A stretch of DNA of 64,000 nucleotides from a virus. A program made the position numbers and the translations under genes. Shown here piece after piece: positions 1 through 64,000 of the stretch (its first letter is position 1; every line of letters begins with the position of its first letter). The stretch lies in IMG/VR virus record IMGVR_UViG_3300023174_000120, positions 22,663 to 86,662 of that record, one strand, 5' to 3'. Below the pieces are notes generated by a model. The model ran no database searches. It was not told the DNA's origin and saw nothing but the letters and a program-made list of their open reading frames with translations.

Positions 1-1
1 A

Positions 2-319
2 AGTTGTCAGATGTATCAGCGTAGTGCAGATATGTTTTTGGGAGTGCCATTTAACATCGCTAGTTATGCACTGTTTACGCACATGATAGCCCAGGTCTGT
101 AATTTAGCTGTAGGGGAGTTGATTATTACGTTAGGTGATGCTCATATCTACAATACTCACATCGACCAGGTTAAAGAACAATTGTCCAGAGAGCCTATGA
201 CATTGCCTGTGTTAACATTGAATCCATCAATTGGTGTGATTACCAATTTTGTTATGGATGATATTGAACTAATTGGATATACCAGCCACGGCGCTATAGC
301 AGCACCAATGGCTGTTTAA
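2..319 (+). CDS. thyA: Thymidylate synthase, C-terminal part (gene begins before the window)
   Basis: [28 protein letters not shown] and terminal APMAV are the ThyA C-terminal motifs; the frame is open from position 2. Confidence 0.95.
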
Positions 320-1560
320 ACTACTAAAACTTCTATAACCCCAAAGCCCTCGGAGTGATTTCCTAGGGCTTTTCCTATTACAGCATTAGGACTATCACCA
401 TTACTCCAGGCTGCTGCATATCCCGGAACAGAGCTGGTTACTAGTAGATCACCTTTTTCTACGGTGCCACAAATTTTGCATAAAACTCGACCTTTTAAGG
501 CAATAAAGGGGTGAGTTTCGTCATTTCCGGCGTCAGAATTCATCATATATGCCGGATTTTTACTCACTATTCCAATCACTGCTGTATTGGCCTTAACGTC
601 TGTAGTTGTGACCTCTTTTTCCCCGCCTATTACTAAAACCGTACCTACCTCATATGGCTTGTCCGATTCATATCGTTCTGCTAGGTCCGCATAATAGGCA
701 GAGGTGGCTGTAGCATTTAGCACGCCAGTTGCCGCATTGTAATTAAAAGAACTGGTAGATGCTATAACAGTAGCACCGCCACTGAAGGTATTCACAAAAG
801 GAACAAAGAATGTTCCAGAAATTGTTGGAGTAACTGTGATTCCGGTCGCGGTGACTGCTGTTAATGCTTCGGCTGCTGTTCCCCAAAAATAGTAATCATT
901 GGCACGGCTAGACCCATTCACATCGCATCCGGCTAGTGTTACGCCTTTCTTAATACCATTACTGAAATCTGGCTTACCGGTTGAACTGATAAGATCAGAA
1001 TTGGTTACTTTTATAGTAGATGTACTTATTAAATCTGAAAAGGATGTAATAGCAACAGCAGGTCTGCTGTTTAAATTGCCTTTAATAAATGGAATACTAT
1101 ATGAAGTGTTGGTATCATCTATATAGGTTTCTTCGGTAAATGTCCAAGATGATTTAGCAGAAGAAACTGTAGTAGGTCCAACTGTTAGATAGCTAGTACC
1201 ATTAAATGCTTTTAGTTGATTACTGGCAGTATCCCACCATAACTCACCTTGAATAGAAACAGTAGGAGTAGTAGATTGAACTCTTAGTGTTGCTAAACCT
1301 TTAAAGTTTTTTCCATCATAACATACATTTAATCGTCGCTGATCACTGTTACTATTAAACCAAAGTTGTCCCATTAGCGGGCGACTAGGCTGTGTGGTAT
1401 TAGAAAAATTCTCTAATAATCTCAATAAGTTTTCATTGATAATTTCGCCGTAGCCGGAATAATTCCTACCGACAAAACTTAAATTGGTAGTGAGATCTAA
1501 ACTGGCATCTTCTAATACTGCTAATTTAGTTCCGTTAGTTTTATTTAAAATATAAGGCAT
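316..1560 (-). CDS. Tail fibre/baseplate-associated protein with C-terminal peptidase-G2-like intramolecular chaperone domain
   Basis: N-terminal domain shared with 1912..2895 and 2902..5409 (L.FVGRNY.GYG...LLENF...P..GQLW). C-terminus YADLAERY...ALKGRV.CK..G.V.KGDLLV resembles autocleaving chaperone domains. Confidence 0.7.
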
Positions 1561-1567
1561 AATTTAT

Positions 1568-1906
1568 TTATAAGACCCATACTGAGACTAAATCTCTACC
1601 CCAGTTACCTGAGCGAGAATTTTCTAAGGCAATAGCAAATACTTCCGGATGCCCGGGTTGAGTGACTCTAGCCTTACCATTATCCGAAGCCACTAATCTA
1701 TCTCCTTTTTTAACCAAAGAATCACACTTAATTTGAGTTCTACCTTTGATCACCACTGTTACATCATTTTGATCACTACTAGATACCACACCGACTACTC
1801 GATCTCCATTTGAACAGGAAACAATTTCTGCTGATCCACCTATGGTAACTACGGTTCCGTCTGCAAGGGCAGTGTCTGATTTAAATACTTCAGTTATAAC
1901 GGTCAT
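1568..1906 (-). CDS. Stand-alone copy of the chaperone-like C-terminal domain of 316..1560
   Basis: GTVVTIGG...VVGVVS...IKGRTQIKC...VKKGDRLV...AIALEN aligns by eye with the last ~120 aa of 316..1560; AAGGA SD-like sequence upstream. Confidence 0.7.
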   Translation of the reverse strand: MTVITEVFKSDTALADGTVVTIGGSAEIVSCSNGDRVVGVVSSSDQNDVTVVIKGRTQIKCDSLVKKGDRLVASDNGKARVTQPGHPEVFAIALENSRSGNWGRDLVSVWVL

Positions 1907-1911
1907 ATATT

Positions 1912-2895
1912 TTAAATCCTTGAAAATTCGCTTATAACATTAGTAGCTGTGTAAGCGGCTCCGGTAGTTTTTCCTACCCACACTCCAGTTTGATCTGCCT
2001 TAAAAAGTCTAATCTGATATACATAAGAACTAGCAGTTGAGCTTAATAAAACTCTAGCTTCGCTATTAACCGGAACCCCTGTTTCCGTTAACGTGGCTGC
2101 ATAATAATTAGGGATCGGATCTATTCCAGTGTTGATCGGAAAAACTGATCTCAATACCGCTGCGATTCTAGAATTTTGAGTAGTTACATTTACGGCATTA
2201 GACTCATATAAATTGTCTAATGTAGTGATATTACTTAAATTTAAATCTAGAGTCAAATATTTGTTTGAAATCTTTCCGCTATATTGAATATCACCAAGAA
2301 CTGTTAATCCCTTAACTGTTGAAGTAGTTGTTCCAGATGTTAGATATGAAAAGTTTGTTAAGGTATTAATAACAAAAGGTTCAGAGGATACATATCCTAG
2401 TGTAACACCATAGTTCTTTATTAATGTTAAATTTTTAGTATTATTATCAATATCTCTAACACTAACACTAGGTAAAACAAATCCGTTCTCGCCAACTAAC
2501 TTAGGAAATGCAGGGCCTACTACTGTGGCTGTGCTACCAGTATAAACTTTTAATTGAGTATTAGCAGTGTCCCACCATAAATCTCCAGCAACTAATGTTG
2601 ATGGTTGGGTAGATGCTATAATGGCTCCGCTAATAGATTTAAAAGATCCATCAAACACTTTGACCCGTTTACCAGTAGTGTCATACCATAGCTGCCCTAC
2701 TAAAGGACTGCGAGGAGGATTACCCGATGTATTAGCGGAGTTGGCCAATAACTTAACAAGATTGTTATTGTATTCTTGACCGAACCCTGTGTAATTTTTT
2801 CCAATTAAGGTCAGGCTGGTAGCAGATTGATCGATCGTGCCATCTGCCAAAGATAGTAATTTGGTTCCGTCTGTATTTGATATTGTATATGCCAT
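1912..2895 (-). CDS. Virion structural protein, paralog of the flanking fibre genes
   Basis: Same N-terminal domain (TSLTLIGKNYTGFG...GQLWYDT...GDLWWDT). Confidence 0.7.
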   Translation of the reverse strand: MAYTISNTDGTKLLSLADGTIDQSATSLTLIGKNYTGFGQEYNNNLVKLLANSANTSGNPPRSPLVGQLWYDTTGKRVKVFDGSFKSISGAIIASTQPSTLVAGDLWWDTANTQLKVYTGSTATVVGPAFPKLVGENGFVLPSVSVRDIDNNTKNLTLIKNYGVTLGYVSSEPFVINTLTNFSYLTSGTTTSTVKGLTVLGDIQYSGKISNKYLTLDLNLSNITTLDNLYESNAVNVTTQNSRIAAVLRSVFPINTGIDPIPNYYAATLTETGVPVNSEARVLLSSTASSYVYQIRLFKADQTGVWVGKTTGAAYTATNVISEFSRI

Positions 2896-2901
2896 TCGAT
2901 T

Positions 2902-5409
2902 TTATCCTATTCTCCACTCAGATCCGGTATAATAAACAGGAACCACATATGATCCTCCACTGGCCGCAACACTATAAAATGTACTGGTATTGGCATCGCT
3001 TACCATTGCTCGCATTCCTTGAAGCCCGGATGGCAATGTTCCTACGGTATAAGTTGGTGTTATTAGAGGAGTAAATGCTTGTACATAGGTTTTAGCTATC
3101 TGAAGTGATCCTACCGAATCAATTGTAAAGTTTAATTGCTTATTAGTTCTATCATATGCCATAGTAGAGCTACTACTAAGTGCAATGAGAGGATTGCCAC
3201 TGTTCATTGTAAGATAAAAATTATCATCATCCAATGTTAATCGTTCAAGCGTGGTCCAAACAGAACCGGTTGTTCTACCTAATGTATTGTTTGATAAATC
3301 GGTCGTTCCGTCAAAATATACAACACCGCCGGCATTTTCAATACCGTATCCTGTATTTCCAATAGACTTACCACCATTGATACGAACCTGATAACTGTTA
3401 ATGCTAGATCCAATCTTAATTCCGCTTTTAGCAGAACCAGGGCCTACAGTATAACCAGCACCTAAAATATAAGGAATATTAAAATCGTAGTCTAGTCCAG
3501 CTGTAATTTCTATACCGTGACTTGTTGGATAATCAATTTCAATATGATTGAAACGACCGATAGCAGGGAAGGTAGTAGCACTCGGATGACTATCTTTATA
3601 GGTATTACGAATAATTGCTCCCTTAGTTCCCACCAATCCAAGATATCCAATTTCTAAACTATGGCAATTACCATCCCAATCAAGTCCATATTGGTCATCG
3701 GCACAATCTAACACAGCAAAATTAATTCTTAAAATATCAGATCTCAAACTATCTGATCCGTACCAAGTAATACCTTTACCACCTGTTACTGCCCACATCC
3801 AGTCAACTACACAGGTGTTACATTCTTGAACGTGTAAAATAGAACTGGTTGTATTGTTAGTTCCAATACTAACTCCATGTAATTTCTTAATGGTTACACG
3901 ATTGGCGGCATCGACTCTTACAGCACATCCAGCAAGATCGGGAGCATTGAAAGTCAAATCAACTTCGACTCCTTCGTATCCAGTAATTGTAACACCGTTG
4001 ATACTACCACTAGGTTTTAAAATTCCAGGACCGCCAAATCGTTGATAACTATTATTTAGAACAATACCTGTTGTGTAATAATAGGTCTTACCATCTGACA
4101 AATATACAGATTTACCTGTGTTAATAGCAGCCTGTAAGGCACCATAATCATTTGTTGATCCATTACCTACCGCACCAAAATCTTCCGGATAAACTATGGC
4201 CGCAGTAGCGGTGGTTAAAATACGTGCCCCGGCAATGGTAGAAGTTGTTCCAATATTTAAACTACCTCCAATTCCAACTCCTCCAGCAACAGTTAGTGCG
4301 CCAGTTGTAGTTGAGGTTGATACTGCGGTATTTGATAATGATAACGTAGCAGTGTTTAAATTAAACCCATTGACATATAGTTTCTTACCTACATAAAAAT
4401 TACCGCCAACTGCTGCTCCACCTGTAATTACCAACGCACCTGTTGTGGTACTGACCGCCTCTGTAGTAACATTAATTTTTACCAAGGATTTTTCTATATA
4501 CATAGAATCCAATAGTCCAGGTGTAGCCCCTGTAGTTTTAAAAATTAATTTCCCACCTGGCGTATTATTAAGAATTACTGCGTCATTGGTATTTTTGTAA
4601 AATTGAATGTAGTTTGGATCACCAGATTTAAAAATTACTACACCATCTCTGCCAAGAGCGGCTGCTTGATCAGCAGGAGTTACGTAAACAACTTTACCTG
4701 TGATTGTTTCTCCGCCCGAATTGTCTTTTCTTAAAAATTTTGAAGATGAATAAAGAACTCCATTAATAGAAAAATTCGATGCGGATAATGCTGTCCCGTT
4801 AAGAATAGAACCAGTGGCTAAATTTGTTCCTGTAGTTAACGAGGTAAATCCTTCTATTACTGGGTTTGGGGTAAAGGCATCTTTTGTAACAATAGATATA
4901 ACCTTGCCATCAACTTTGTTTAATATAACATCATACGGCCCACCAGATAATGCCGGTAATGTAGCGACAATAGCCCCGGTGTCTGTGGAAGTAGATGGGC
5001 CTACTGTAGTCCAATTTCCAGAACTGTAAATTTTAAGTTGTGTCTTGCTAGTGTCAACCCAAATATCACCTTCTTTAAGACCTTGATTAGTTTCTAAGGT
5101 TGGGTCTGTAGATTGCTGATATATTCCACTTACTGTTGGCCAATTCGCTCCATCTAGTACCCGCAATACTTTATTATTAGGATCACTAGTGTCATACCAC
5201 AATTGCCCTTCTATAGGATTTTCAGGAGGAATTTGATTGGCAAAATTTTCTAATAGATACAAGAAATTTTGTGCTATCTTTTCACCATAGTTAGGATATC
5301 CTCTACCTACTAGGTCTAGGCTTGTATCAACAGCATTGATGCCGGGCGGCATGGCAGGAACTACAATAGTAGTCTTGGTGCTATCAGAAAATTTCAATGT
5401 ATAGGACAT
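2902..5409 (-). CDS. Tail spike/fibre with pectate-lyase-like beta-helix (putative depolymerase)
   Basis: Shared N-terminal domain, STTTGAL.V.GG fibre repeats, then VYPEDFGAVGNGSTNDYGALQAAIN, the typical start of a pectate_lyase_3-type beta-helix. Confidence 0.7.
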   Translation of the reverse strand: MSYTLKFSDSTKTTIVVPAMPPGINAVDTSLDLVGRGYPNYGEKIAQNFLYLLENFANQIPPENPIEGQLWYDTSDPNNKVLRVLDGANWPTVSGIYQQSTDPTLETNQGLKEGDIWVDTSKTQLKIYSSGNWTTVGPSTSTDTGAIVATLPALSGGPYDVILNKVDGKVISIVTKDAFTPNPVIEGFTSLTTGTNLATGSILNGTALSASNFSINGVLYSSSKFLRKDNSGGETITGKVVYVTPADQAAALGRDGVVIFKSGDPNYIQFYKNTNDAVILNNTPGGKLIFKTTGATPGLLDSMYIEKSLVKINVTTEAVSTTTGALVITGGAAVGGNFYVGKKLYVNGFNLNTATLSLSNTAVSTSTTTGALTVAGGVGIGGSLNIGTTSTIAGARILTTATAAIVYPEDFGAVGNGSTNDYGALQAAINTGKSVYLSDGKTYYYTTGIVLNNSYQRFGGPGILKPSGSINGVTITGYEGVEVDLTFNAPDLAGCAVRVDAANRVTIKKLHGVSIGTNNTTSSILHVQECNTCVVDWMWAVTGGKGITWYGSDSLRSDILRINFAVLDCADDQYGLDWDGNCHSLEIGYLGLVGTKGAIIRNTYKDSHPSATTFPAIGRFNHIEIDYPTSHGIEITAGLDYDFNIPYILGAGYTVGPGSAKSGIKIGSSINSYQVRINGGKSIGNTGYGIENAGGVVYFDGTTDLSNNTLGRTTGSVWTTLERLTLDDDNFYLTMNSGNPLIALSSSSTMAYDRTNKQLNFTIDSVGSLQIAKTYVQAFTPLITPTYTVGTLPSGLQGMRAMVSDANTSTFYSVAASGGSYVVPVYYTGSEWRIG

Positions 5410-5411
5410 AC

Positions 5412-6041
5412 TTAAATTCCATTAGTAAGACTCTGGACTCTTACCGTATAATCAATTTGTATCATTCTGTTTAATGATTTTTGAACAGGATGAAAAATAA
5501 CGTGAGTTAATAAATCTCCCATACCCGGTCCTTCTGGGCTATAAGATTTAAGTCCTAACTCATCAAACACAAATGTACCATCGGTATTGGTAGCATTGTC
5601 AAATGCTGCCTGACCTGTAGGTTCACCAAAGTCCAGTAAACAACTGACTAAAATATCGCTGTAGGCAGTTCCTAACACATGACGGACTTCCATAAAGTTT
5701 CTAGCCGGGTCTAAACTATCTGTCGATCTGGCATCGACAATTTTAGTATAGGTTTCGTTATATAATGCGCTATTGGTGCCTACAGTGTTAGGAGTTAGGT
5801 AAGTAATTATACCAGTTTCTCCTACTCTTGTTCCGCCATTACCAAATGCCATTTCTGAAATAGTTCCAAATCCTTGACTGCTTAAACTTCTTGCTAATGC
5901 TAAAGAAAAATTCTCATAATGGATGGCATTACGCTTGTCAATAAAAACTTCTTTAGATACAGGATCAAAAATCTTGATGTGCCCTTGAATGCTGATAGAG
6001 CCTTGCTCGTCGGGTTTTCTTATGGTTGCTGTATTATTCAT
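5412..6041 (-). CDS. Conserved virion/baseplate structural protein
   Basis: 209-aa ORF in the baseplate block, preceded by a late promoter; FVFDELGL and LLTHVIFHPVQKSLNR motifs. Confidence 0.6.
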   Translation of the reverse strand: MNNTATIRKPDEQGSISIQGHIKIFDPVSKEVFIDKRNAIHYENFSLALARSLSSQGFGTISEMAFGNGGTRVGETGIITYLTPNTVGTNSALYNETYTKIVDARSTDSLDPARNFMEVRHVLGTAYSDILVSCLLDFGEPTGQAAFDNATNTDGTFVFDELGLKSYSPEGPGMGDLLTHVIFHPVQKSLNRMIQIDYTVRVQSLTNGI

Positions 6042-6059
6042 AGTGGTATTTATGCTGTA

Positions 6060-6857
6060 TTAAAAGGTGGTGGCATAGAGTTTACGCCAGGTATTGGTGG
6101 CAACACATATATAGACAAAATCCCCAGAGTAGGCAATCTGCCCAACTGTTCCCGAACTGCTGCTATTAGCAGGAGCCGATACTATTGTAATAGCGTTTGC
6201 TCCACTGGGACCACTTGGCCCGCTGGGTCCACTAGATCCTTGCGGACCTGATGCTCCTTGTGGACCTTGTGGTCCTTGTGCTCCAGCCCCTTGAGGTCCG
6301 CTAGGTCCCTGTGGTCCTGCTACATTACTAACTCCACTGGGGCCGCTTGGGCCCTGAGGGCCAACAAACCCCCGGGGGCCTTGTGGTCCCGCTACATTAC
6401 TAACTCCACTAGGTCCTTGTGTACCACTTGGTCCGCTTGGTCCTTGTGGCCCGGTAACTCCTTGCGGTCCTTGGGCACCTGCTCCACTTGGTCCGCTCGG
6501 CCCTTGTGGCCCTGCTATATTACTAACACCACTTGGGCCACTGGGCCCTTGTGGACCGGTCACTCCTTGTGGTCCTTGAGCACCGGTATATCCAGTATAA
6601 CCAATAGGACCTTGTGGGCCTACTACACCTTGTGGTCCTTGTGGTCCAGTTACACCGTTTGTTCCTGCCGTTCCATTTGGGCCACTGGGACCTTGTGGTC
6701 CTGTGCCACTCGGGCCGCTTGGGCCGCTAGGACCTCTGGATACCTGATTTAAAATGTCTTGATAAGACGCACGTCTAGCCAGCCGATGATCCTCGACAAT
6801 AAAATATGTTTCATCTGTTGCTGTTGTAATAACAGGTAATTGCGAAATCTTTGGCAT
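6060..6857 (-). CDS. Collagen-like fibre protein
   Basis: Long Gly-X-Y tract (GPQGPSGPS) between an N-terminal KISQLP module and a C-terminal [19 protein letters not shown] module. Confidence 0.9.
6200..6735 (-). repeat. GC-rich 9-bp-period repeats encoding collagen Gly-X-Y triplets
   Basis: Recurrent ggtccttgt/gggccgctt units; local GC is visibly above the window background. Confidence 0.85.
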
Positions 6858-6858
6858 C

Positions 6859-9800
6859 TTAATTTCCTTCTAGCGGCTGGTCTTCGTCTGTAGTAATAGC
6901 GTATCCGTCATCTCCAACCAATCCCGGATCACCTCCATAATAATACTTATCTGGTAATTCAGCAGGGCGCAACTGTAAGAACTTGGCCTGCGTTGTGCTG
7001 CTCACCATTAAAGATTTAGTTTCATCAGAACTTATTATATCATTCCATACTGTTGTTAAATCTTTCTTGGTCACTACTAATTTTATTCCCCCCTGAACTC
7101 CGTTATCAATATTTAATATTAAATCAAAACTATTTTTAATTAGCAAACTGGCATTTGATTCTGTATTAACAGTGAATCCTAATTCTGTAAAATCATAACC
7201 TACAGCAAGTTTAACATATGATAAAGCATCTGTTAATGTAACTTGCCCGTCACCATTTAAATCATACAATAAGTCTTCCGGTAATACTCCAATGGCCATT
7301 TTAACAGCATCTATTCCGAAATTTAATGCCATTGTTTTATCAATAATTTCAACAGTGAATTCTGGCGGTTGATAGTCTAATCCTCTGTAAACATAACCAT
7401 TAACTGATGACGAATCTACTGAGTTTTCATATATCCATACCTGATTAGTATCTTCAACAATATATCCTTGGCCCATAACTGTAGTGGATGGCAATAAATC
7501 TACTGTAGAGGTGGTACCAATAGATGTATATCTAGGACTATCATAAGATACTGTAATATCTTGATGGAATGTTCCTGTCTTGTTTAATTTTCGACCGCCA
7601 TACCGAACATCTATTTGATTGCTAATAAATCCCTGTCCTTCTTGAAGTATTAAATTAGTACTAAATGTTATTCCATCATTGATATATTGATGATAGGTTC
7701 CTGTATTTGCAACATAATCAATAGAACTGATAGAATATGTATTGGTTGATGTAGAAGTCAATAACACCTGTTTGTAAATATTTTCTTTGTAAGGAACAGT
7801 TTGATCTAACCCTTGATCAATAACTTTGGTATTTTCTTCGCTGTAAAAACTAGGTGCTGTTCCTAATGTTGATCTACGCAACTGTCCCAACACATTTCCT
7901 GTAACTGTAAAGAATTCTATACGCTCGCCGTCAATAATTACAACACCGGGCATATTTTTAGCCACTAACGGTGGGGTCAATACCGACGCATCTGCTACAT
8001 AAATCTCAGTATCGGTAAACGATAACGGCTGAGTTAAGTAGGTTGTATTTTGTTTGCTCAGTCTCTTAAAATGTGTTCTATTAAAGATGTCATTGAACAC
8101 TCGATAACCTAACACAGTAGTAGCCAATGGCGAGTCACTGATCGATATAATAGTAATTTTATCACTTGCTGTATGCTCAAATCTCGAACTTATTTGAACT
8201 GTAACTAGATCGTCTAAAATTTCATAATCTAGTTTATTAACCAGTGGTATACCATTGACAATAACCCAAACATAATTGTCATTGAGAGCCGGGCGACTGA
8301 TTTGATATCTACGCCCAGCAAGTCCAATAAACTGCTCAGTTCTAATAAACATATTATCATGATTGTTATAGGTAATAACTTTGATCTGTTTACTAGTTGA
8401 GAATCCTGGCTCTAAAGATAATACATTACCAACAATATCATAATCATAGTTAGGCGTAGCCGGTTTTGATAACACAGCCACTACATCATTAACCTGACAA
8501 ATACCAAAATTAATAGAAACCTGTGTGCCACCAACTACACTGTATTCAAAACCTGGTTTAAGTTCAATACCATTAACATACACTCTTAAACTGCTGCCTA
8601 ATGTATATGTACCTGTATTGTTGATTGGGAAAGTGGTACTATAAAGGTTAACAACTTTATAATAATCAGTATGAGGAGGTCTGAGAATATTTCTTTGACC
8701 AGTAGCAGGATCATACAATTCCACAATGGCTTCTTCCGCTACAGGTTCTATATTTCCCGGAGGATACGATAAAGTATAATAGGTGCTGCCAGTGATAGTG
8801 AATGTTTCTTCCTTAACTTCATTAAAATACTTGTTGTAAGTACCAAAGAACCATGCAGTTACCGTATTGGTTTTATCGGTAGGTAATCTATGTACATTAA
8901 CAGCAGCTCTACGATTAATAGAATTAGCATAGGTTAATTCATAGTAAACACCGGTTCCTGTGGACTCAATTTTTTGACCATTCAGTGTTACATAAGCACT
9001 TTTTACAGACTGATAAGAAGATAGACTTTGCGCCTGAACTGTTGATGTTCCTATTACAGAAACACTGGACGAATCTATCACTCCGGCTTCTTGATCTGGT
9101 CTCCCGCCACCAATGCTAACAATAGTATATCCTAAATTACCACTTACTGCTTGTGGTGGTAAAACAATTTGATTGGCAGCCCAATCAATGGTATAAGTGC
9201 TGGCAGTAAAATTAGTTCCTGTAATATAAGTGAATATATTATTGTTAAATGTTACTATGATGTTGTCGGCACTGGGTGGAACTATTCCCAATGTTTGAGT
9301 AGTAGTTGTGCCGGCAACAACATTAACATATGAACTTAATACAATAGGACCACCTTGAGGATTTTTAGTATAAACATTTATACCTAGGCTTTCATTAACT
9401 TCTCCAGGTACTAATTCTTCAGGAGCATAACTGGTGTTGGCTGTAATAAACCCGTCGCCATCTATTGTAATATCCTCAGGATTAATACCTAATGCACCAA
9501 CTCTGGTAGAAGTATTCCAGGTGCCGCCTTCGATAGCGCTATCTAAAATACTCATTTCAGAATCTAATGTCCAAAATTCTATGCTAGAACCTGTTGAAAT
9601 TGTTGCAAAAGTTGTTGTATTAAATATAACAAGATTAGTTGATGTGTTTATATCAACTACTTGAACTGTAGCAGTTGTAAATGTTTGTGTTACTGTGCTG
9701 GATACATTAACATATTGCCCTATCGATACTCCTGCTATACTAGATAAGTGAATCGAAGTCCAAGTTCCCCCGACCGAAGATGAAGCAGAACTAGAAGTTG

Positions 9801-12800
9801 TGCTGGTATAGAATCCAACACTGTCTGCATACGAAGATGAATCATAACCGGTATATACGTCCCAGTCTGTGGCATAGTCAAACATTAATCCTTCAACTCT
9901 AGTCTTAGGATAAACAATTCCAGTCATAAGTTGGCCAAGGTCTAATCCTGGCATGCCAGCTGTTGCTGTATAAAAATTTAAAACTCTATCGGCAGCATTT
10001 AATAAACTGGTTTTCTTATAATAGGATACCACCAATGTTTGACCGATTGGAGGGGTATAATTTAAAAATACAATTTTACTTCTATTTTTACGATATTCCC
10101 CAGTAAATTGTCCATAATCTTCATCGTAATAAGTTATAGAATAATCTAAACCTAATACCAGTGCGCCGCCTAATGTAACTGTAATTTTAGATTTATCGGG
10201 CTCTGCTTCCCAACTCAGCACAAATGAATTATCTGAACCATTACAAATAAAGGTGTCAACTGTTTGAAGATTTTCAATTTCAATACCTCTACTAACCCTA
10301 TCAAACTTCATTCCAATAAGATTTGTTCTAACAGTACCGCTGGTTAGATAATTGTCTGTCCACGATTTCCACGGATATACATTGGTTAATGTATTGGTAA
10401 TTGTAAAGGTAGAAGAACTTTCACTAGCAAGAATTTCTATGCTGGTAAATTGATTTGTATTTTTATCATAGTATGAAGGAAGATCAAAGTCAGTGTTGTA
10501 CGATCCAGTGGGCTCTAATACACTGTACTTAGATGTGAAACTTCTAATGTTGGTATGATAAGGTTTAACTTCCTTGATATAATCTTCAAAGTATTCAGTA
10601 TTTTGTAATTTATAAACTGTGCGTTGATCTAATGTTCCAGCATTGTTTACTACATTAATAAAGGATGTTTTAAATGCCCAATCTAATAATTTCTGTTCAC
10701 TTAGTGCATATTTTACTGCTTTGAAAAATAAGTAATTCCAATTAACTTTTAAGTCATTGATAAACAAATCATCTCTTAATGCTATCAAAATATAATTTAA
10801 TTCAGTGTCAGGTGTTTGATCATATAGTGTTTGATCATAACTACTTACTTGATCAAAGTTAAGATTACTATTAGCAAAATCCCAAACAGTGTCTAATATT
10901 TGAATTGTACCATTTTCACTGTAGACAATATTAAACTGCTCACTAAAATCTCCTACCATACCATCAAGAACTCTTTCTACTATAATATAGTATCCTAAAC
11001 CACCATTTTTAATTTTGACATAATCCCCGGCCTGTAGATCTTCTAGTGATTCTAATTCATATATTTCGTCAACGGTATAAGCATAATCTACGAATGGGTT
11101 ATAATCAGGGCTGATCCAATCACGATAGTCCCAATAGATGGTAGTATTATACTGTTGTGTATGTATTCTTGACCAAGTACTAGTTGACACATCGTAAACA
11201 AACTCGCTCCACTTTCCATTATTTTCGGCATCTGCTAAAACAATTACAGTATAAGATCTAACTTGCAATACCGGCGCCGTTGTAAACTTAGATCCAGCAT
11301 TTACTATTTCGGTATCAATTACACTGCCATATTGGTCAATAATTGTTTTAATTTCGGCCAAAGAATCAGTGGGCAATTTAACCAATGGGCTTATCTTATA
11401 TCCATATCCCGGATTGTCAATATTAACAGTGACTATTCTACCATTTTCTATTTCACAAGAAATTTCAGCCTTTACAAAATTTCTAGTATCAACTGTTAAT
11501 AATCCTTCGTTGTCTTCAACTACTTCATCGTACCTATGACTATCTTCATACGGCACGGTTTCTTGTTTGTTTAAATTAGCAAAACTATAATTGCCAGTAA
11601 TACGATTCGTAATTAGCACACCGTTAGAAAATTCAACAATATTTCTAATGGCCTCGGATCTATTTTTAAACAGAGTTTGGCGTGGTCTGATACTGATCCC
11701 GTACCTGGCTCTGGAGGACAAAGCAGGATCAGGAACTGGATTACCTAAACTATCGTGCCCTAATAAACTGTCAAATAGTTTCTTTTCTAACAGTGTATTT
11801 GGTCGGCTGGTTGCTAATCCTTCCTGTAGTAGTAACCATTCAGTGTGCAATGGAATAGGATTATTAATAATATCGTAATTGATATTAATATGTATTCTGT
11901 CATCAACTAGTGTATCACCCAGATTAGATAACATCATAGAATCTTGATCAATAATCGCAGCATATTTTAACCCGTATAATGTTGGGTCAGCTATAATACT
12001 TGCTATTTGATTGGCAGTGATTCTTCTGTTTTTTGTATTAGGTAATGTTACTTTATTTTTTACCCAGAAATAATATCTGTTTTCAAATGACAAAGTAGCA
12101 GAATTATAGACCTGTTTGATAGATACCACAGAATCATCAGGGTATTTAGGTTGTCCACTGATTCCCTGTGATAATCCTGCTACTGTATCAGCAATTTGAG
12201 ACCATTCGCTAGGCAAGTATGGAGTTCCTACCCATTCGTATATGTCAATGCTGGAACCAGGAAACACTCGTCCCCAGTTGTTTTTTCTATAGGTTACATC
12301 TGCCTGTTCGTACCAAACATATTTTACTGTACTGAGATCCCACCATAACTCGCCGACATGACTATCTAACCAGTTGATATCGGTATTATTAACGGTAGCA
12401 CTAGTGCCGGTTGAATATATTGCAGGATCTGTAAGAGATTTATATCTTACGTCTTGATCTGCTTGTCCGGCAATTTTACCTTTTACCGGATCAATGGTGT
12501 CGAGGTAATCAATTACTTCTTCATTAAAAGAATCAATTATGGAAATTTTCTGTACGGTGTTTAAATCCACTAATTGATTTTGTTTTCTAATTGCTTGAAG
12601 ACTGTCAGATTCTGTGTCTATTTTATAAAATTGATGAACAGCACCCGGTGTATCGCTACTATAAGCAGGAGCACCAACATAGATGCTGTTGTCATTAACT
12701 GCTACGCTATATCCATAATTGGTTCCAGAACTGGCATTCACAGGAACAAGTTCGTAAGTTAATCTAAATTTATTTGTTTTTCTATTATAGATATAAACCG

Positions 12801-15800
12801 ATCCCGAATCATTAGATGAATCGTAAAATACTGTAGAGTCAGCGTCAAATGTTGTGGATTCAGCAAGTGTAGCACTGTCTGGGTTTTTGGCATAGGGAGT
12901 GGTCGGATCAGGCTGATCAGCAGACGATAACAGATCTTTATAGGTATCAAATGTTGTAATGATATGTTTATTTTTACCTATAGCAGAAATAACTAATTCT
13001 GTATTATTATTGTTAATATCAATTGCTTGCCCAAACTTCATTCCGACTGTCGGTAGCGGATTCTCTAAAACACTATCTAATACAAATAAATGGTTAGTTA
13101 ATGTATACACAGCAACCTTACCATAAGATTGATCAGTACCCCTAGCATCTATTGCCGAAACAAACAAATATGATCCATCTGAAGAAACTTTAACAACTTC
13201 TCCAAATTTAGAATGGTCGCCGAATGGTGAGCTAATTGTTTGAATATAAGTTAATGATGTTCCTGTAAAGATTGAAACTATCCCAGCATTGTTTGAATGT
13301 CCGGGGGCGCCAATTGCTATTACACCAGCATCGTCAGATCCACTGATTGAATATCCCCAACGATCCCCGGAAGCTAATGTTACACTGGAAGTCGTAACTG
13401 ATTCAACGTAACTCAGATCAATTGTTCCGGTAGTAACAGTGCTGGTAGTTACAAGATAGGCATAAACATGACCGGTTCCTTGATTATAAATCTGGGGAGC
13501 GCCCACAAGAAGAAGTTTTCCATCATCGGTTTCTGTTTGTTGAACATAGAGACTATGTCCAAATCTTTCATAACTAGAAGGATTAGGACTTAACAAAACA
13601 CGTTGGGTATATTCTTCGTTTGTAAGCGGATCAATTGAGCTGATTTTTACCAGCCCTTCTTGAGTAGAGGTGCTTACTGTTCCTGTATTATAAGCATATC
13701 TAATACTGCTAAAATCGTTAGATTTAGTTCCACTTGCACCCGGTGCTCCGGCAAAAAATATCCCATAACCAGAAGACCCTGTAACACCAATAAAATCTCT
13801 ATCATCGTATGCTAAAGAATATCCAAATTCAGCATTGCCGCCTGGCGCATGATAAGTTATTGAATTGGTATTAAGATTATATCGAATTTTAACTTCAACG
13901 CTACCTTTATTTTTTTCAACATCATATTTTTCAGCGTATACAAATACTGTTCCTGTATTGTTGGTAGATTTATACCCAGTAGCGCCAACCATAAAGATAT
14001 TTGAATTTTTGGCTTTAGTTAAACTCCATCCCAACTTTTCATTGGCTATTGAATTTGATCCAGCAATTGAATATCTATTGTAATTCTTTACCTTTTGATA
14101 AACTACCCAATTACCACTCCCATCATCGTCAACCCACAATTTTGTTTTAACTGGGAATTGTAATAACGTGTTGTCAGAGGGTAATTCATCGTACAAACTA
14201 TAGCGAGAATTAACAAATTTAAACAACAGACCAGTCGATGCTAGTTCTGTAATAGCATTAGGGGTCGGATAATCAATGACAAACTCTGTAATTTTATTAC
14301 TGACAGATTTTACTATATAAATTCCATCAATTCTGCTGTCGCACTCATATATAGCAATAATATCGCCTTTAGATAGGTAATGAGTCTTATCCGTTTTTAA
14401 TGTAAGTTCGCCTGTAGTACCGTCCTCTACAGAAGCTCCTATTATTCTAGAACTGGATAATGTGTATCTAAACACACCCCAGTCATTATTTTTCTTGGCT
14501 GCTACCCAAACTGTATCTCCACGTTTTATAAGTGTACCAGAGTCTTGAATAGATAATACAGCAGTTTCATTATATGCCGTATAATTAACATCATCAAAAT
14601 TCACATATCCAGCAATAGGCAATTGAAACATATCTGTGCTGGAAGTAGTAACAAATGTTGTAGTAGCAACATAATCAGTAGGAACAATAGACCAACTGGT
14701 TGACGTACTGTAATAAATTAAATCATTAGGAACGGACGGAACTGAATCGATAAATTTGATAATTTGTGGATTTTCAATGAACTTACCTTCCACAAGAGAT
14801 ACTTCTAATTCCTTAAATGTTTCGTAAGATCCATAATGTCCTACTCTAAATGCCCATTCTTCTGTATAATCTATATCGCCTTGAAGATTATGAATACTGG
14901 CCTTGGCCAATTTAGCAATTGAATTACGTGTTCCTTTTTCTTTAATATACCCCTGATAAAACTTGTACTGACTAATCGGATTAGTGAAGATATTGTTTAG
15001 ATAAACCCTAGGAGTGTAACCTGTAAGATGCTGAGCCATCTTTTGTTGAGCAGAATCAAAATTGTCAATATCTAAACTGTAAAAATCTTCAAACTGACTG
15101 ATTTTATAATCAAAGTTAGGAATAAGATCTGCAGTAGGTTTTGATCTTAAAACAGTCCACTTGGTAAAGTCAAATTCAGAATCACCAGGTATGTTTTTAT
15201 TAGCAGAATAATAATTTCCATTGAATCTAACAACATCGGCATATCTATAATCAGTATATGTTTTCCAATCGTCTACTACGGCAGTATCATAGATAAATCC
15301 TGGACTAAAATAATCTCCGTTCCATCCTGCTGTTCTAAATCCAACCAGCTTCATTCTACGTTGACGATATCCAGTTTCTACATCGTATATGGTGTCATTG
15401 AACATTGTGGTATTGTTAAACACCATTGCATGTTCTTTTTGTACATTATTAAGAACAACAAAGTATATACCTTGTGGAGTATTGCTGGTGCGAATAGTAC
15501 AGGTGCCATTATCTCTGTTCACGCTTAAATTACTATGTCTAATAGCTTTTCCATTGACCTGTAATACTGCACGATGATAAAAGTTATCAAATATATTATC
15601 GACCACACTATCTGCCGAATAAAACTTAACCTGATCAGCAAATGGACTTAATGTGATTACGCTATTGTCTGCCCAATTCTGTGTAGTCCAAAACAAAAAC
15701 TCATTTCCTGAAAATTTCCAATCTAATATTGTTTGAAGATCGTTATTAAATTGATCAAAAATAAATCCTTGATCTTCTAACCATGCTCCATACCCTACAA

Positions 15801-18800
15801 TAAGATCATAAACTTCTTGAATTTTATCAAACTCAGTGCCGTATGGAATCTGAACTACTTTTTTATCATATCTAATAGCAGTCTGTACACTGACACCGCC
15901 GTTGATCGGTAATGATGGTAATAATTGGAAAAGATTAGCGTTAAAGGTATCTCCACTCTTATGATTAATTTTTACTCTGTAAAATCTATCACCATATGAA
16001 ACTATCTGGCCTTGTTGATAAAATACTCCATATGTTGCCGATTGTGCTGTAGTAACGTCAACATCGGTCAATCCAGTGCTACCACCCGATGAACTAGACT
16101 TCCATAAAACATACGGTTGAGAAACTCCACCTACTGTAATTGTCGGTGTGGTGGCATTACGAACTGCTGGATATACATTAAAATATGGTCTATAATTGTC
16201 ATACCCCCTAACTATAAACTTTCCATTAGACTTTTGAACAATAATACCAGAAATTGCTGTTACCTTAACTGGATTGCTGGTGTTTAAAATGAGATTATAA
16301 TCTTCAGGGGGGAGTATTGCCCCCGAACTTGAACTGGTAGGATCAATTGCATCAATAATAATCTGCATTTTATTTTTGCTAATGAATCCTCCGACCTTAT
16401 AGAACAAATTAAAATCAACATACGCAAGATCGCTCTTTAGCTCTTGTATATAATTTCCAGTTCTTTGTCTACCGGCCTCACTGACAAATACTGAATATCC
16501 AGTTGTTAAATCACTACCATTGCCGTGTATTTTAACCACATCGGGACTTAAAAACTGATGATCATCGCCATATGTCCATTGATCAGCAATATTTTTTGTA
16601 AGTCTAATAGGATCATACAATAACGCAGCATAGTCAGCGGGTTTGGTTAATGCCAATAATTTCTGCAATACAAATGGCCAATAGCTACTACGACGCCATG
16701 CTGTTTCCGCAGGTCCTTGCTGATTAAACGTCCATAAACTTCTAATTTTGCCAGGGGTTATGCTGTTGTCTTGAACAATTAATTCAGTAGGATCTAATAA
16801 ATCGCCAAACTCATCAACTGGTATTACATCCAATAATCCTTCGCGCACATACAAAGGATTAACTACTCCATTGATTCTACCTGCTGATAAATCTTCCCAA
16901 AGCAAACTATTACCACTGGTGTATGGGGCAGGGCCATAGAGGGTGCTCCACCAATCAGGCTCAATTGTAAATCCTAGCATTTCCCAAGGAGCAGTGTGGG
17001 GGCGATCTGTATCGTAAAAATATTTGTAAATTGCTCTCCAACTACCTGTTAGATTGGTGTCTACAGTGGAATTGTAAGTGTTGGTATAATTCCATGTGTA
17101 AGGATTACCTTCGTCAAAAGACGAATTACTGGTAATTTCTATACCATAGATACCTGCCCAATTATTAAAATCGCCATTGATTATACCCTTTATTTCGTCT
17201 TGAGTGTATTGTGTAGCTCTAAATGCTCCAGGAATAACAGTATTATAATCTAATAGTTCGTTACGATACGATGCCTTGATATTATTAAAAATACGTTTTT
17301 CAAATTCTAAAATAATATCATCTCTGTAATCATTATAGGCAATCATTAAACTACCGTCGTGACCTTGAATAACCATTGTATCTTGGTCTACGTAAGTTGT
17401 ATCATTAAAAATCTTAGGAATATATTTTGGATATAATCCTAATTTTGTAGGAGTAGATGGAACAAAATTACCAACTGTATTGGTGTAATCATTTATAACA
17501 ATGGTATCGCCTACTGCCAAATCAACTAGTATTTTAACACTGGAATCATTAACTTCAAATTGATATTCGATATCATGTATCAATTGTGATCCATTAAGAT
17601 ATACCAACACTGCTCTCATTGACAACACCAAAGGATCATAGTCAGTAGTAATCGAATAAATCTTATTTCTGCTATTGGTAACCGTCCAAGTTCTTACAAT
17701 CTTATCTGTACCATATGGAGTCATATCAGACAGATAATACGGACTTAATGTATCTTTGTCGGCATTTAATTCATTAAGAACCTGATCAACAGCCGCAACC
17801 GGATCAGTCTGATTATCAATCTTTGTTATTTTTCTTAAGAAAGCCAATTTATACTGATTGTACTGCTCTGCTGCCTTATCTATTGCGTCAATTAAATTGT
17901 GTTCTTTTTTACCAATGAATATTTGAGCAAAGGCCAACGGATTTATATTTGAAATTAATCTACGTTGACTATTGTTAACATGATCTGCTATCTCACTTAA
18001 TGTAAGACTAGAAATTGATCCATTTAACGGATTGTTAGTTAACCCTAACGGCGGTTCATAATAAGTATCACCTGTTTCCGGCGATACCAATGTTGGAATA
18101 GGATAAGTGTCGGTCCCTGACCAAACATTAACATACTCGTTATCTAATTTACAATAAGTAATACCGGTAGAAATTATTTTGGTAGTCTGACTATCAACCG
18201 AAATTGAAATCGTATCAGTCATGAAATAGTTTTTAAACAGATAACTACCAGTTCCTACACTATTTCGATATTTTATTTTAAATTGTAAAATAGGATCGTA
18301 AATAGTTCCTATTTCATATCCAAATATTTTATTTCCAGCAAAATCACTTTTATAATAAGTGATGTCACTATAACTATTTCCTTGATTATCAAAAAGATCA
18401 AATAATGGTGCTTGATTTATAGTTGTATGTTGCTGAGCATATATCCAAGTATCGCCATCATACCACCAACTGGTACCAGCATAATCGTTGCCAAGAATAG
18501 CACTGGTTACCGATCCTGCTGCCGGTACTGCTATTTCTTCAAGCGTTAATCTTGTTGTGTTTTGAATGACAACATAATTAACTTGATAAATTTTACTGCG
18601 CACTGTCGAATCAGTATCAGCAGTGAAAATAACTTTATGACCCTGCTCTAATAACACTCCATCAACATAATATCCAGCCGACCCTTCTACTGTATTAAAA
18701 GCATCGGTGGTTGTGGTATCAATTAAATCAATATCCGGAATTCCTACACTGCCATAATTGTATAATTTTAAATCTGCTTTAAATTCAATGATAGGACGTC

Positions 18801-19680
18801 TTGCTCTTTTATCAGATGGATATACCGGCTGTTGATCAGATGCTGCTGCACTGATTTTAATAACATCTTTATGCACCCATCGATTATATCTAGACCAAGA
18901 ATTTAGATCTTTACTGGCTCGATTAATGGTAACATATTCGATATTCTCTGGAAGATTTTTGTAACCATCAAAAGGATAATCATCAAAAGGATCGGCATCA
19001 AAATGATCGATATAAAGTGTTGTAATATCTTCTGAAGAATTTAAATCATCGTATGGTACTAATTTAATTACAGATCCAACACCTTCGACAAAAAAGTCTC
19101 GCCCTTGATAAGATTCAGGAGAAACATTTCCTAAAAATCTTAACTTCATTCCATTTAATAAATCAATTCCGTTATAGGTGTAACTGGAAGTTGTAAGAAT
19201 ATCAGTTTCAATGTTCAACACCTGTGTGCTGGTATTGTTGATGACTACATTATCAGGGCCGTTAACTAACCAATAGTAATTTTGATAATTTACAAATTTA
19301 TCCCAATCAATATGAGGGTCGTATGAATAAAAACTACTTCTATATAACCTATCAAAATTATCAGGATACCCACCATTCAGCTGAATCTCGTTAGTAAGAT
19401 CATCTATGCCTATTACATCTTGCACTGTTCCTAAACTGTCTTTAATAACACAGGCTGGTTCTAATTGATAGTTTCCACGAAGGGGTGATGATTCAGCAAC
19501 ATAGATATCGCTAGTGGAAACATAATTAGGCGTAATTGTAGATCCTATGTAACCATCTATTCTTTCTAGCTGGGCAGGATTAATTAATTGATCAAGTGTA
19601 CTGGATAAGAATTTAGAATTTTTTTCAGTTCTTAAAAATTCAGGTAGTAAATTAATTGATTTAATATCTTTAGCGGCCAT
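6859..19680 (-). CDS. Giant (4273 aa) baseplate/virion structural protein with beta-propeller, carbohydrate-binding-like and dockerin-like modules
   Basis: One uninterrupted 12.8-kb ORF directly downstream of the gp6-like gene; FG-GAP-like blades (FGYSLA..., VGAP), W/Y..Y..G..V.Y.G..Y modules, DLNGDGQVTLTDAL. Confidence 0.8.
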   Translation of the reverse strand: MAAKDIKSINLLPEFLRTEKNSKFLSSTLDQLINPAQLERIDGYIGSTITPNYVSTSDIYVAESSPLRGNYQLEPACVIKDSLGTVQDVIGIDDLTNEIQLNGGYPDNFDRLYRSSFYSYDPHIDWDKFVNYQNYYWLVNGPDNVVINNTSTQVLNIETDILTTSSYTYNGIDLLNGMKLRFLGNVSPESYQGRDFFVEGVGSVIKLVPYDDLNSSEDITTLYIDHFDADPFDDYPFDGYKNLPENIEYVTINRASKDLNSWSRYNRWVHKDVIKISAAASDQQPVYPSDKRARRPIIEFKADLKLYNYGSVGIPDIDLIDTTTTDAFNTVEGSAGYYVDGVLLEQGHKVIFTADTDSTVRSKIYQVNYVVIQNTTRLTLEEIAVPAAGSVTSAILGNDYAGTSWWYDGDTWIYAQQHTTINQAPLFDLFDNQGNSYSDITYYKSDFAGNKIFGYEIGTIYDPILQFKIKYRNSVGTGSYLFKNYFMTDTISISVDSQTTKIISTGITYCKLDNEYVNVWSGTDTYPIPTLVSPETGDTYYEPPLGLTNNPLNGSISSLTLSEIADHVNNSQRRLISNINPLAFAQIFIGKKEHNLIDAIDKAAEQYNQYKLAFLRKITKIDNQTDPVAAVDQVLNELNADKDTLSPYYLSDMTPYGTDKIVRTWTVTNSRNKIYSITTDYDPLVLSMRAVLVYLNGSQLIHDIEYQFEVNDSSVKILVDLAVGDTIVINDYTNTVGNFVPSTPTKLGLYPKYIPKIFNDTTYVDQDTMVIQGHDGSLMIAYNDYRDDIILEFEKRIFNNIKASYRNELLDYNTVIPGAFRATQYTQDEIKGIINGDFNNWAGIYGIEITSNSSFDEGNPYTWNYTNTYNSTVDTNLTGSWRAIYKYFYDTDRPHTAPWEMLGFTIEPDWWSTLYGPAPYTSGNSLLWEDLSAGRINGVVNPLYVREGLLDVIPVDEFGDLLDPTELIVQDNSITPGKIRSLWTFNQQGPAETAWRRSSYWPFVLQKLLALTKPADYAALLYDPIRLTKNIADQWTYGDDHQFLSPDVVKIHGNGSDLTTGYSVFVSEAGRQRTGNYIQELKSDLAYVDFNLFYKVGGFISKNKMQIIIDAIDPTSSSSGAILPPEDYNLILNTSNPVKVTAISGIIVQKSNGKFIVRGYDNYRPYFNVYPAVRNATTPTITVGGVSQPYVLWKSSSSGGSTGLTDVDVTTAQSATYGVFYQQGQIVSYGDRFYRVKINHKSGDTFNANLFQLLPSLPINGGVSVQTAIRYDKKVVQIPYGTEFDKIQEVYDLIVGYGAWLEDQGFIFDQFNNDLQTILDWKFSGNEFLFWTTQNWADNSVITLSPFADQVKFYSADSVVDNIFDNFYHRAVLQVNGKAIRHSNLSVNRDNGTCTIRTSNTPQGIYFVVLNNVQKEHAMVFNNTTMFNDTIYDVETGYRQRRMKLVGFRTAGWNGDYFSPGFIYDTAVVDDWKTYTDYRYADVVRFNGNYYSANKNIPGDSEFDFTKWTVLRSKPTADLIPNFDYKISQFEDFYSLDIDNFDSAQQKMAQHLTGYTPRVYLNNIFTNPISQYKFYQGYIKEKGTRNSIAKLAKASIHNLQGDIDYTEEWAFRVGHYGSYETFKELEVSLVEGKFIENPQIIKFIDSVPSVPNDLIYYSTSTSWSIVPTDYVATTTFVTTSSTDMFQLPIAGYVNFDDVNYTAYNETAVLSIQDSGTLIKRGDTVWVAAKKNNDWGVFRYTLSSSRIIGASVEDGTTGELTLKTDKTHYLSKGDIIAIYECDSRIDGIYIVKSVSNKITEFVIDYPTPNAITELASTGLLFKFVNSRYSLYDELPSDNTLLQFPVKTKLWVDDDGSGNWVVYQKVKNYNRYSIAGSNSIANEKLGWSLTKAKNSNIFMVGATGYKSTNNTGTVFVYAEKYDVEKNKGSVEVKIRYNLNTNSITYHAPGGNAEFGYSLAYDDRDFIGVTGSSGYGIFFAGAPGASGTKSNDFSSIRYAYNTGTVSTSTQEGLVKISSIDPLTNEEYTQRVLLSPNPSSYERFGHSLYVQQTETDDGKLLLVGAPQIYNQGTGHVYAYLVTTSTVTTGTIDLSYVESVTTSSVTLASGDRWGYSISGSDDAGVIAIGAPGHSNNAGIVSIFTGTSLTYIQTISSPFGDHSKFGEVVKVSSDGSYLFVSAIDARGTDQSYGKVAVYTLTNHLFVLDSVLENPLPTVGMKFGQAIDINNNNTELVISAIGKNKHIITTFDTYKDLLSSADQPDPTTPYAKNPDSATLAESTTFDADSTVFYDSSNDSGSVYIYNRKTNKFRLTYELVPVNASSGTNYGYSVAVNDNSIYVGAPAYSSDTPGAVHQFYKIDTESDSLQAIRKQNQLVDLNTVQKISIIDSFNEEVIDYLDTIDPVKGKIAGQADQDVRYKSLTDPAIYSTGTSATVNNTDINWLDSHVGELWWDLSTVKYVWYEQADVTYRKNNWGRVFPGSSIDIYEWVGTPYLPSEWSQIADTVAGLSQGISGQPKYPDDSVVSIKQVYNSATLSFENRYYFWVKNKVTLPNTKNRRITANQIASIIADPTLYGLKYAAIIDQDSMMLSNLGDTLVDDRIHININYDIINNPIPLHTEWLLLQEGLATSRPNTLLEKKLFDSLLGHDSLGNPVPDPALSSRARYGISIRPRQTLFKNRSEAIRNIVEFSNGVLITNRITGNYSFANLNKQETVPYEDSHRYDEVVEDNEGLLTVDTRNFVKAEISCEIENGRIVTVNIDNPGYGYKISPLVKLPTDSLAEIKTIIDQYGSVIDTEIVNAGSKFTTAPVLQVRSYTVIVLADAENNGKWSEFVYDVSTSTWSRIHTQQYNTTIYWDYRDWISPDYNPFVDYAYTVDEIYELESLEDLQAGDYVKIKNGGLGYYIIVERVLDGMVGDFSEQFNIVYSENGTIQILDTVWDFANSNLNFDQVSSYDQTLYDQTPDTELNYILIALRDDLFINDLKVNWNYLFFKAVKYALSEQKLLDWAFKTSFINVVNNAGTLDQRTVYKLQNTEYFEDYIKEVKPYHTNIRSFTSKYSVLEPTGSYNTDFDLPSYYDKNTNQFTSIEILASESSSTFTITNTLTNVYPWKSWTDNYLTSGTVRTNLIGMKFDRVSRGIEIENLQTVDTFICNGSDNSFVLSWEAEPDKSKITVTLGGALVLGLDYSITYYDEDYGQFTGEYRKNRSKIVFLNYTPPIGQTLVVSYYKKTSLLNAADRVLNFYTATAGMPGLDLGQLMTGIVYPKTRVEGLMFDYATDWDVYTGYDSSSYADSVGFYTSTTSSSASSSVGGTWTSIHLSSIAGVSIGQYVNVSSTVTQTFTTATVQVVDINTSTNLVIFNTTTFATISTGSSIEFWTLDSEMSILDSAIEGGTWNTSTRVGALGINPEDITIDGDGFITANTSYAPEELVPGEVNESLGINVYTKNPQGGPIVLSSYVNVVAGTTTTQTLGIVPPSADNIIVTFNNNIFTYITGTNFTASTYTIDWAANQIVLPPQAVSGNLGYTIVSIGGGRPDQEAGVIDSSSVSVIGTSTVQAQSLSSYQSVKSAYVTLNGQKIESTGTGVYYELTYANSINRRAAVNVHRLPTDKTNTVTAWFFGTYNKYFNEVKEETFTITGSTYYTLSYPPGNIEPVAEEAIVELYDPATGQRNILRPPHTDYYKVVNLYSTTFPINNTGTYTLGSSLRVYVNGIELKPGFEYSVVGGTQVSINFGICQVNDVVAVLSKPATPNYDYDIVGNVLSLEPGFSTSKQIKVITYNNHDNMFIRTEQFIGLAGRRYQISRPALNDNYVWVIVNGIPLVNKLDYEILDDLVTVQISSRFEHTASDKITIISISDSPLATTVLGYRVFNDIFNRTHFKRLSKQNTTYLTQPLSFTDTEIYVADASVLTPPLVAKNMPGVVIIDGERIEFFTVTGNVLGQLRRSTLGTAPSFYSEENTKVIDQGLDQTVPYKENIYKQVLLTSTSTNTYSISSIDYVANTGTYHQYINDGITFSTNLILQEGQGFISNQIDVRYGGRKLNKTGTFHQDITVSYDSPRYTSIGTTSTVDLLPSTTVMGQGYIVEDTNQVWIYENSVDSSSVNGYVYRGLDYQPPEFTVEIIDKTMALNFGIDAVKMAIGVLPEDLLYDLNGDGQVTLTDALSYVKLAVGYDFTELGFTVNTESNASLLIKNSFDLILNIDNGVQGGIKLVVTKKDLTTVWNDIISSDETKSLMVSSTTQAKFLQLRPAELPDKYYYGGDPGLVGDDGYAITTDEDQPLEGN

Positions 19681-19682
19681 TA

Positions 19683-22600
19683 TTAATTTCCACTATTGGT
19701 TACAATTGAACTGGTTTTCAATTGATTAGCTGTAATTGCTGGAATTATTTCTATATCATTGGCTGTTGCGCCATTAATAAACAGTTCATTTGTCAAACAG
19801 GCCACTTCGTATAGGCTTCCAAAATTATTATTAGACTTAGGAACAATAACAAAGTTAGTAATATCTGGAGTCATTATATTCATAATATAAGTTGCCAATT
19901 CACTAAAATAAAAACTTTGGCCGAAATCCCAATTTTCTAAACTGAAGAAATTTTGTATAGCAGATAATATACGACTTTTTAATTCATTATCACTAACCGG
20001 TATTGCTGGATTTTTTACCGCTTTAAATTTTGCCTGGAGATTAATATCTGCTAAATCTCCAAACAATACTTTATATCGTACAGGTTGAAAAACAATTTCG
20101 TCGCTAATTGATTTAATTAAATCTAGTTTTCCACCATAATTTTGTTCTAAACTTTGACTAGTAGGAGCCATCGGTTCTGTGCCTGTTTTTGTTATTAACC
20201 AGGATCTATAAGCAGTATCGTAAGAAGCTGTTAACAAATATACATCTATAATATTACTCTTACTAGGATCAATTCTACGATCTTCTCCGCTATTATGAAT
20301 GTAATGGAATTTCAAATTAGATCTACCAGGATATGCAAAATAATCCGGCTCATATACCCAAGGATCTAATGTTCCAGCAAGATCGGCCGAATAACTTTTT
20401 ACAACATTATAGTCCGGGTCATAAAAATAATAAAGATCCCCGTCACTAGGAGTTCCTACAACACTGTCCGGATTAGGAAATGGTGTAAACAAATCACTGT
20501 CTTGTAGTTGATATCTCAATCCATCATCAGATAGTTTAAAGTAAACAAATTTATATAAATTGTCATATGAATTAGTCGATGCAGGATCTACAATATTATT
20601 AAATGAATCAGGATCTGTTATTTGTCCGGCGTTATCATAATCATAAAAACTTACTCGAACTTTTTTAGGCTCAACATATCCATCCGGTTCAATAATAGAT
20701 CCATCAATTTGCCACCGATAATCTTTATTTAGAGCGGTAGTGCCTGTACTAATTGTATTAACAGATAATACCGTGACCTGATCTTTTACAACAGTATTGC
20801 TAACAAAATCATAATTTATAGAATCATTATCTATAAAGAAAGCTGTTTCTTTTTCGCTTTCAAAAATATAATCTGTTATCCTATATCTAACTTTATAATT
20901 ATTTCCAGTCCAAGTAAATGCTATTAACCAGCTGGCATCCCTATTAGAATTTTCTGTATTTCCTTGATATACCAAACTAAATGGATTTACTAAATCTATA
21001 TTAGTATCTACAACAATATTCCAAGTCCTTGTTAGCTTATCAAAACTTAAACCAAAATTTCTTTTATTAATACAGAGATTTACCAATTCATTTTCAAAGG
21101 CAGTGCTTAATACATTGATAAAGTTAGGAATAATTTCAACTGCCACGGCACCATTGTCGACATAATTGCTTAGAATAATAGGACCTGTTCCGTCATCTAA
21201 TGCTCCCTGTCCGTCATTAGACCCGTTACCGATTACCTGTAGTACTTTAGCCCAGAGATAACTAGTAGTATTATTTCCAGCAGAAGAAACTAATTTACCA
21301 GTAGAAGAAAAGTATTTGTCAGTTGGTGCTGCAAATTTTACCAAAGCCCCTGTGGTGATGTAGGACAAATTATTTGAAGTAGACACCCCCACATTTAACG
21401 GTCCCGATAATTCTGTAGATTGTCCCAAGAAATACCCCCGTGGCTGTCCAATAACCGGTGCTTGCCATACACCATATCCACTTAAACTTGGTCTATCATA
21501 TTGATCAAAATAAAATGAACGTAGAGCGGAAGATGCTACAATAGGTTCTAATTTTTGTTTTAAAATTGCCAATATTTCATTTTTATTGGTAACATTGAAT
21601 TCAAAAATTTGTTCATGATTATTTTTGTAAATCATGCCATCTGCCGCAAAGATATTGGTCTTGCTGTATTTTCCACTGACATCGCTGAGGTCAAAATATT
21701 TGCTTAATCCACTACTGATTCTGTTAACACTTTTAACCTTTAATATATCGCTACCCAGTGTGAGGGGGGCAATGTTATAGTCCTCGGCGGTAACCATTCT
21801 GTTTTGTGTGTAGAAGGCCTGCGGCGCTTTATTTTGAATACTGGTATTGGTTTCTGTAGCAGCACTATTGGTAACTGTGTAACGAAGACCCATATTCAAT
21901 GTTAGTGAATGGCTCTGGCCTTGCTTATTGGTATAAGGAATCTCAACAACAATACCGCCCATTTGTTCCGGCTTAATAACATAGGTAAGACCGTTACTTT
22001 GACGATAATAAATTACAAATTGACCTTTTGGTAAATTACCAAAACTGCCATCAGCAAAATTTAAATCAATTTGATCTTGATCTCTTGAGGTAACGCTGTA
22101 TATGTTTCTTTCATTCTTATCAACACTGTTGTAGATAATGTTGTTTCCGACAACATCAGGAACTCGTGTCCACAGAGTTGAATAGCCACCGTTACCATCC
22201 AACTGCCATAACCATACATCAGAGTTATTAATATTTGTAGAATTGATTCCAATAATTTCGTTGGCTACAGGACGATCTAAACCAAATGTTGATCTATTTA
22301 AACTGCCTTGACGGAAATGAACAAAAAAACCTGTATTAGCACTGTTGAATCCTTGGTTGTCGTTACGATACAAAAAACTAAACGTGTTGGCAGGGCGAGG
22401 AGTTTCTTCGTATATAGTGGTTGCTCCGGAAAAAGTTGCCGGAACAATTTCAAAATTCATAGCGGTTCCGTTAATGTTTTTAGTGAAACTGTAGATCGGA
22501 ACATCACTATTGGTGCTGGATATTCTATACTGCTCGGTTAAAATCCCATCGATGGTAGCTCTATCATAAGGTTTTCCAAACACAAACGAACCAGGTATAG

Positions 22601-23084
22601 CAGAATTTATAACGCCAATAAACTGTTGATACCAATTTGAATTGGTAGAATCATTCCACAATATGGTAGTATTGGCTAAATTATTGCCGGATCCATCAAA
22701 TACACTATCAGTTGTAGATATAGAATTTAATTTAAGGAACCCCGAAGCAGGTGTATTACGGGTAGGAACATAACTAACCAATTGTGCTAGTCTTAATATG
22801 CTGTCTCGACGTTGAGCGGTTTCTAAGAAATTTTCACGAGCATTAAGGTCAATACGAAAACTTAAATTCTGCCCAAGATAAGCAATAACATCAATTAACG
22901 CAATGTATTCACTGCTTTCGATATAATCATTAAAATCTTCAGGATAATTTTCCTGAAGATAAGAAATCATTGTTCTTCGTAAGGTTTCAAAATCATAGCT
23001 TTTGAAATCAGCATTTCTGAAAGATTGATATATTTTTTTCCAATCTTCGCTTACTAGTAGTTTTGTGTTAGTTGATGGAATCAT
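19683..23084 (-). CDS. gp6: Baseplate wedge protein, T4 gp6-like
   Basis: DFETLR..MISYL, ENFLETAQRRDSILRLA, FADGSFGNLP and QNRMVTAEDY motifs of the gp6/baseplate-J family. Confidence 0.85.
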   Translation of the reverse strand: MIPSTNTKLLVSEDWKKIYQSFRNADFKSYDFETLRRTMISYLQENYPEDFNDYIESSEYIALIDVIAYLGQNLSFRIDLNARENFLETAQRRDSILRLAQLVSYVPTRNTPASGFLKLNSISTTDSVFDGSGNNLANTTILWNDSTNSNWYQQFIGVINSAIPGSFVFGKPYDRATIDGILTEQYRISSTNSDVPIYSFTKNINGTAMNFEIVPATFSGATTIYEETPRPANTFSFLYRNDNQGFNSANTGFFVHFRQGSLNRSTFGLDRPVANEIIGINSTNINNSDVWLWQLDGNGGYSTLWTRVPDVVGNNIIYNSVDKNERNIYSVTSRDQDQIDLNFADGSFGNLPKGQFVIYYRQSNGLTYVIKPEQMGGIVVEIPYTNKQGQSHSLTLNMGLRYTVTNSAATETNTSIQNKAPQAFYTQNRMVTAEDYNIAPLTLGSDILKVKSVNRISSGLSKYFDLSDVSGKYSKTNIFAADGMIYKNNHEQIFEFNVTNKNEILAILKQKLEPIVASSALRSFYFDQYDRPSLSGYGVWQAPVIGQPRGYFLGQSTELSGPLNVGVSTSNNLSYITTGALVKFAAPTDKYFSSTGKLVSSAGNNTTSYLWAKVLQVIGNGSNDGQGALDDGTGPIILSNYVDNGAVAVEIIPNFINVLSTAFENELVNLCINKRNFGLSFDKLTRTWNIVVDTNIDLVNPFSLVYQGNTENSNRDASWLIAFTWTGNNYKVRYRITDYIFESEKETAFFIDNDSINYDFVSNTVVKDQVTVLSVNTISTGTTALNKDYRWQIDGSIIEPDGYVEPKKVRVSFYDYDNAGQITDPDSFNNIVDPASTNSYDNLYKFVYFKLSDDGLRYQLQDSDLFTPFPNPDSVVGTPSDGDLYYFYDPDYNVVKSYSADLAGTLDPWVYEPDYFAYPGRSNLKFHYIHNSGEDRRIDPSKSNIIDVYLLTASYDTAYRSWLITKTGTEPMAPTSQSLEQNYGGKLDLIKSISDEIVFQPVRYKVLFGDLADINLQAKFKAVKNPAIPVSDNELKSRILSAIQNFFSLENWDFGQSFYFSELATYIMNIMTPDITNFVIVPKSNNNFGSLYEVACLTNELFINGATANDIEIIPAITANQLKTSSIVTNSGN

Positions 23085-23132
23085 AGTTTTAACAGTAGAT
23101 ATCGTATTTATTGACGTAATAAACTGGATATA

Positions 23133-23570
23133 TTATTGGATCGCCGTTCCGGTTTCTCGGTTGAACGATATCTTCATATTAGAGGATTGATCGGTACCGA
23201 CTACCTGTAATGTTAGTTCTAATAGGTAACCATCTTGATATTCAGTTAGATCCATTTGCGTAGGATTTACCCTAGGATCTGCTGTACATACTGTTTTAAT
23301 ATCATTTTTAAGAAGTTCAGTAGTATCATCGGTTAATGGTTCCATAATTAGGTCCCAAATAATACTGCCAAACTCTGGCTTCATAACACGCTCGCCGCGT
23401 TTAGTATTAAAATGATTTATGATATCTTGTTTGATTAAATCAATATCAAAAAGATTATTACCTTCATTGGTGGTATCAACAGTACTGAATCCTTTATAGA
23501 AATGATCCTGTTTTGTAGGCTGTTGATATATGGATTCTTGGGTAGTAATTACTAATGTTTTGTAAGCCAT
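23133..23570 (-). CDS. gp25: Baseplate wedge subunit, gp25-like
   Basis: IKQDIINHFNTKRGERVMKPEFGS...DPRV is the GPW/gp25 signature. Confidence 0.9.
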   Translation of the reverse strand: MAYKTLVITTQESIYQQPTKQDHFYKGFSTVDTTNEGNNLFDIDLIKQDIINHFNTKRGERVMKPEFGSIIWDLIMEPLTDDTTELLKNDIKTVCTADPRVNPTQMDLTEYQDGYLLELTLQVVGTDQSSNMKISFNRETGTAIQ

Positions 23571-23578
23571 AATAATAT

Positions 23579-25132
23579 TTATTCAGCCTTTTTATTTGCT
23601 GTTCCTGTTAACACATCGGTAGCTGTTGAGCTGACCTTAACCCTGTTGGTGTTATTTTCGTGCTGTATCCAAGGCTCATGTACCGGAACACGCTGCATGA
23701 TGCTTTGTAAATCATCTGTTTTGTATCTATCTGCATTGGTCCACGCATCTTCTACATATTTGGTATTAGGGAGAATAAACTTAGATAATGCATCAGGTAT
23801 TGCGGCCGAATCAGCAGGAGTGGCTGTGGCCGCTGTAGGACCATTCATATGAATTGCCCTGGCAGATTCTAAATGCTGTCCCTGTGTAGAAATATTGGTA
23901 TTACCATTGGCTGAAAAATTATTATTTGCTCCGGCAACAATATTAAAATTACCAGAAGCAGTTTGTTTAACATCCCCTGTTACTTTAATATCAAACCCAG
24001 CATCTGATTTTAATTTTGTACTACCGGTTACAGATTGATCTAAATTACCTTTGAATTGAATTTTGCCATCAACGCCAACTATAACATTATGATTTTGATC
24101 GGTGTTAATATTCAAATCTCCAACTGAATGTATATTAACATTCCTACCTGCTTCTAAATTAATATCTCGATCGGCTCTGAAATTAAAATCTGTTTCAGAA
24201 TGTATACTGATCGAATCTCGAGAATAGATATCAATCTTGCCATCACTGGTTAATTCGATCCAGGCTGTTCCTCGACTGTTGGCAATGTAAATTAAATCGT
24301 GAGTATTATGTAATAGTATTTGATGGCCGGTCCTAGTTCGAATCCTTACCAATTCGTTGTCGCCGTTTTTATCGCCATCGTCCATAACAAAAGTAGTTCC
24401 ACCGAGCCGGCTAACTGGCTGAAGTTTACTGGCTCCGTCATAACCAACTTCGGCTTTTTTACCGTTAGGGTCAAGTGGGCCCGGGGTGCTTATACCAAAT
24501 ACTTTACTAGGTGCTTCGCGTCTTGCTGAACTAGATGTTATTCCTCTAATATTATCGGCTAATAATCCTTGATCTCTTAAACGTTTGGCAAATGGATGTA
24601 GTGGTTTCTTAAACTTACTAACATTTGGTCCGGCATTTTGAAACTTTGGAGATTTAAGAAATTCCCCAACTGGCAGCGGCCCATCTGTATATTGTCTTGT
24701 TTGTTCTTGAGATATATCCACTGTATCACTAGCGGCAATACCTGGGACCATTTGATTTTGAAACTGGTCCATAATGCACCCGATCCAATATCCTTGGTTA
24801 GGATCCCCGTCAATGAATATGACTAATACTCTAGTTCCTATATCAGGAGGAACCATCCACATACCATAACTTTTCTGAACATCGTCAAAGTTATTACTGT
24901 TAGGACCTTGATATTTGTCCGAGGTTACTCCATAGAACGGACTAAGATATTTTACAATATATGTGTTTGACTGATCGGTGGTATCAGGATATAAACCCTT
25001 GATTAATCCTACTTCCAGCCTGCCCATAAAAGTAGGATCTAAATTGTTGGTTATTATTCCAATAAATGGACCGGGCGAACCTAATTTTGACCTAGTTCTG
25101 GTATCTACAAAATCCATAATTTTAAATTCCAA
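23579..25132 (-). CDS. Baseplate hub/spike protein, gp5/VgrG-like (no lysozyme domain seen)
   Basis: DP..MGRL.V and MWMVPPDIGTRVLVIFIDGDPNQGYWIG (OB-fold), then beta-helix-like repeats and terminal IHMNGP. Confidence 0.8.
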   Translation of the reverse strand: MEFKIMDFVDTRTRSKLGSPGPFIGIITNNLDPTFMGRLEVGLIKGLYPDTTDQSNTYIVKYLSPFYGVTSDKYQGPNSNNFDDVQKSYGMWMVPPDIGTRVLVIFIDGDPNQGYWIGCIMDQFQNQMVPGIAASDTVDISQEQTRQYTDGPLPVGEFLKSPKFQNAGPNVSKFKKPLHPFAKRLRDQGLLADNIRGITSSSARREAPSKVFGISTPGPLDPNGKKAEVGYDGASKLQPVSRLGGTTFVMDDGDKNGDNELVRIRTRTGHQILLHNTHDLIYIANSRGTAWIELTSDGKIDIYSRDSISIHSETDFNFRADRDINLEAGRNVNIHSVGDLNINTDQNHNVIVGVDGKIQFKGNLDQSVTGSTKLKSDAGFDIKVTGDVKQTASGNFNIVAGANNNFSANGNTNISTQGQHLESARAIHMNGPTAATATPADSAAIPDALSKFILPNTKYVEDAWTNADRYKTDDLQSIMQRVPVHEPWIQHENNTNRVKVSSTATDVLTGTANKKAE

Positions 25133-27305
25133 GCGTTGTTACAGTAACATCTGTCTTGTATGGATCCTGAAAAGTTACATTATTATCTATCGGTTTAGTA
25201 ACCTTAATATTATCGGGCAGTTGTCCAGGAACCCTAACCAGCTTTAATCTCTGTTTAAATAATCCATCTTTAAAAGAACTGGCAACTTCCGTTACCATAA
25301 AAACTCCGCTGGCATCAGCAGAGCTGGATTTAAACTCAAGAGATCCGGTTTTTTCATTAATATCAACCGGGTTACTAAATGTTAAAGATATTAATACCTG
25401 TCCATAAAATCTATCGGCTTCGTTATCTTTGGTAACACCTTGTTGATTTTCGCTTGGTGCAGGATTATAATTTCCGATTCCGCCTGTGACAAGATAAAAC
25501 GGATCTCCAATTATATCTAAATCACCGGTTACCCTACTAACAGAATTTATTAATGCCAGGTGCATATTTTTTGCCATAGCAGTATAAGGATCGGAATTGG
25601 GTTGATTGGCATTCATTTCATTGCCTGGATGAACACTTGCTCGAGAAGATGCAGATTGAGTTTCTGCACGACCAATTATTGAATCAATAGGGTTCACTCC
25701 ATGTAATTCTATAGCATTATCGCTATTAATTGTGTCGGCTACTCCTTTATCATTATTTCTACCCAATGCTCTAGGGATAGCTTCAAAATATAGATAATTA
25801 TAATCTAATTTAAAAGCAGTGATATCCACATTCATTCCAGTATAGATATAATTGTAATCCCTTAATACTAGAGTTTTTAATTTAGTTTTATCAATTTTTT
25901 GACTATTCCCATATGTAGGAATAAAGGTATAATGAACATAATGCTCAGTAACGATGTAAGTAAATATTTGATAAGGTCTGCCTTTGGGTGAATTAATTGT
26001 TTTTTTATTTTCAACGTGAAGACGAATAAGAAAATACTTAACTCGCCCAAAGGTATCAGGATTATCTCCTTTTCCTATATTTTCTAGTTTTGTTTTAACA
26101 TAAGAACTGTCTCTTATGGTAGCAGTAATAATATCGTGAATATTATCACCTTCTTTAAATTGTATAGTTGGCGAAGCAGCAGATGTTCCTAGTGTTTCTG
26201 CCAACGATGTGGTAGTACTGGCAGCATCGTGGCGAATTAATCTAACCAAATCTCCGCCTGCATGACTATATGATATATCGGCATTGGCAATTTCGTTTTC
26301 TGTTTTACTTTCTAAATCCCATCCTTTACCATTAATCCATACAGGGAATTTTATTTCATAGGTATCGCAATCTTTATCTTCAATATTGGTAGCATAGGTA
26401 GGATCTTTGATTTTTCCATTTAAATTCTCCATGAAATTTTTTAAAGTATCTCCTACCTTGGTACCCGACATCGATGTACCAGTTTGTAATTTTCCTTCTT
26501 CGCCGAACCCTTTATCAGCAAACGGCACAGCCGTGCAAGAATATTTGGTTCCGTTTTCAGTTAATTCGATGCTCATGCCTGTAAAACGTATTAAAAAATG
26601 ACGTGATGTGTTGGGGATAGATTCAGGTCTAGGTAGATCTTTATTGTCTTTATAACCTATAAAATCAATGGTCAATAAAAAGCTAGCATTAGAATAAACT
26701 TCATATCCAGCCGCCTGTGCTGTTACTTGTAATGCTTCAATAAAACCATTAATACTATATGGTTCAAATACGTCAAAAGACATATTAGTCGGTAATGTAA
26801 GCCCACCGGCTTTGCTAGGAGCCATAATAGTTCCTATTTCTACATTATCGATATACATGTCAAATCGTCCAGGGCTAAATTTGTTAAAATCATTAACTAA
26901 TTGTTGAGCCGATTCTTTATCGTATCCAGTAAGAACTTTAAAGTCAACCTTTCTGGTTGTTACCGAAGAAACAATATCACTTTCGGAGGTAACAGTGCTT
27001 GTTACTTCCTTGGTGTCTGTTCGAAAAACTGGGGATCCGGTTACATTACCAGTTAAACCTTCAGGTCCTTTACCACCAGATCTTAAAATTACAAAATTTT
27101 TAGAACTATCTCTATAATTTTTAGGATCATTTGCCGAATTAATACTAACAGCGGACAAGGTAAAGTTATAGGTGTAAGACCTATAACTGTTAAGAACATT
27201 GGACTTACCGGACGATTCTATATTGAGTGTGTTAGATTTATTAGTTTTTCTATCTATTCCTTTAGGAAGAACACTGGTAAAAGAAACTGGATTATAATCC
27301 GACAT
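25122..27305 (-). CDS. Putative baseplate hub protein (gp27-like position)
   Basis: 727 aa between the gp53-like and gp5-like genes; C-terminal LDIIGDP...GVFMVTEVASSFKDGLFKQRLKL typical of hub proteins. Confidence 0.6.
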   Translation of the reverse strand: MSDYNPVSFTSVLPKGIDRKTNKSNTLNIESSGKSNVLNSYRSYTYNFTLSAVSINSANDPKNYRDSSKNFVILRSGGKGPEGLTGNVTGSPVFRTDTKEVTSTVTSESDIVSSVTTRKVDFKVLTGYDKESAQQLVNDFNKFSPGRFDMYIDNVEIGTIMAPSKAGGLTLPTNMSFDVFEPYSINGFIEALQVTAQAAGYEVYSNASFLLTIDFIGYKDNKDLPRPESIPNTSRHFLIRFTGMSIELTENGTKYSCTAVPFADKGFGEEGKLQTGTSMSGTKVGDTLKNFMENLNGKIKDPTYATNIEDKDCDTYEIKFPVWINGKGWDLESKTENEIANADISYSHAGGDLVRLIRHDAASTTTSLAETLGTSAASPTIQFKEGDNIHDIITATIRDSSYVKTKLENIGKGDNPDTFGRVKYFLIRLHVENKKTINSPKGRPYQIFTYIVTEHYVHYTFIPTYGNSQKIDKTKLKTLVLRDYNYIYTGMNVDITAFKLDYNYLYFEAIPRALGRNNDKGVADTINSDNAIELHGVNPIDSIIGRAETQSASSRASVHPGNEMNANQPNSDPYTAMAKNMHLALINSVSRVTGDLDIIGDPFYLVTGGIGNYNPAPSENQQGVTKDNEADRFYGQVLISLTFSNPVDINEKTGSLEFKSSSADASGVFMVTEVASSFKDGLFKQRLKLVRVPGQLPDNIKVTKPIDNNVTFQDPYKTDVTVTTLGI

Positions 27306-27306
27306 A

Positions 27307-27606
27307 TTAATTCCCTAACGCCAGTCTTACAGTTTCTTGTGTAGGTACATAAATTTTTATTCCGGCTACCATGTCAAAAACTGGATCTCGAAGTATGTCT
27401 TTATTTCGCACACTGAATATCCACCATAGACCGGGTTCTTGATACAGATCATAGGCCAATAGATCCGGACGATTTTCATATTCTTTGCCTACTGTGAATA
27501 ATACATCATTTACTGATTGAGGGATATCTCTAAATACCTGAACATCTAAATATCCCAATGAATAATCAGTGCTATAATACGGACTGTTGCTATCGTATAA
27601 TGCCAT
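27307..27606 (-). CDS. gp53: Baseplate wedge protein, gp53/LysM-like
   Basis: RPDLLAYDLY..PGLWWIF...N....DP...M.AG.KIYVP motif. Confidence 0.8.
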   Translation of the reverse strand: MALYDSNSPYYSTDYSLGYLDVQVFRDIPQSVNDVLFTVGKEYENRPDLLAYDLYQEPGLWWIFSVRNKDILRDPVFDMVAGIKIYVPTQETVRLALGN

Positions 27607-28370
27607 TATAGATATCCTCCAGTCCTACCATTTTTTAACCAATTTTCAACTGTGAATTTTTGTATTTCATTTCTACTATATACTACCGAACAATTTACCG
27701 TGATGGTACAAAATGTAGGAACAGAAGATTGATCAGAATTTGTATTTTTATTCAGAGTGAAATAATCTACCGCCTCCGGTAACTCCATTCTAAAAGATTT
27801 AATAACTATAGGAGCCTGATCTAAAATTTGTTGTCCATAAGCATATAATCTACAAACAGGCGGTGGTGCTCCACTATTGGTTTCGTTGCCTGATCTCATT
27901 TTAGTTAATATTCTTAATAGATGTATGGTTGATAATAGTGTCCTAGCATCTGCTTCATTTTGAACTGTGAATTTTCCTATGATATTAATATCAGTTACAG
28001 AACTGTTTTTATAAAAATACTGCGTATAATTACTATGGGTAGGAGTTACCGCCGCATAATCTGCTTTGTTGTCATATGATATCGAAGGAGTATATGGAAA
28101 AATTATTCCTCCTGCATTATATAATGTATAATCTACACCAGTATAGATATACTCATTAGGAACCTTAATTCTTACCCGCTTGTCTGCAGATAATGATTTT
28201 CCAGAAACACTTTTAATATTAACAGGAGCCTTTGGTAAACTAATTCCTTTGACTTTATCAATGAGAGCCTGAGCACCGCGAGTAATGCTTTGAACATTTC
28301 TAGCAGCATTGCCTAACGCCTGTCCACCATATTTGTCAACAACACCTACAATTTCATCACCGGTAGCCAT
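27606..28370 (-). CDS. Tail tube initiator/baseplate junction protein (gp48/gp54-like)
   Basis: IFPYTPSI, GAPPPVCRL.AYG and position next to the gp53-like gene. Confidence 0.6.
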   Translation of the reverse strand: MATGDEIVGVVDKYGGQALGNAARNVQSITRGAQALIDKVKGISLPKAPVNIKSVSGKSLSADKRVRIKVPNEYIYTGVDYTLYNAGGIIFPYTPSISYDNKADYAAVTPTHSNYTQYFYKNSSVTDINIIGKFTVQNEADARTLLSTIHLLRILTKMRSGNETNSGAPPPVCRLYAYGQQILDQAPIVIKSFRMELPEAVDYFTLNKNTNSDQSSVPTFCTITVNCSVVYSRNEIQKFTVENWLKNGRTGGYL

Positions 28371-28389
28371 AAACCACTCCTTTACTGTA

Positions 28390-28396
28390 TATTTAT
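28390..28396 (-). promoter_or_regulatory. T4-type late promoter (ATAAATA) heading the baseplate operon
   Basis: ATAAATA on the minus strand ~20 nt upstream of the 28370 ATG, with AAGGAG SD in between. Confidence 0.65.
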
Positions 28397-28431
28397 TGTT
28401 AAATAAACTGCTAACTTAATAACCCGTGATA

Positions 28432-28460
28432 TTGACATAAACATATTGTTGTGTTATTAT
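28432..28460 (+). promoter_or_regulatory. Sigma70-type promoter for the gp55-like gene
   Basis: TTGACA (28432-37), 17-bp spacer, TG-n-TATTAT (28455-60). Confidence 0.8.
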
Positions 28461-28485
28461 AAATCACAAGGAAAATATAAAAAAT

Positions 28486-29403
28486 ATGACGACCGATCTA
28501 GGAACAACTACCGGACGAAAAGTAAAATATCTAAATAATCGAGACTTACTAACAGAAATTCACAAAAGTAAATGCTCATATTCCAGCTTTGTTAAACCAG
28601 AATATCATCAATACGATGTTATTATTTCTAACCTAAACGACATTAACGACACAGTGTTAGAAGAAGCCAAAAAAAATCGTGCTAAAAGATTGGGATTAGA
28701 AGCATTTAACTTGGCTAGAGCCACCGGTGATAAAAAAATTAAACTGGCAGAATGCGTAAAAGATCCTAATACCATTGATAAAATTGATCTTGTTATTCGT
28801 ATAATGACGTTTGATCATATTCCTATGACTCCGGGCAGGAAAAAAACAACAAAAACCACTGCCGACGGGCACGAAAAAGTAAACTTCCCTCCATTTCAAC
28901 ATTGGAAATACAACGATCAAGACCAGCTGATCTGTGTTGGCAAGAGCCATTGGAAAGGTCCAGTTGATACTGGAAAGTTCGAAAAGGATCACGGACGTAT
29001 TACAGAAGGTCTGGGACGTATGTATATCAAGCTCAGCGAACGCTATGCCCAACGTAGTAACTGGAGGGGATACACTTACATTGATGAGATGCGAGGACAA
29101 GCAATACTACAACTAAGCCAAATCGGTCTACAGTTTGATGAAAGCAAAAGTGAAAATCCATTTGCTTACTATACTGCCGCTGTAACTAATTCTTTTACTC
29201 GTGTGCTGAATATTGAAAAAAAGAATCAAAATATTCGTGACGATATGTTGGAAGAACACGGATTAACTCCAAGTTCTACCAGACAACACGCTCACGAATA
29301 CGCCGAAGAAACTGCTAGACAAGCCGAATTATATAAGAATATTCGTATGCCCAAACGCGAGGACAGCATAGAGGAAGAAGAATCGCCAGAAGAGGAAGTA
29401 TAA
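28486..29403 (+). CDS. gp55: Late-transcription sigma factor, T4 gp55-like
   Basis: YLNNRDLL...NWRGYTYIDEM...FDESKSENPFAYYT...F.R...IEKK; adjacent to gp47/gp46 as in T4; TAAATA promoters throughout the window. Confidence 0.88.
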   Translation: MTTDLGTTTGRKVKYLNNRDLLTEIHKSKCSYSSFVKPEYHQYDVIISNLNDINDTVLEEAKKNRAKRLGLEAFNLARATGDKKIKLAECVKDPNTIDKIDLVIRIMTFDHIPMTPGRKKTTKTTADGHEKVNFPPFQHWKYNDQDQLICVGKSHWKGPVDTGKFEKDHGRITEGLGRMYIKLSERYAQRSNWRGYTYIDEMRGQAILQLSQIGLQFDESKSENPFAYYTAAVTNSFTRVLNIEKKNQNIRDDMLEEHGLTPSSTRQHAHEYAEETARQAELYKNIRMPKREDSIEEEESPEEEV

Positions 29404-29405
29404 TA

Positions 29406-29435
29406 TTGACTATTAAACTATTACTCTGCTATAAT
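29406..29435 (+). promoter_or_regulatory. Sigma70-type promoter for the gp47-gp46 operon
   Basis: TTGACT (29406-11), 18-bp spacer, extended -10 TGcTATAAT (TATAAT at 29430-35), then AAGGAG SD. Confidence 0.8.
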
Positions 29436-29452
29436 AGCAAAGGAGAGATTTA

Positions 29453-30466
29453 ATGGCATTATTTAAAAAAGTCGCGTGTTTCACAGATCTTCATGTCGGT
29501 GCTAAATCAAACAGTGTTGTTCATTTGCAAGACTGCGAAGATTTTGTAGATTGGTTTATTGAACAAGCCCAAGCGGCAGGTTGTGAAACTGCTATCTTCT
29601 TGGGCGACTGGAGTCATAATAGAAACAGTATGAATCTATATACTCTAGACACCAGTATTAGGTGTTTAGAGAAACTGGGCGCTGCTTTTGAACAGTTTTT
29701 CTGGTTTCCGGGCAATCACGACCTGTTTTATAAAGACAAACGAGACATTCACAGCAGCATATTTGGCAGACATATCCCCGGAGTAACCGTAGTCGACGGT
29801 GTTACAACATTAGACGATGTTACTCTAGTACCGTGGCTAGTAGGCGATGAATGGAAAACCATGCGGAATATTAAGAGCCGCTATGTGTTTGGGCACTTTG
29901 AACTGCCTAAATTCTTTATGAACGCTATGGTACAGATGCCAGACCACGGAGAATTGCGAGCAGAAGACTTTGTCGGACCTGAATATGTGTTCAGTGGCCA
30001 CTTCCATAAACGACAAACCAACCAAAATGTTGTGTATATTGGCAATGCCTTTCCACATAACTTCTCAGATGCATGGGATGACGAGCGCGGAATGATGACA
30101 ATGGAGTGGGGTGGCCAACCTGAATATAAGACTTGGCCTGACGCTCCTAAGTTTAGAACTATCAAACTCAGCGAACTAATCGATCGCAAGGACGAAATCA
30201 TGCTGAGTAAAATGTATCTGCGTGTTAATCTAGACATTGATATCAGTTTTGAAGAAGCCAACTACATCAAAGAAACCTTTATTAAAGATTATGACATCAG
30301 AGAAATTGGTCTAGTCCAAGATAAAAGCAATTTAGAAGGCAGTTACGAAGACACACCCGATACTAAATTTGAAAGTATTGACACTATTGTTGCTGAACAA
30401 CTGGTCAATATTGACAGCGGCCAATTTGATAAAAAAATCCTAATGGATATCTACAACGACCTATGA
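29453..30466 (+). CDS. gp47: Recombination nuclease subunit (Mre11/SbcD-like)
   Basis: Metallophosphoesterase motifs DLH, GD, GNHD, GHF, SGHFH. Confidence 0.93.
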   Translation: MALFKKVACFTDLHVGAKSNSVVHLQDCEDFVDWFIEQAQAAGCETAIFLGDWSHNRNSMNLYTLDTSIRCLEKLGAAFEQFFWFPGNHDLFYKDKRDIHSSIFGRHIPGVTVVDGVTTLDDVTLVPWLVGDEWKTMRNIKSRYVFGHFELPKFFMNAMVQMPDHGELRAEDFVGPEYVFSGHFHKRQTNQNVVYIGNAFPHNFSDAWDDERGMMTMEWGGQPEYKTWPDAPKFRTIKLSELIDRKDEIMLSKMYLRVNLDIDISFEEANYIKETFIKDYDIREIGLVQDKSNLEGSYEDTPDTKFESIDTIVAEQLVNIDSGQFDKKILMDIYNDL

Positions 30467-32253
30467 GCCAATTCCGCATTAAAAACTTAACCGTAAAGAA
30501 TTTTATGAGCGTGGGTAATCAAACCCAGGCAGTAAACTTTGATCAAGAATCACTCACACTGGTGCTAGGCAGCAACTTAGACTTAGGTGGGGACGATACC
30601 GGATCACGCAACGGTACTGGTAAAACTACAATCATTAACGCTCTCAGTTATGCCCTGTACGGACAAGCACTGACTAACATTCGTAAAGAAAACCTAATCA
30701 ACAAGATCAACGGTAAGAACATGTTGGTTACTGTAGAATTTGAAAAAAATGGACTAAACTATCGCATTGAACGAGGTCGTAAACCTAATTTGCTGAGATT
30801 ATACGTAGATGACCGAGAGATCAGTATGGATAATCAAGGTGAAGATGAAAGCCAAGGCGACAGTAGAGAAACACAAAAGTCTATTGAACAGATGTTAGAC
30901 ATGACTCATACCATGTTCAAGCATCTGGTTGCGCTGAATACCTATACAGAACCATTCTTGGCCATGCGAGCCGCTGACCAAAGAGAAGTAATTGAGCAGT
31001 TGTTGGGCATTACATTGCTCAGTGAAAAGGCAGAACTGCTAAAAACTCGTGTCAAAGAAACTAAAGATTTAATCAGTGCCGAACAATTTCGCATCGAAGC
31101 AATTAAATCTGCCAACGAGAATGTTCAGAAAAGCATTGACAGTTTAGGAATTAAGAGTTCTGCGTGGGAAAAAAAGAAGAATGAAGAAATAGAAAGACTG
31201 GGTGCTGCCATTGTTAGTCTTGAATCGGTAGATATCGATGCCGAATTACTGCTTCATGCTACATTAAAGCAGTGGTTAGAAAACTCTAACAGGATTAGAG
31301 ACCTAAATAAACAAAAGGCTACCTACGAAACCGCAGTGACACAGGCTGAAAAAGCAGTTGATAGGTATCGTAAGGCACTAGAATCATTGCTGGATAAAAA
31401 ATGTCCTGCTTGCGAACAGAATATTCACGATCACAAGCACGAAGAAATGACCACAACAGCAACTAAAAATTTAGAAGATGCTGTAGTATATCTTGACACT
31501 TGCCAAACCAACTATGATAATGTTCTGCAAGAGTTATCGGATATAGGCGAGCAAGGACGCAGACCTGAACCTTTCTATGACACCGAAGCAGAAGCACTAG
31601 GGCATAAGAACAATTTAGACCAATTGACCAAGTCCTTAGAGGGCAAGGTATTAGAAATTAATCCCTACGACGAGCAGATCGAAGAATTAAAGAACACCGC
31701 TATCCAAGAAATATCTTGGGATACCATTAACGAACTCACTAGATTAAAGGATCACCAAGAGTTCCTGCATAAACTGTTAACCAATAAAGATAGCTTCATA
31801 CGAAAACGTATTATTGATCAGAATTTGTCCTATCTCAACAAGCGATTAAGTTATTATATTGATAAACTTGGTCTACCACATACAGTTATATTTCAAAATG
31901 ACCTCACTGTGGAAATCACGCAGTTAGGACAGGACTTGGATTTTGATAATTTGTCGCGTGGAGAACGCAATAGATTGATTCTCAGCATGAGTTTTGCCTT
32001 CCGCGATGTGTGGGAAGGACTATATCAGCATATCAATCTGCTGTTTATCGACGAATTAGTTGATGCCGGTATGGACTCAGCAGGGGTAGAAAGTGCCCTG
32101 GCGGTTCTAAAAAAGATGGCCAGGGAACGAAATAAGAATATATACTTGATCAGTCATAAGGATGAATTGATCGGACGTGTGAATAACGTGCTCAGAGTAA
32201 TCAAAGAAAATGGATTTACTTCTTATTCCAACAGTTTAGATTATGTCAACTGA
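30463..32253 (+). CDS. gp46: Recombination ATPase subunit (Rad50/SbcC-like)
   Basis: Walker A NGTGKTT, coiled coil with CPAC zinc hook, LSRGE signature, Walker B LLFIDE, ISH switch. Confidence 0.95.
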   Translation: MSQFRIKNLTVKNFMSVGNQTQAVNFDQESLTLVLGSNLDLGGDDTGSRNGTGKTTIINALSYALYGQALTNIRKENLINKINGKNMLVTVEFEKNGLNYRIERGRKPNLLRLYVDDREISMDNQGEDESQGDSRETQKSIEQMLDMTHTMFKHLVALNTYTEPFLAMRAADQREVIEQLLGITLLSEKAELLKTRVKETKDLISAEQFRIEAIKSANENVQKSIDSLGIKSSAWEKKKNEEIERLGAAIVSLESVDIDAELLLHATLKQWLENSNRIRDLNKQKATYETAVTQAEKAVDRYRKALESLLDKKCPACEQNIHDHKHEEMTTTATKNLEDAVVYLDTCQTNYDNVLQELSDIGEQGRRPEPFYDTEAEALGHKNNLDQLTKSLEGKVLEINPYDEQIEELKNTAIQEISWDTINELTRLKDHQEFLHKLLTNKDSFIRKRIIDQNLSYLNKRLSYYIDKLGLPHTVIFQNDLTVEITQLGQDLDFDNLSRGERNRLILSMSFAFRDVWEGLYQHINLLFIDELVDAGMDSAGVESALAVLKKMARERNKNIYLISHKDELIGRVNNVLRVIKENGFTSYSNSLDYVN

Positions 32254-32557
32254 GAAAATTGATCGATATAGAGTTCTGTACTCAGAATATGTAAAGCACT
32301 TTGTAACTTTGCATAACTATCATAACGTGTTTATGGAGAATCGGGGTAAAGATTCTACTGCTCAAGTTAGAACCAGTTTGTATTCAATGATCAAACTTGA
32401 AAGAGAAATGGCTCAGTTGGCATTAGAGTGCTTTAAAGAAAATCAAGAAAACACTAAAGCTCAAAGACAACGTCTCAAAGAGATGAGAGCGAAAGCAAAA
32501 CCCAGGATCAAACCTGGAGGAAGACCAAAAGGAAGAAAAAATGGAATCGACAGTTGA
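32243..32557 (+). CDS. Hypothetical helical protein with basic C-terminal tail
   Basis: Overlaps both neighbours in operon fashion; K/R-rich tail KPRIKPGGRPKGRK. Confidence 0.65.
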   Translation: MSTEKIDRYRVLYSEYVKHFVTLHNYHNVFMENRGKDSTAQVRTSLYSMIKLEREMAQLALECFKENQENTKAQRQRLKEMRAKAKPRIKPGGRPKGRKNGIDS

Positions 32558-32738
32558 AAATCTACAGACAGCATTTGATGAGTTTCTCAAAGAAGATGCT
32601 AAATTCGCCGGCGGTAACGCTGCTGCTGGCACCCGTGCTCGTAAGGCATTAGCAGAGATTGGCAAGTTGGTTAAGGCTCGCCGCAATGAGATCACTGCTG
32701 AAAAGAACGCTCGTAAAGAGGCCAAGGCAGCAGCATAA
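32541..32738 (+). CDS. Histone H1-like (Hc1-type) small DNA-binding protein
   Basis: KF..GNAAAGTRARKAL.EI.KL.K..R.EI motif; 65 aa, Ala/Lys/Arg-rich. Confidence 0.8.
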   Translation: MESTVENLQTAFDEFLKEDAKFAGGNAAAGTRARKALAEIGKLVKARRNEITAEKNARKEAKAAA

Positions 32739-32741
32739 TCA

Positions 32742-33167
32742 ATGACCTGGACCTATCAAGGTACAGTCGTTGAAGAACTTCCAGAAACCTGTGTAGGATT
32801 CGTATATCTAATTACGAATTCTATCACAGGCAGGAAATATATTGGCAAAAAATTAGCAAAGTTTAGCAAAACCACATACAAAACAGTAAAACTAAAGAAC
32901 GGCAACAAAAAGCGAAAGCGTATTAAGGGCAAAATAGAATCAGATTGGAAAACTTATTACGGAAGTAATACAGAATTAAATCAAGATGTGGCAAACTTAG
33001 GCATTGAAAACTTCACAAGAGAAATACTATACTATTGTAATAGCAAAGCAGAATGCAGTTACATTGAGGCACGAGAGCAGTTTGAACGTAAAGTTTTAGA
33101 AAGTAGAGATTTCTACAATGGTCAAATTGCTGTAAGAGTACATGGCTCCCACATACTAAAAAAATAG
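32742..33167 (+). CDS. Stand-alone GIY-YIG endonuclease
   Basis: GFVYLITNSITGRKYIGKK, YYGS, conserved Glu in YIEAREQ and FYN; no appended DNA-binding domain. Confidence 0.85.
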   Translation: MTWTYQGTVVEELPETCVGFVYLITNSITGRKYIGKKLAKFSKTTYKTVKLKNGNKKRKRIKGKIESDWKTYYGSNTELNQDVANLGIENFTREILYYCNSKAECSYIEAREQFERKVLESRDFYNGQIAVRVHGSHILKK

Positions 33168-33169
33168 GC

Positions 33170-33610
33170 ATATCACGCGGTATTAAGGCTTGCACTGGCC
33201 AACTTCAAGTGCCCTAAACCTGGACAATCGTATCACAGGGATGGAAACCTCTTGCCGCTGAGAGTTCTCAATCACTACCCGCAAGGATGTAGACAGCCAA
33301 GACCTGCTGTTTGATTGTTAGAAAATATTAAAATAGGCCAAAAGAAGGGAGAAAAACCCTGGGCATACCAATATGTTAGTGTATATTGTTATGCTGCCGT
33401 CATATCGAAGACGGGGCTCGAGGTACCGGATGACCGCCTCTGCAACGCCCTAACACTAAGTGAACATAAGAACTCGGATAATGTTCAATATTCTTCGCCC
33501 TATGCGGGCGAAGTGTGACCAATGAATCTGGATAATATTAAATCTTCTTCGAAGAAGACCATATGATATGAGCGCTGTGCGCGAAATATCAAGTGAACGC
33601 AGTTCACTTC
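33170..33610 (+). ncRNA. Candidate large structured RNA (multi-helix, pseudoknotted); family not recognised
   Basis: Longest non-coding gap in the window. More than 12 helices found by hand, a GCAA tetraloop, a three-way junction and a 7-bp loop-distal pairing (33376-82 with 33453-59). Confidence 0.7.
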
Positions 33611-33616
33611 TCAGTA

Positions 33617-33853
33617 TTAAAAGAAAGGAAGACCTGATTCTTTAGTTGTTTCTAAGTTCTCACCAATAATACGACTAATAATATCTCTATTTTCGTAATC
33701 TAATTGAAAGGCTTGCTCTATGGTTATAGAACCTCTCATGTACCAACACAGTCTAAACAATTCTTTCTTTAATGCTTTTGATTCTTTTTCGTGGCTCTCA
33801 ACTAGTTTGACAATGTCATCATTGGATAATGTTAAGAGCCTTGAACGAAAAAA
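33617..33853 (-). CDS. Unannotated ORF (gp51-like/GT-like), probably expressed by -1 frameshift from 33832..34704
   Basis: Frame reads FFRSRLLTLSNDDIVKLVESHEKESKALKKELFRLCWYMRGSITIEQAFQLDYENRDIISRIIGENLETTKESGLPFF*. It opens exactly at a T TTT TTC heptamer, and the first ATG is mid-ORF. Confidence 0.8.
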   Translation of the reverse strand, partial: FFRSRLLTLSNDDIVKLVESHEKESKALKKELFRLCWYMRGSITIEQAFQLDYENRDIISRIIGENLETTKESGLPFF

Positions 33854-34704
33854 TTACTATTGTCCATGGTTATAGGTAGCTCATATACAGCAGGGGCACC
33901 AGCAAGGATCTGTTCTTCAGTTGAGTGAACTGTTAATGGTAAGATACCCACGGTCTTTTTATTTTTGTTGATAAGATCCTGAATCTTTTGTATAAGACCT
34001 GCGTCTGCATTTTGAATAAATTCTCTAATGAAGTTGCGATCTTCTACAAAATTATCAGGTGTCTTTATATAGAATACGCTTTCTGCAATCATTTCTACTG
34101 TGAGATCGGTTAATTTAGAGATACCCTGATTGAAAAGTTCTAATTTTTGTTCATCTGTTAGATCAGAACTAGCAACAGACTGAATGGTTTTTTGTGATTC
34201 AAATGTTCTAATACTAACATCAGTCATGTGTCTATAGGACAAAGGTTTTACACCACAGATAATATCCGGACTAATTTCCACACTGTCAATCCACTGTGTT
34301 GTGGATAAAATTTGATCCATTACGGCAGTTAAATCAATTTGATGGTCAACCGTTTCATCCGTTCCTGGGACCTGATGAGAAATAGTCATTGTACCGCCAT
34401 AGGTAGCAATTCTAATGGCAATTAGTATAAGGTCAACATCTATTCCTGAACACCTCCACGCATTTTTAATATTGGGCATACAACTTTGAATAACATCGAC
34501 AATTGCTTGCCCATTCATTAATGCGTCTGGAGTTTTAAAAGTTAACTCATCTTTGGCTGTCATAGAATATACTGGAAATTCATTGTTCTCCGGTATATCA
34601 ATGCTGCCTTCCTCCCAAAAGAGACCATTACTTGGCAATCTAATATAGATTTTTGGTTGCCTCATGTAGCCAAGTAAAGGGTTTACTTTTGATTGAATCG
34701 TCAT
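33832..34704 (-). CDS. Baseplate hub assembly/tail assembly chaperone, gp26-like
   Basis: LPSNG..W...V.SMTAKDEL...DVDLILIAIRIATYG motif; adjacent to the tape measure gene; ends NFF. Confidence 0.8.
   Translation of the reverse strand: MTIQSKVNPLLGYMRQPKIYIRLPSNGLFWEEGSIDIPENNEFPVYSMTAKDELTFKTPDALMNGQAIVDVIQSCMPNIKNAWRCSGIDVDLILIAIRIATYGGTMTISHQVPGTDETVDHQIDLTAVMDQILSTTQWIDSVEISPDIICGVKPLSYRHMTDVSIRTFESQKTIQSVASSDLTDEQKLELFNQGISKLTDLTVEMIAESVFYIKTPDNFVEDRNFIREFIQNADAGLIQKIQDLINKNKKTVGILPLTVHSTEEQILAGAPAVYELPITMDNSNFFVQGS
33847..33853 (-). other. Putative -1 ribosomal frameshift site T TTT TTC
   Basis: In-frame X XXY YYZ heptamer 4 codons before the stop of the gp26-like gene; an in-frame TAA lies immediately upstream in the -1 frame. 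Confidence 0.75.
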
Positions 34705-34717
34705 GTTTTATCTCCAA

Positions 34718-34746
34718 TAAATACATATTAACTAGATATATTTATA
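34718..34746. promoter_or_regulatory. Face-to-face late promoters for the tape measure gene (+) and chaperone gene (-)
   Basis: TAAATA at 34718-23 (+) and TATAAATA at 34739-46 (-); GGAG SD before each ATG. Confidence 0.7.
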
Positions 34747-34771
34747 TGAGCATTTTATTGGAGAAAACTAA

Positions 34772-36853
34772 ATGGTAGCACCATTGCTAGCAGGAGCAGC
34801 AGCAGCAGCAGGAACGGCGCTCGGTGGAGTGGCAAAAGGTGCCGAAGTTGCTGGCAAGGCGCTCGATAGGGCTGCAGGTATAGCTGAAACTTTCATATCT
34901 GCATCGTTCAGTATGTCTAAAGCCGCTACCACCGGGGCAGCCAGTCTCGGTGATATGGGAGCCGCAGTAGGTCAGGTAGCCAGTTTGATTCCAGTGGTAG
35001 GAGCAGCCTTTGCCTCGGTGTTGAACACTGCTATCGCAACCTTAGAAAAAAATATAGAAACACAAAAAACTCTCAGTGATGTTGGAGCAACATTCGGGGG
35101 TGAGCTTAAAACTCTTCGTGCCTCTGCCAATAGCACGTACCTCAGTATGGATCAATACGCAAAGGTAGTTAGTGCAAGTGGAGATGTATTGGCATCATTT
35201 AACGGCGGTGTACAAAACGGAACTAAAAACTTTACCAATGTTTTAACAAGTCTACTAAAAAATGGATCAACTACCGGAGATATGTTGGCCAATCTTGGCA
35301 TAGGGTTCGAAGAAGGCGCTCAACTAACAGCACAATTCATGCGTGGGTTGGGTAATATGAATAGAACCGGTCAAATGAGTGCTGACCAATTGGCAAAGGC
35401 CAGTGCTGATTATGCTGTAGAATTAACTGGACTTAGTCAGTTAACTGGACAAAGCAGAAAAGCACTAGCTGAAAAAGTCAACGAGGAAATGGCCGAAGCA
35501 CAATTTCAAAATTTTCTCAACACACTTGATCCCACAGAAGCTGCAAAACTACAAGAAGCTGTGGCTCAAGAATTTGCGGTATCGGGTAAAGCAGGAGCCG
35601 ATGCGTTAAAAGCATCTGCTGCTGGCTTTCCACCAATGACACAGGCTTCGAGATTGTTTACAGCTACACAAGAAGCCAGTGTAGGGAGACAACAAGAATT
35701 AATAAGCAAAATAAGAGACTCTAGTGTGGATCTTGATACCTTTCGAGTTCAATCAAAAACAATATTAGCAAACTCTCTAGAAGGCATGAGAGAAGATCAA
35801 AAGAAAATTGCTACCGCGGCCATGGCAGGGGTTTTAGCCGGAGGATCAGAGCTTAGTAAATCTATTGAATCAATTACTAAATTGTTAAACGCTACATATG
35901 GAAAAGGTGCTGCTGAAATAGAAGGTTATTTTAAACAACTTAGATTAACAGCCCCCGATGCAGGTACAGATGCCGCTATAGGTGTTAGACAAACAAAAGA
36001 AATAATAGCACAGTCAAATGCTACTTTATCAAAACTACAGCCATTTCTTGACTCGGCCCTAGTAGCAGGAACCAAAATGTCTAGCATATTAAATGGAGTT
36101 GCTGGAGTGATAGCCGGTAAACTACCATTTATAACTAATTTTGTTTTGGGAAAGATGGAGATACTGACCGACAAAGCAGAAAAGGCAATAGGTGCAGAAC
36201 TAACTGAAGAAAATGCAATGGCAGCTTTTGACAAATTTTTGAATAAAACCGGAGAATTAGGAAAAACTGGAATTGATGCTCTATTTGGTGATAAAGATGC
36301 CCAAAGAAAATTCTTTGCAGATTTAAAATCTGGATGGGATAGTGTAATGAAACATATTAAAGATTCAATTCCTAAACTTTCAGATTTTTTATTTGGAAAT
36401 CGACCAGCACCGGGTGGTGAGGGTACACCTAGTGGAACACCCCCAAAACCGCCACAAACTCTGGCAGAAGAAATCGCAGATGCATTAAGAAAACAATTAG
36501 GATTAGGAGCTCCGAAAATTTCAGAAGGAGCCCCAACAGAATTGCCAAAGCCCCCTCCGGGATACAAATATCCGGGCATGGCTGACGGTGGCGAAACGAC
36601 ACCCGGAACTTATCTTGTCGGAGAAAGAGGACCCGAATTAGTAAGCCTCGGTAATCGCGGTGATGTTATTAACAATGACAATCTCACTGCTTTGATATCT
36701 GCGTTGTCTAATCAGAACGGCATGGGAGAAAGTATAAATCAGTTAAATAACACTAATGGTCAAATGCTAGCAGCAATTAAAGACTTGATAGATATTAGTA
36801 AACGAAATTTAACTGCTACTCGAGGCCTAAACGGAAACCTATTCGCGGCTTAA
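34772..36853 (+). CDS. Tape measure protein (putative)
   Basis: Ala/Gly-rich helical 693 aa with ADGG...YLVGERGPELV motif near the C-terminus; next to the chaperone gene. Confidence 0.75.
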   Translation: MVAPLLAGAAAAAGTALGGVAKGAEVAGKALDRAAGIAETFISASFSMSKAATTGAASLGDMGAAVGQVASLIPVVGAAFASVLNTAIATLEKNIETQKTLSDVGATFGGELKTLRASANSTYLSMDQYAKVVSASGDVLASFNGGVQNGTKNFTNVLTSLLKNGSTTGDMLANLGIGFEEGAQLTAQFMRGLGNMNRTGQMSADQLAKASADYAVELTGLSQLTGQSRKALAEKVNEEMAEAQFQNFLNTLDPTEAAKLQEAVAQEFAVSGKAGADALKASAAGFPPMTQASRLFTATQEASVGRQQELISKIRDSSVDLDTFRVQSKTILANSLEGMREDQKKIATAAMAGVLAGGSELSKSIESITKLLNATYGKGAAEIEGYFKQLRLTAPDAGTDAAIGVRQTKEIIAQSNATLSKLQPFLDSALVAGTKMSSILNGVAGVIAGKLPFITNFVLGKMEILTDKAEKAIGAELTEENAMAAFDKFLNKTGELGKTGIDALFGDKDAQRKFFADLKSGWDSVMKHIKDSIPKLSDFLFGNRPAPGGEGTPSGTPPKPPQTLAEEIADALRKQLGLGAPKISEGAPTELPKPPPGYKYPGMADGGETTPGTYLVGERGPELVSLGNRGDVINNDNLTALISALSNQNGMGESINQLNNTNGQMLAAIKDLIDISKRNLTATRGLNGNLFAA

Positions 36854-36890
36854 TTATGATAAAGAAACAGTCCAATAACGGGGAAATCTA

Positions 36891-38630
36891 ATGGCAGGAT
36901 GGCGTAAGTATTTTACTCCCGTTAACACTGGTGGACGACTAAGTCCAGTTAGCGGCTCAATGAGCTCAGGTGGTTCAACAAACCCTAGCAGGACCAACTA
37001 TTCCAGCTACCTGCCCGACGTTTATTCAGGTCATCCTAATCGTCTTGAACGCTATGGTCAATACGATACCATGGACTGGGACAGCGAAGTCAACGCTGCC
37101 CTGGATATCCTAGCAGAATTCTGCACACAGGCCAACGAAGAAAATGGTACACCGTTTCAAGTATTCTTTAAAGAATCTGCCACCGGCACTGAAATTAAAA
37201 TCATTAAAAAGTATCTACAGCAGTGGACCAAACTCAACAAGTTCCATACTAGAATTTTTAAAATTGTTCGCAATGCTTTTAAATACGGTGATACATTCTT
37301 TGTTAGAGATCCTGAAACACAAGCATGGATGTATGTAGATCCTGCCAAAGTTGATAAAGTTATTGTAAATGAAAGTGAAGGTAAGAAACCGGAACAATAT
37401 ATCATCAGAGATTTTAACCCCAACTTAGAAACACTGGCCACTACTGCTATTAACCCTAGCAATGTACACGGTGGCGGCAATCAGTTTGGTGGCAGCTATG
37501 GCACAGGACAAGGCGGCGCCGGTGGATCGCGTGGTATGGTTGGAGCATTTCCTAGCAGCACCAACAGCAGCAGATTCCAACAGAATCAAAACCAGTATGC
37601 TATTGATGCCAAGCACGTAATACATATCAGTATGAGTGAAGGGTTAGATAACAACTATCCCTTTGGTAATAGCCTAATGGAAAGCATCTTCAAAGTGTTC
37701 AAACAAAAAGAATTACTTGAGGACAGTATTCTAATCTATCGTATTCAACGTGCTCCGGAGCGACGTGTATTTTATATTGACGTGGGCAATATGCCCAGTC
37801 ATTTGGCTATGAGTTTTGTTGAACGTGTTAAGAATGAAGTTAATCAACGTCGTATTCCTAGTACCACTGGCGGTAGTCAAACTGTAGTAGATGCTGGTTA
37901 TAATCCTCTCAGCATCAACGAAGATTACTTCTTCCCACAGACAGCAGAAGGTCGCGGTAGTAAAGTTGAAATCCTTCAAGGCGGTCAGAATCTAGGAGAA
38001 ATTGATGATCTTAAATATTTTACCAATAAGCTATTTAGAGCTCTCCGTATACCTAGTAGTTATCTACCAACTGGTGCCGATGATGGCGGCAGCAACTTCA
38101 ATGATGGCCGAGTCGGGACAGCATATATTCAAGAGTTGAGATTTAATGAATATTGTAAGCGTCTACAAAGCCTTATGCATGAAGCATTTGATACTGAATT
38201 CAAACGATATATAGCCAACAAAGGCATTAACATTGACAGTAATATTTTTGATGTTAAGTTCAATCCACCTCAAAACTTTGCCAGTTATCGTCAGGCAGAA
38301 ATGGACACAGCCCGTGTTAATACATTTAATGTAATGGTAGCAGTTCCTTTCGTTAGCAAACGATTTGCTATGAAGCGTTTCTTGGGCATGACCGCAGAGG
38401 AAGTGGCAGAAAACGAGCGTATGTGGAAAGAAGAAAACATTGACGAAGATACTAAACTCAGTGCCAGTGCTGAAATGCGCAGCGCAGGAGTCACTGCCAA
38501 TACCATGGCAGGGGATTTGAGTAATTTAAGTGCTAATACAGCAGAGCCGATACCTCCAGGAACCGAAGGAGCACCTACTGCAAGTGGGCCAACTCCGCCC
38601 GCAGCCGCTGGGGCAACTACCCCTCCCTAA
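36891..38630 (+). CDS. gp20: Portal vertex protein
   Basis: LLEDSILIYRIQRAPERRVFYIDVGNMP, EDYFFP...GRGSKVEIL.GGQNLGEIDDL.YF, ELRF motifs. Confidence 0.96.
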   Translation: MAGWRKYFTPVNTGGRLSPVSGSMSSGGSTNPSRTNYSSYLPDVYSGHPNRLERYGQYDTMDWDSEVNAALDILAEFCTQANEENGTPFQVFFKESATGTEIKIIKKYLQQWTKLNKFHTRIFKIVRNAFKYGDTFFVRDPETQAWMYVDPAKVDKVIVNESEGKKPEQYIIRDFNPNLETLATTAINPSNVHGGGNQFGGSYGTGQGGAGGSRGMVGAFPSSTNSSRFQQNQNQYAIDAKHVIHISMSEGLDNNYPFGNSLMESIFKVFKQKELLEDSILIYRIQRAPERRVFYIDVGNMPSHLAMSFVERVKNEVNQRRIPSTTGGSQTVVDAGYNPLSINEDYFFPQTAEGRGSKVEILQGGQNLGEIDDLKYFTNKLFRALRIPSSYLPTGADDGGSNFNDGRVGTAYIQELRFNEYCKRLQSLMHEAFDTEFKRYIANKGINIDSNIFDVKFNPPQNFASYRQAEMDTARVNTFNVMVAVPFVSKRFAMKRFLGMTAEEVAENERMWKEENIDEDTKLSASAEMRSAGVTANTMAGDLSNLSANTAEPIPPGTEGAPTASGPTPPAAAGATTPP

Positions 38631-38643
38631 GATAAATAACAGT

Positions 38644-38889
38644 ATGATACTGAGAGAATTCATTTATTTCAATAAAGATCATCCCGATCCACAAGATGAT
38701 GGTAGTTATCTTAGTCAGAATGATACTACAGTGTTGCGGCAAGGCGACCTACGTAAAAGCAGATTGACACTGCGTATGATCAACGATATACGCAAAGCAG
38801 CCGAATCTCACAGTAAAGAAGTTAAAAAAGAGTTAGGGTTAGTTAGAAAGATGTATGCAGCTCCTCCAGCAGAAGCGATACCTAGATAA
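38644..38889 (+). CDS. Small head-module protein (81 aa; start revised from the ORF track)
   Basis: The ATG at 38644 follows the portal stop and a TAAATA; the track start (38530) overlaps the portal gene by 100 bp. Confidence 0.7.
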   Translation: MILREFIYFNKDHPDPQDDGSYLSQNDTTVLRQGDLRKSRLTLRMINDIRKAAESHSKEVKKELGLVRKMYAAPPAEAIPR

Positions 38890-39059
38890 CTACCAGTATA
38901 AATTTTTGTTGAATTTTTAACAAAAACTTGTCAAACCAGAGGTAAAACTCTGTCATAAAAGGTCAAAACGATTCGTTTTAGGCCTATTTCGTGTAGCATA
39001 TTTGTAATGGTCTTAAATATAGAATAGCCTTGCCGCTAACCTATAGGAGAATTTTTAAT

Positions 39060-40055
39060 ATGTCTACGAAATTTGAACAATTATTAGACTATCTAGTAAA
39101 TGAAGAAATGGATAAGGCCAATGAGCTTTTCCATGAGATCGTTGTAGAGAAGTCAAGAACAATTTATGAAAACCTCATTGCTGAAGAAGATGATGAGATG
39201 GATGAGTCTATGAACGACGAAGAAATGGACGAGTCTGCTGAAGAAGAAATGGACGAGTCTGCTGAAGAAGAAATGGACGAAGGTTCCGAGGAACTAGAAG
39301 ACAGTTTTGTAATGGACGCCGACGATGACATGGGCGGTGAAGAAGGTGATGCTACTGATGATTTTGGTAGTGACATCGAAGCCGATATGGATCACGAAGA
39401 AGGTGGCGAAGATCAGGCCATGTTTGACATCAAGAACGCCATTGAAGAACTAGAAGCAGCCTTTGCTGAACTAGAAGCAGCCCAGGGCGGTGAAATGGGC
39501 GATGAGTTCGGTGATGAAGAAGGTGACGAAGAGTTTGGCGATGAAGAAGACGACGAAGAGCTCGAAATGGGCATGTTCGAAGGACGTCGCTTACGTGAAT
39601 ATCGTGAAGCCGTTAGTGATGGACACGGTGCCGAAAAGAAAGGTGCTGCCGAAGGCGGTATCGTAGGTGCTAACACAGGCGAGAAAATGCCCAGTGGTAC
39701 TAATACCAAGAGCATTGTAAGCAGTGGTAAAGGCAAGCCCACAACTGGTGCTGATGCTAAAAACATTCTAGGCAAGAGTGCTACTGCTGCCGAAGATGGT
39801 ACATCACCACATGGTAAAGTTGGCGGTTTAGTTAAGAGTGGTGGCCAGTTTACTAAAGGTGTTGAAAAGAACATCGCTAGCAGCTCTAAGGCCAGCATGA
39901 AAGACGGTGCTGCTCTAAACAAGCAGGGTTCCGGATATCCTAGCAACAACAAGACCCCAGGTCCAGTTGGTAGTGGTACAGGCGACAAGGCTGGTCAGAC
40001 CAGTGTTGGACAGGTTAAGAGCCCACTAAACGGCGCTCCTAATCGTAACGCCTAA
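39060..40055 (+). CDS. Acidic prohead core/internal scaffold protein (start revised to 39060)
   Basis: GGAGA SD before ATG 39060; very D/E-rich N-terminal half; lies between portal and protease. Confidence 0.7.
   Translation: MSTKFEQLLDYLVNEEMDKANELFHEIVVEKSRTIYENLIAEEDDEMDESMNDEEMDESAEEEMDESAEEEMDEGSEELEDSFVMDADDDMGGEEGDATDDFGSDIEADMDHEEGGEDQAMFDIKNAIEELEAAFAELEAAQGGEMGDEFGDEEGDEEFGDEEDDEELEMGMFEGRRLREYREAVSDGHGAEKKGAAEGGIVGANTGEKMPSGTNTKSIVSSGKGKPTTGADAKNILGKSATAAEDGTSPHGKVGGLVKSGGQFTKGVEKNIASSSKASMKDGAALNKQGSGYPSNNKTPGPVGSGTGDKAGQTSVGQVKSPLNGAPNRNA
39219..39280 (+). repeat. 24-bp tandem repeat (~2.6 copies) encoding EEMDESAE
   Basis: gaagaaatggacgagtctgctgaa twice, plus a partial third copy. 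Confidence 0.9.
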
Positions 40056-40066
40056 TAGAGAAACAG

Positions 40067-40696
40067 ATGAAGTTGGCATATCTACGCGAGCATCTAAGTT
40101 TTGACCAGAGCGGTATTGTTCTGGAAAGCGATGACAAGGATGGTAAGAATCTTTATTTAAAAGGTATTACCATCCAAGGTGGTATTCGCAATGCCAACCA
40201 ACGTGTTTATCCAGTGGATGAAATTGAACGTGCTGTAAAAACACTGAATGATCAAATTCAAAATGGTTATTCAGTGTTAGGCGAAGTTGATCATCCCGAT
40301 GATTTAAAAGTAAATTTGGACCGTGTGTCTCATATGATTACTCATATGTGGATGGAAGGTCCTAATGGATATGGAAAGATGAAAATCCTTCCTACGCCGA
40401 TGGGTAATTTAATTCGTACTATGCTTGAAAGCGGTGTAAAACTTGGCGTAAGTTCTCGTGGTAGCGGCAATGTCAACGACATGAACGGCCATGTATCCGA
40501 TTTTGAGATTATCACAGTAGATGTGGTTGCCCAACCCAGTGCCCCTGGTGCTTATCCTACTCCTGTTTACGAGCATCTAATGAATGCTCGTGGAGGAAAC
40601 AAAGCATTTAAGGTTGCACAAGAAACGAAAGAAGATCCAAAGGCCCAGAAATATTTGAAGGAAAGTCTCCTTCAAATTATTAAAGGTCTAAAATAA
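40067..40696 (+). CDS. gp21: Prohead core protease
   Basis: NANQRVYP, GEVDHP, VSH, GVSSRGSG, DVVAQPSAP motifs. Confidence 0.95.
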   Translation: MKLAYLREHLSFDQSGIVLESDDKDGKNLYLKGITIQGGIRNANQRVYPVDEIERAVKTLNDQIQNGYSVLGEVDHPDDLKVNLDRVSHMITHMWMEGPNGYGKMKILPTPMGNLIRTMLESGVKLGVSSRGSGNVNDMNGHVSDFEIITVDVVAQPSAPGAYPTPVYEHLMNARGGNKAFKVAQETKEDPKAQKYLKESLLQIIKGLK

Positions 40697-40714
40697 GCCC
40701 GAGGAGAAAAGCAA

Positions 40715-41797
40715 ATGGACGCATTCAAGCAATTGGTCGAAAGTGGGTTAATTAATGAAGATGTAAGATCTGAGTTAGAAACCGCCTTCGCCCAAAAATT
40801 ACAAGAGAATCGCGACCAAGTCACCGCTGAACTTCGTGAAGAATTCGCACAAAAATACAGCCACGATAAGTCTGTTATGGTTGAGGCGATCGACAAGATG
40901 TTAAGCGATAGATTGGCCGTAGAGATGTCCGAGTTGCACGAAGATAGAACAGGTCTAGCAGAAGCTAAACAGGCATACAAACGAAAGATGACTGAAGATA
41001 GCCGTAAGCTAGAAGGTTTTGTAATCAACCAGCTTGGTAAAGAACTAGTAGAGTTCCAAAACGATCGTAAGAAAGTTAGCGAGAACTTTTCTAAATTAGA
41101 GCAATTCGTAGTACATGCTCTAGCCAGAGAAATCAAAGAGTTTGCCATTGACAAACGTGACCTAGCTGAAACCAAAGTCAAGCTAGTACGTGAGGCCAAA
41201 GACAAATTTGAGACTATCAAACAAAGTTTCATTAAACGATCTGCCAAGGTCGTTGAAGCCACAGTTACACGTAAGTTAACATCTGAAATCAAGCAATTGA
41301 AAGAAGATATTGACAGCAGCCGTAACAACAGCTTCGGTCGTAAGATCTATGAAGCATTTGCTCAGGAGTTCGCAGGATCATACTTAAATGAAAAATCTGA
41401 AACAGCAAAACTGTTAAAGATCATTCAAAAGAAAGATGCCGAACTTGCTGAAACCCAACAAGCCCTAGAAGAAAAGGCTACCATTGTGGAATCCAAGGAA
41501 CGCGAGATCCGTGTTACTAAAGACCTAATGGAACGCAAACAGGTCATGGGCGAGTTATTAGCACCTCTAAGTGCTGACAAAAGAGCGCTGATGCAACAAC
41601 TTCTTGAGTCTGTTCAGACCAAGAAACTTGCTGATGCATATGACAAGTACCTACCCACAGTTATGGATGGCGAGAAGAGAAAAGTAGTTAAGGCTACCCT
41701 AACAGAAAGCACAGAAGTTACTGGTGATCGTGAAGTGAAGCCTGAGGTAGGCTTAGACAATATCTTAGATATCCGCAAGTTGGCGGGTCTAAAATAA
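40715..41797 (+). CDS. gp22: Prohead scaffolding protein
   Basis: Coiled-coil E/K-rich protein between protease and major capsid; ends IRKLAGLK. Confidence 0.85.
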   Translation: MDAFKQLVESGLINEDVRSELETAFAQKLQENRDQVTAELREEFAQKYSHDKSVMVEAIDKMLSDRLAVEMSELHEDRTGLAEAKQAYKRKMTEDSRKLEGFVINQLGKELVEFQNDRKKVSENFSKLEQFVVHALAREIKEFAIDKRDLAETKVKLVREAKDKFETIKQSFIKRSAKVVEATVTRKLTSEIKQLKEDIDSSRNNSFGRKIYEAFAQEFAGSYLNEKSETAKLLKIIQKKDAELAETQQALEEKATIVESKEREIRVTKDLMERKQVMGELLAPLSADKRALMQQLLESVQTKKLADAYDKYLPTVMDGEKRKVVKATLTESTEVTGDREVKPEVGLDNILDIRKLAGLK

Positions 41798-41818
41798 TAT
41801 TCAAGGAGACAAAGAAAA

Positions 41819-43000
41819 ATGTCAAAACTTTTAAATGAAAGATGGTCAGAGACCAAAGAAGCTCTGCTTGAAGGCCTACAAGGAAACCGTCGTGCTAGTA
41901 TGGGCATCTGCTTAGAAAACACACGTCGCCATTTGGCTGAGAGCGCAACCGCTGGCGCAACCAGTGCTGGTAACATTGCTACACTAAACCGTGTAATTCT
42001 ACCAGTTATCCGTCGAGTTATGCCTACTGTTATTGCTAACGAAATCGTTGGTGTACAGCCTATGACTGGACCTGTTGCTCAGATCCACACACTACGTGTT
42101 CGCTATGCTGACAGTACTGATGAAGTTACTGCTGGCGCAGAGGCACTAAGCCCATTCAACATTGCTCGTGCTTATTCCGGTAACGGCAGCACAAGCAATC
42201 CAAAGGCTAGTTCCACCGCTGCTCTAGAAGGTCAACCTGGTAAGCGTATGAGCATCCAGATCCTCAAGACTCCAGTCGAAGCAAAGAGCCGCAAGCTATC
42301 TGCTCGTTGGACATTTGAGGCCGCTCAGGATGCACAAGCCCAACAGGGTATCGATATCGAAGCTGAAATCATGGCTGCTCTAGCCCAGGAAATCACAGCT
42401 GAGATCGATCAAGAGATCCTAGCTAGCCTACGTGGTTTAGCAACTGTTGAACAGACTTATGACCAGTCATTAGTTTCTGGTACAGCAACATTCGTTGGTG
42501 ACGAGCACGCCGCTCTAGCTATCCAGATCAACCGTGTCAGCAACTTGATTGCTCAGCGTACACGTCGTGGTGCTGGTAACTGGGCCGTTGTTTCTAACCA
42601 GGCTCTAACAATCCTACAAAGTGCTACTACAAGTGCTTTCGCTCGTACCACTGAAGGTACATTCGAAGCACCTACAAACACCAAGTTTGTTGGTACACTA
42701 AACGGCGCCATGAAAGTTTATGTTGATGCTTATCTAGCTGATACAAGCGATCGTGACGAAGACCAAGTTCTTATTGGTTACAAAGGCACAAGCGAGGCAG
42801 ATGCTGCCGCGTTCTACTGCCCTTACATTCCGCTAATGAGTTCTGGAGTCGTTCTTGACCCAGCTACCTTCGAACCAGTCGTTGGTTTCTTAACTCGCTA
42901 CGGGTACGTCGAGTTGACAAATACTGCTAGTTCGCTAGGTAACGCTGCTGACTATCTAGGAAAAGTAGCTATTACTTCTTCCAACGTCAGCTTCCGTTAA
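41819..43000 (+). CDS. gp23: Major capsid protein
   Basis: GVQPMTGP, KSRKL.ARWT.EAAQD, EITAEIDQEI, FYCPYIPL, FEPVVGFLTRYG; probable maturation site LAE/S. Confidence 0.97.
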   Translation: MSKLLNERWSETKEALLEGLQGNRRASMGICLENTRRHLAESATAGATSAGNIATLNRVILPVIRRVMPTVIANEIVGVQPMTGPVAQIHTLRVRYADSTDEVTAGAEALSPFNIARAYSGNGSTSNPKASSTAALEGQPGKRMSIQILKTPVEAKSRKLSARWTFEAAQDAQAQQGIDIEAEIMAALAQEITAEIDQEILASLRGLATVEQTYDQSLVSGTATFVGDEHAALAIQINRVSNLIAQRTRRGAGNWAVVSNQALTILQSATTSAFARTTEGTFEAPTNTKFVGTLNGAMKVYVDAYLADTSDRDEDQVLIGYKGTSEADAAAFYCPYIPLMSSGVVLDPATFEPVVGFLTRYGYVELTNTASSLGNAADYLGKVAITSSNVSFR

Positions 43001-43026
43001 TTCATTATATTGAATTTAGCAAGTAC

Positions 43027-43052
43027 AAAAAACCCGCTTCGGCGGGTTTTTT
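43027..43052 (+). terminator. Intrinsic terminator after the major capsid gene
   Basis: aaaaaa-cccgc-TTCG-gcggg-tttttt (C-UUCG-G loop). Confidence 0.93.
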
Positions 43053-43054
43053 GT

Positions 43055-43124
43055 TAAATAATACTGTTCGCTCGAGAGAGAGTTTATGCGGAAACCCAAC
43101 CGCGTAGGCAATAGAACTGTCTAT
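43055..43124 (+). promoter_or_regulatory. Late promoter TAAATA followed by a structured 5' leader
   Basis: TAAATA at 43055-60; GTTC/GAAC closing stem, ctc-GAGA-gag hairpin and a 10-bp stem (43082-91 with 43100-09). Confidence 0.6.
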
Positions 43125-43143
43125 AACAACAAGGAGAAATAAA

Positions 43144-44340
43144 ATGGGACGTCCAATTAAAAAGAAATTCTTTGCGAATTTAAACGCACCTTACCAAGAT
43201 CATGCCACAGGTGGCCCAACTGGTGAAGGTGGAGAAGGTGTTGCTAGTGTAACAATCACTACAACTGGAACATATGTTGGCACATTGCCTACAGTATCTT
43301 TTGGTACACCTGATCTAGCATTAGGAACAACAGCGACTGGTGTTGTTCACGGTATGGCCTTAACTGCTACTGTAAATACCACAGGTACAGGTTATGCTTA
43401 TGCTAATACGCTAGCAGTTGGTGGAGGAACCAATGTTACTTCGGCAACTTTTACTGTTAGTGCTCTTAGAACAGTTTCCATCAATAGCACCCCACAAAAT
43501 GGCGGAAGCAACAACGACACAGGAGATCGCTTTTCCTTCAGCGGCTCATACGGTGGCGGCTCGTGGACAACACCACTAGAAGTTGTAGTTACCGCAGCAG
43601 CAGGTGGTGTAGCGTCAGGAGTAGCGATTTATAGTCCAGGTGTTTGGTCTGGAACCGCAGCCCCGGCCAATACTATCGGTGCTACACGCACACAAACCTA
43701 CGGTGCTATTGATATGAACGGAACCAATCTTCAAGTAACACTAACCGATTGGGGTGTTGCTGCTGTTACAGTAGCCAACGGTGGAGATTATACAGCAGTT
43801 CCTAGTAATCCTGTATCCACTAGTGGTAGTGGAAATGGAAATGCTAAGTTAAATGTCACCTACGGTGTTAAGAGTGTTGCGATTACCAATGCAGGAAGTC
43901 ATTACTTTAATGTAGCCGATGCTAGTGTTACATTTAGTGGTGGAGCAGCAGCCGGTACTTCTGTGTTAACTAACTTGTATCAGCCGGGCCTAGCAGTTTA
44001 TGTTCATCTTCTTGATGGCACAGAAGGCGCACTGGCCGACATTATGAAGCAAGAAGCAAGCCGTCGCTACTTGGTCAAAACCAGAACAGAGAATGGTAAA
44101 GTTGGTCAATGCCGTCTAGTTGCTAGAAATCCCGGCGACCTATATGTTGGTGAAATGAGTCTGATCGCTACTGATACAGAAGGTTGTACCTACTTTGTTA
44201 CAAAACTAACAGCACATAGAGCTTATCTAGTTCAGAGATCCAGTGCTGGTGCTGGATACAGATTTGCCGATGGTTCGTCCGCTGGTTGGTCTATTAGCAG
44301 TGCTAGTGCAGGTATTGTTTCTCTAGCACATACTGCTTAA
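43144..44340 (+). CDS. Virion structural protein (possible head decoration/fibre)
   Basis: G/T/A/V-rich beta-type sequence directly after gp23, with its own promoter, strong SD and terminator. Confidence 0.6.
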   Translation: MGRPIKKKFFANLNAPYQDHATGGPTGEGGEGVASVTITTTGTYVGTLPTVSFGTPDLALGTTATGVVHGMALTATVNTTGTGYAYANTLAVGGGTNVTSATFTVSALRTVSINSTPQNGGSNNDTGDRFSFSGSYGGGSWTTPLEVVVTAAAGGVASGVAIYSPGVWSGTAAPANTIGATRTQTYGAIDMNGTNLQVTLTDWGVAAVTVANGGDYTAVPSNPVSTSGSGNGNAKLNVTYGVKSVAITNAGSHYFNVADASVTFSGGAAAGTSVLTNLYQPGLAVYVHLLDGTEGALADIMKQEASRRYLVKTRTENGKVGQCRLVARNPGDLYVGEMSLIATDTEGCTYFVTKLTAHRAYLVQRSSAGAGYRFADGSSAGWSISSASAGIVSLAHTA

Positions 44341-44360
44341 AAACAGTAGAAATGCTGTAA

Positions 44361-44386
44361 GAAAAGGGCCCTTTGCGGCCCTTTTC
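44361..44386 (+). terminator. Intrinsic terminator
   Basis: gaaaagggcc-ctttgc-ggcccttttc. Confidence 0.8.
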
Positions 44387-44413
44387 CATTTATAACATAA
44401 CATAAATACTGGT

Positions 44414-44941
44414 ATGACCACTGCCTGGACCCTACCTACTACTGTTATACAATATGTCGAACCCGGCGGAGAAGCGACGCATATTCCTTGGAAAGAAATA
44501 GACAGTTTTAGCGCATTAAAAACACTGGATGCTAGAAGTATTCAGACACAGGGCGCACTACAACATATTGCTCGTAGTCCTAAACACGACATTACTAATA
44601 AAACCTATTATATTCGTGCTACTGGATTTCAATTTACCAATTTACCAGAGACTATATCTGGGATAGAAGCAAGACTTACTACACAACGATACGGCAGAGC
44701 CACCGATGATACTGTGGAACTGTGCCTTGATGGTGAGAGTATTGGGGAGAATCGTGCTACATTACCCATCGCTCCAATTAAAATATATGGAAGTTCTACG
44801 GATATGTGGAAAGCTGACACGTTGACTATTGACGATATTAAGAATTTAACGTTTGGTATAATCTTTAGGTTTCGTGCTCATCCACATTGGCCTCATCGCG
44901 ATCCTGTAATGGTGGATGCCGTGGAACTGCGAATTCATTAA
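44414..44941 (+). CDS. Hypothetical (probably structural) protein
   Basis: 175-aa ORF, TAAATA 5 nt before the ATG. Confidence 0.65.
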   Translation: MTTAWTLPTTVIQYVEPGGEATHIPWKEIDSFSALKTLDARSIQTQGALQHIARSPKHDITNKTYYIRATGFQFTNLPETISGIEARLTTQRYGRATDDTVELCLDGESIGENRATLPIAPIKIYGSSTDMWKADTLTIDDIKNLTFGIIFRFRAHPHWPHRDPVMVDAVELRIH

Positions 44942-44971
44942 ACTAATAAATACTCTAAAGGAAAAAGATAG

Positions 44972-47900
44972 ATGGCCCGCACTACTGGTTCTAAAAATGT
45001 AAAATCTACTGGCGATCAAACCATTAGCTCTCCTGCCGGTAATATTGTTTTAACACCGTCAACTGGTGGGCAGGTCACTGTATCTCAAGGTAATGTTGAG
45101 GTTGTATCGGGTAACATAACAATTGATTCCGGTAATGTTGTTGTTACCGGGGGTAGAGTTATTGTTGGAACTACAGGTGGAACCAATCCGGCCGATCACA
45201 ACGTAGGAAATATTCTTAATCCTACGGGTGCCGATCCGGCAACAATTGATCAAACAATTTATAGTACAACAGCAGAACGTCAGTTAGGTGGAGCATATTT
45301 TACCGGCGGTGTTGGTATAGAAAAAGATTTATCTGTAGGTGGTTTTATCTATGGTAGAATTAGTACAGCACTGACAGCAACAACATCTACACAATTACTA
45401 ATTCAGGCAACCAATGATGATAATCCTTATTACCTAGCATTTACTCCTGGAACCGGAAATGCTTCATTATTCATCGATAATACCAGTGATGCATCGCTTG
45501 ATAATCCTCCGGGACTAACTTACAATCCTTTACGAGGAATATTATCAACTGACAAATTAGAAGTTGTATCTACAGTAACAACCGTAGATCTTGATAATGC
45601 AGCAATGATAATAAAAGGTGGCGCTGCAATTTCTGAGAATATTGTCCTCGGTGGTGAAGTTTATTCTATTAATAACTTTACAGGTTCTTATTTAGAAACC
45701 ATTTATTCCAAATATTTAGATTCCGATTCAAAGACCAGTACATTAGCATTAGGTGCTGGACAAGTAGATGTATTTGGTGATTTAAGAGTTAGGGGAACTA
45801 ATCCAATTGGAACTGCTCCGGTAGTAACTAATATTCTGTATGTTACTATGGACGGTGATGATACAAATGATGGTCGTGCTATGGATGCCGGTCGTGCTTG
45901 CCGTACTATCGGTGGGGCATTAAACAGTCCTTATTATCAATCTGGAACACAAATTCGTGTAGCCCCTGGACATTATTTAGAAGATAATCCACTACAACTA
46001 AAACCTTATACCAGTATTGTAGGGTCAGATTTAAGAACTTGTAGTGTCGAACCTATCAACAAAACACAAGACCTATTCCATATGAACTCCGGGTGTTATC
46101 TAGCATTTATGCAGTTCTTAAACGGTCGTAGCGGTTTGTTAGAAGGTGATTACGCTCCAGGATTCAATAGAGGGGCATATGCTACGGCATTCCCTCCGTT
46201 GGAAGGCAATGATCGTATTAATCTATTCCACAGTCCTTATATTCAAAACTGTACAAATCAAAGCGGACCGTGGTTACGAGATGGCACAATGTTTGTCCCT
46301 AATCAGACTGTACAGATACCCGCTGCTGTAGGAACCGGAACTTGGATTTCTAATACAACAACATTAGTAGTTAATGTAAGTTCGGGAACAATAGCAGTAG
46401 GAATGAGTGTAAATGCTGGACAACAAAATCCAGGATTCTTTAATGCTAGAACATTGCTATTGGCAAACAAACCTTTCCTACAGCAGCAGGTGGTTGCTCG
46501 TGTCGATGATCTATTCCCTGGATTTGAATATAATCGAGAAAAATGCTATAGAGATGTTGGCATTTTAGTAGAAAATACAGCATATGATGCTGCATTTGGT
46601 GGCAATGAAAAATCAGTAGAAAGCGGATTAGCCTATTACGACGGAGTGGTTAGTGTAATTGCCGGGCAAGAAACACAAACCATAGCAGCAATTGAATATC
46701 TACGAGATCGTAGTTTAGAAATTGTTACCAATACTACTTGTACTAACACCTATACCGGTTATACAGCACAACAGGTTATCAATTGGGTTCTAACTGATGG
46801 TGATATATCTACAGCATCTATTGCTACTTTATATGGAATAGTAACAGCAACTATAACCGATCCAGTTAATTCACCGGATGTTTATAAAAGCACGGGTCCT
46901 GACGCAGCATTTGTTAGCGCAGAGATACTGATGCAGGCCAACAGAGCATTTATTCAAGAAAATACCATCGAGTGGATTACTGCCAACTATCCAGGATTTA
47001 CCTATAATACAGATAAATGTTACAGAGATATTGGATTAATCATTGATGCGGTTAGTCAAGATATTCTACTAGGCGGTAATCAAAAAAGTCTCGAAGCCGG
47101 ATTAAGCTATTGGAATCGCGGTTATAACTATGTTTCTCATCAACTAACCACAACTACTAATGCTATAAATTATGCTAGAGATCGCAGCCTAGAGGTTATT
47201 GCTAACACTGTTTGTACAAATACGTTTACAGGCGTAACTAGCAATCAAGTTATAAACACTTTCTTCCAATATGGCGGGGATTATATGCCCCAGGAAGCAG
47301 TCAAACGTAATTTTAATATTATTACTGATATTATAAACAATGGAGTTAGTGCTGCTCCTCCGGTGTATGCCGGTGGTGGTTTATTTGCTTTAACTGGTAT
47401 AAATGGATCAGATGTTAAAATATCTCCAACTGTAATATCTGTTACCAATACCAATCAAGTTTATACTGTTGGTCTTAGTACTGCTACAATAGGTTTTGGA
47501 AATAATGCCACTCTTTATTTCGGCGATACATATGTATTTCCTAAACAAGACTTCGAAGTTGAAGAATTGAGTTTAGCATACACAGGAAATTCAAATACTT
47601 GGAATCAAAGAAAAGTTGATCCTATAGGGGCCATGGGTGGAAGTTTAGTGGATGGTGCTGTTATCAGCGACATCAGTCCTATTCAATCATTTGTTTATGA
47701 TGCCTATACGCAGGTTAACCAAGGTGGAAAAGGTATTCACATTACTAATAATGGTTATGCCCAGTTAGTTTCGGTGTTTACAATTTTCTGTTCTACTGCT
47801 GTACTAGTGGAAAATGGTGGTATAGCGTCTATTACAAACAGTAACAGCAACTTCGGAGATCAATGTTTAGTTGCCAAAGGATATGGACCGAGGGCTTTTA

Positions 47901-49366
47901 GTGGTACCGTGTTTAATCCTTCCTATAGAGCCTATCCATTTAGTCCAGGAGCAGAAGGGCTAGATCAATTCTATCCTACTGGTTTTTGGCCCAATGCTGG
48001 AAAAGTTGAAGTTTTCTTACCGGACACAGCAGACAGACCGCACATTTCTTTGATAATGGAAGTTGAGCCACCTGCAGGTCATATTAACGAACAAAGTTTT
48101 CCTGGATTTTTAAATGCTCAACCCAGCACTGGAACACTAACAACTTCTACAATTATTTTAAGAAACGTTGACACAACAGACATCGCTGTAGGTAATGACG
48201 TTTATATTAGAGATCAGTTTGGTAGACAGTACGATGATAATGGCGTATGGTATGCCAGTACAGGAACCATAGTAACTGATATTAATTATAATGCTATTAC
48301 ATTTAATAAAGCCTTGTATCCAGCCTCAACTGGAACCGCAGGAGATCCTACCAACCCTACTTACTTCACACTGTATTTCTGCGGTAAGAGTTATTATACA
48401 GTATTGAGCAGCACTGTTGCTACTAATCCTTATGAATTAAACAACAATATTTTAGTACCGCCGAGTGATATGAACTTGTATCAAGGGCCCACAAGTAATC
48501 AGGTGTCTGCGCATATTGCTAGTATGGTTTACTTAAACACTTTAACTAACAACGTTATTAGTAACACTACCGTATCTCCTACATATATGACAACCAGTAG
48601 TCAAGTTGTATTGCCTTTAGTTACAGGAGGCGGTAGTGCTACGTCATTTATCAATACTAGATTTGCCAATATAACCAACATCATAGGAGCTGCCAATATT
48701 ACTGCTGCTAAAGCAGTGGTTCCGGCAAATTCTGTAACAAAAACGGGAACAATAACCAGCGGAGCAGGTTCTGCTATTACACTAATTGAAGAAAATTTAG
48801 ACTTCTTGGCAGATGAAGTAACCGCATATGTTCACGCTGTACAGCCCTCTGTTTTTTCCGGTCTAACACAAGCTCAAATAGATTATATTGATACAAAGTG
48901 TAAGAGAGACACTAAAATAATAATTCAAAGATTAATCTATGATTTAGAAACAGGTGGCAACTATAATAGTGTAATGAGCGGATTAAGCTATTGGTCAAGA
49001 GCAGGAACACATCACATAGTAGAACTAGGCGAAGCTGTTACCAGAACAGATCTGTTCCCAGATGGTTCTACAGTTAATTTCTACCAGCGCAGTTACATCA
49101 GTGCCAGCGGATACTTGTTTGAATATGTAGGAGCAGGGACTAACTATGGTGCTCTACCTCAAAGAGGAATTTTAGATCCTGTTCAAAGTAAAGAAACAAT
49201 ACCGCTAGATGGAGGAAAAGTATTCTTTACCAGTACTGATCAAAACGGTGACTTCCGTATAGGACGAGGTTTAGTCATTAGTCAGGCAACCGGAGTACTA
49301 AGTGGAAGAACATTTGTACAAAGTTTATACGCAAATATGACTCCGTTCATATTGGCAATTGAATAA
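44972..49366 (+). CDS. Large tail fibre/virion structural protein
   Basis: ILYVT.DGDD.NDG...RTI..AL beta-helix entry, repeated YN..KC.RD.G.I helical modules, HSPYIQNCT, FEYVGAG and FFTSTDQ.GDFRIG motifs. Confidence 0.75.
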   Translation: MARTTGSKNVKSTGDQTISSPAGNIVLTPSTGGQVTVSQGNVEVVSGNITIDSGNVVVTGGRVIVGTTGGTNPADHNVGNILNPTGADPATIDQTIYSTTAERQLGGAYFTGGVGIEKDLSVGGFIYGRISTALTATTSTQLLIQATNDDNPYYLAFTPGTGNASLFIDNTSDASLDNPPGLTYNPLRGILSTDKLEVVSTVTTVDLDNAAMIIKGGAAISENIVLGGEVYSINNFTGSYLETIYSKYLDSDSKTSTLALGAGQVDVFGDLRVRGTNPIGTAPVVTNILYVTMDGDDTNDGRAMDAGRACRTIGGALNSPYYQSGTQIRVAPGHYLEDNPLQLKPYTSIVGSDLRTCSVEPINKTQDLFHMNSGCYLAFMQFLNGRSGLLEGDYAPGFNRGAYATAFPPLEGNDRINLFHSPYIQNCTNQSGPWLRDGTMFVPNQTVQIPAAVGTGTWISNTTTLVVNVSSGTIAVGMSVNAGQQNPGFFNARTLLLANKPFLQQQVVARVDDLFPGFEYNREKCYRDVGILVENTAYDAAFGGNEKSVESGLAYYDGVVSVIAGQETQTIAAIEYLRDRSLEIVTNTTCTNTYTGYTAQQVINWVLTDGDISTASIATLYGIVTATITDPVNSPDVYKSTGPDAAFVSAEILMQANRAFIQENTIEWITANYPGFTYNTDKCYRDIGLIIDAVSQDILLGGNQKSLEAGLSYWNRGYNYVSHQLTTTTNAINYARDRSLEVIANTVCTNTFTGVTSNQVINTFFQYGGDYMPQEAVKRNFNIITDIINNGVSAAPPVYAGGGLFALTGINGSDVKISPTVISVTNTNQVYTVGLSTATIGFGNNATLYFGDTYVFPKQDFEVEELSLAYTGNSNTWNQRKVDPIGAMGGSLVDGAVISDISPIQSFVYDAYTQVNQGGKGIHITNNGYAQLVSVFTIFCSTAVLVENGGIASITNSNSNFGDQCLVAKGYGPRAFSGTVFNPSYRAYPFSPGAEGLDQFYPTGFWPNAGKVEVFLPDTADRPHISLIMEVEPPAGHINEQSFPGFLNAQPSTGTLTTSTIILRNVDTTDIAVGNDVYIRDQFGRQYDDNGVWYASTGTIVTDINYNAITFNKALYPASTGTAGDPTNPTYFTLYFCGKSYYTVLSSTVATNPYELNNNILVPPSDMNLYQGPTSNQVSAHIASMVYLNTLTNNVISNTTVSPTYMTTSSQVVLPLVTGGGSATSFINTRFANITNIIGAANITAAKAVVPANSVTKTGTITSGAGSAITLIEENLDFLADEVTAYVHAVQPSVFSGLTQAQIDYIDTKCKRDTKIIIQRLIYDLETGGNYNSVMSGLSYWSRAGTHHIVELGEAVTRTDLFPDGSTVNFYQRSYISASGYLFEYVGAGTNYGALPQRGILDPVQSKETIPLDGGKVFFTSTDQNGDFRIGRGLVISQATGVLSGRTFVQSLYANMTPFILAIE

Positions 49367-49380
49367 TAGGATGACATAAA

Positions 49381-49764
49381 ATGGCACAGTTACCATTAAA
49401 TAAATTTTTAACCAAGACAGCAGTATTAACTACCAATACCACAGCCACAGTTTATGCAGCACCGATTGGTGTTACTGCTATTGTGCTAATGGCACAGGTG
49501 GCTAACTTAACTACTACTACACAAACTGTTAGTTTTCAACACTACAGATACAGAACAGTTCTAGCAGATGCTCAAGGATTTGGTGCTCAACCGGGATTAA
49601 CAACCAGTTACCTAGTTAAAGATTTTGCAATTCCAGAAAACGACGCAGGAACACCATTGACAGGAAAACTAATTATAGAAAGTTTAGATAAAGTTTATGC
49701 TTATGCTGGGAATGAAAATTCTCTGCAACTGGTTTTAAGTATATTAGAAACTGCAAATTCATAA
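49381..49764 (+). CDS. Small structural protein associated with the preceding fibre
   Basis: 127-aa beta-rich ORF (VYAAP.GVTAIVLMAQVAN...LSILET) in the operon. Confidence 0.65.
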   Translation: MAQLPLNKFLTKTAVLTTNTTATVYAAPIGVTAIVLMAQVANLTTTTQTVSFQHYRYRTVLADAQGFGAQPGLTTSYLVKDFAIPENDAGTPLTGKLIIESLDKVYAYAGNENSLQLVLSILETANS

Positions 49765-49776
49765 TAGAGAAATACG

Positions 49777-51882
49777 ATGCCATCATTACTAAGCGGATCA
49801 ACTCTAAGACGCGGCGGAAGCGGTCAGTTTATTGACCTTAAAGGTGCGCAACCCCAATTACCGCCTACTCCTACTACCAGCACTGGCTACACATTAGTTA
49901 CCGACAACTTATTGCGTACCAGTTATAGATCCAGCCTGGGTAATTTAGAATTTAGTTCGGGTACTGTATTCAGTAATATTGCCGATCAAGATATAAAATT
50001 AATAGGAACCGGTACCGGAGTTGTTGTTGTAGCCGGTGGAACAGCCAGTACTAGTACAAATACAGGCGCACTAATTGTCAAAGGCGGCATTGGAATCAGT
50101 GATGCGTTATGGACAGAAAAAGATATACATGTTAACGGATTAACAATTGGTCAAGGATGGCAAGGCCTTAATAATATTGTTATACAAGGTGTTGCTGTAC
50201 CGCAAACAGATGACGACTTCAATGGACAAGAAAGCATTGTTATTGGGTACGATGCGTTAAATGGGCTTAGTACCAGTTATAAAAGCATTGCAATTGGTCG
50301 CTATGCTCTTAGTTCCGGCACACAAATTAATAACTCTATTGCTATTGGGGACAGTGCTCTTAAAAATTTAGGAGTTTACCATTTATTAACAGCAGCAACA
50401 ATTACCAATGTCACAATTGGTGGGCCTGCTGTAGTAGTCACTGCTCCACGACATGGATTAACCACTGGAACATTAATTACTATCGATGGCATCGATGGAA
50501 CAGTTGAACTTAATGGTAATAATTATTATATCAATGTTTTAAGCACTACAACTATTGCTCTATATTCTGATATTAATTTAGGCAGTCCTGTTACTGGGGT
50601 AGGATATACCAGTTATGTAACTAGTGGAACAGTGTATATTGACACAGTATGGGATGACAATATTGCTATCGGAACTGATGCAGGTCGTAGCATTATTAAT
50701 GGTAAACAAAATTTACTTATCGGTGATAGAACTGCTGTTAACTTAACCACCGGCAGTTATAACATATTCCTTGGGCATGAAGTTGGTAACAACATGACTC
50801 GGGGTACTGCCAATATCAGCATAGGCGGAGATAATCTAGTTGACGGCTTGGACAATCAGGTCAACATCGGTAGTGTGTTTTACTATGACGGTGATGGATA
50901 TCTTCAACTTAACAGTAATACTGGTATTGGATTAGGGACTGAAGTAAGCGCCACTATATATCTAACAGACGTATTAAGTGTAGACAATACCAATCCGGTA
51001 GTGATTCATATCGACAGCACACACGAAATCAGCACAGGAACAGAAGTTGTACTAACAGAAATAGTCGGAACAACTGAATTAAACAATCAAATTTTCTGGG
51101 GCAGTTATTTAGGTACTACAACTTTCAGTATCTATTACGACGAGGCGCTAACTCAACCAGTAGATGGAACTGGATTTGGAGCGTATATCAGCGGTGGTAA
51201 GATAAACAGTCTCAGTCCGTATGGTGCATTGACTGTGCTAGGAGGTGTAGGCATTACCGGGGACTTAATGGTTACAGGTATGGCTACATTCTATAACGGA
51301 ATGAATGTTCGATACCTAATCACAGGTACTATTACCACTGCAACTAATTTAGCAGGTGGAGTATTAGGTAGTATTCCGTATCAAACCGCTGCCGGCAAAA
51401 CACAATTTATTCCAATTGGTGTTAACAATACTGTACTGACCAGTAATGGTACCACAGCAACCTGGGCCGACATTGGCGGATTATCGGCAGGGATAGCTAA
51501 CACGGCTACTAACAGTGACAATGTGTTTATCAATGACACCGTTCCATTGCAGACATATTATCTAGGATTAAGTGAATTAATAGGGGATTATAGCCCAATA
51601 GATAGCGATAGTGCATTAACATATGTAACAACAAATGAATCGACTAGCACTTATTTTGTTACAGGTACCAGCACATTAAATGTTCCAGGCAGTATTTACA
51701 GTATGAACGGCAATCCTGATGAGAATTATCTATTATATACCCCAAGAGTCACAATATCAACATCTTCACCGCTGAATCCCAGAGTCGGAGACTTTTGGAT
51801 TGATCCTAATTTTGGAGTCGAATTGCAATATATTAAAGACGGAACCAGTACGTTCTGGATACAGTTTACATCGGCAATATAA
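49777..51882 (+). CDS. Fibre protein with YadA-like (IAIG) repeats and two beta-barrel inserts
   Basis: SIAIG..AL repeats; two H...TG.....I.GT.ELN modules; C-terminal P.NP.VGDFW module. Confidence 0.7.
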   Translation: MPSLLSGSTLRRGGSGQFIDLKGAQPQLPPTPTTSTGYTLVTDNLLRTSYRSSLGNLEFSSGTVFSNIADQDIKLIGTGTGVVVVAGGTASTSTNTGALIVKGGIGISDALWTEKDIHVNGLTIGQGWQGLNNIVIQGVAVPQTDDDFNGQESIVIGYDALNGLSTSYKSIAIGRYALSSGTQINNSIAIGDSALKNLGVYHLLTAATITNVTIGGPAVVVTAPRHGLTTGTLITIDGIDGTVELNGNNYYINVLSTTTIALYSDINLGSPVTGVGYTSYVTSGTVYIDTVWDDNIAIGTDAGRSIINGKQNLLIGDRTAVNLTTGSYNIFLGHEVGNNMTRGTANISIGGDNLVDGLDNQVNIGSVFYYDGDGYLQLNSNTGIGLGTEVSATIYLTDVLSVDNTNPVVIHIDSTHEISTGTEVVLTEIVGTTELNNQIFWGSYLGTTTFSIYYDEALTQPVDGTGFGAYISGGKINSLSPYGALTVLGGVGITGDLMVTGMATFYNGMNVRYLITGTITTATNLAGGVLGSIPYQTAAGKTQFIPIGVNNTVLTSNGTTATWADIGGLSAGIANTATNSDNVFINDTVPLQTYYLGLSELIGDYSPIDSDSALTYVTTNESTSTYFVTGTSTLNVPGSIYSMNGNPDENYLLYTPRVTISTSSPLNPRVGDFWIDPNFGVELQYIKDGTSTFWIQFTSAI

Positions 51883-51910
51883 AAATGATTAACGAACAAA
51901 GAGTAGAAAT

Positions 51911-52690
51911 ATGGCAGAATTAAATTTTCCCCCCAATCCTAATCCGGGTGACACCTGGACAATTGGATCCAATACTTGGGTATGGAACGGAGCGGCATGG
52001 ATAAAGACCAGTCCGTTATCTGTAGGCGGCAGCGCACAATCAACCAGTACAACTACAGGAGCACTAGTAGTTGCCGGCGGTATAGGAGTTGGCGGAGCAA
52101 TTAATGCCGGAACAACCAGCACCATTAATGGTGCTGAAATTATTACCACTGCTACCATTAACCAATATGCACCGGCACCTAACCTGCAGAGAGTGACTGA
52201 TGTTGGTAATACTACTACCAACCAAGTAATAATTTTAAACACCACAGAGTCGACCAGTACAACCACAGGTGCGTTGTTGGTAGAAGGAGGAATAGGTGTA
52301 GGTGGGGATATTTGGGTAGAGGGAAGATTGACTTCGGAATCGGTTAAAATCATGGACGCAGTGTTCGATTCTACCCTGATTTTGGTAAATACCACTGGAA
52401 CTGTAGTAATAGATGCTTATTCAGTCGACCAATTTAGGTCAGCCAAGTATCTAATACAAATAGACGAAGGCGATGGACCTACAGCAGACTTTCAAACTAT
52501 TGAAATATTGCTGTTAGTAGATAATATAGGTACAGTATATGCAACAGAATACGCTGTATTAACTACAAATGGGGAGATGGGAGAATTTGAAGCAGACGTT
52601 CAAATAGATGACATAGTGAGATTGTATTTTACACCTTACTATCCAACTGCTAAAAATATTAAAGTGTTGAGGACGGGACTAGCCTCATAA
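51911..52690 (+). CDS. Short fibre/adaptor protein
   Basis: N-terminal NFPPNP..G module, STTTGAL repeats, C-terminal SAKYLIQ...EY module. Confidence 0.7.
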   Translation: MAELNFPPNPNPGDTWTIGSNTWVWNGAAWIKTSPLSVGGSAQSTSTTTGALVVAGGIGVGGAINAGTTSTINGAEIITTATINQYAPAPNLQRVTDVGNTTTNQVIILNTTESTSTTTGALLVEGGIGVGGDIWVEGRLTSESVKIMDAVFDSTLILVNTTGTVVIDAYSVDQFRSAKYLIQIDEGDGPTADFQTIEILLLVDNIGTVYATEYAVLTTNGEMGEFEADVQIDDIVRLYFTPYYPTAKNIKVLRTGLAS

Positions 52691-52715
52691 ACTTATAACT
52701 AAAGGAAATTGAAAA

Positions 52716-55700
52716 ATGGCACTACTTTCTAAAGATTTTATTGTAAAATCGGGATTAATCGTTCAAGGAACGGCTCACCCGGTATCTACATCAACTGGCA
52801 ACACCGGCACATTACAAGTGAATGGTGGTGCCGCGTTCGCTAAGGACATATTGATCGGAAGCAGTGCTACTGTCTACGGTCCTAGCGTACTAAAAAGTAC
52901 ATTAAATGTTGACGGTAGCTTAAATGTTAACAACAACTTTGCTGTTGAAGCCAGCAGTGGTAACTTCCACAGCACAGGCACAATGGTGGTTGACGGCGTT
53001 AGCACAGTCAGCAATATCGTTATTGACGGTAACGAAGGTATCACTGGATTAAACACCGGATATGATTTAACATTTAAAGCTTCAAGTACCGACAAAACAC
53101 TGGTTGGTTCTGACGATGCTGCTACTTTGTTTTTTAATGGCGGTCTATACGGCGGACCCGGCTCTTACGCTGAAGTTACTACAAACGGAACTGACGGTGT
53201 TCGTTTTCAAACAGATGATGGTTCAAACTTGAATCAATTGGTTTTTGATTACGACGGTATCTTAAAATTAACCAATTATAATGATAGTACCAATGCTGCT
53301 GCATTAGAAATTAAAGGCGTTAGCAACGGTGGTGTTAAATTAAGCGACACTGGCGGTGCTACTGGTAGCTATCCAGCATTAAATGTTAGTGCTGGTGGTG
53401 CTTACATTTATAACGATCTAAAAATTGATGGATCAGCTAACGGAACATCATCGGGTGGCGCATTAAATGTAGCCGCAGGCGGTGCTTATATCAAGAAAGA
53501 TGTTTATGTTGACGGTACAACAGCAGCAACAAGCAGCTCGGCCGCATTATTTGTTAGTGCCGGTGGCGCATACATCAATAAAGATTTACAAATCGATAGC
53601 ACAGATAACGGAACATCAGCAGCAGGCGGTGCGTTAAGAGTAGCCGCAGGCGGTGCTTATATCAAGAAAGATGTTTATGTTGACGGTACAACAGCAGCAA
53701 CAAGCAGCTCGGCCGCATTATTTGTTAGTGGTGGCGGTGCTTATATTGATAACAATGTAATAATTGGCGGAGCAACAGCTGGTACTGCTTCGGGTGGTAC
53801 ACTAGATGTAGCATCTGGTGGTGCTAGATTTGGTCTATCTGTTAGAATTGAAGATACTAACGACGGCGATGCTGCTGATCCTGCTCTAAATGTATCAGGT
53901 GGTGGCCTTTATGTTAAGAAAAAGGCAATCATCGATAGCACACAAACTGCCACAAATGCTGGTGACGGTGCTTTACAGGTAACAGGCGGTGTTTACATTG
54001 GCGATAACTTGATTGTCAAGAGCACTGCTGCCGATACAGGAACAAATACTAGCAATGCACTATATGTAGCAGGCGGTGCTTGGATTGACAAGACATTGGT
54101 AGTTGCCGGAGATACAACATTTGGCGGTAATGTAACATTTAATGGTACAGCAACTTATGTTTATTCTACCAATACAGTTTATACAGACAACATCATTAAC
54201 ATGCACACACCAAACGGCGGTGACTTAAACAATCACTCCTGGGGCGTAGATGATGGTAAGGACATTGGTTTTATTTTCCACTACTACAAAGGTGCTGACA
54301 AAAACGCATTCTTGGGTTTCCATAACGACAGCAGTTATCTAGAATGGTTCAGTGATGGTACAGAAAGTGCTGGTGGTGTATTTACTGGTACAACATACGG
54401 CACATTTAAGACTGGTGCTATTGAACTAGTTAATACTACAGTTTCTACTAATACTACAACTGGTGCGCTAATTGTAGCAGGTGGCATTGGAGTAGCTGGT
54501 GATATCTATCTACAAGATGAAACTGGTACTCATAACAAGCTACATGGTACTGCTACACAAGCAGATAACCTAAACAAAGGCAGTGCTGGGCAGATTCCAA
54601 TTCAAACTGCAAATGGTGTAACAGCATTCCTACCAGCAGGAACAGCAGATAATCAAGTTTTAACTTGGGTAAGCGCTGGTAGCACAGCTACCTGGGCCAG
54701 TGCCAGCGCAACAGTAGTTGGTCGTGCTACAACAGCAACCAACGTTGATGGACCACAGTGGAGTGTCCTGTATCAGAAAGCTGACGGTCAAACCACAGCC
54801 ACTAGCGATCTACAGTATAATGCCGATGACGAAACTTTCAAAGTAAAGAGAGTTACAATTTGGTCTACTACTACCAATCACCCAGGTGACGCAGAAACAG
54901 CAGTTGCTGCCGATAGTGGTCTAGGAATTGAATTATTCTCTGACTACTACGCACAGTTAAACTATGATAACACTGGATATATCTATGTAAACGGCGACGG
55001 TGTTACATTAGAAGTCGGTGCCAATACTTTCACACTAGATACTAGTGGTAACGCAATATTAGACGGTGGTTATTTTGAAGCACCGACTGTACGTGCTGAT
55101 AACTTAACCAGTGGTCGTGTCGTATTCAGTGATGGTAATCACGAATTAACAGACGACAGTGGTTTAACCTACAATAGTGTTAGTGCTACACTATCAGTCA
55201 GCGGTGCTCTTGAAGTTACCGGCGGAACTGGTGGTGACATCACTATGACTGGTGGTAATATTACTGGTGTTGATCGCATTATAATTGACGGTAGCGAAGG
55301 TGGTAATTCAACCGAAAGCAACATTGCGCTAGATGTTCAGAACGGTGGTATCTACTCCAAGAAGATGGTTTATATTGACTCCAACTATGACTATGATAAT
55401 GGTGATGGAGCAGCATTAAACCTACCAAACGGTGGTGCCAATATCGGATTGAACTTAGGGCTTGGCGACAACTTAATATTCACTTCAACTACCGGTCAGG
55501 TTCAGTTTGATAGTACCGCTAATCTTCGTGAAGAAGACGGAGTAGGAGGCGGCGATAGAGACCTAGTCCTTGATGCTAAATCTCGTGTTCTAATCAAAAC
55601 TAGTGAAGCCGACAATGAGTGGGTATATGGAGTCGATGGTACTCTAGCATTACCTAACGGTACTAAAGTTTACGACGACACCGGTAAGTTCTATGTTGAC

Positions 55701-56984
55701 TCATTACGCGATGACAGCACAGCAACAACACTAGTAGTTTATAACTCAGCTACCAAAGAACTAACTCGTACCACAACATTTAATAACACACTAACAGTTA
55801 ATAACAGTGTGATTATTAAAGGAACAGCAGCTAGTTCGACCAATACAACAGCAACAGGTGCCCTACAGGTTGTTGGTGGAGTTGGTATTGCTGGTGGACT
55901 ATATGTTGACAAAGATGCGTATATTAACGCAGACTTGTATGTTCAAGGCACACTGTATGTCCAGGGTAACAGCCTAGACGGTGTTGACCAGATTACTGGT
56001 AGCACAGGTACATTTGCCGATGTTCATTCAACAGGCACAATCTTTGCTAACAATGTAACGGCAACATTTGTTGAAACTGCTACTCTACTAGTTGATGGTA
56101 CAGAAGGCGGATATAATAATTCAACCGACGCAGCTCTACTGGTACCAAACGGCGGGGCTTATTTTGGTAGAATGGTTTGGATTGATAATGATTATCCTAC
56201 ATTGGCCGATACAAACACCGCTACTTCGTTCTACACAAACGGTGGTGCTAGCATACAGAAAGACTTGTATGTTGGAACAACAGCAACATTTAACGACAGT
56301 GTTTACATTGCCAATGATATCTACTTAGGTGGAAAGAAACTGTCTAGCACAAGCAGCCAGTTTATGGACATCATATCAACAGGTACCGCAAGGTTCAATA
56401 ATGTTGATATTACTGGAACATTTACTGCCACATCGTTAACTATTACTAGTACCGATAACAGTGTGGATATATACGGTAAGGATCTTGATCAAACAAGTCA
56501 ATCGTTAGGAGTCCGTGGTGCTATTAAAGCACTAGGCGATGTTGCAGTAGGCGGTGTGCTCTATGCTGGTATGAACAACGGCGGTGATGTTGGTGGCGAA
56601 AGCCCAGAAGGCAAGTCAATTGACGGTGTGTTCATTGTCAACAGTATGCAAAGTGGCGGAAGCTATACTGGACTCAACGGAAGCTGGACACAGGTTATCG
56701 ACAGCTGGGATAGCGGTACTTATACCAGTGCCAAGTATATGGTTCAACTCACTGACAACGGTGGTAAGATACACACTCAAGAAATCATGGTTATCCAAGA
56801 TGGTACCAATGTTTATATGAGTGAGTATGGTATTGTAACTACAACTGGAGAACTTGGAACATTCAGCGGTGGGTTTAACGGCGGAAATGTTGAAATAACA
56901 TTTACTCCTAACTATTCTACTAGTGCTATGAATATTCAGGTAGTACGTCAAAGTATCATAACCAGTATTGAAAATTATTGTTAA
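52716..56984 (+). CDS. Long fibre protein
   Basis: AL.V..GGAYI.K repeats; N-terminal DFIVKSGL; C-terminal SAKYMVQ...SEYG module. Confidence 0.75.
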   Translation: MALLSKDFIVKSGLIVQGTAHPVSTSTGNTGTLQVNGGAAFAKDILIGSSATVYGPSVLKSTLNVDGSLNVNNNFAVEASSGNFHSTGTMVVDGVSTVSNIVIDGNEGITGLNTGYDLTFKASSTDKTLVGSDDAATLFFNGGLYGGPGSYAEVTTNGTDGVRFQTDDGSNLNQLVFDYDGILKLTNYNDSTNAAALEIKGVSNGGVKLSDTGGATGSYPALNVSAGGAYIYNDLKIDGSANGTSSGGALNVAAGGAYIKKDVYVDGTTAATSSSAALFVSAGGAYINKDLQIDSTDNGTSAAGGALRVAAGGAYIKKDVYVDGTTAATSSSAALFVSGGGAYIDNNVIIGGATAGTASGGTLDVASGGARFGLSVRIEDTNDGDAADPALNVSGGGLYVKKKAIIDSTQTATNAGDGALQVTGGVYIGDNLIVKSTAADTGTNTSNALYVAGGAWIDKTLVVAGDTTFGGNVTFNGTATYVYSTNTVYTDNIINMHTPNGGDLNNHSWGVDDGKDIGFIFHYYKGADKNAFLGFHNDSSYLEWFSDGTESAGGVFTGTTYGTFKTGAIELVNTTVSTNTTTGALIVAGGIGVAGDIYLQDETGTHNKLHGTATQADNLNKGSAGQIPIQTANGVTAFLPAGTADNQVLTWVSAGSTATWASASATVVGRATTATNVDGPQWSVLYQKADGQTTATSDLQYNADDETFKVKRVTIWSTTTNHPGDAETAVAADSGLGIELFSDYYAQLNYDNTGYIYVNGDGVTLEVGANTFTLDTSGNAILDGGYFEAPTVRADNLTSGRVVFSDGNHELTDDSGLTYNSVSATLSVSGALEVTGGTGGDITMTGGNITGVDRIIIDGSEGGNSTESNIALDVQNGGIYSKKMVYIDSNYDYDNGDGAALNLPNGGANIGLNLGLGDNLIFTSTTGQVQFDSTANLREEDGVGGGDRDLVLDAKSRVLIKTSEADNEWVYGVDGTLALPNGTKVYDDTGKFYVDSLRDDSTATTLVVYNSATKELTRTTTFNNTLTVNNSVIIKGTAASSTNTTATGALQVVGGVGIAGGLYVDKDAYINADLYVQGTLYVQGNSLDGVDQITGSTGTFADVHSTGTIFANNVTATFVETATLLVDGTEGGYNNSTDAALLVPNGGAYFGRMVWIDNDYPTLADTNTATSFYTNGGASIQKDLYVGTTATFNDSVYIANDIYLGGKKLSSTSSQFMDIISTGTARFNNVDITGTFTATSLTITSTDNSVDIYGKDLDQTSQSLGVRGAIKALGDVAVGGVLYAGMNNGGDVGGESPEGKSIDGVFIVNSMQSGGSYTGLNGSWTQVIDSWDSGTYTSAKYMVQLTDNGGKIHTQEIMVIQDGTNVYMSEYGIVTTTGELGTFSGGFNGGNVEITFTPNYSTSAMNIQVVRQSIITSIENYC
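53469..53730 (+). repeat. Identical 91-bp direct repeat (53469-53559 and 53640-53730)
   Basis: Base-by-base identical copies offset by 171 bp (57 codons). Confidence 0.9.
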
Positions 56985-57001
56985 TATAGCATAGCTAGGC
57001 A

Positions 57002-57027
57002 AAAACAGGACCGAAAGGTCCTGTTTT
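57002..57027 (+). terminator. Intrinsic terminator
   Basis: aaaacaggacc-GAAA-ggtcctgtttt. Confidence 0.9.
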
Positions 57028-57054
57028 GCTTTGTGGAATACTTTATCCTAAACG

Positions 57055-57062
57055 TATAAATA
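57055..57062 (+). promoter_or_regulatory. T4-type late promoter TATAAATA
   Basis: Exact T4 late consensus between the terminator and the next gene. Confidence 0.8.
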
Positions 57063-57104
57063 CTCTTTATATAACCTAAGCCGTTATAGTGGAGAGGGAA
57101 ACTA

Positions 57105-58265
57105 ATGGCTCTGAATAATATTGACTTTGTAGTCAAAAATGGTCTGGTGGTCTCAACAACCGCCACAATTGAATCAACGACTAATGCCGTTAATACCTAT
57201 ACCGGTGCGTTTCACGTTGTCGGCGGCGCCTCGGTTGTTAAAGACCTTTGGGTCGGTGGTACAGTATATACCAGAGGCGGTGCTGTTTTAACCACTTCTA
57301 CACTGCAAACCGTTACATATTCGGGTAATACCACTACCTTTTCAATCATAATACTCAACACTAGCAGCAGTACCAGTACTGATACCGGTGCATTGACTGT
57401 AGCAGGCGGAGTAGGTATTGCGGGTGATTTAAATGTAGGTGGTACAATATTTGGTACCATAGGTGGTAATAATATTTCTGGATCAGTTGGCAGTAGTATT
57501 AACGCCGACAATGTGCAGATTAATAATGTAGATCTTCTTTCTACTACCAGTTACTACGTAACACTAAGCGAGCTCAAAGATGGAAATTATAGTCCACTAG
57601 ATGCCGATACTTCTTTAACCTACGATGCAGGTAATCAAACATTATCGGTAGCTAAACTTTCTATAAGCGGTGGAATACTAACAGGTAGCGCAAGAATAAC
57701 TAACAATGTCAGTGTTGGCGGCAGTGTTAGTATCAATGGTTCTAGTGCTACTATTAGCATATTGAGTTTTAATGGTGTTAGCTTTTTAACAGACAGCGTA
57801 CACGCATTCAGCGGCGGGGAAATAGTTATCCCTCAAACTTCAGGGCTTGGATTAGTATCTGGAACAACCTACTATGTTCCTGCTGTGATAAGTCCTACAA
57901 GATTTCAGCTTAGTCTTACACCCGGTGGCCCTAGCACAGGAACTGTAGGCGTATCTACTATATTGGCCAATACTGGCCCTGGCCCTGGCCTTAAAGTTAT
58001 TGGTGGTGTAGAATCTACCGGAACCAATACCGGTGCTGTAGTGGTAGAAGGCGGAGTTGGCATCAGCGGCAACCTAAATGTAGGTGGTAGAATTATAGGT
58101 GGCGGTGTGAGAACCACAACTGCATCTACCGTTCCACAAAATCCTACCGTAGGAGATATTTGGTACAATACTACAAATGATGTTGTGTATAGATACACTG
58201 ATGATGGATCAAACTTTTTTTACTGGATAGATATTACAGGGCCAGTGGTGGCTCTACATTTATAA
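57105..58265 (+). CDS. Fibre segment protein
   Basis: N-terminal DFVVKNGL, TGAL.V.GG repeats, C-terminal P.NPTVGDIWY module. Confidence 0.72.
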   Translation: MALNNIDFVVKNGLVVSTTATIESTTNAVNTYTGAFHVVGGASVVKDLWVGGTVYTRGGAVLTTSTLQTVTYSGNTTTFSIIILNTSSSTSTDTGALTVAGGVGIAGDLNVGGTIFGTIGGNNISGSVGSSINADNVQINNVDLLSTTSYYVTLSELKDGNYSPLDADTSLTYDAGNQTLSVAKLSISGGILTGSARITNNVSVGGSVSINGSSATISILSFNGVSFLTDSVHAFSGGEIVIPQTSGLGLVSGTTYYVPAVISPTRFQLSLTPGGPSTGTVGVSTILANTGPGPGLKVIGGVESTGTNTGAVVVEGGVGISGNLNVGGRIIGGGVRTTTASTVPQNPTVGDIWYNTTNDVVYRYTDDGSNFFYWIDITGPVVALHL

Positions 58266-58300
58266 AATTATGTTAATGGAATACCGAGAATGCGTTATTT

Positions 58301-58308
58301 TATAAATA
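58301..58308 (+). promoter_or_regulatory. T4-type late promoter TATAAATA
   Basis: Exact consensus in the intergenic gap before 58344. Confidence 0.8.
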
Positions 58309-58343
58309 CATTAAATTAAACCTAACACTAAGGAACAAATATT

Positions 58344-61300
58344 ATGTCATTTCCAACGTCGCCCACAAACGGACAAACAGCAGTAGTAAACGGAATAACG
58401 TACTCCTACAGCACTTCAACTACAGCATGGACACGAGTTGCTGGGCAGGTCACTGCAACTACCTATCTGAATATTACCAATAATACCGGGGTTACTAGCA
58501 CCACAACAGGTGCATTACAAGTAGTAGGTGGAGTTGGTGTAGGTGGCGGTATATATGTCGGTGGGACCGTTACTGCAACAACATTTATTGGAGCATTTTC
58601 TGGAACAGCATCAGCAGCTACCAATATAGCCGGCGGCGCTAAAGATCAAATTCCATACCAAACCGGTGCAGGTGCCACTACATTTAATAGTGGATTGACA
58701 TTTAATGGTACTACGTTTACTGCTACTAATATTATTGTTCCTGGTGTAACTAATGCTACCTCAACCGTTACTGGAGCATTACAGGTAGCTGGTGGTGTGG
58801 CAGTTGGCAAGGACCTATACGTTGGTGGAACATTAACTATTGCAGGTTCAAGTGGCGGTGATATTGACTTAGCTGGCGGTGACATTGTTGGTGTTGGTAG
58901 AATTACAGCTAATACAGGTACATTTACTACAACCAATATCAGTTCCACTTTAGGCGTTACCAGTACAACTACTGGTGCATTAACCGTAGCCGGCGGCATT
59001 GGAGTAGGCGGTGGAATTTATGCAGGTGGTGTAATTACCGCCACTAACGTTTTTGTTGGCGGTTATGCAGTCAGTACAGCCAGCTCATTAACAATTCAAA
59101 GTCTTGGTGTTAGCCAAGGAACGGCTGCTACCATTAACTTCAGCACTGGACTAAGTGCTAGTGTTTCTTCCAATGTAGCCACAGTATTGTTAACGACTTC
59201 GACACTAATGACTACTGCTGTTAATCTAGCAGGTGGTACAGCTGGTTATTTTGCTTATCAAACTGGTGCAGGAGCAACAGCATTTGCCAGTACTGGTAGT
59301 ATGTATGTCAATGGTGCTGTCAATGCACAAACACTATTTGGCGGATCACAGGGACAAATTCTTTATCAAAGCGCTGCTGGAACAACAGCTTTTGCTAACA
59401 GTGGTACAACAGGACAGTTCCTACAAGCAACAACTAACGGAGCACCTACATTTACCAGCACAGCCAGTATGTATGTTGGCAATGCTGCCGTAGCAAACAT
59501 TTTAAATGCAGGTAATACCAGTACACAACAGGTTGGATATGCTGCTAATATCCTAGGCGGTGCAGCAGGCAGCTTACCATACCAAAGTGGTGCTAATGCA
59601 ACTACATTCCTAGCAGGAGGAACAGCACAACAACACTTGGTTTATGGAACAAGTAATACACTGGTATGGCAAAGCACAGGAACATTTAGTGGTGGAACTG
59701 CCAGCAATACAGCAGTAGCTAATCAAAGTGTAACAATTACCAGTGGCGGACTTGGTGTAACAGGCGACAGCTATTTTTCAGCCAATCTAACCACAGGCGG
59801 AGCACTAAGAGTTAATAGCACCTCGGGCGACACAGGTACTAACACCAGCAACTCATTATATGTAGCAGGTGGTGCGTGGATTGATAAGACATTAGTGGTG
59901 CAAGGTGATGTTACATTTAAAGGTAACGCAGTATTCCAAGGTACAACTACAAATATTATCAGTACAAACACATACTACACAGATAATATTATCGAATTAC
60001 ACGTTCCTCCAACTGGAGTAAATGGTCAGTGGGCAGTAGATGATGGTAAAGACATTGGTCTAAGATTCCATTACTATGCAGGCGCAGATAACAATGCTGC
60101 ATTGGTATTAAATAATGCTACCAAATACTTAACATGGTATGAAACAGGTGCTGAAAATGCCAGTGGTAATTTTACTACTGCCACATTTGGTACATTCCAA
60201 ACAGGTCGAGTATTTGCCGGTAGTGCAGAAGGCACATATAGTACCGCAACAGGTGCGTTAAGAGTATTTGGAGGTATTGGCGTAAATGGCGGCGGTTATT
60301 TTGGCGGTGTAGTTACAGCCACAACATTCGTTGGTTCGTTCTCTGGCACAGCCTCAAAGGCAAACAATATTGTTGGCGGAACAGCAGGTCAGCTAGTATA
60401 TCAAAGTGCAACTGATACAACAGGATTTGTTGGCCCAGGAACAGCAGGACAGATTTTAGTAAGCGGTGGAACTAGCACTCCTGTATATACCAGTACAGGC
60501 AGTATCTATGTAGGTAATGCTGCTGTTGCCAATATTCTAAATGCAGGTAACACCAGTACACAACAAGTTGGCTATTCTGCTAATTTACTGGCAGGATCAC
60601 AAGGACAGATAGCATATCAAAGTGCAGCTAATACTACTGCTTTTGCTAGTAGTGGCACTACAGGACAGTTCTTACAGGCCACTACCAATGGCGCCCCGGC
60701 GTTTACCAGCACTGGTAGTATGTATGTTAATAGTGCTGTCAATGCACAAACACTATTTGGCGGAGTTGCAGGTAGCTTACATTATCAAAGTGCTGCTGGA
60801 GTAACAGCATTTACTTCAGGCACAACAGGTCAGATTTTAGTAGCAACAACTAATGGAGCTCCAGTATATACCAGCACAGGTAGCATTTATGTTAACAGTG
60901 CTGTTAATGCTGAAAAAGTCTACGGCGGTACAGCTGGATCGGTATTATATCAAAGTGCGGCCGGAGTAACAGCATTTAGTTCTGGTACAACAGGTCAATT
61001 CTTACAAGCAACAACCAATGGAACACCAACATTTACCAGCACCGGTAGTATGTATGTTAACGGTGCCGTTAGTTCGCAAAACATTTTTGGTGGTGTTGCT
61101 AATCAAATTCCATATCAAAGTGCTGCAGGCACCACAACATTTAACAGTGGATTAACATTTAACGGTACTACATTTACCGCTACTAACATTATTGTTCCGG
61201 GTGTAACTAATGCTACATCAACAGTTACAGGAGCATTGCAGGTAGCTGGCGGATTAGCAGTTGGTAAAGACTTATATATCGGCGGAACACTGACTATTGC

Positions 61301-63410
61301 TGGAGCAAATGGCGGTGACATTGATATGGGCGGCGGTGATATTATTGGTGTTGGCAAAATTGTTGCTAATACAGGCACATTTACTACTACCAATGTTACT
61401 TCTACTGTTGGTGTTACTAGTACAAATACTGGTGCTCTACAGGTAGCTGGTGGTGTTGGTGTAGCTGGTGGTGTGTTTGTTGGTGGTGTTATTACAGCAA
61501 CTAACATTTTTGTAGGTGGATATGCTGTTAGTACAGCCAGCGCATTGACTATTCAAAGCCTTGGAGTTAGCCAGGGCAGTGCTGGTACAATTAATTTTAG
61601 TACCGGTCTAAGTGCCACTGTTTCTTCTAATGTAGCTACAGTATTACTCACTACATCAACACTGATGACTACTGCTGTTAATTTAGCAGGCGGATCGCAG
61701 GGACAACTAGCGTATCAAACTGCCGCAGGAGCAACAGCTTTCGCTAGTAGTGGTACAACAGGGCAATTCCTACAAGCAACTACAAATGGCGCACCTGCAT
61801 TTACTAGCACCGCTAGTATGTATGTCGGAAATGCTGCTGTAGCCAATATCCTAAATCCAGGTAATACTTCAACACAACAAGTTGGATATGCTGCTAATTT
61901 ATTAGGTAATGGATCAGGTAATGGTGCATTGGTATATCAAAGTGCAGCTAATACCACTGCTTTCCTTGGACAAGGTTCAGCCGGATGGTTATTGGTCAGT
62001 GCTGGTGCTGGATCGCCCCCAGCATTCACTAGCACCGGTAGTATCTATGTTAATAGTGCTGTTAATGCCAATAACATTATTGGTGGCAGTACAAACCAAA
62101 TTCCATATCAAAGTGGAGCAGGTGCTACAACATTTGGTAGTGGATTAACTTACAATGGTACAACATTTACCACAGGTAATATTGCAGTAACAGGTAATAC
62201 TAACGCTACGTCGACTACATCCGGTGCATTCCAAGTTGTAGGCGGTGCTGGTATCGGTGGTAACTTGTTTGTTGGTGGTAGTGCTTACCTAACAGGTGAT
62301 TTGTATGTTGATGGAACTTCATTTACAGTCAACAGCAATAACATTGCCACAGGTGATAAGACATTAACATTAAGTACAGGCAGCACCAGTGCAGCCCTAG
62401 CAGCCAGTTCTGGTTTACAGATTGGTTCTACCAGTACACCATATGCTTCTTGGCTATATGACGGTAGTGCATATTGGGTAAGCGCTGGATCAAGCGGTGG
62501 TGGAATCAAAGCTACTGCTACAACCGGTGCAAGTTCAACAACTACTGGAGCATTGGTAGTTGCCGGTGGTGCTGGTTTTGGTGGCAACTTGTTTGTTGGT
62601 GGTGTTGTAACTGCTACCACATTCTTTGGAGCATTAACTGGAACAGCTACCACAGCTACTAACCTAGCAGGTGGAACAGCTGGATATTTTGCTTATCAAA
62701 CAGCCCCAGGTGCTACTGGATTTGCTAGCACAGCCAGTATGTATGTAGGTAATGCTGTTAATTCACAAAACCTACTAGGCGGAACAACCGGGCAGTTTGC
62801 TTATCAAAGTGCTGCAAATACCACGGCTTTTGTTAGTACCGGTAGTATGTATGTTGACAGTGCTGTAAAATCCAATAATATTATTGGTGGTTCAGCTGGA
62901 AGTTTACCTTATCAAACTGGTGCTAGCGCAACAGCGTTCTTAGCAGGTGGTACAGCACAACAGCATCTAGTATACGGCACTGGTAGCGCTCCTGTATGGC
63001 AAAGCACTGGCACATTTAGCGGTGGTACAGCTAGTAGCAGTACAGTAGCATTACAAAGTGTTAATATTACCAGCGGTGGTCTTGGAGTAACGGGTGCTAG
63101 CTATTTTAGCACAGACGTTGGAATGGGCGGCGAACTTAACGTTTCTGGACACATTGTTGGTGGTGGTGTGCGTAGTTCGAGCACATCAACTGCTCCGGCC
63201 AGTGCTACAGTAGGAGATATTTGGTACAACACTAGCAATGATACCTTGTATAGATATACCAATGATGGCACAACAAGTTATTGGATTGATATAAATGGGC
63301 CGGTTATTGCTAATGGTTCCAACACCTATATAACATTGGCAACGCTGAAAGCAACGGTGGCAGCATCTACTAGCTTTGCAGATTTCCAAACTAGAATAGC
63401 GGCCTTATAA
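58344..63410 (+). CDS. Long, highly repetitive fibre protein
   Basis: Many GG..G...YQS.A..T.F and TGAL.V.GG repeats, a large internal duplication, N-terminal FPTSP and C-terminal VGDIWY modules. Confidence 0.8.
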   Translation: MSFPTSPTNGQTAVVNGITYSYSTSTTAWTRVAGQVTATTYLNITNNTGVTSTTTGALQVVGGVGVGGGIYVGGTVTATTFIGAFSGTASAATNIAGGAKDQIPYQTGAGATTFNSGLTFNGTTFTATNIIVPGVTNATSTVTGALQVAGGVAVGKDLYVGGTLTIAGSSGGDIDLAGGDIVGVGRITANTGTFTTTNISSTLGVTSTTTGALTVAGGIGVGGGIYAGGVITATNVFVGGYAVSTASSLTIQSLGVSQGTAATINFSTGLSASVSSNVATVLLTTSTLMTTAVNLAGGTAGYFAYQTGAGATAFASTGSMYVNGAVNAQTLFGGSQGQILYQSAAGTTAFANSGTTGQFLQATTNGAPTFTSTASMYVGNAAVANILNAGNTSTQQVGYAANILGGAAGSLPYQSGANATTFLAGGTAQQHLVYGTSNTLVWQSTGTFSGGTASNTAVANQSVTITSGGLGVTGDSYFSANLTTGGALRVNSTSGDTGTNTSNSLYVAGGAWIDKTLVVQGDVTFKGNAVFQGTTTNIISTNTYYTDNIIELHVPPTGVNGQWAVDDGKDIGLRFHYYAGADNNAALVLNNATKYLTWYETGAENASGNFTTATFGTFQTGRVFAGSAEGTYSTATGALRVFGGIGVNGGGYFGGVVTATTFVGSFSGTASKANNIVGGTAGQLVYQSATDTTGFVGPGTAGQILVSGGTSTPVYTSTGSIYVGNAAVANILNAGNTSTQQVGYSANLLAGSQGQIAYQSAANTTAFASSGTTGQFLQATTNGAPAFTSTGSMYVNSAVNAQTLFGGVAGSLHYQSAAGVTAFTSGTTGQILVATTNGAPVYTSTGSIYVNSAVNAEKVYGGTAGSVLYQSAAGVTAFSSGTTGQFLQATTNGTPTFTSTGSMYVNGAVSSQNIFGGVANQIPYQSAAGTTTFNSGLTFNGTTFTATNIIVPGVTNATSTVTGALQVAGGLAVGKDLYIGGTLTIAGANGGDIDMGGGDIIGVGKIVANTGTFTTTNVTSTVGVTSTNTGALQVAGGVGVAGGVFVGGVITATNIFVGGYAVSTASALTIQSLGVSQGSAGTINFSTGLSATVSSNVATVLLTTSTLMTTAVNLAGGSQGQLAYQTAAGATAFASSGTTGQFLQATTNGAPAFTSTASMYVGNAAVANILNPGNTSTQQVGYAANLLGNGSGNGALVYQSAANTTAFLGQGSAGWLLVSAGAGSPPAFTSTGSIYVNSAVNANNIIGGSTNQIPYQSGAGATTFGSGLTYNGTTFTTGNIAVTGNTNATSTTSGAFQVVGGAGIGGNLFVGGSAYLTGDLYVDGTSFTVNSNNIATGDKTLTLSTGSTSAALAASSGLQIGSTSTPYASWLYDGSAYWVSAGSSGGGIKATATTGASSTTTGALVVAGGAGFGGNLFVGGVVTATTFFGALTGTATTATNLAGGTAGYFAYQTAPGATGFASTASMYVGNAVNSQNLLGGTTGQFAYQSAANTTAFVSTGSMYVDSAVKSNNIIGGSAGSLPYQTGASATAFLAGGTAQQHLVYGTGSAPVWQSTGTFSGGTASSSTVALQSVNITSGGLGVTGASYFSTDVGMGGELNVSGHIVGGGVRSSSTSTAPASATVGDIWYNTSNDTLYRYTNDGTTSYWIDINGPVIANGSNTYITLATLKATVAASTSFADFQTRIAAL

Positions 63411-63471
63411 TCCAATGTTCAATAATGGAAACAGCGCTGAGACATTAACGTAAATACAGGGGACAAAGAAT

Positions 63472-64000
63472 ATGAGTTTCCCTGTATCACCGACTAATGG
63501 ACAAAATAGCGTAGTTAATGGAATCACCTATAGCTACTCTACTGCCACTTCATCGTGGACCAGAGTAGCAGGACAGGTCACTGCTACTACATATCTTAGA
63601 ATAACCAATTTTACCGGTAGCACTGGTACAACTACTGGCGCTTTAACTGTTGCCGGTGGAGTCGGTATAGGTGGTGATTTAAATGTTGGTGGTACAATAT
63701 TTGGTACCATAGGCGGTAATTATGTTTCGGGAACAGTTGGGTCCAGTACCAATGCTGATAATATTCAAGTTAATAATGTATTATCAAACACAGTTTATTA
63801 TCTAGCATTATCAGAAGATTTAAATGGTAATTATTCTGCAATCGATGCTGATTCTACACTGATTTATGATACTACAACTAGCAAAGTTTCGACAAAAAAA
63901 TTAGCGGTAACAGACACCACTGTTTCTACAGGTACTTCAACTGGAGCATTAACGGTATCTGGGGGATTAGGGGTCGCCGGCAATATCAATGTAGGCGGAG
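63472..64000 (+). CDS. Fibre protein, N-terminal part (runs off the window; absent from the ORF track)
   Basis: Open frame MSFPVSPTNGQNSVVNGITYSYSTATSSWTRVAGQV... to the window end; TAAATA at 63451-56. Confidence 0.85.
   Translation, partial: MSFPVSPTNGQNSVVNGITYSYSTATSSWTRVAGQVTATTYLRITNFTGSTGTTTGALTVAGGVGIGGDLNVGGTIFGTIGGNYVSGTVGSSTNADNIQVNNVLSNTVYYLALSEDLNGNYSAIDADSTLIYDTTTSKVSTKKLAVTDTTVSTGTSTGALTVSGGLGVAGNINVGG

What the first reader, a model, noticed from the sequence alone, without database searches (positions are those of the whole stretch)
32742..33610. Minimal GIY-YIG nuclease directly followed by a ~440-nt pseudoknotted RNA: candidate nuclease-ncRNA system
Seen: in a window where genes nearly abut, a 449-nt GC-richer gap starts at the GIY-YIG stop and is tiled with helices. 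These include gcact/agtgc (33192-212), ctctt/gagag (33249-64), a three-way junction closed by caatca/tgattg (33269-317) holding a cc-GCAA-gg hairpin and acagc/gctgt, aggg/ccct (33346-60), ggcata-caatat/atattg-tatgct (33362-95), ccgtc/gacgg (33397-414), nested gggc-gagg-cgg/ccg-cctc-gccc (33414-50), tgaacat/atgttca (33461-87) and cttcgccc/gggcgaag (33493-513). Loops have distal complements: ttagtgt (33376-82) with acactaa (33453-59), gccgc (33254-58) with gcggt (33177-81), and tggcc (33196-200) with ggcca (33336-40). The nuclease has only a catalytic domain plus a basic insert (KTVKLKNGNKKRKRIKGK). I do not recognise the RNA as tRNA, tmRNA, RNase P or a group I/II intron. Inference: an undescribed large phage ncRNA, either a scaffold/guide partner of the nuclease (by analogy with HEARO/omega RNAs), a ribozyme, or a replication primer RNA.
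Basis: partly seen in the sequence, partly recalled or inferred. Interest (0 to 1): 0.9.

Follow-up and report, generated by a model that had tools for sequence, protein, structure and literature searches.

The report
Full-length Polynucleobacter-1 twin-word phage RNA
The gene-free 449 bases behind a small nuclease gene of this uncultured freshwater T4-like phage encode a real, triply knotted non-coding RNA whose first third is an orphan motif catalogued in 2010. It does not look like the nuclease's partner, and its job is still unknown.

Summary
The gap 33168-33616 is a conserved RNA gene on the + strand, about 435 nt long.

- **Structure:** on 104 distinct homologues, 91.8% of cells in my 104-pair structure are paired, against 78.4% in shuffles and 36-44% in slid controls. 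82 of 104 pairs show changes on both sides.
12 of 16 are supported, including two of its three loop contacts. Four are not. I found a third pseudoknot.
- **Partly known:** 33187-33320 is Rfam RF01718, Polynucleobacter-1 (106.2 bits against a cut-off of 37). Its function is unknown. The other roughly 300 nt match no Rfam family.
- **Nuclease partnership not supported:**
  - The RNA also occurs behind a PD-(D/E)XK nuclease, on bacterial islands, and in another phage type with no GIY-YIG gene.
  - Orthologues of the nuclease sit in 448 cultured phage records. The RNA matched none of the 50,697 phage records searched by blastn. RF01718 was absent from the 3 of those genomes searched whole.
- **Unexplained:** a 7-nt word occurs twice (33476-82 and 33530-36). 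The two copies are identical in 128 of 128 loci, although three of the letters change repeatedly between phages.

My best reading is an autonomous RNA that shows one word twice to a sequence-specific reader. This scan has already found the same family on many other genomes.

The parts
32742..33167 (+). 141-aa GIY-YIG protein with a catalytic domain only. It is the upstream neighbour, not shown to be part of the RNA's function.
   Evidence: PF19835 SegE_GIY-YIG, 115.1 bits against a cut-off of 25. phrog_447. No PDB relative by sequence. Orthologues at 37-52% identity in 448 cultured phage records. Mean identity to the window across loci is 72.7%.
33177..33609 (+). The whole structured RNA, about 435 nt. 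The 5' limit is set by the first paired base and the 3' limit by the last hairpin. The true transcript ends are not known.
   Evidence: Conserved over its full length. Covariation on 104 sequences. The strand follows from pairs that are G-U in nearly every sequence (UG:104, GU:101, UG:85); these would be A-C on the other strand. Pieces occur in contigs of 4 RNA libraries from 4 studies, two of them ending at 33180 and 33182 (a weak hint only).
33187..33320 (+). 5' domain, equal to Rfam RF01718 Polynucleobacter-1. Helices: P1 33192-96/33208-12; P2 33219-26/33231-39 inside CC/GG 33213-14/33243-44; P3 33249-52/33261-64; P4 33269-74/33312-17 closing a three-way junction with P4a 33279-80/33285-86 (GCAA loop) and P4b 33292-97/33306-11.
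   Evidence: cmscan 106.2 bits against gathering score 37, E = 5.4e-22, model positions 1-141 of 141. Cells paired: P1 98.3%, P4 97.0%, P4b 98.1%, P4a 99.5%, P2 83-85%, P3 73.5%.
33177..33258 (+). Pseudoknot PK-A. The 5' tail 33177-81 pairs with the P3 loop 33254-58. It reaches beyond the 5' edge of the Rfam model.
   Evidence: 95.0-97.3% of cells paired and 4 of 5 pairs with changes on both sides. A variant group swaps the whole helix (seen in the alignment).
33336..33459 (+). Middle domain. P5 33346-49/33357-60. P6 33363-69/33388-94 plus 33370-74/33383-87. PK-B: the P6 loop 33376-82 pairs with 33453-59. PK-C: 33399-403 pairs with 33430-34, which lies inside the P8 loop. P7 33414-17/33447-50. 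P8 33420-24/33436-40.
   Evidence: P6 93.1% paired (12 of 12 pairs with changes on both sides). PK-B 99.2% (7 of 7). PK-C 97.5% (3 of 5). P7 92.3% (4 of 4). P8 97.7% (2 of 5; the other 3 never vary). P5 68-74%. No Rfam match.
33472..33483 (+). First copy of the twin word. The 12-mer is ACTCGGATAATG and the variable 7-nt word is 33476-82.
   Evidence: 33476, 33480 and 33482 carry the same letters as 33530, 33534 and 33536 in 104 of 104 sequences and 128 of 128 loci.
33493..33519 (+). Hairpin P10 (33493-500/33506-13) followed by the invariant GTGTGAC (33513-19). Both lie between the two words.
   Evidence: P10 is 99.3% paired, with 3 of 8 pairs changed on both sides. Columns 33513-19 are invariant in 104 sequences. 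The same hairpin and box order appears in the island and B2 RNAs.
33526..33537 (+). Second copy of the twin word. The 12-mer is ATCTGGATAATA and the word is 33530-36.
   Evidence: The letters change about 19-20, 6-9 and 5-6 times on trees, always in both copies.
33543..33609 (+). Three 3' hairpins: a variable one at 33543-58; 33565-69/33586-90 with an inner GC pair stem and a four-base loop; and the terminal hairpin 33591-98/33602-09. No run of U follows. Whether they are part of the RNA or only its stop signal is open.
   Evidence: Terminal hairpin 91.2% paired, 8 of 8 pairs changed on both sides. Inner GC stem 98.1%. Outer stem only 61-63% in this alignment. All. The variable hairpin could not be aligned (40% paired). 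The consensus scan found no terminator-like site here.

Best explanation
The gap is the gene of a full-length Polynucleobacter-1-type RNA. It is an autonomous non-coding RNA of about 435 nt, read from the + strand. It is probably transcribed together with, or from just inside the end of, the GIY-YIG gene, because no terminator lies between them.

It folds into three parts:
- a 5' domain (the catalogued RF01718 motif), locked to its own 5' tail by a pseudoknot;
- a middle domain with two further pseudoknots;
- a tail that shows the same 7-nt word twice, 54 nt apart, on either side of a hairpin and an invariant box, followed by three hairpins.

Shown: the RNA is real, its fold, its family, its spread, and its independence from the nuclease.

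Inferred (about 40%): the folded body is a scaffold, and the two words are read by one sequence-specific partner present in two copies or with two sites. I think a nucleic acid read by base pairing is most likely. The partner's specificity would differ between hosts or lineages.

The GIY-YIG gene is a widespread T4-family gene that happens to lie beside the RNA gene in this clade. It is not the RNA's obligate partner.
For: Reality and fold: (91.8% paired; 82 of 104 pairs with changes on both sides; three pseudoknots at 95-99% paired).

Family: (RF01718 at 60-112 bits in 7 of 7 loci tested).

Spread:
- 23 viral loci with a 5'-domain pattern.
- The tail profile is found in 141 of 142 loci, the 5' profile in 125.

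Not coding.

Independence from the nuclease:
- L012 has a PDDEXK_15 gene in its place.
- Island RNAs lie between a DUF6641 gene and a 190-aa tyrosine recombinase beside tRNA-Phe.
- B2 phage contigs have neither enzyme next to the RNA.
- 448 cultured phage records carry the nuclease orthologue. There was no blastn match for the RNA in 50,697 records, and RF01718 was found in 0 of 3 whole genomes (the same tool found it in the window's own record).

Twin words:
- Identity in 104 of 104 sequences and 128 of 128 loci.
- Repeated parallel changes on trees.
- Only three of seven letters vary, with 6 word types seen.
- A different word is again doubled in the islands and in B2, although those RNAs share little else.
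- No complementary copy nearby: 38 hits in 512 kb against about 31 expected for a random 7-mer (my arithmetic), with no shared position.
Against: - No transcript ends, abundance or strand were measured. The RNA-library evidence is short contigs at depth 2-6, which could derive from DNA.
- Nearly constant adjacency to the nuclease (103 of 110 loci; 63 of 74 nuclease loci within 0.4 kb) could mean more than shared transcription.
- The second nuclease type at the same spot (L012) and the small recombinase on the islands fit a link to DNA enzymes.
- The words are not clearly displayed in closed hairpin loops: flanking pairs 2-3 are only 54-70% canonical.
Confidence: 0.6

Rival explanations
1. Nuclease-RNA system. 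The RNA is a scaffold or guide for the GIY-YIG protein, and in other contexts for the PD-(D/E)XK nuclease or the small tyrosine recombinase. The twin words choose the DNA site.
For: Adjacency in 103 of 110 loci. In L012 a different catalytic-domain-sized nuclease takes the same place. On the islands a 190-aa recombinase made only of the catalytic domain follows the RNA in 5 of 5 loci that have room.
Against: Orthologues of the nuclease are just as small, and carry a basic insert, in phages without the RNA. The B2 RNAs have no such enzyme next to them. No nuclease column follows the word state: the top mutual information is 0.22 of 0.99 bits, below the SbcC control at 0.44. There is no end-standing guide. 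Other genes are inserted between nuclease and RNA in 8 of 74 loci.
Confidence: 0.07
2. Replication start. The transcript stays on, or returns to, its own template DNA and primes DNA synthesis. The words must match because the RNA copy of one word pairs with the template strand at the other. This idea is taken from earlier notes of this scan.
For: It explains why no complementary partner is found in the transcript or nearby. It also explains why the two copies always agree. The RNA is shared by phages and small islands that may depend on a phage. Its neighbours are DNA-metabolism genes.
Against: If only identity mattered, all seven letters should drift, yet four never vary in 128 loci. The window's cumulative GC-skew minimum is at about 28.9 kb, where gene direction flips, which is 4.3 kb away (weak, because skew follows transcription). 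Such an elaborate fold is not needed for an R-loop.
Confidence: 0.12
3. Counter-defence decoy. The RNA mimics a host RNA or an antitoxin RNA. It offers two recognition sites to a host sequence-specific protein, for example an endoribonuclease toxin, whose specificity differs between hosts.
For: Discrete alternative readers in different hosts would explain repeated parallel switching between a few word types. They would also explain why two very different RNAs (islands and B2) share a word. Phage RNA mimicry of an antitoxin has a precedent (PMC5449768, passages read).
Against: No tandem array was found (TRF gave 0 rows). Only 12 nt are alike between the two units. No toxin gene lies beside the island copies. 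The large, conserved body is unexplained.
Confidence: 0.12
4. Cis-acting 3' element of the nuclease operon. It would be a stabiliser, processing platform or terminator zone where two transcription units converge.
For: No terminator lies between the nuclease gene and the RNA. The RNA lies at a convergent junction and ends in stable hairpins.
Against: On the islands it lies upstream of, and in B2 between, unrelated genes. Three pseudoknots and invariant single-stranded boxes far exceed what a terminator needs.
Confidence: 0.05
5. The adjacency reflects homing. The small nucleases are, or were, mobile endonuclease genes that settle next to a highly conserved RNA gene which serves as their target.
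For: Two unrelated nuclease families occupy the same spot. RNA genes are conserved targets.
Against: The nuclease is present in nearly all members and is better conserved than SbcC (72.7% against 67.1% mean identity). It lacks a DNA-binding domain. Its orthologues sit in other places in phages without the RNA.
Confidence: 0.08

Closest known systems
Polynucleobacter-1 RNA motif (Rfam RF01718; Weinberg et al. 2010, PMC2864571). I read only the table row through a text search. It lists the motif as a likely RNA, likely cis-regulatory, from Burkholderiales and fresh water/estuary.
   Same: Window 33187-33320 matches the whole 141-position model at 106.2 bits. The helices are the same, the habitat is the same, and the function is unknown.
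   Different: The catalogued motif is only the first third. Here it is tied by a pseudoknot to bases 5' of the model, and about 290 further conserved, covarying nucleotides follow. Most copies lie in T4-like phages behind a gene, not upstream of one.
Large ornate orphan RNAs of bacteria and phages (GOLLD, ROOL, OLE; PMC12286853, search listing and start of abstract only).
   Same: Several hundred nucleotides, many helices and pseudoknots, carried by phages and mobile elements, found by comparative analysis, function unknown.
   Different: No Rfam match to any of them. This RNA is smaller. It carries a doubled variable word, which I do not know from those RNAs (recalled).
Guide RNAs of transposon nucleases and recombinases (omega/HEARO RNAs, IS110 bridge RNAs). 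Recalled, not from a call.
   Same: A structured RNA beside a small DNA enzyme, with short variable segments that could read nucleic acid. Bridge RNAs have two reading loops.
   Different: No IscB, TnpB or IS110 gene is present. There is no HEARO hit. The two words are identical to each other rather than specifying two different sites. The RNA occurs without any such enzyme.
Type III antitoxin RNAs and the phage pseudo-ToxI mimic (PMC5449768, passages read).
   Same: Pseudoknotted phage RNA with repeated recognition units for one sequence-specific protein.
   Different: There is no tandem array, no toxin gene next to it, and the units share only 12 nt.

Membership tests
Rfam RF01718 Polynucleobacter-1 | Covariance-model score at or above the curated gathering score, over the full model. 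| tested here: met
   106.2 bits against 37, model positions 1-141 of 141, E = 5.4e-22.
Rfam RF01718 Polynucleobacter-1 | The model's helices are kept by compensatory change in relatives. | tested here: met
   P1, P4 and P4b are 97-98% paired with changes on both sides. P2 and P3 are 73-85% paired on a MAFFT alignment.
Omega/HEARO-type guide RNA of a transposon nuclease | Next to an IscB or TnpB nuclease; variable guide at one end; HEARO model match. | tested here: not met
   The neighbours are GIY-YIG, Hc1-like and baseplate hub genes. There is no HEARO hit at E up to 10. The only variable segments are the internal twin words.
Group I/II intron, RNase P RNA, tmRNA, tRNA | Match to the family model. 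| tested here: not met
   No Rfam hit at the gathering score in the window, or at E up to 10 in 33100-33900, other than RF01718. ARAGORN found 0 genes.
Type III toxin-antitoxin RNA | Tandem array of near-identical repeats followed by an endoribonuclease toxin gene. | tested here: not met
   TRF gave 0 rows. No toxin family was found among the neighbours here or on the islands.
IS110-type bridge RNA | Encoded beside an IS110 recombinase, with two loops that carry different guides. | tested here: not met
   No such recombinase is present. The two words are identical in 128 of 128 loci.
RNA-primed replication origin (ColE1 RNA II type) | The transcript forms a persistent hybrid at the origin and is processed into a primer. 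| not testable with these tools
   Only indirect evidence: the GC-skew minimum lies 4.3 kb away, and that says little.
GIY-YIG nuclease, SegE-type domain (PF19835) | Pfam score above the cut-off; the conserved residues of the motifs that give the family its name. | tested here: met
   115.1 bits against 25. F20, V21, Y22, Y33, I34, G35, R93, E94 and N126 are invariant among 5 orthologues.

The most novel reading that the evidence does not exclude
The RNA is a programmable two-site reader. Its doubled 7-8-nt word brings together two copies of the same DNA or RNA sequence for a neighbouring catalytic-domain-only enzyme: GIY-YIG or PD-(D/E)XK nuclease in phages, and a 190-aa tyrosine recombinase on bacterial islands. 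That would be a new kind of RNA-directed DNA cutting or joining, distantly comparable to bridge RNAs.
Probability: 0.04. Interest if true: 0.95.

Novelty: new variant of a known kind. Interest (0 to 1): 0.6.

Why it matters
An orphan motif that has been in Rfam since 2010 turns out to be the head of a much larger, triply knotted RNA. That RNA is common in uncultured aquatic T4-like phages and also sits on bacterial mobile islands. RNAs of this size and intricacy usually do something mechanistically interesting.

The strict identity of two short, fast-changing words is a rare kind of covariation. It gives a direct experimental handle: change one copy, or both.

In the paper library, 'Polynucleobacter-1' occurs only in the 2010 paper. 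'RF01718' occurs there and in two papers whose titles concern unrelated bacterial genomes, which I did not open. A search combining GIY-YIG, T4-like, noncoding RNA and pseudoknot listed no paper whose title points to this RNA. So I found no description of the full-length RNA in print, but the supplementary files that could bear on this are closed.

Tried and rejected
- **Coding:** the 67-aa ORF 33315..33518 is open in 7 of 104 homologues. Rejected.
- **Hairpins closing each word:** only the first pair is constant. Pairs 2-3 are 54-70% canonical. Left open.
- **A helix between the spacers before the two words:** mean best run 4.70 against 4.53 with partners swapped between sequences. Rejected.
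- **RNAalifold on the tail** (62 of the 104 sequences) proposes that the first word's 5' half pairs with the invariant box 33513-18, but without any change on both sides. Left open.
- **A complementary copy of the word within 2.5 kb on either side:** at chance level. The word pattern in the window, with one mismatch allowed, gives 50 matches against 36 expected. Uninformative.
- **Co-variation of nuclease residues with the word:** none above the SbcC control.
- **Single-sequence folding** does not tell the strands apart.
- **PDB sequence search with the nuclease:** no hit.
- **RNA libraries:** share of words 0.09-0.30. The contigs laid cover only parts of 33180-33460, and depth cannot rank genes. 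They show neither transcription nor absence.
- **Bacterial copies in Polynucleobacter** could not be reached.
- **L224 and L230** are not held as whole records, so their genomes were not searched.
My blastn of the gap against 50,697 phage records found nothing.
- **Rows dropped before the counts:**
  - Identical sequences were merged: 110 sequences to 104, and likewise.
  - Loci whose tail match was incomplete or ran off the contig were left out of A1.
  - In one search, 21 loci with under 600 nt upstream were set aside.
  - The patterns admit only the word forms seen in this clade, so they matched 128 loci, 63 distinct sequences and 81 distinct sequences.
Full report
**What is there.** The window is part of an 86.6-kb IMG/VR virus record. 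Its genes are T4-like:
- SbcC/gp46-like at 30463..32253;
- an Hc1-like 65-aa ORF at 32541..32738;
- a 141-aa GIY-YIG protein at 32742..33167 (PF19835, 115 bits);
- a baseplate-hub gene on the minus strand at 33832..34704.

Between the nuclease stop and the end of the next minus-strand ORF (33617) lie 449 bases. Their G+C is 0.43-0.455, against 0.315-0.38 in the flanking genes. No tRNA or tmRNA is present.

**A known piece.** Scanning the window against Rfam at gathering thresholds gives two hits. One is RF01718, Polynucleobacter-1, at 33187-33320 (+), with 106.2 bits against a cut-off of 37 over the whole model. The other is RF02980, freshwater-2, at 43068-43146; I did not follow it up. A permissive scan of 33100-33900 adds nothing with E below 0.95.

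So about 134 of the roughly 435 nt are catalogued, with no known function.

**The whole gap is one conserved element.**
- A pattern from the 5' domain found 23 viral contigs. In 22 of them similarity at 68-80% identity runs from the nuclease gene through the gap, to 33538-33784. In L012 it starts only at 33188.
- Over the 142 loci then held, an nhmmer profile of the 3' two-thirds hit 141 and a profile of the 5' third hit 125. The loci without a 5' hit lie at contig ends or carry a variant head that Rfam still recognises at 60-69 bits.

**Fold.** I took 104 distinct full-length copies (mean identity to the window 65%) and aligned them with MAFFT (A1). I then counted pairs for a structure derived from an all-against-all covariation scan and the Rfam model.

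| Measure | Observed | Shuffles | Slid controls |
|---|---|---|---|
| Cells paired | 91.8% | 78.4% (0 of 500 reach it) | 35.7-44.3% |
| Pairs changed on both sides | 82 of 104 | 62.5 | 39-48 |
| Covariation score | 0.401 | 0.172 | 0.06-0.09 |

Three pseudoknots stand out:
- PK-A: 5' tail 33177-81 with the P3 loop 33254-58, 95-97% paired.
- PK-B: P6 loop 33376-82 with 33453-59, 99.2% paired, all 7 pairs changed on both sides.
- PK-C: 33399-403 with 33430-34 inside the P8 loop, 97.5% paired.

PK-A reaches outside the Rfam model. Pairs that are G-U in nearly every sequence fix the + strand as the RNA strand. Single-sequence folding cannot do this.

Four do not exceed shuffles (ccgtc/gacgg, cgg/ccg, tgaacat/atgttca, tggcc/ggcca). 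The gap is not coding.

**The twin words.** Two 12-mers lie 54 nt apart, at 33472-83 and 33526-37. They flank a hairpin and an invariant GTGTGAC.

Three of the seven letters of their core vary between phages, yet the two copies agree in 104 of 104 aligned sequences and in 128 of 128 loci matched by a pattern. On a tree of the RNA, with these six columns masked, the three positions change about 19, 6 and 6 times. On a tree of the local segment alone they change 20, 9 and 5 times. Both trees are rough, so these are orders of magnitude.

Four letters never vary, and only 6 word types occur. So identity is not the only constraint.

No column of the RNA covaries with the words in Watson-Crick fashion. 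The words' reverse complements within 2.5 kb occur about as often as a random 7-mer would (38 observed, about 31 by my arithmetic) and at no shared position. Attempts to place the words in closed hairpins, or to pair their spacers, gave nothing firm.

**The RNA without the nuclease.**
- In L012 a PDDEXK_15 nuclease gene (PF24608) precedes the RNA instead.
- The only hit in 185,579 species genomes, L025, is a 6.5-kb contig of a metagenome-assembled genome. It carries integrase genes and has tRNA-derived direct repeats at both ends. It holds a full RF01718 head (92 bits) and, read by eye, the whole tail, with a different 8-nt word that is again present twice.
- A metagenome scan with that doubled word found 9 contigs in two groups.
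  - Group B1 consists of islands like L025. They have a DUF6641 gene upstream and divergent, and a 190-aa catalytic-domain-only tyrosine recombinase about 440 nt downstream. A tRNA-Phe gene is nearby in 2 of the 4 B1 loci scanned.
  - Group B2 is phage-like, with a vWA protein, unknown 247-aa and 415-aa proteins, an ATP-dependent DNA ligase and a bilin reductase.
- B2 RNAs share the tail layout and the word, but Rfam does not recognise their heads (0 of 2 tested).

**The nuclease without the RNA.** At least 597 viral contigs encode a relative. The table covers the best 80, six of which have no room downstream.

| Category, of the 74 loci with room | Loci |
|---|---|
| RNA within 0.2 kb | 57 |
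| Tail match starting 205-383 nt downstream | 6 |
| Insert of 0.65-1.2 kb with other ORFs | 8 |
| No RNA within 0.9-1.5 kb | 3 |

The inserted ORFs were read.

Among cultured phages, 448 records carry an orthologue at up to 52% identity. They are mostly T4-like cyanophages, plus Melnitz, the phiM12 group and ACP17.
- In Melnitz-3, P-SSM7 and ACP17 only 148, about 40 and 0 nt follow the gene.
- RF01718 is found in 0 of these 3 whole genomes.
- blastn of the gap against all 50,697 phage records finds nothing.
- The orthologues are equally small and carry a shorter basic insert.
- No nuclease column follows the word state.

Within this clade the two genes are neighbours. Of 110 distinct loci with at least 600 nt upstream, the nuclease ends within 100 nt in 103, at 101-300 nt in 2, at 789-1032 nt in 4, and is absent in 1. 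The nuclease is better conserved than SbcC (72.7% against 67.1% mean identity to the window) and far better than the hub protein (39.9%).

**Expression.** Contigs of four RNA libraries from four studies hold pieces of the RNA or of relatives:
- an identical 165-nt contig over 33180-33344;
- a 258-nt contig over 33182-33432;
- contigs over 33213-33429 and 33335-33460.

Two contigs from different studies end at 33180 and 33182. This is a weak hint at an end. It is not proof of transcription.

**Reading.** It is shown that the RNA is real, that it is large and triply knotted, that it belongs to RF01718 by its head, that it is widespread, and that it is not bound to the GIY-YIG gene.

My inference is that the body is a scaffold and that the doubled word is read by one sequence-specific partner. 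Repeated switching among a few word types, and the sharing of a word between very different RNAs, fit an external reader with discrete variants better than free drift under an identity rule.

I rank the rivals as follows:
- replication priming on its own DNA (0.12);
- a counter-defence decoy (0.12);
- homing as the reason for the adjacency (0.08);
- a nuclease-RNA system (0.07);
- a cis-acting 3' element (0.05).

The GC-skew minimum of the window lies at about 28.9 kb, where gene direction flips, and not at the RNA. That says little either way.

**Prior work.** In the paper library, 'Polynucleobacter-1' occurs only in the 2010 paper. 'RF01718' occurs there and in two papers whose titles concern unrelated bacterial genomes, which I did not open. 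I found no description of the full-length RNA.

This scan has met the family many times on other genomes, and earlier follow-ups reached the same core reading. I reached mine before reading those family notes, except for the replication idea, which I took from them and tested only through the skew.

Noticed in passing
window 43068-43146 (+): Rfam RF02980 freshwater-2 RNA, 58.8 bits against a cut-off of 49.9. It ends on an ATG, ahead of the gene that follows the capsid-region genes.
   Followed up: no
window about 28400-28950: The cumulative GC-skew minimum of the window (about 28.9 kb) coincides with the switch from minus-strand to plus-strand genes.
   Followed up: partly
window 32541-32738 (+): A 65-aa Hc1-type histone-like protein (PF07432, 50 bits) lies just upstream of the nuclease gene. 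tblastn found full-length matches (48 aa or more) in 24 of the 131 distinct relatives' loci.
   Followed up: partly
L012 4127-4642 (+): A 171-aa PDDEXK_15 nuclease (PF24608, 90.8 bits) takes the place of the GIY-YIG gene directly before the RNA.
   Followed up: partly
L152, L162, L164, L167, L170, L183, L193, L219: Extra DNA of 0.65-1.2 kb sits between the nuclease gene and the RNA. My ORF list found ORFs there in five of the eight loci: 276-336 aa in four of them (two with a GCS motif near the N-terminus) and a 93-aa Cys-rich one.
   Followed up: partly
L224 2078-2611, also L227, L228, L231: A second RNA type shares the tail layout and the island-type doubled word, but its head is not recognised by RF01718. 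It lies in a phage-like context with a DNA ligase and a bilin reductase.
   Followed up: partly
L025, L226, L229, L230, L232: Small bacterial islands carry the RNA between a DUF6641 gene and a 190-aa tyrosine recombinase. A tRNA-Phe gene is found in L226 and L229, and L025 has tRNA-derived direct repeats at both contig ends.
   Followed up: partly
window 33617-33760 (-): A 47-aa ORF after the hub gene is conserved in relatives at 32-79% identity. Other first-reader notes read it as a -1 frameshift extension of the hub gene. I did not test this.
   Followed up: no
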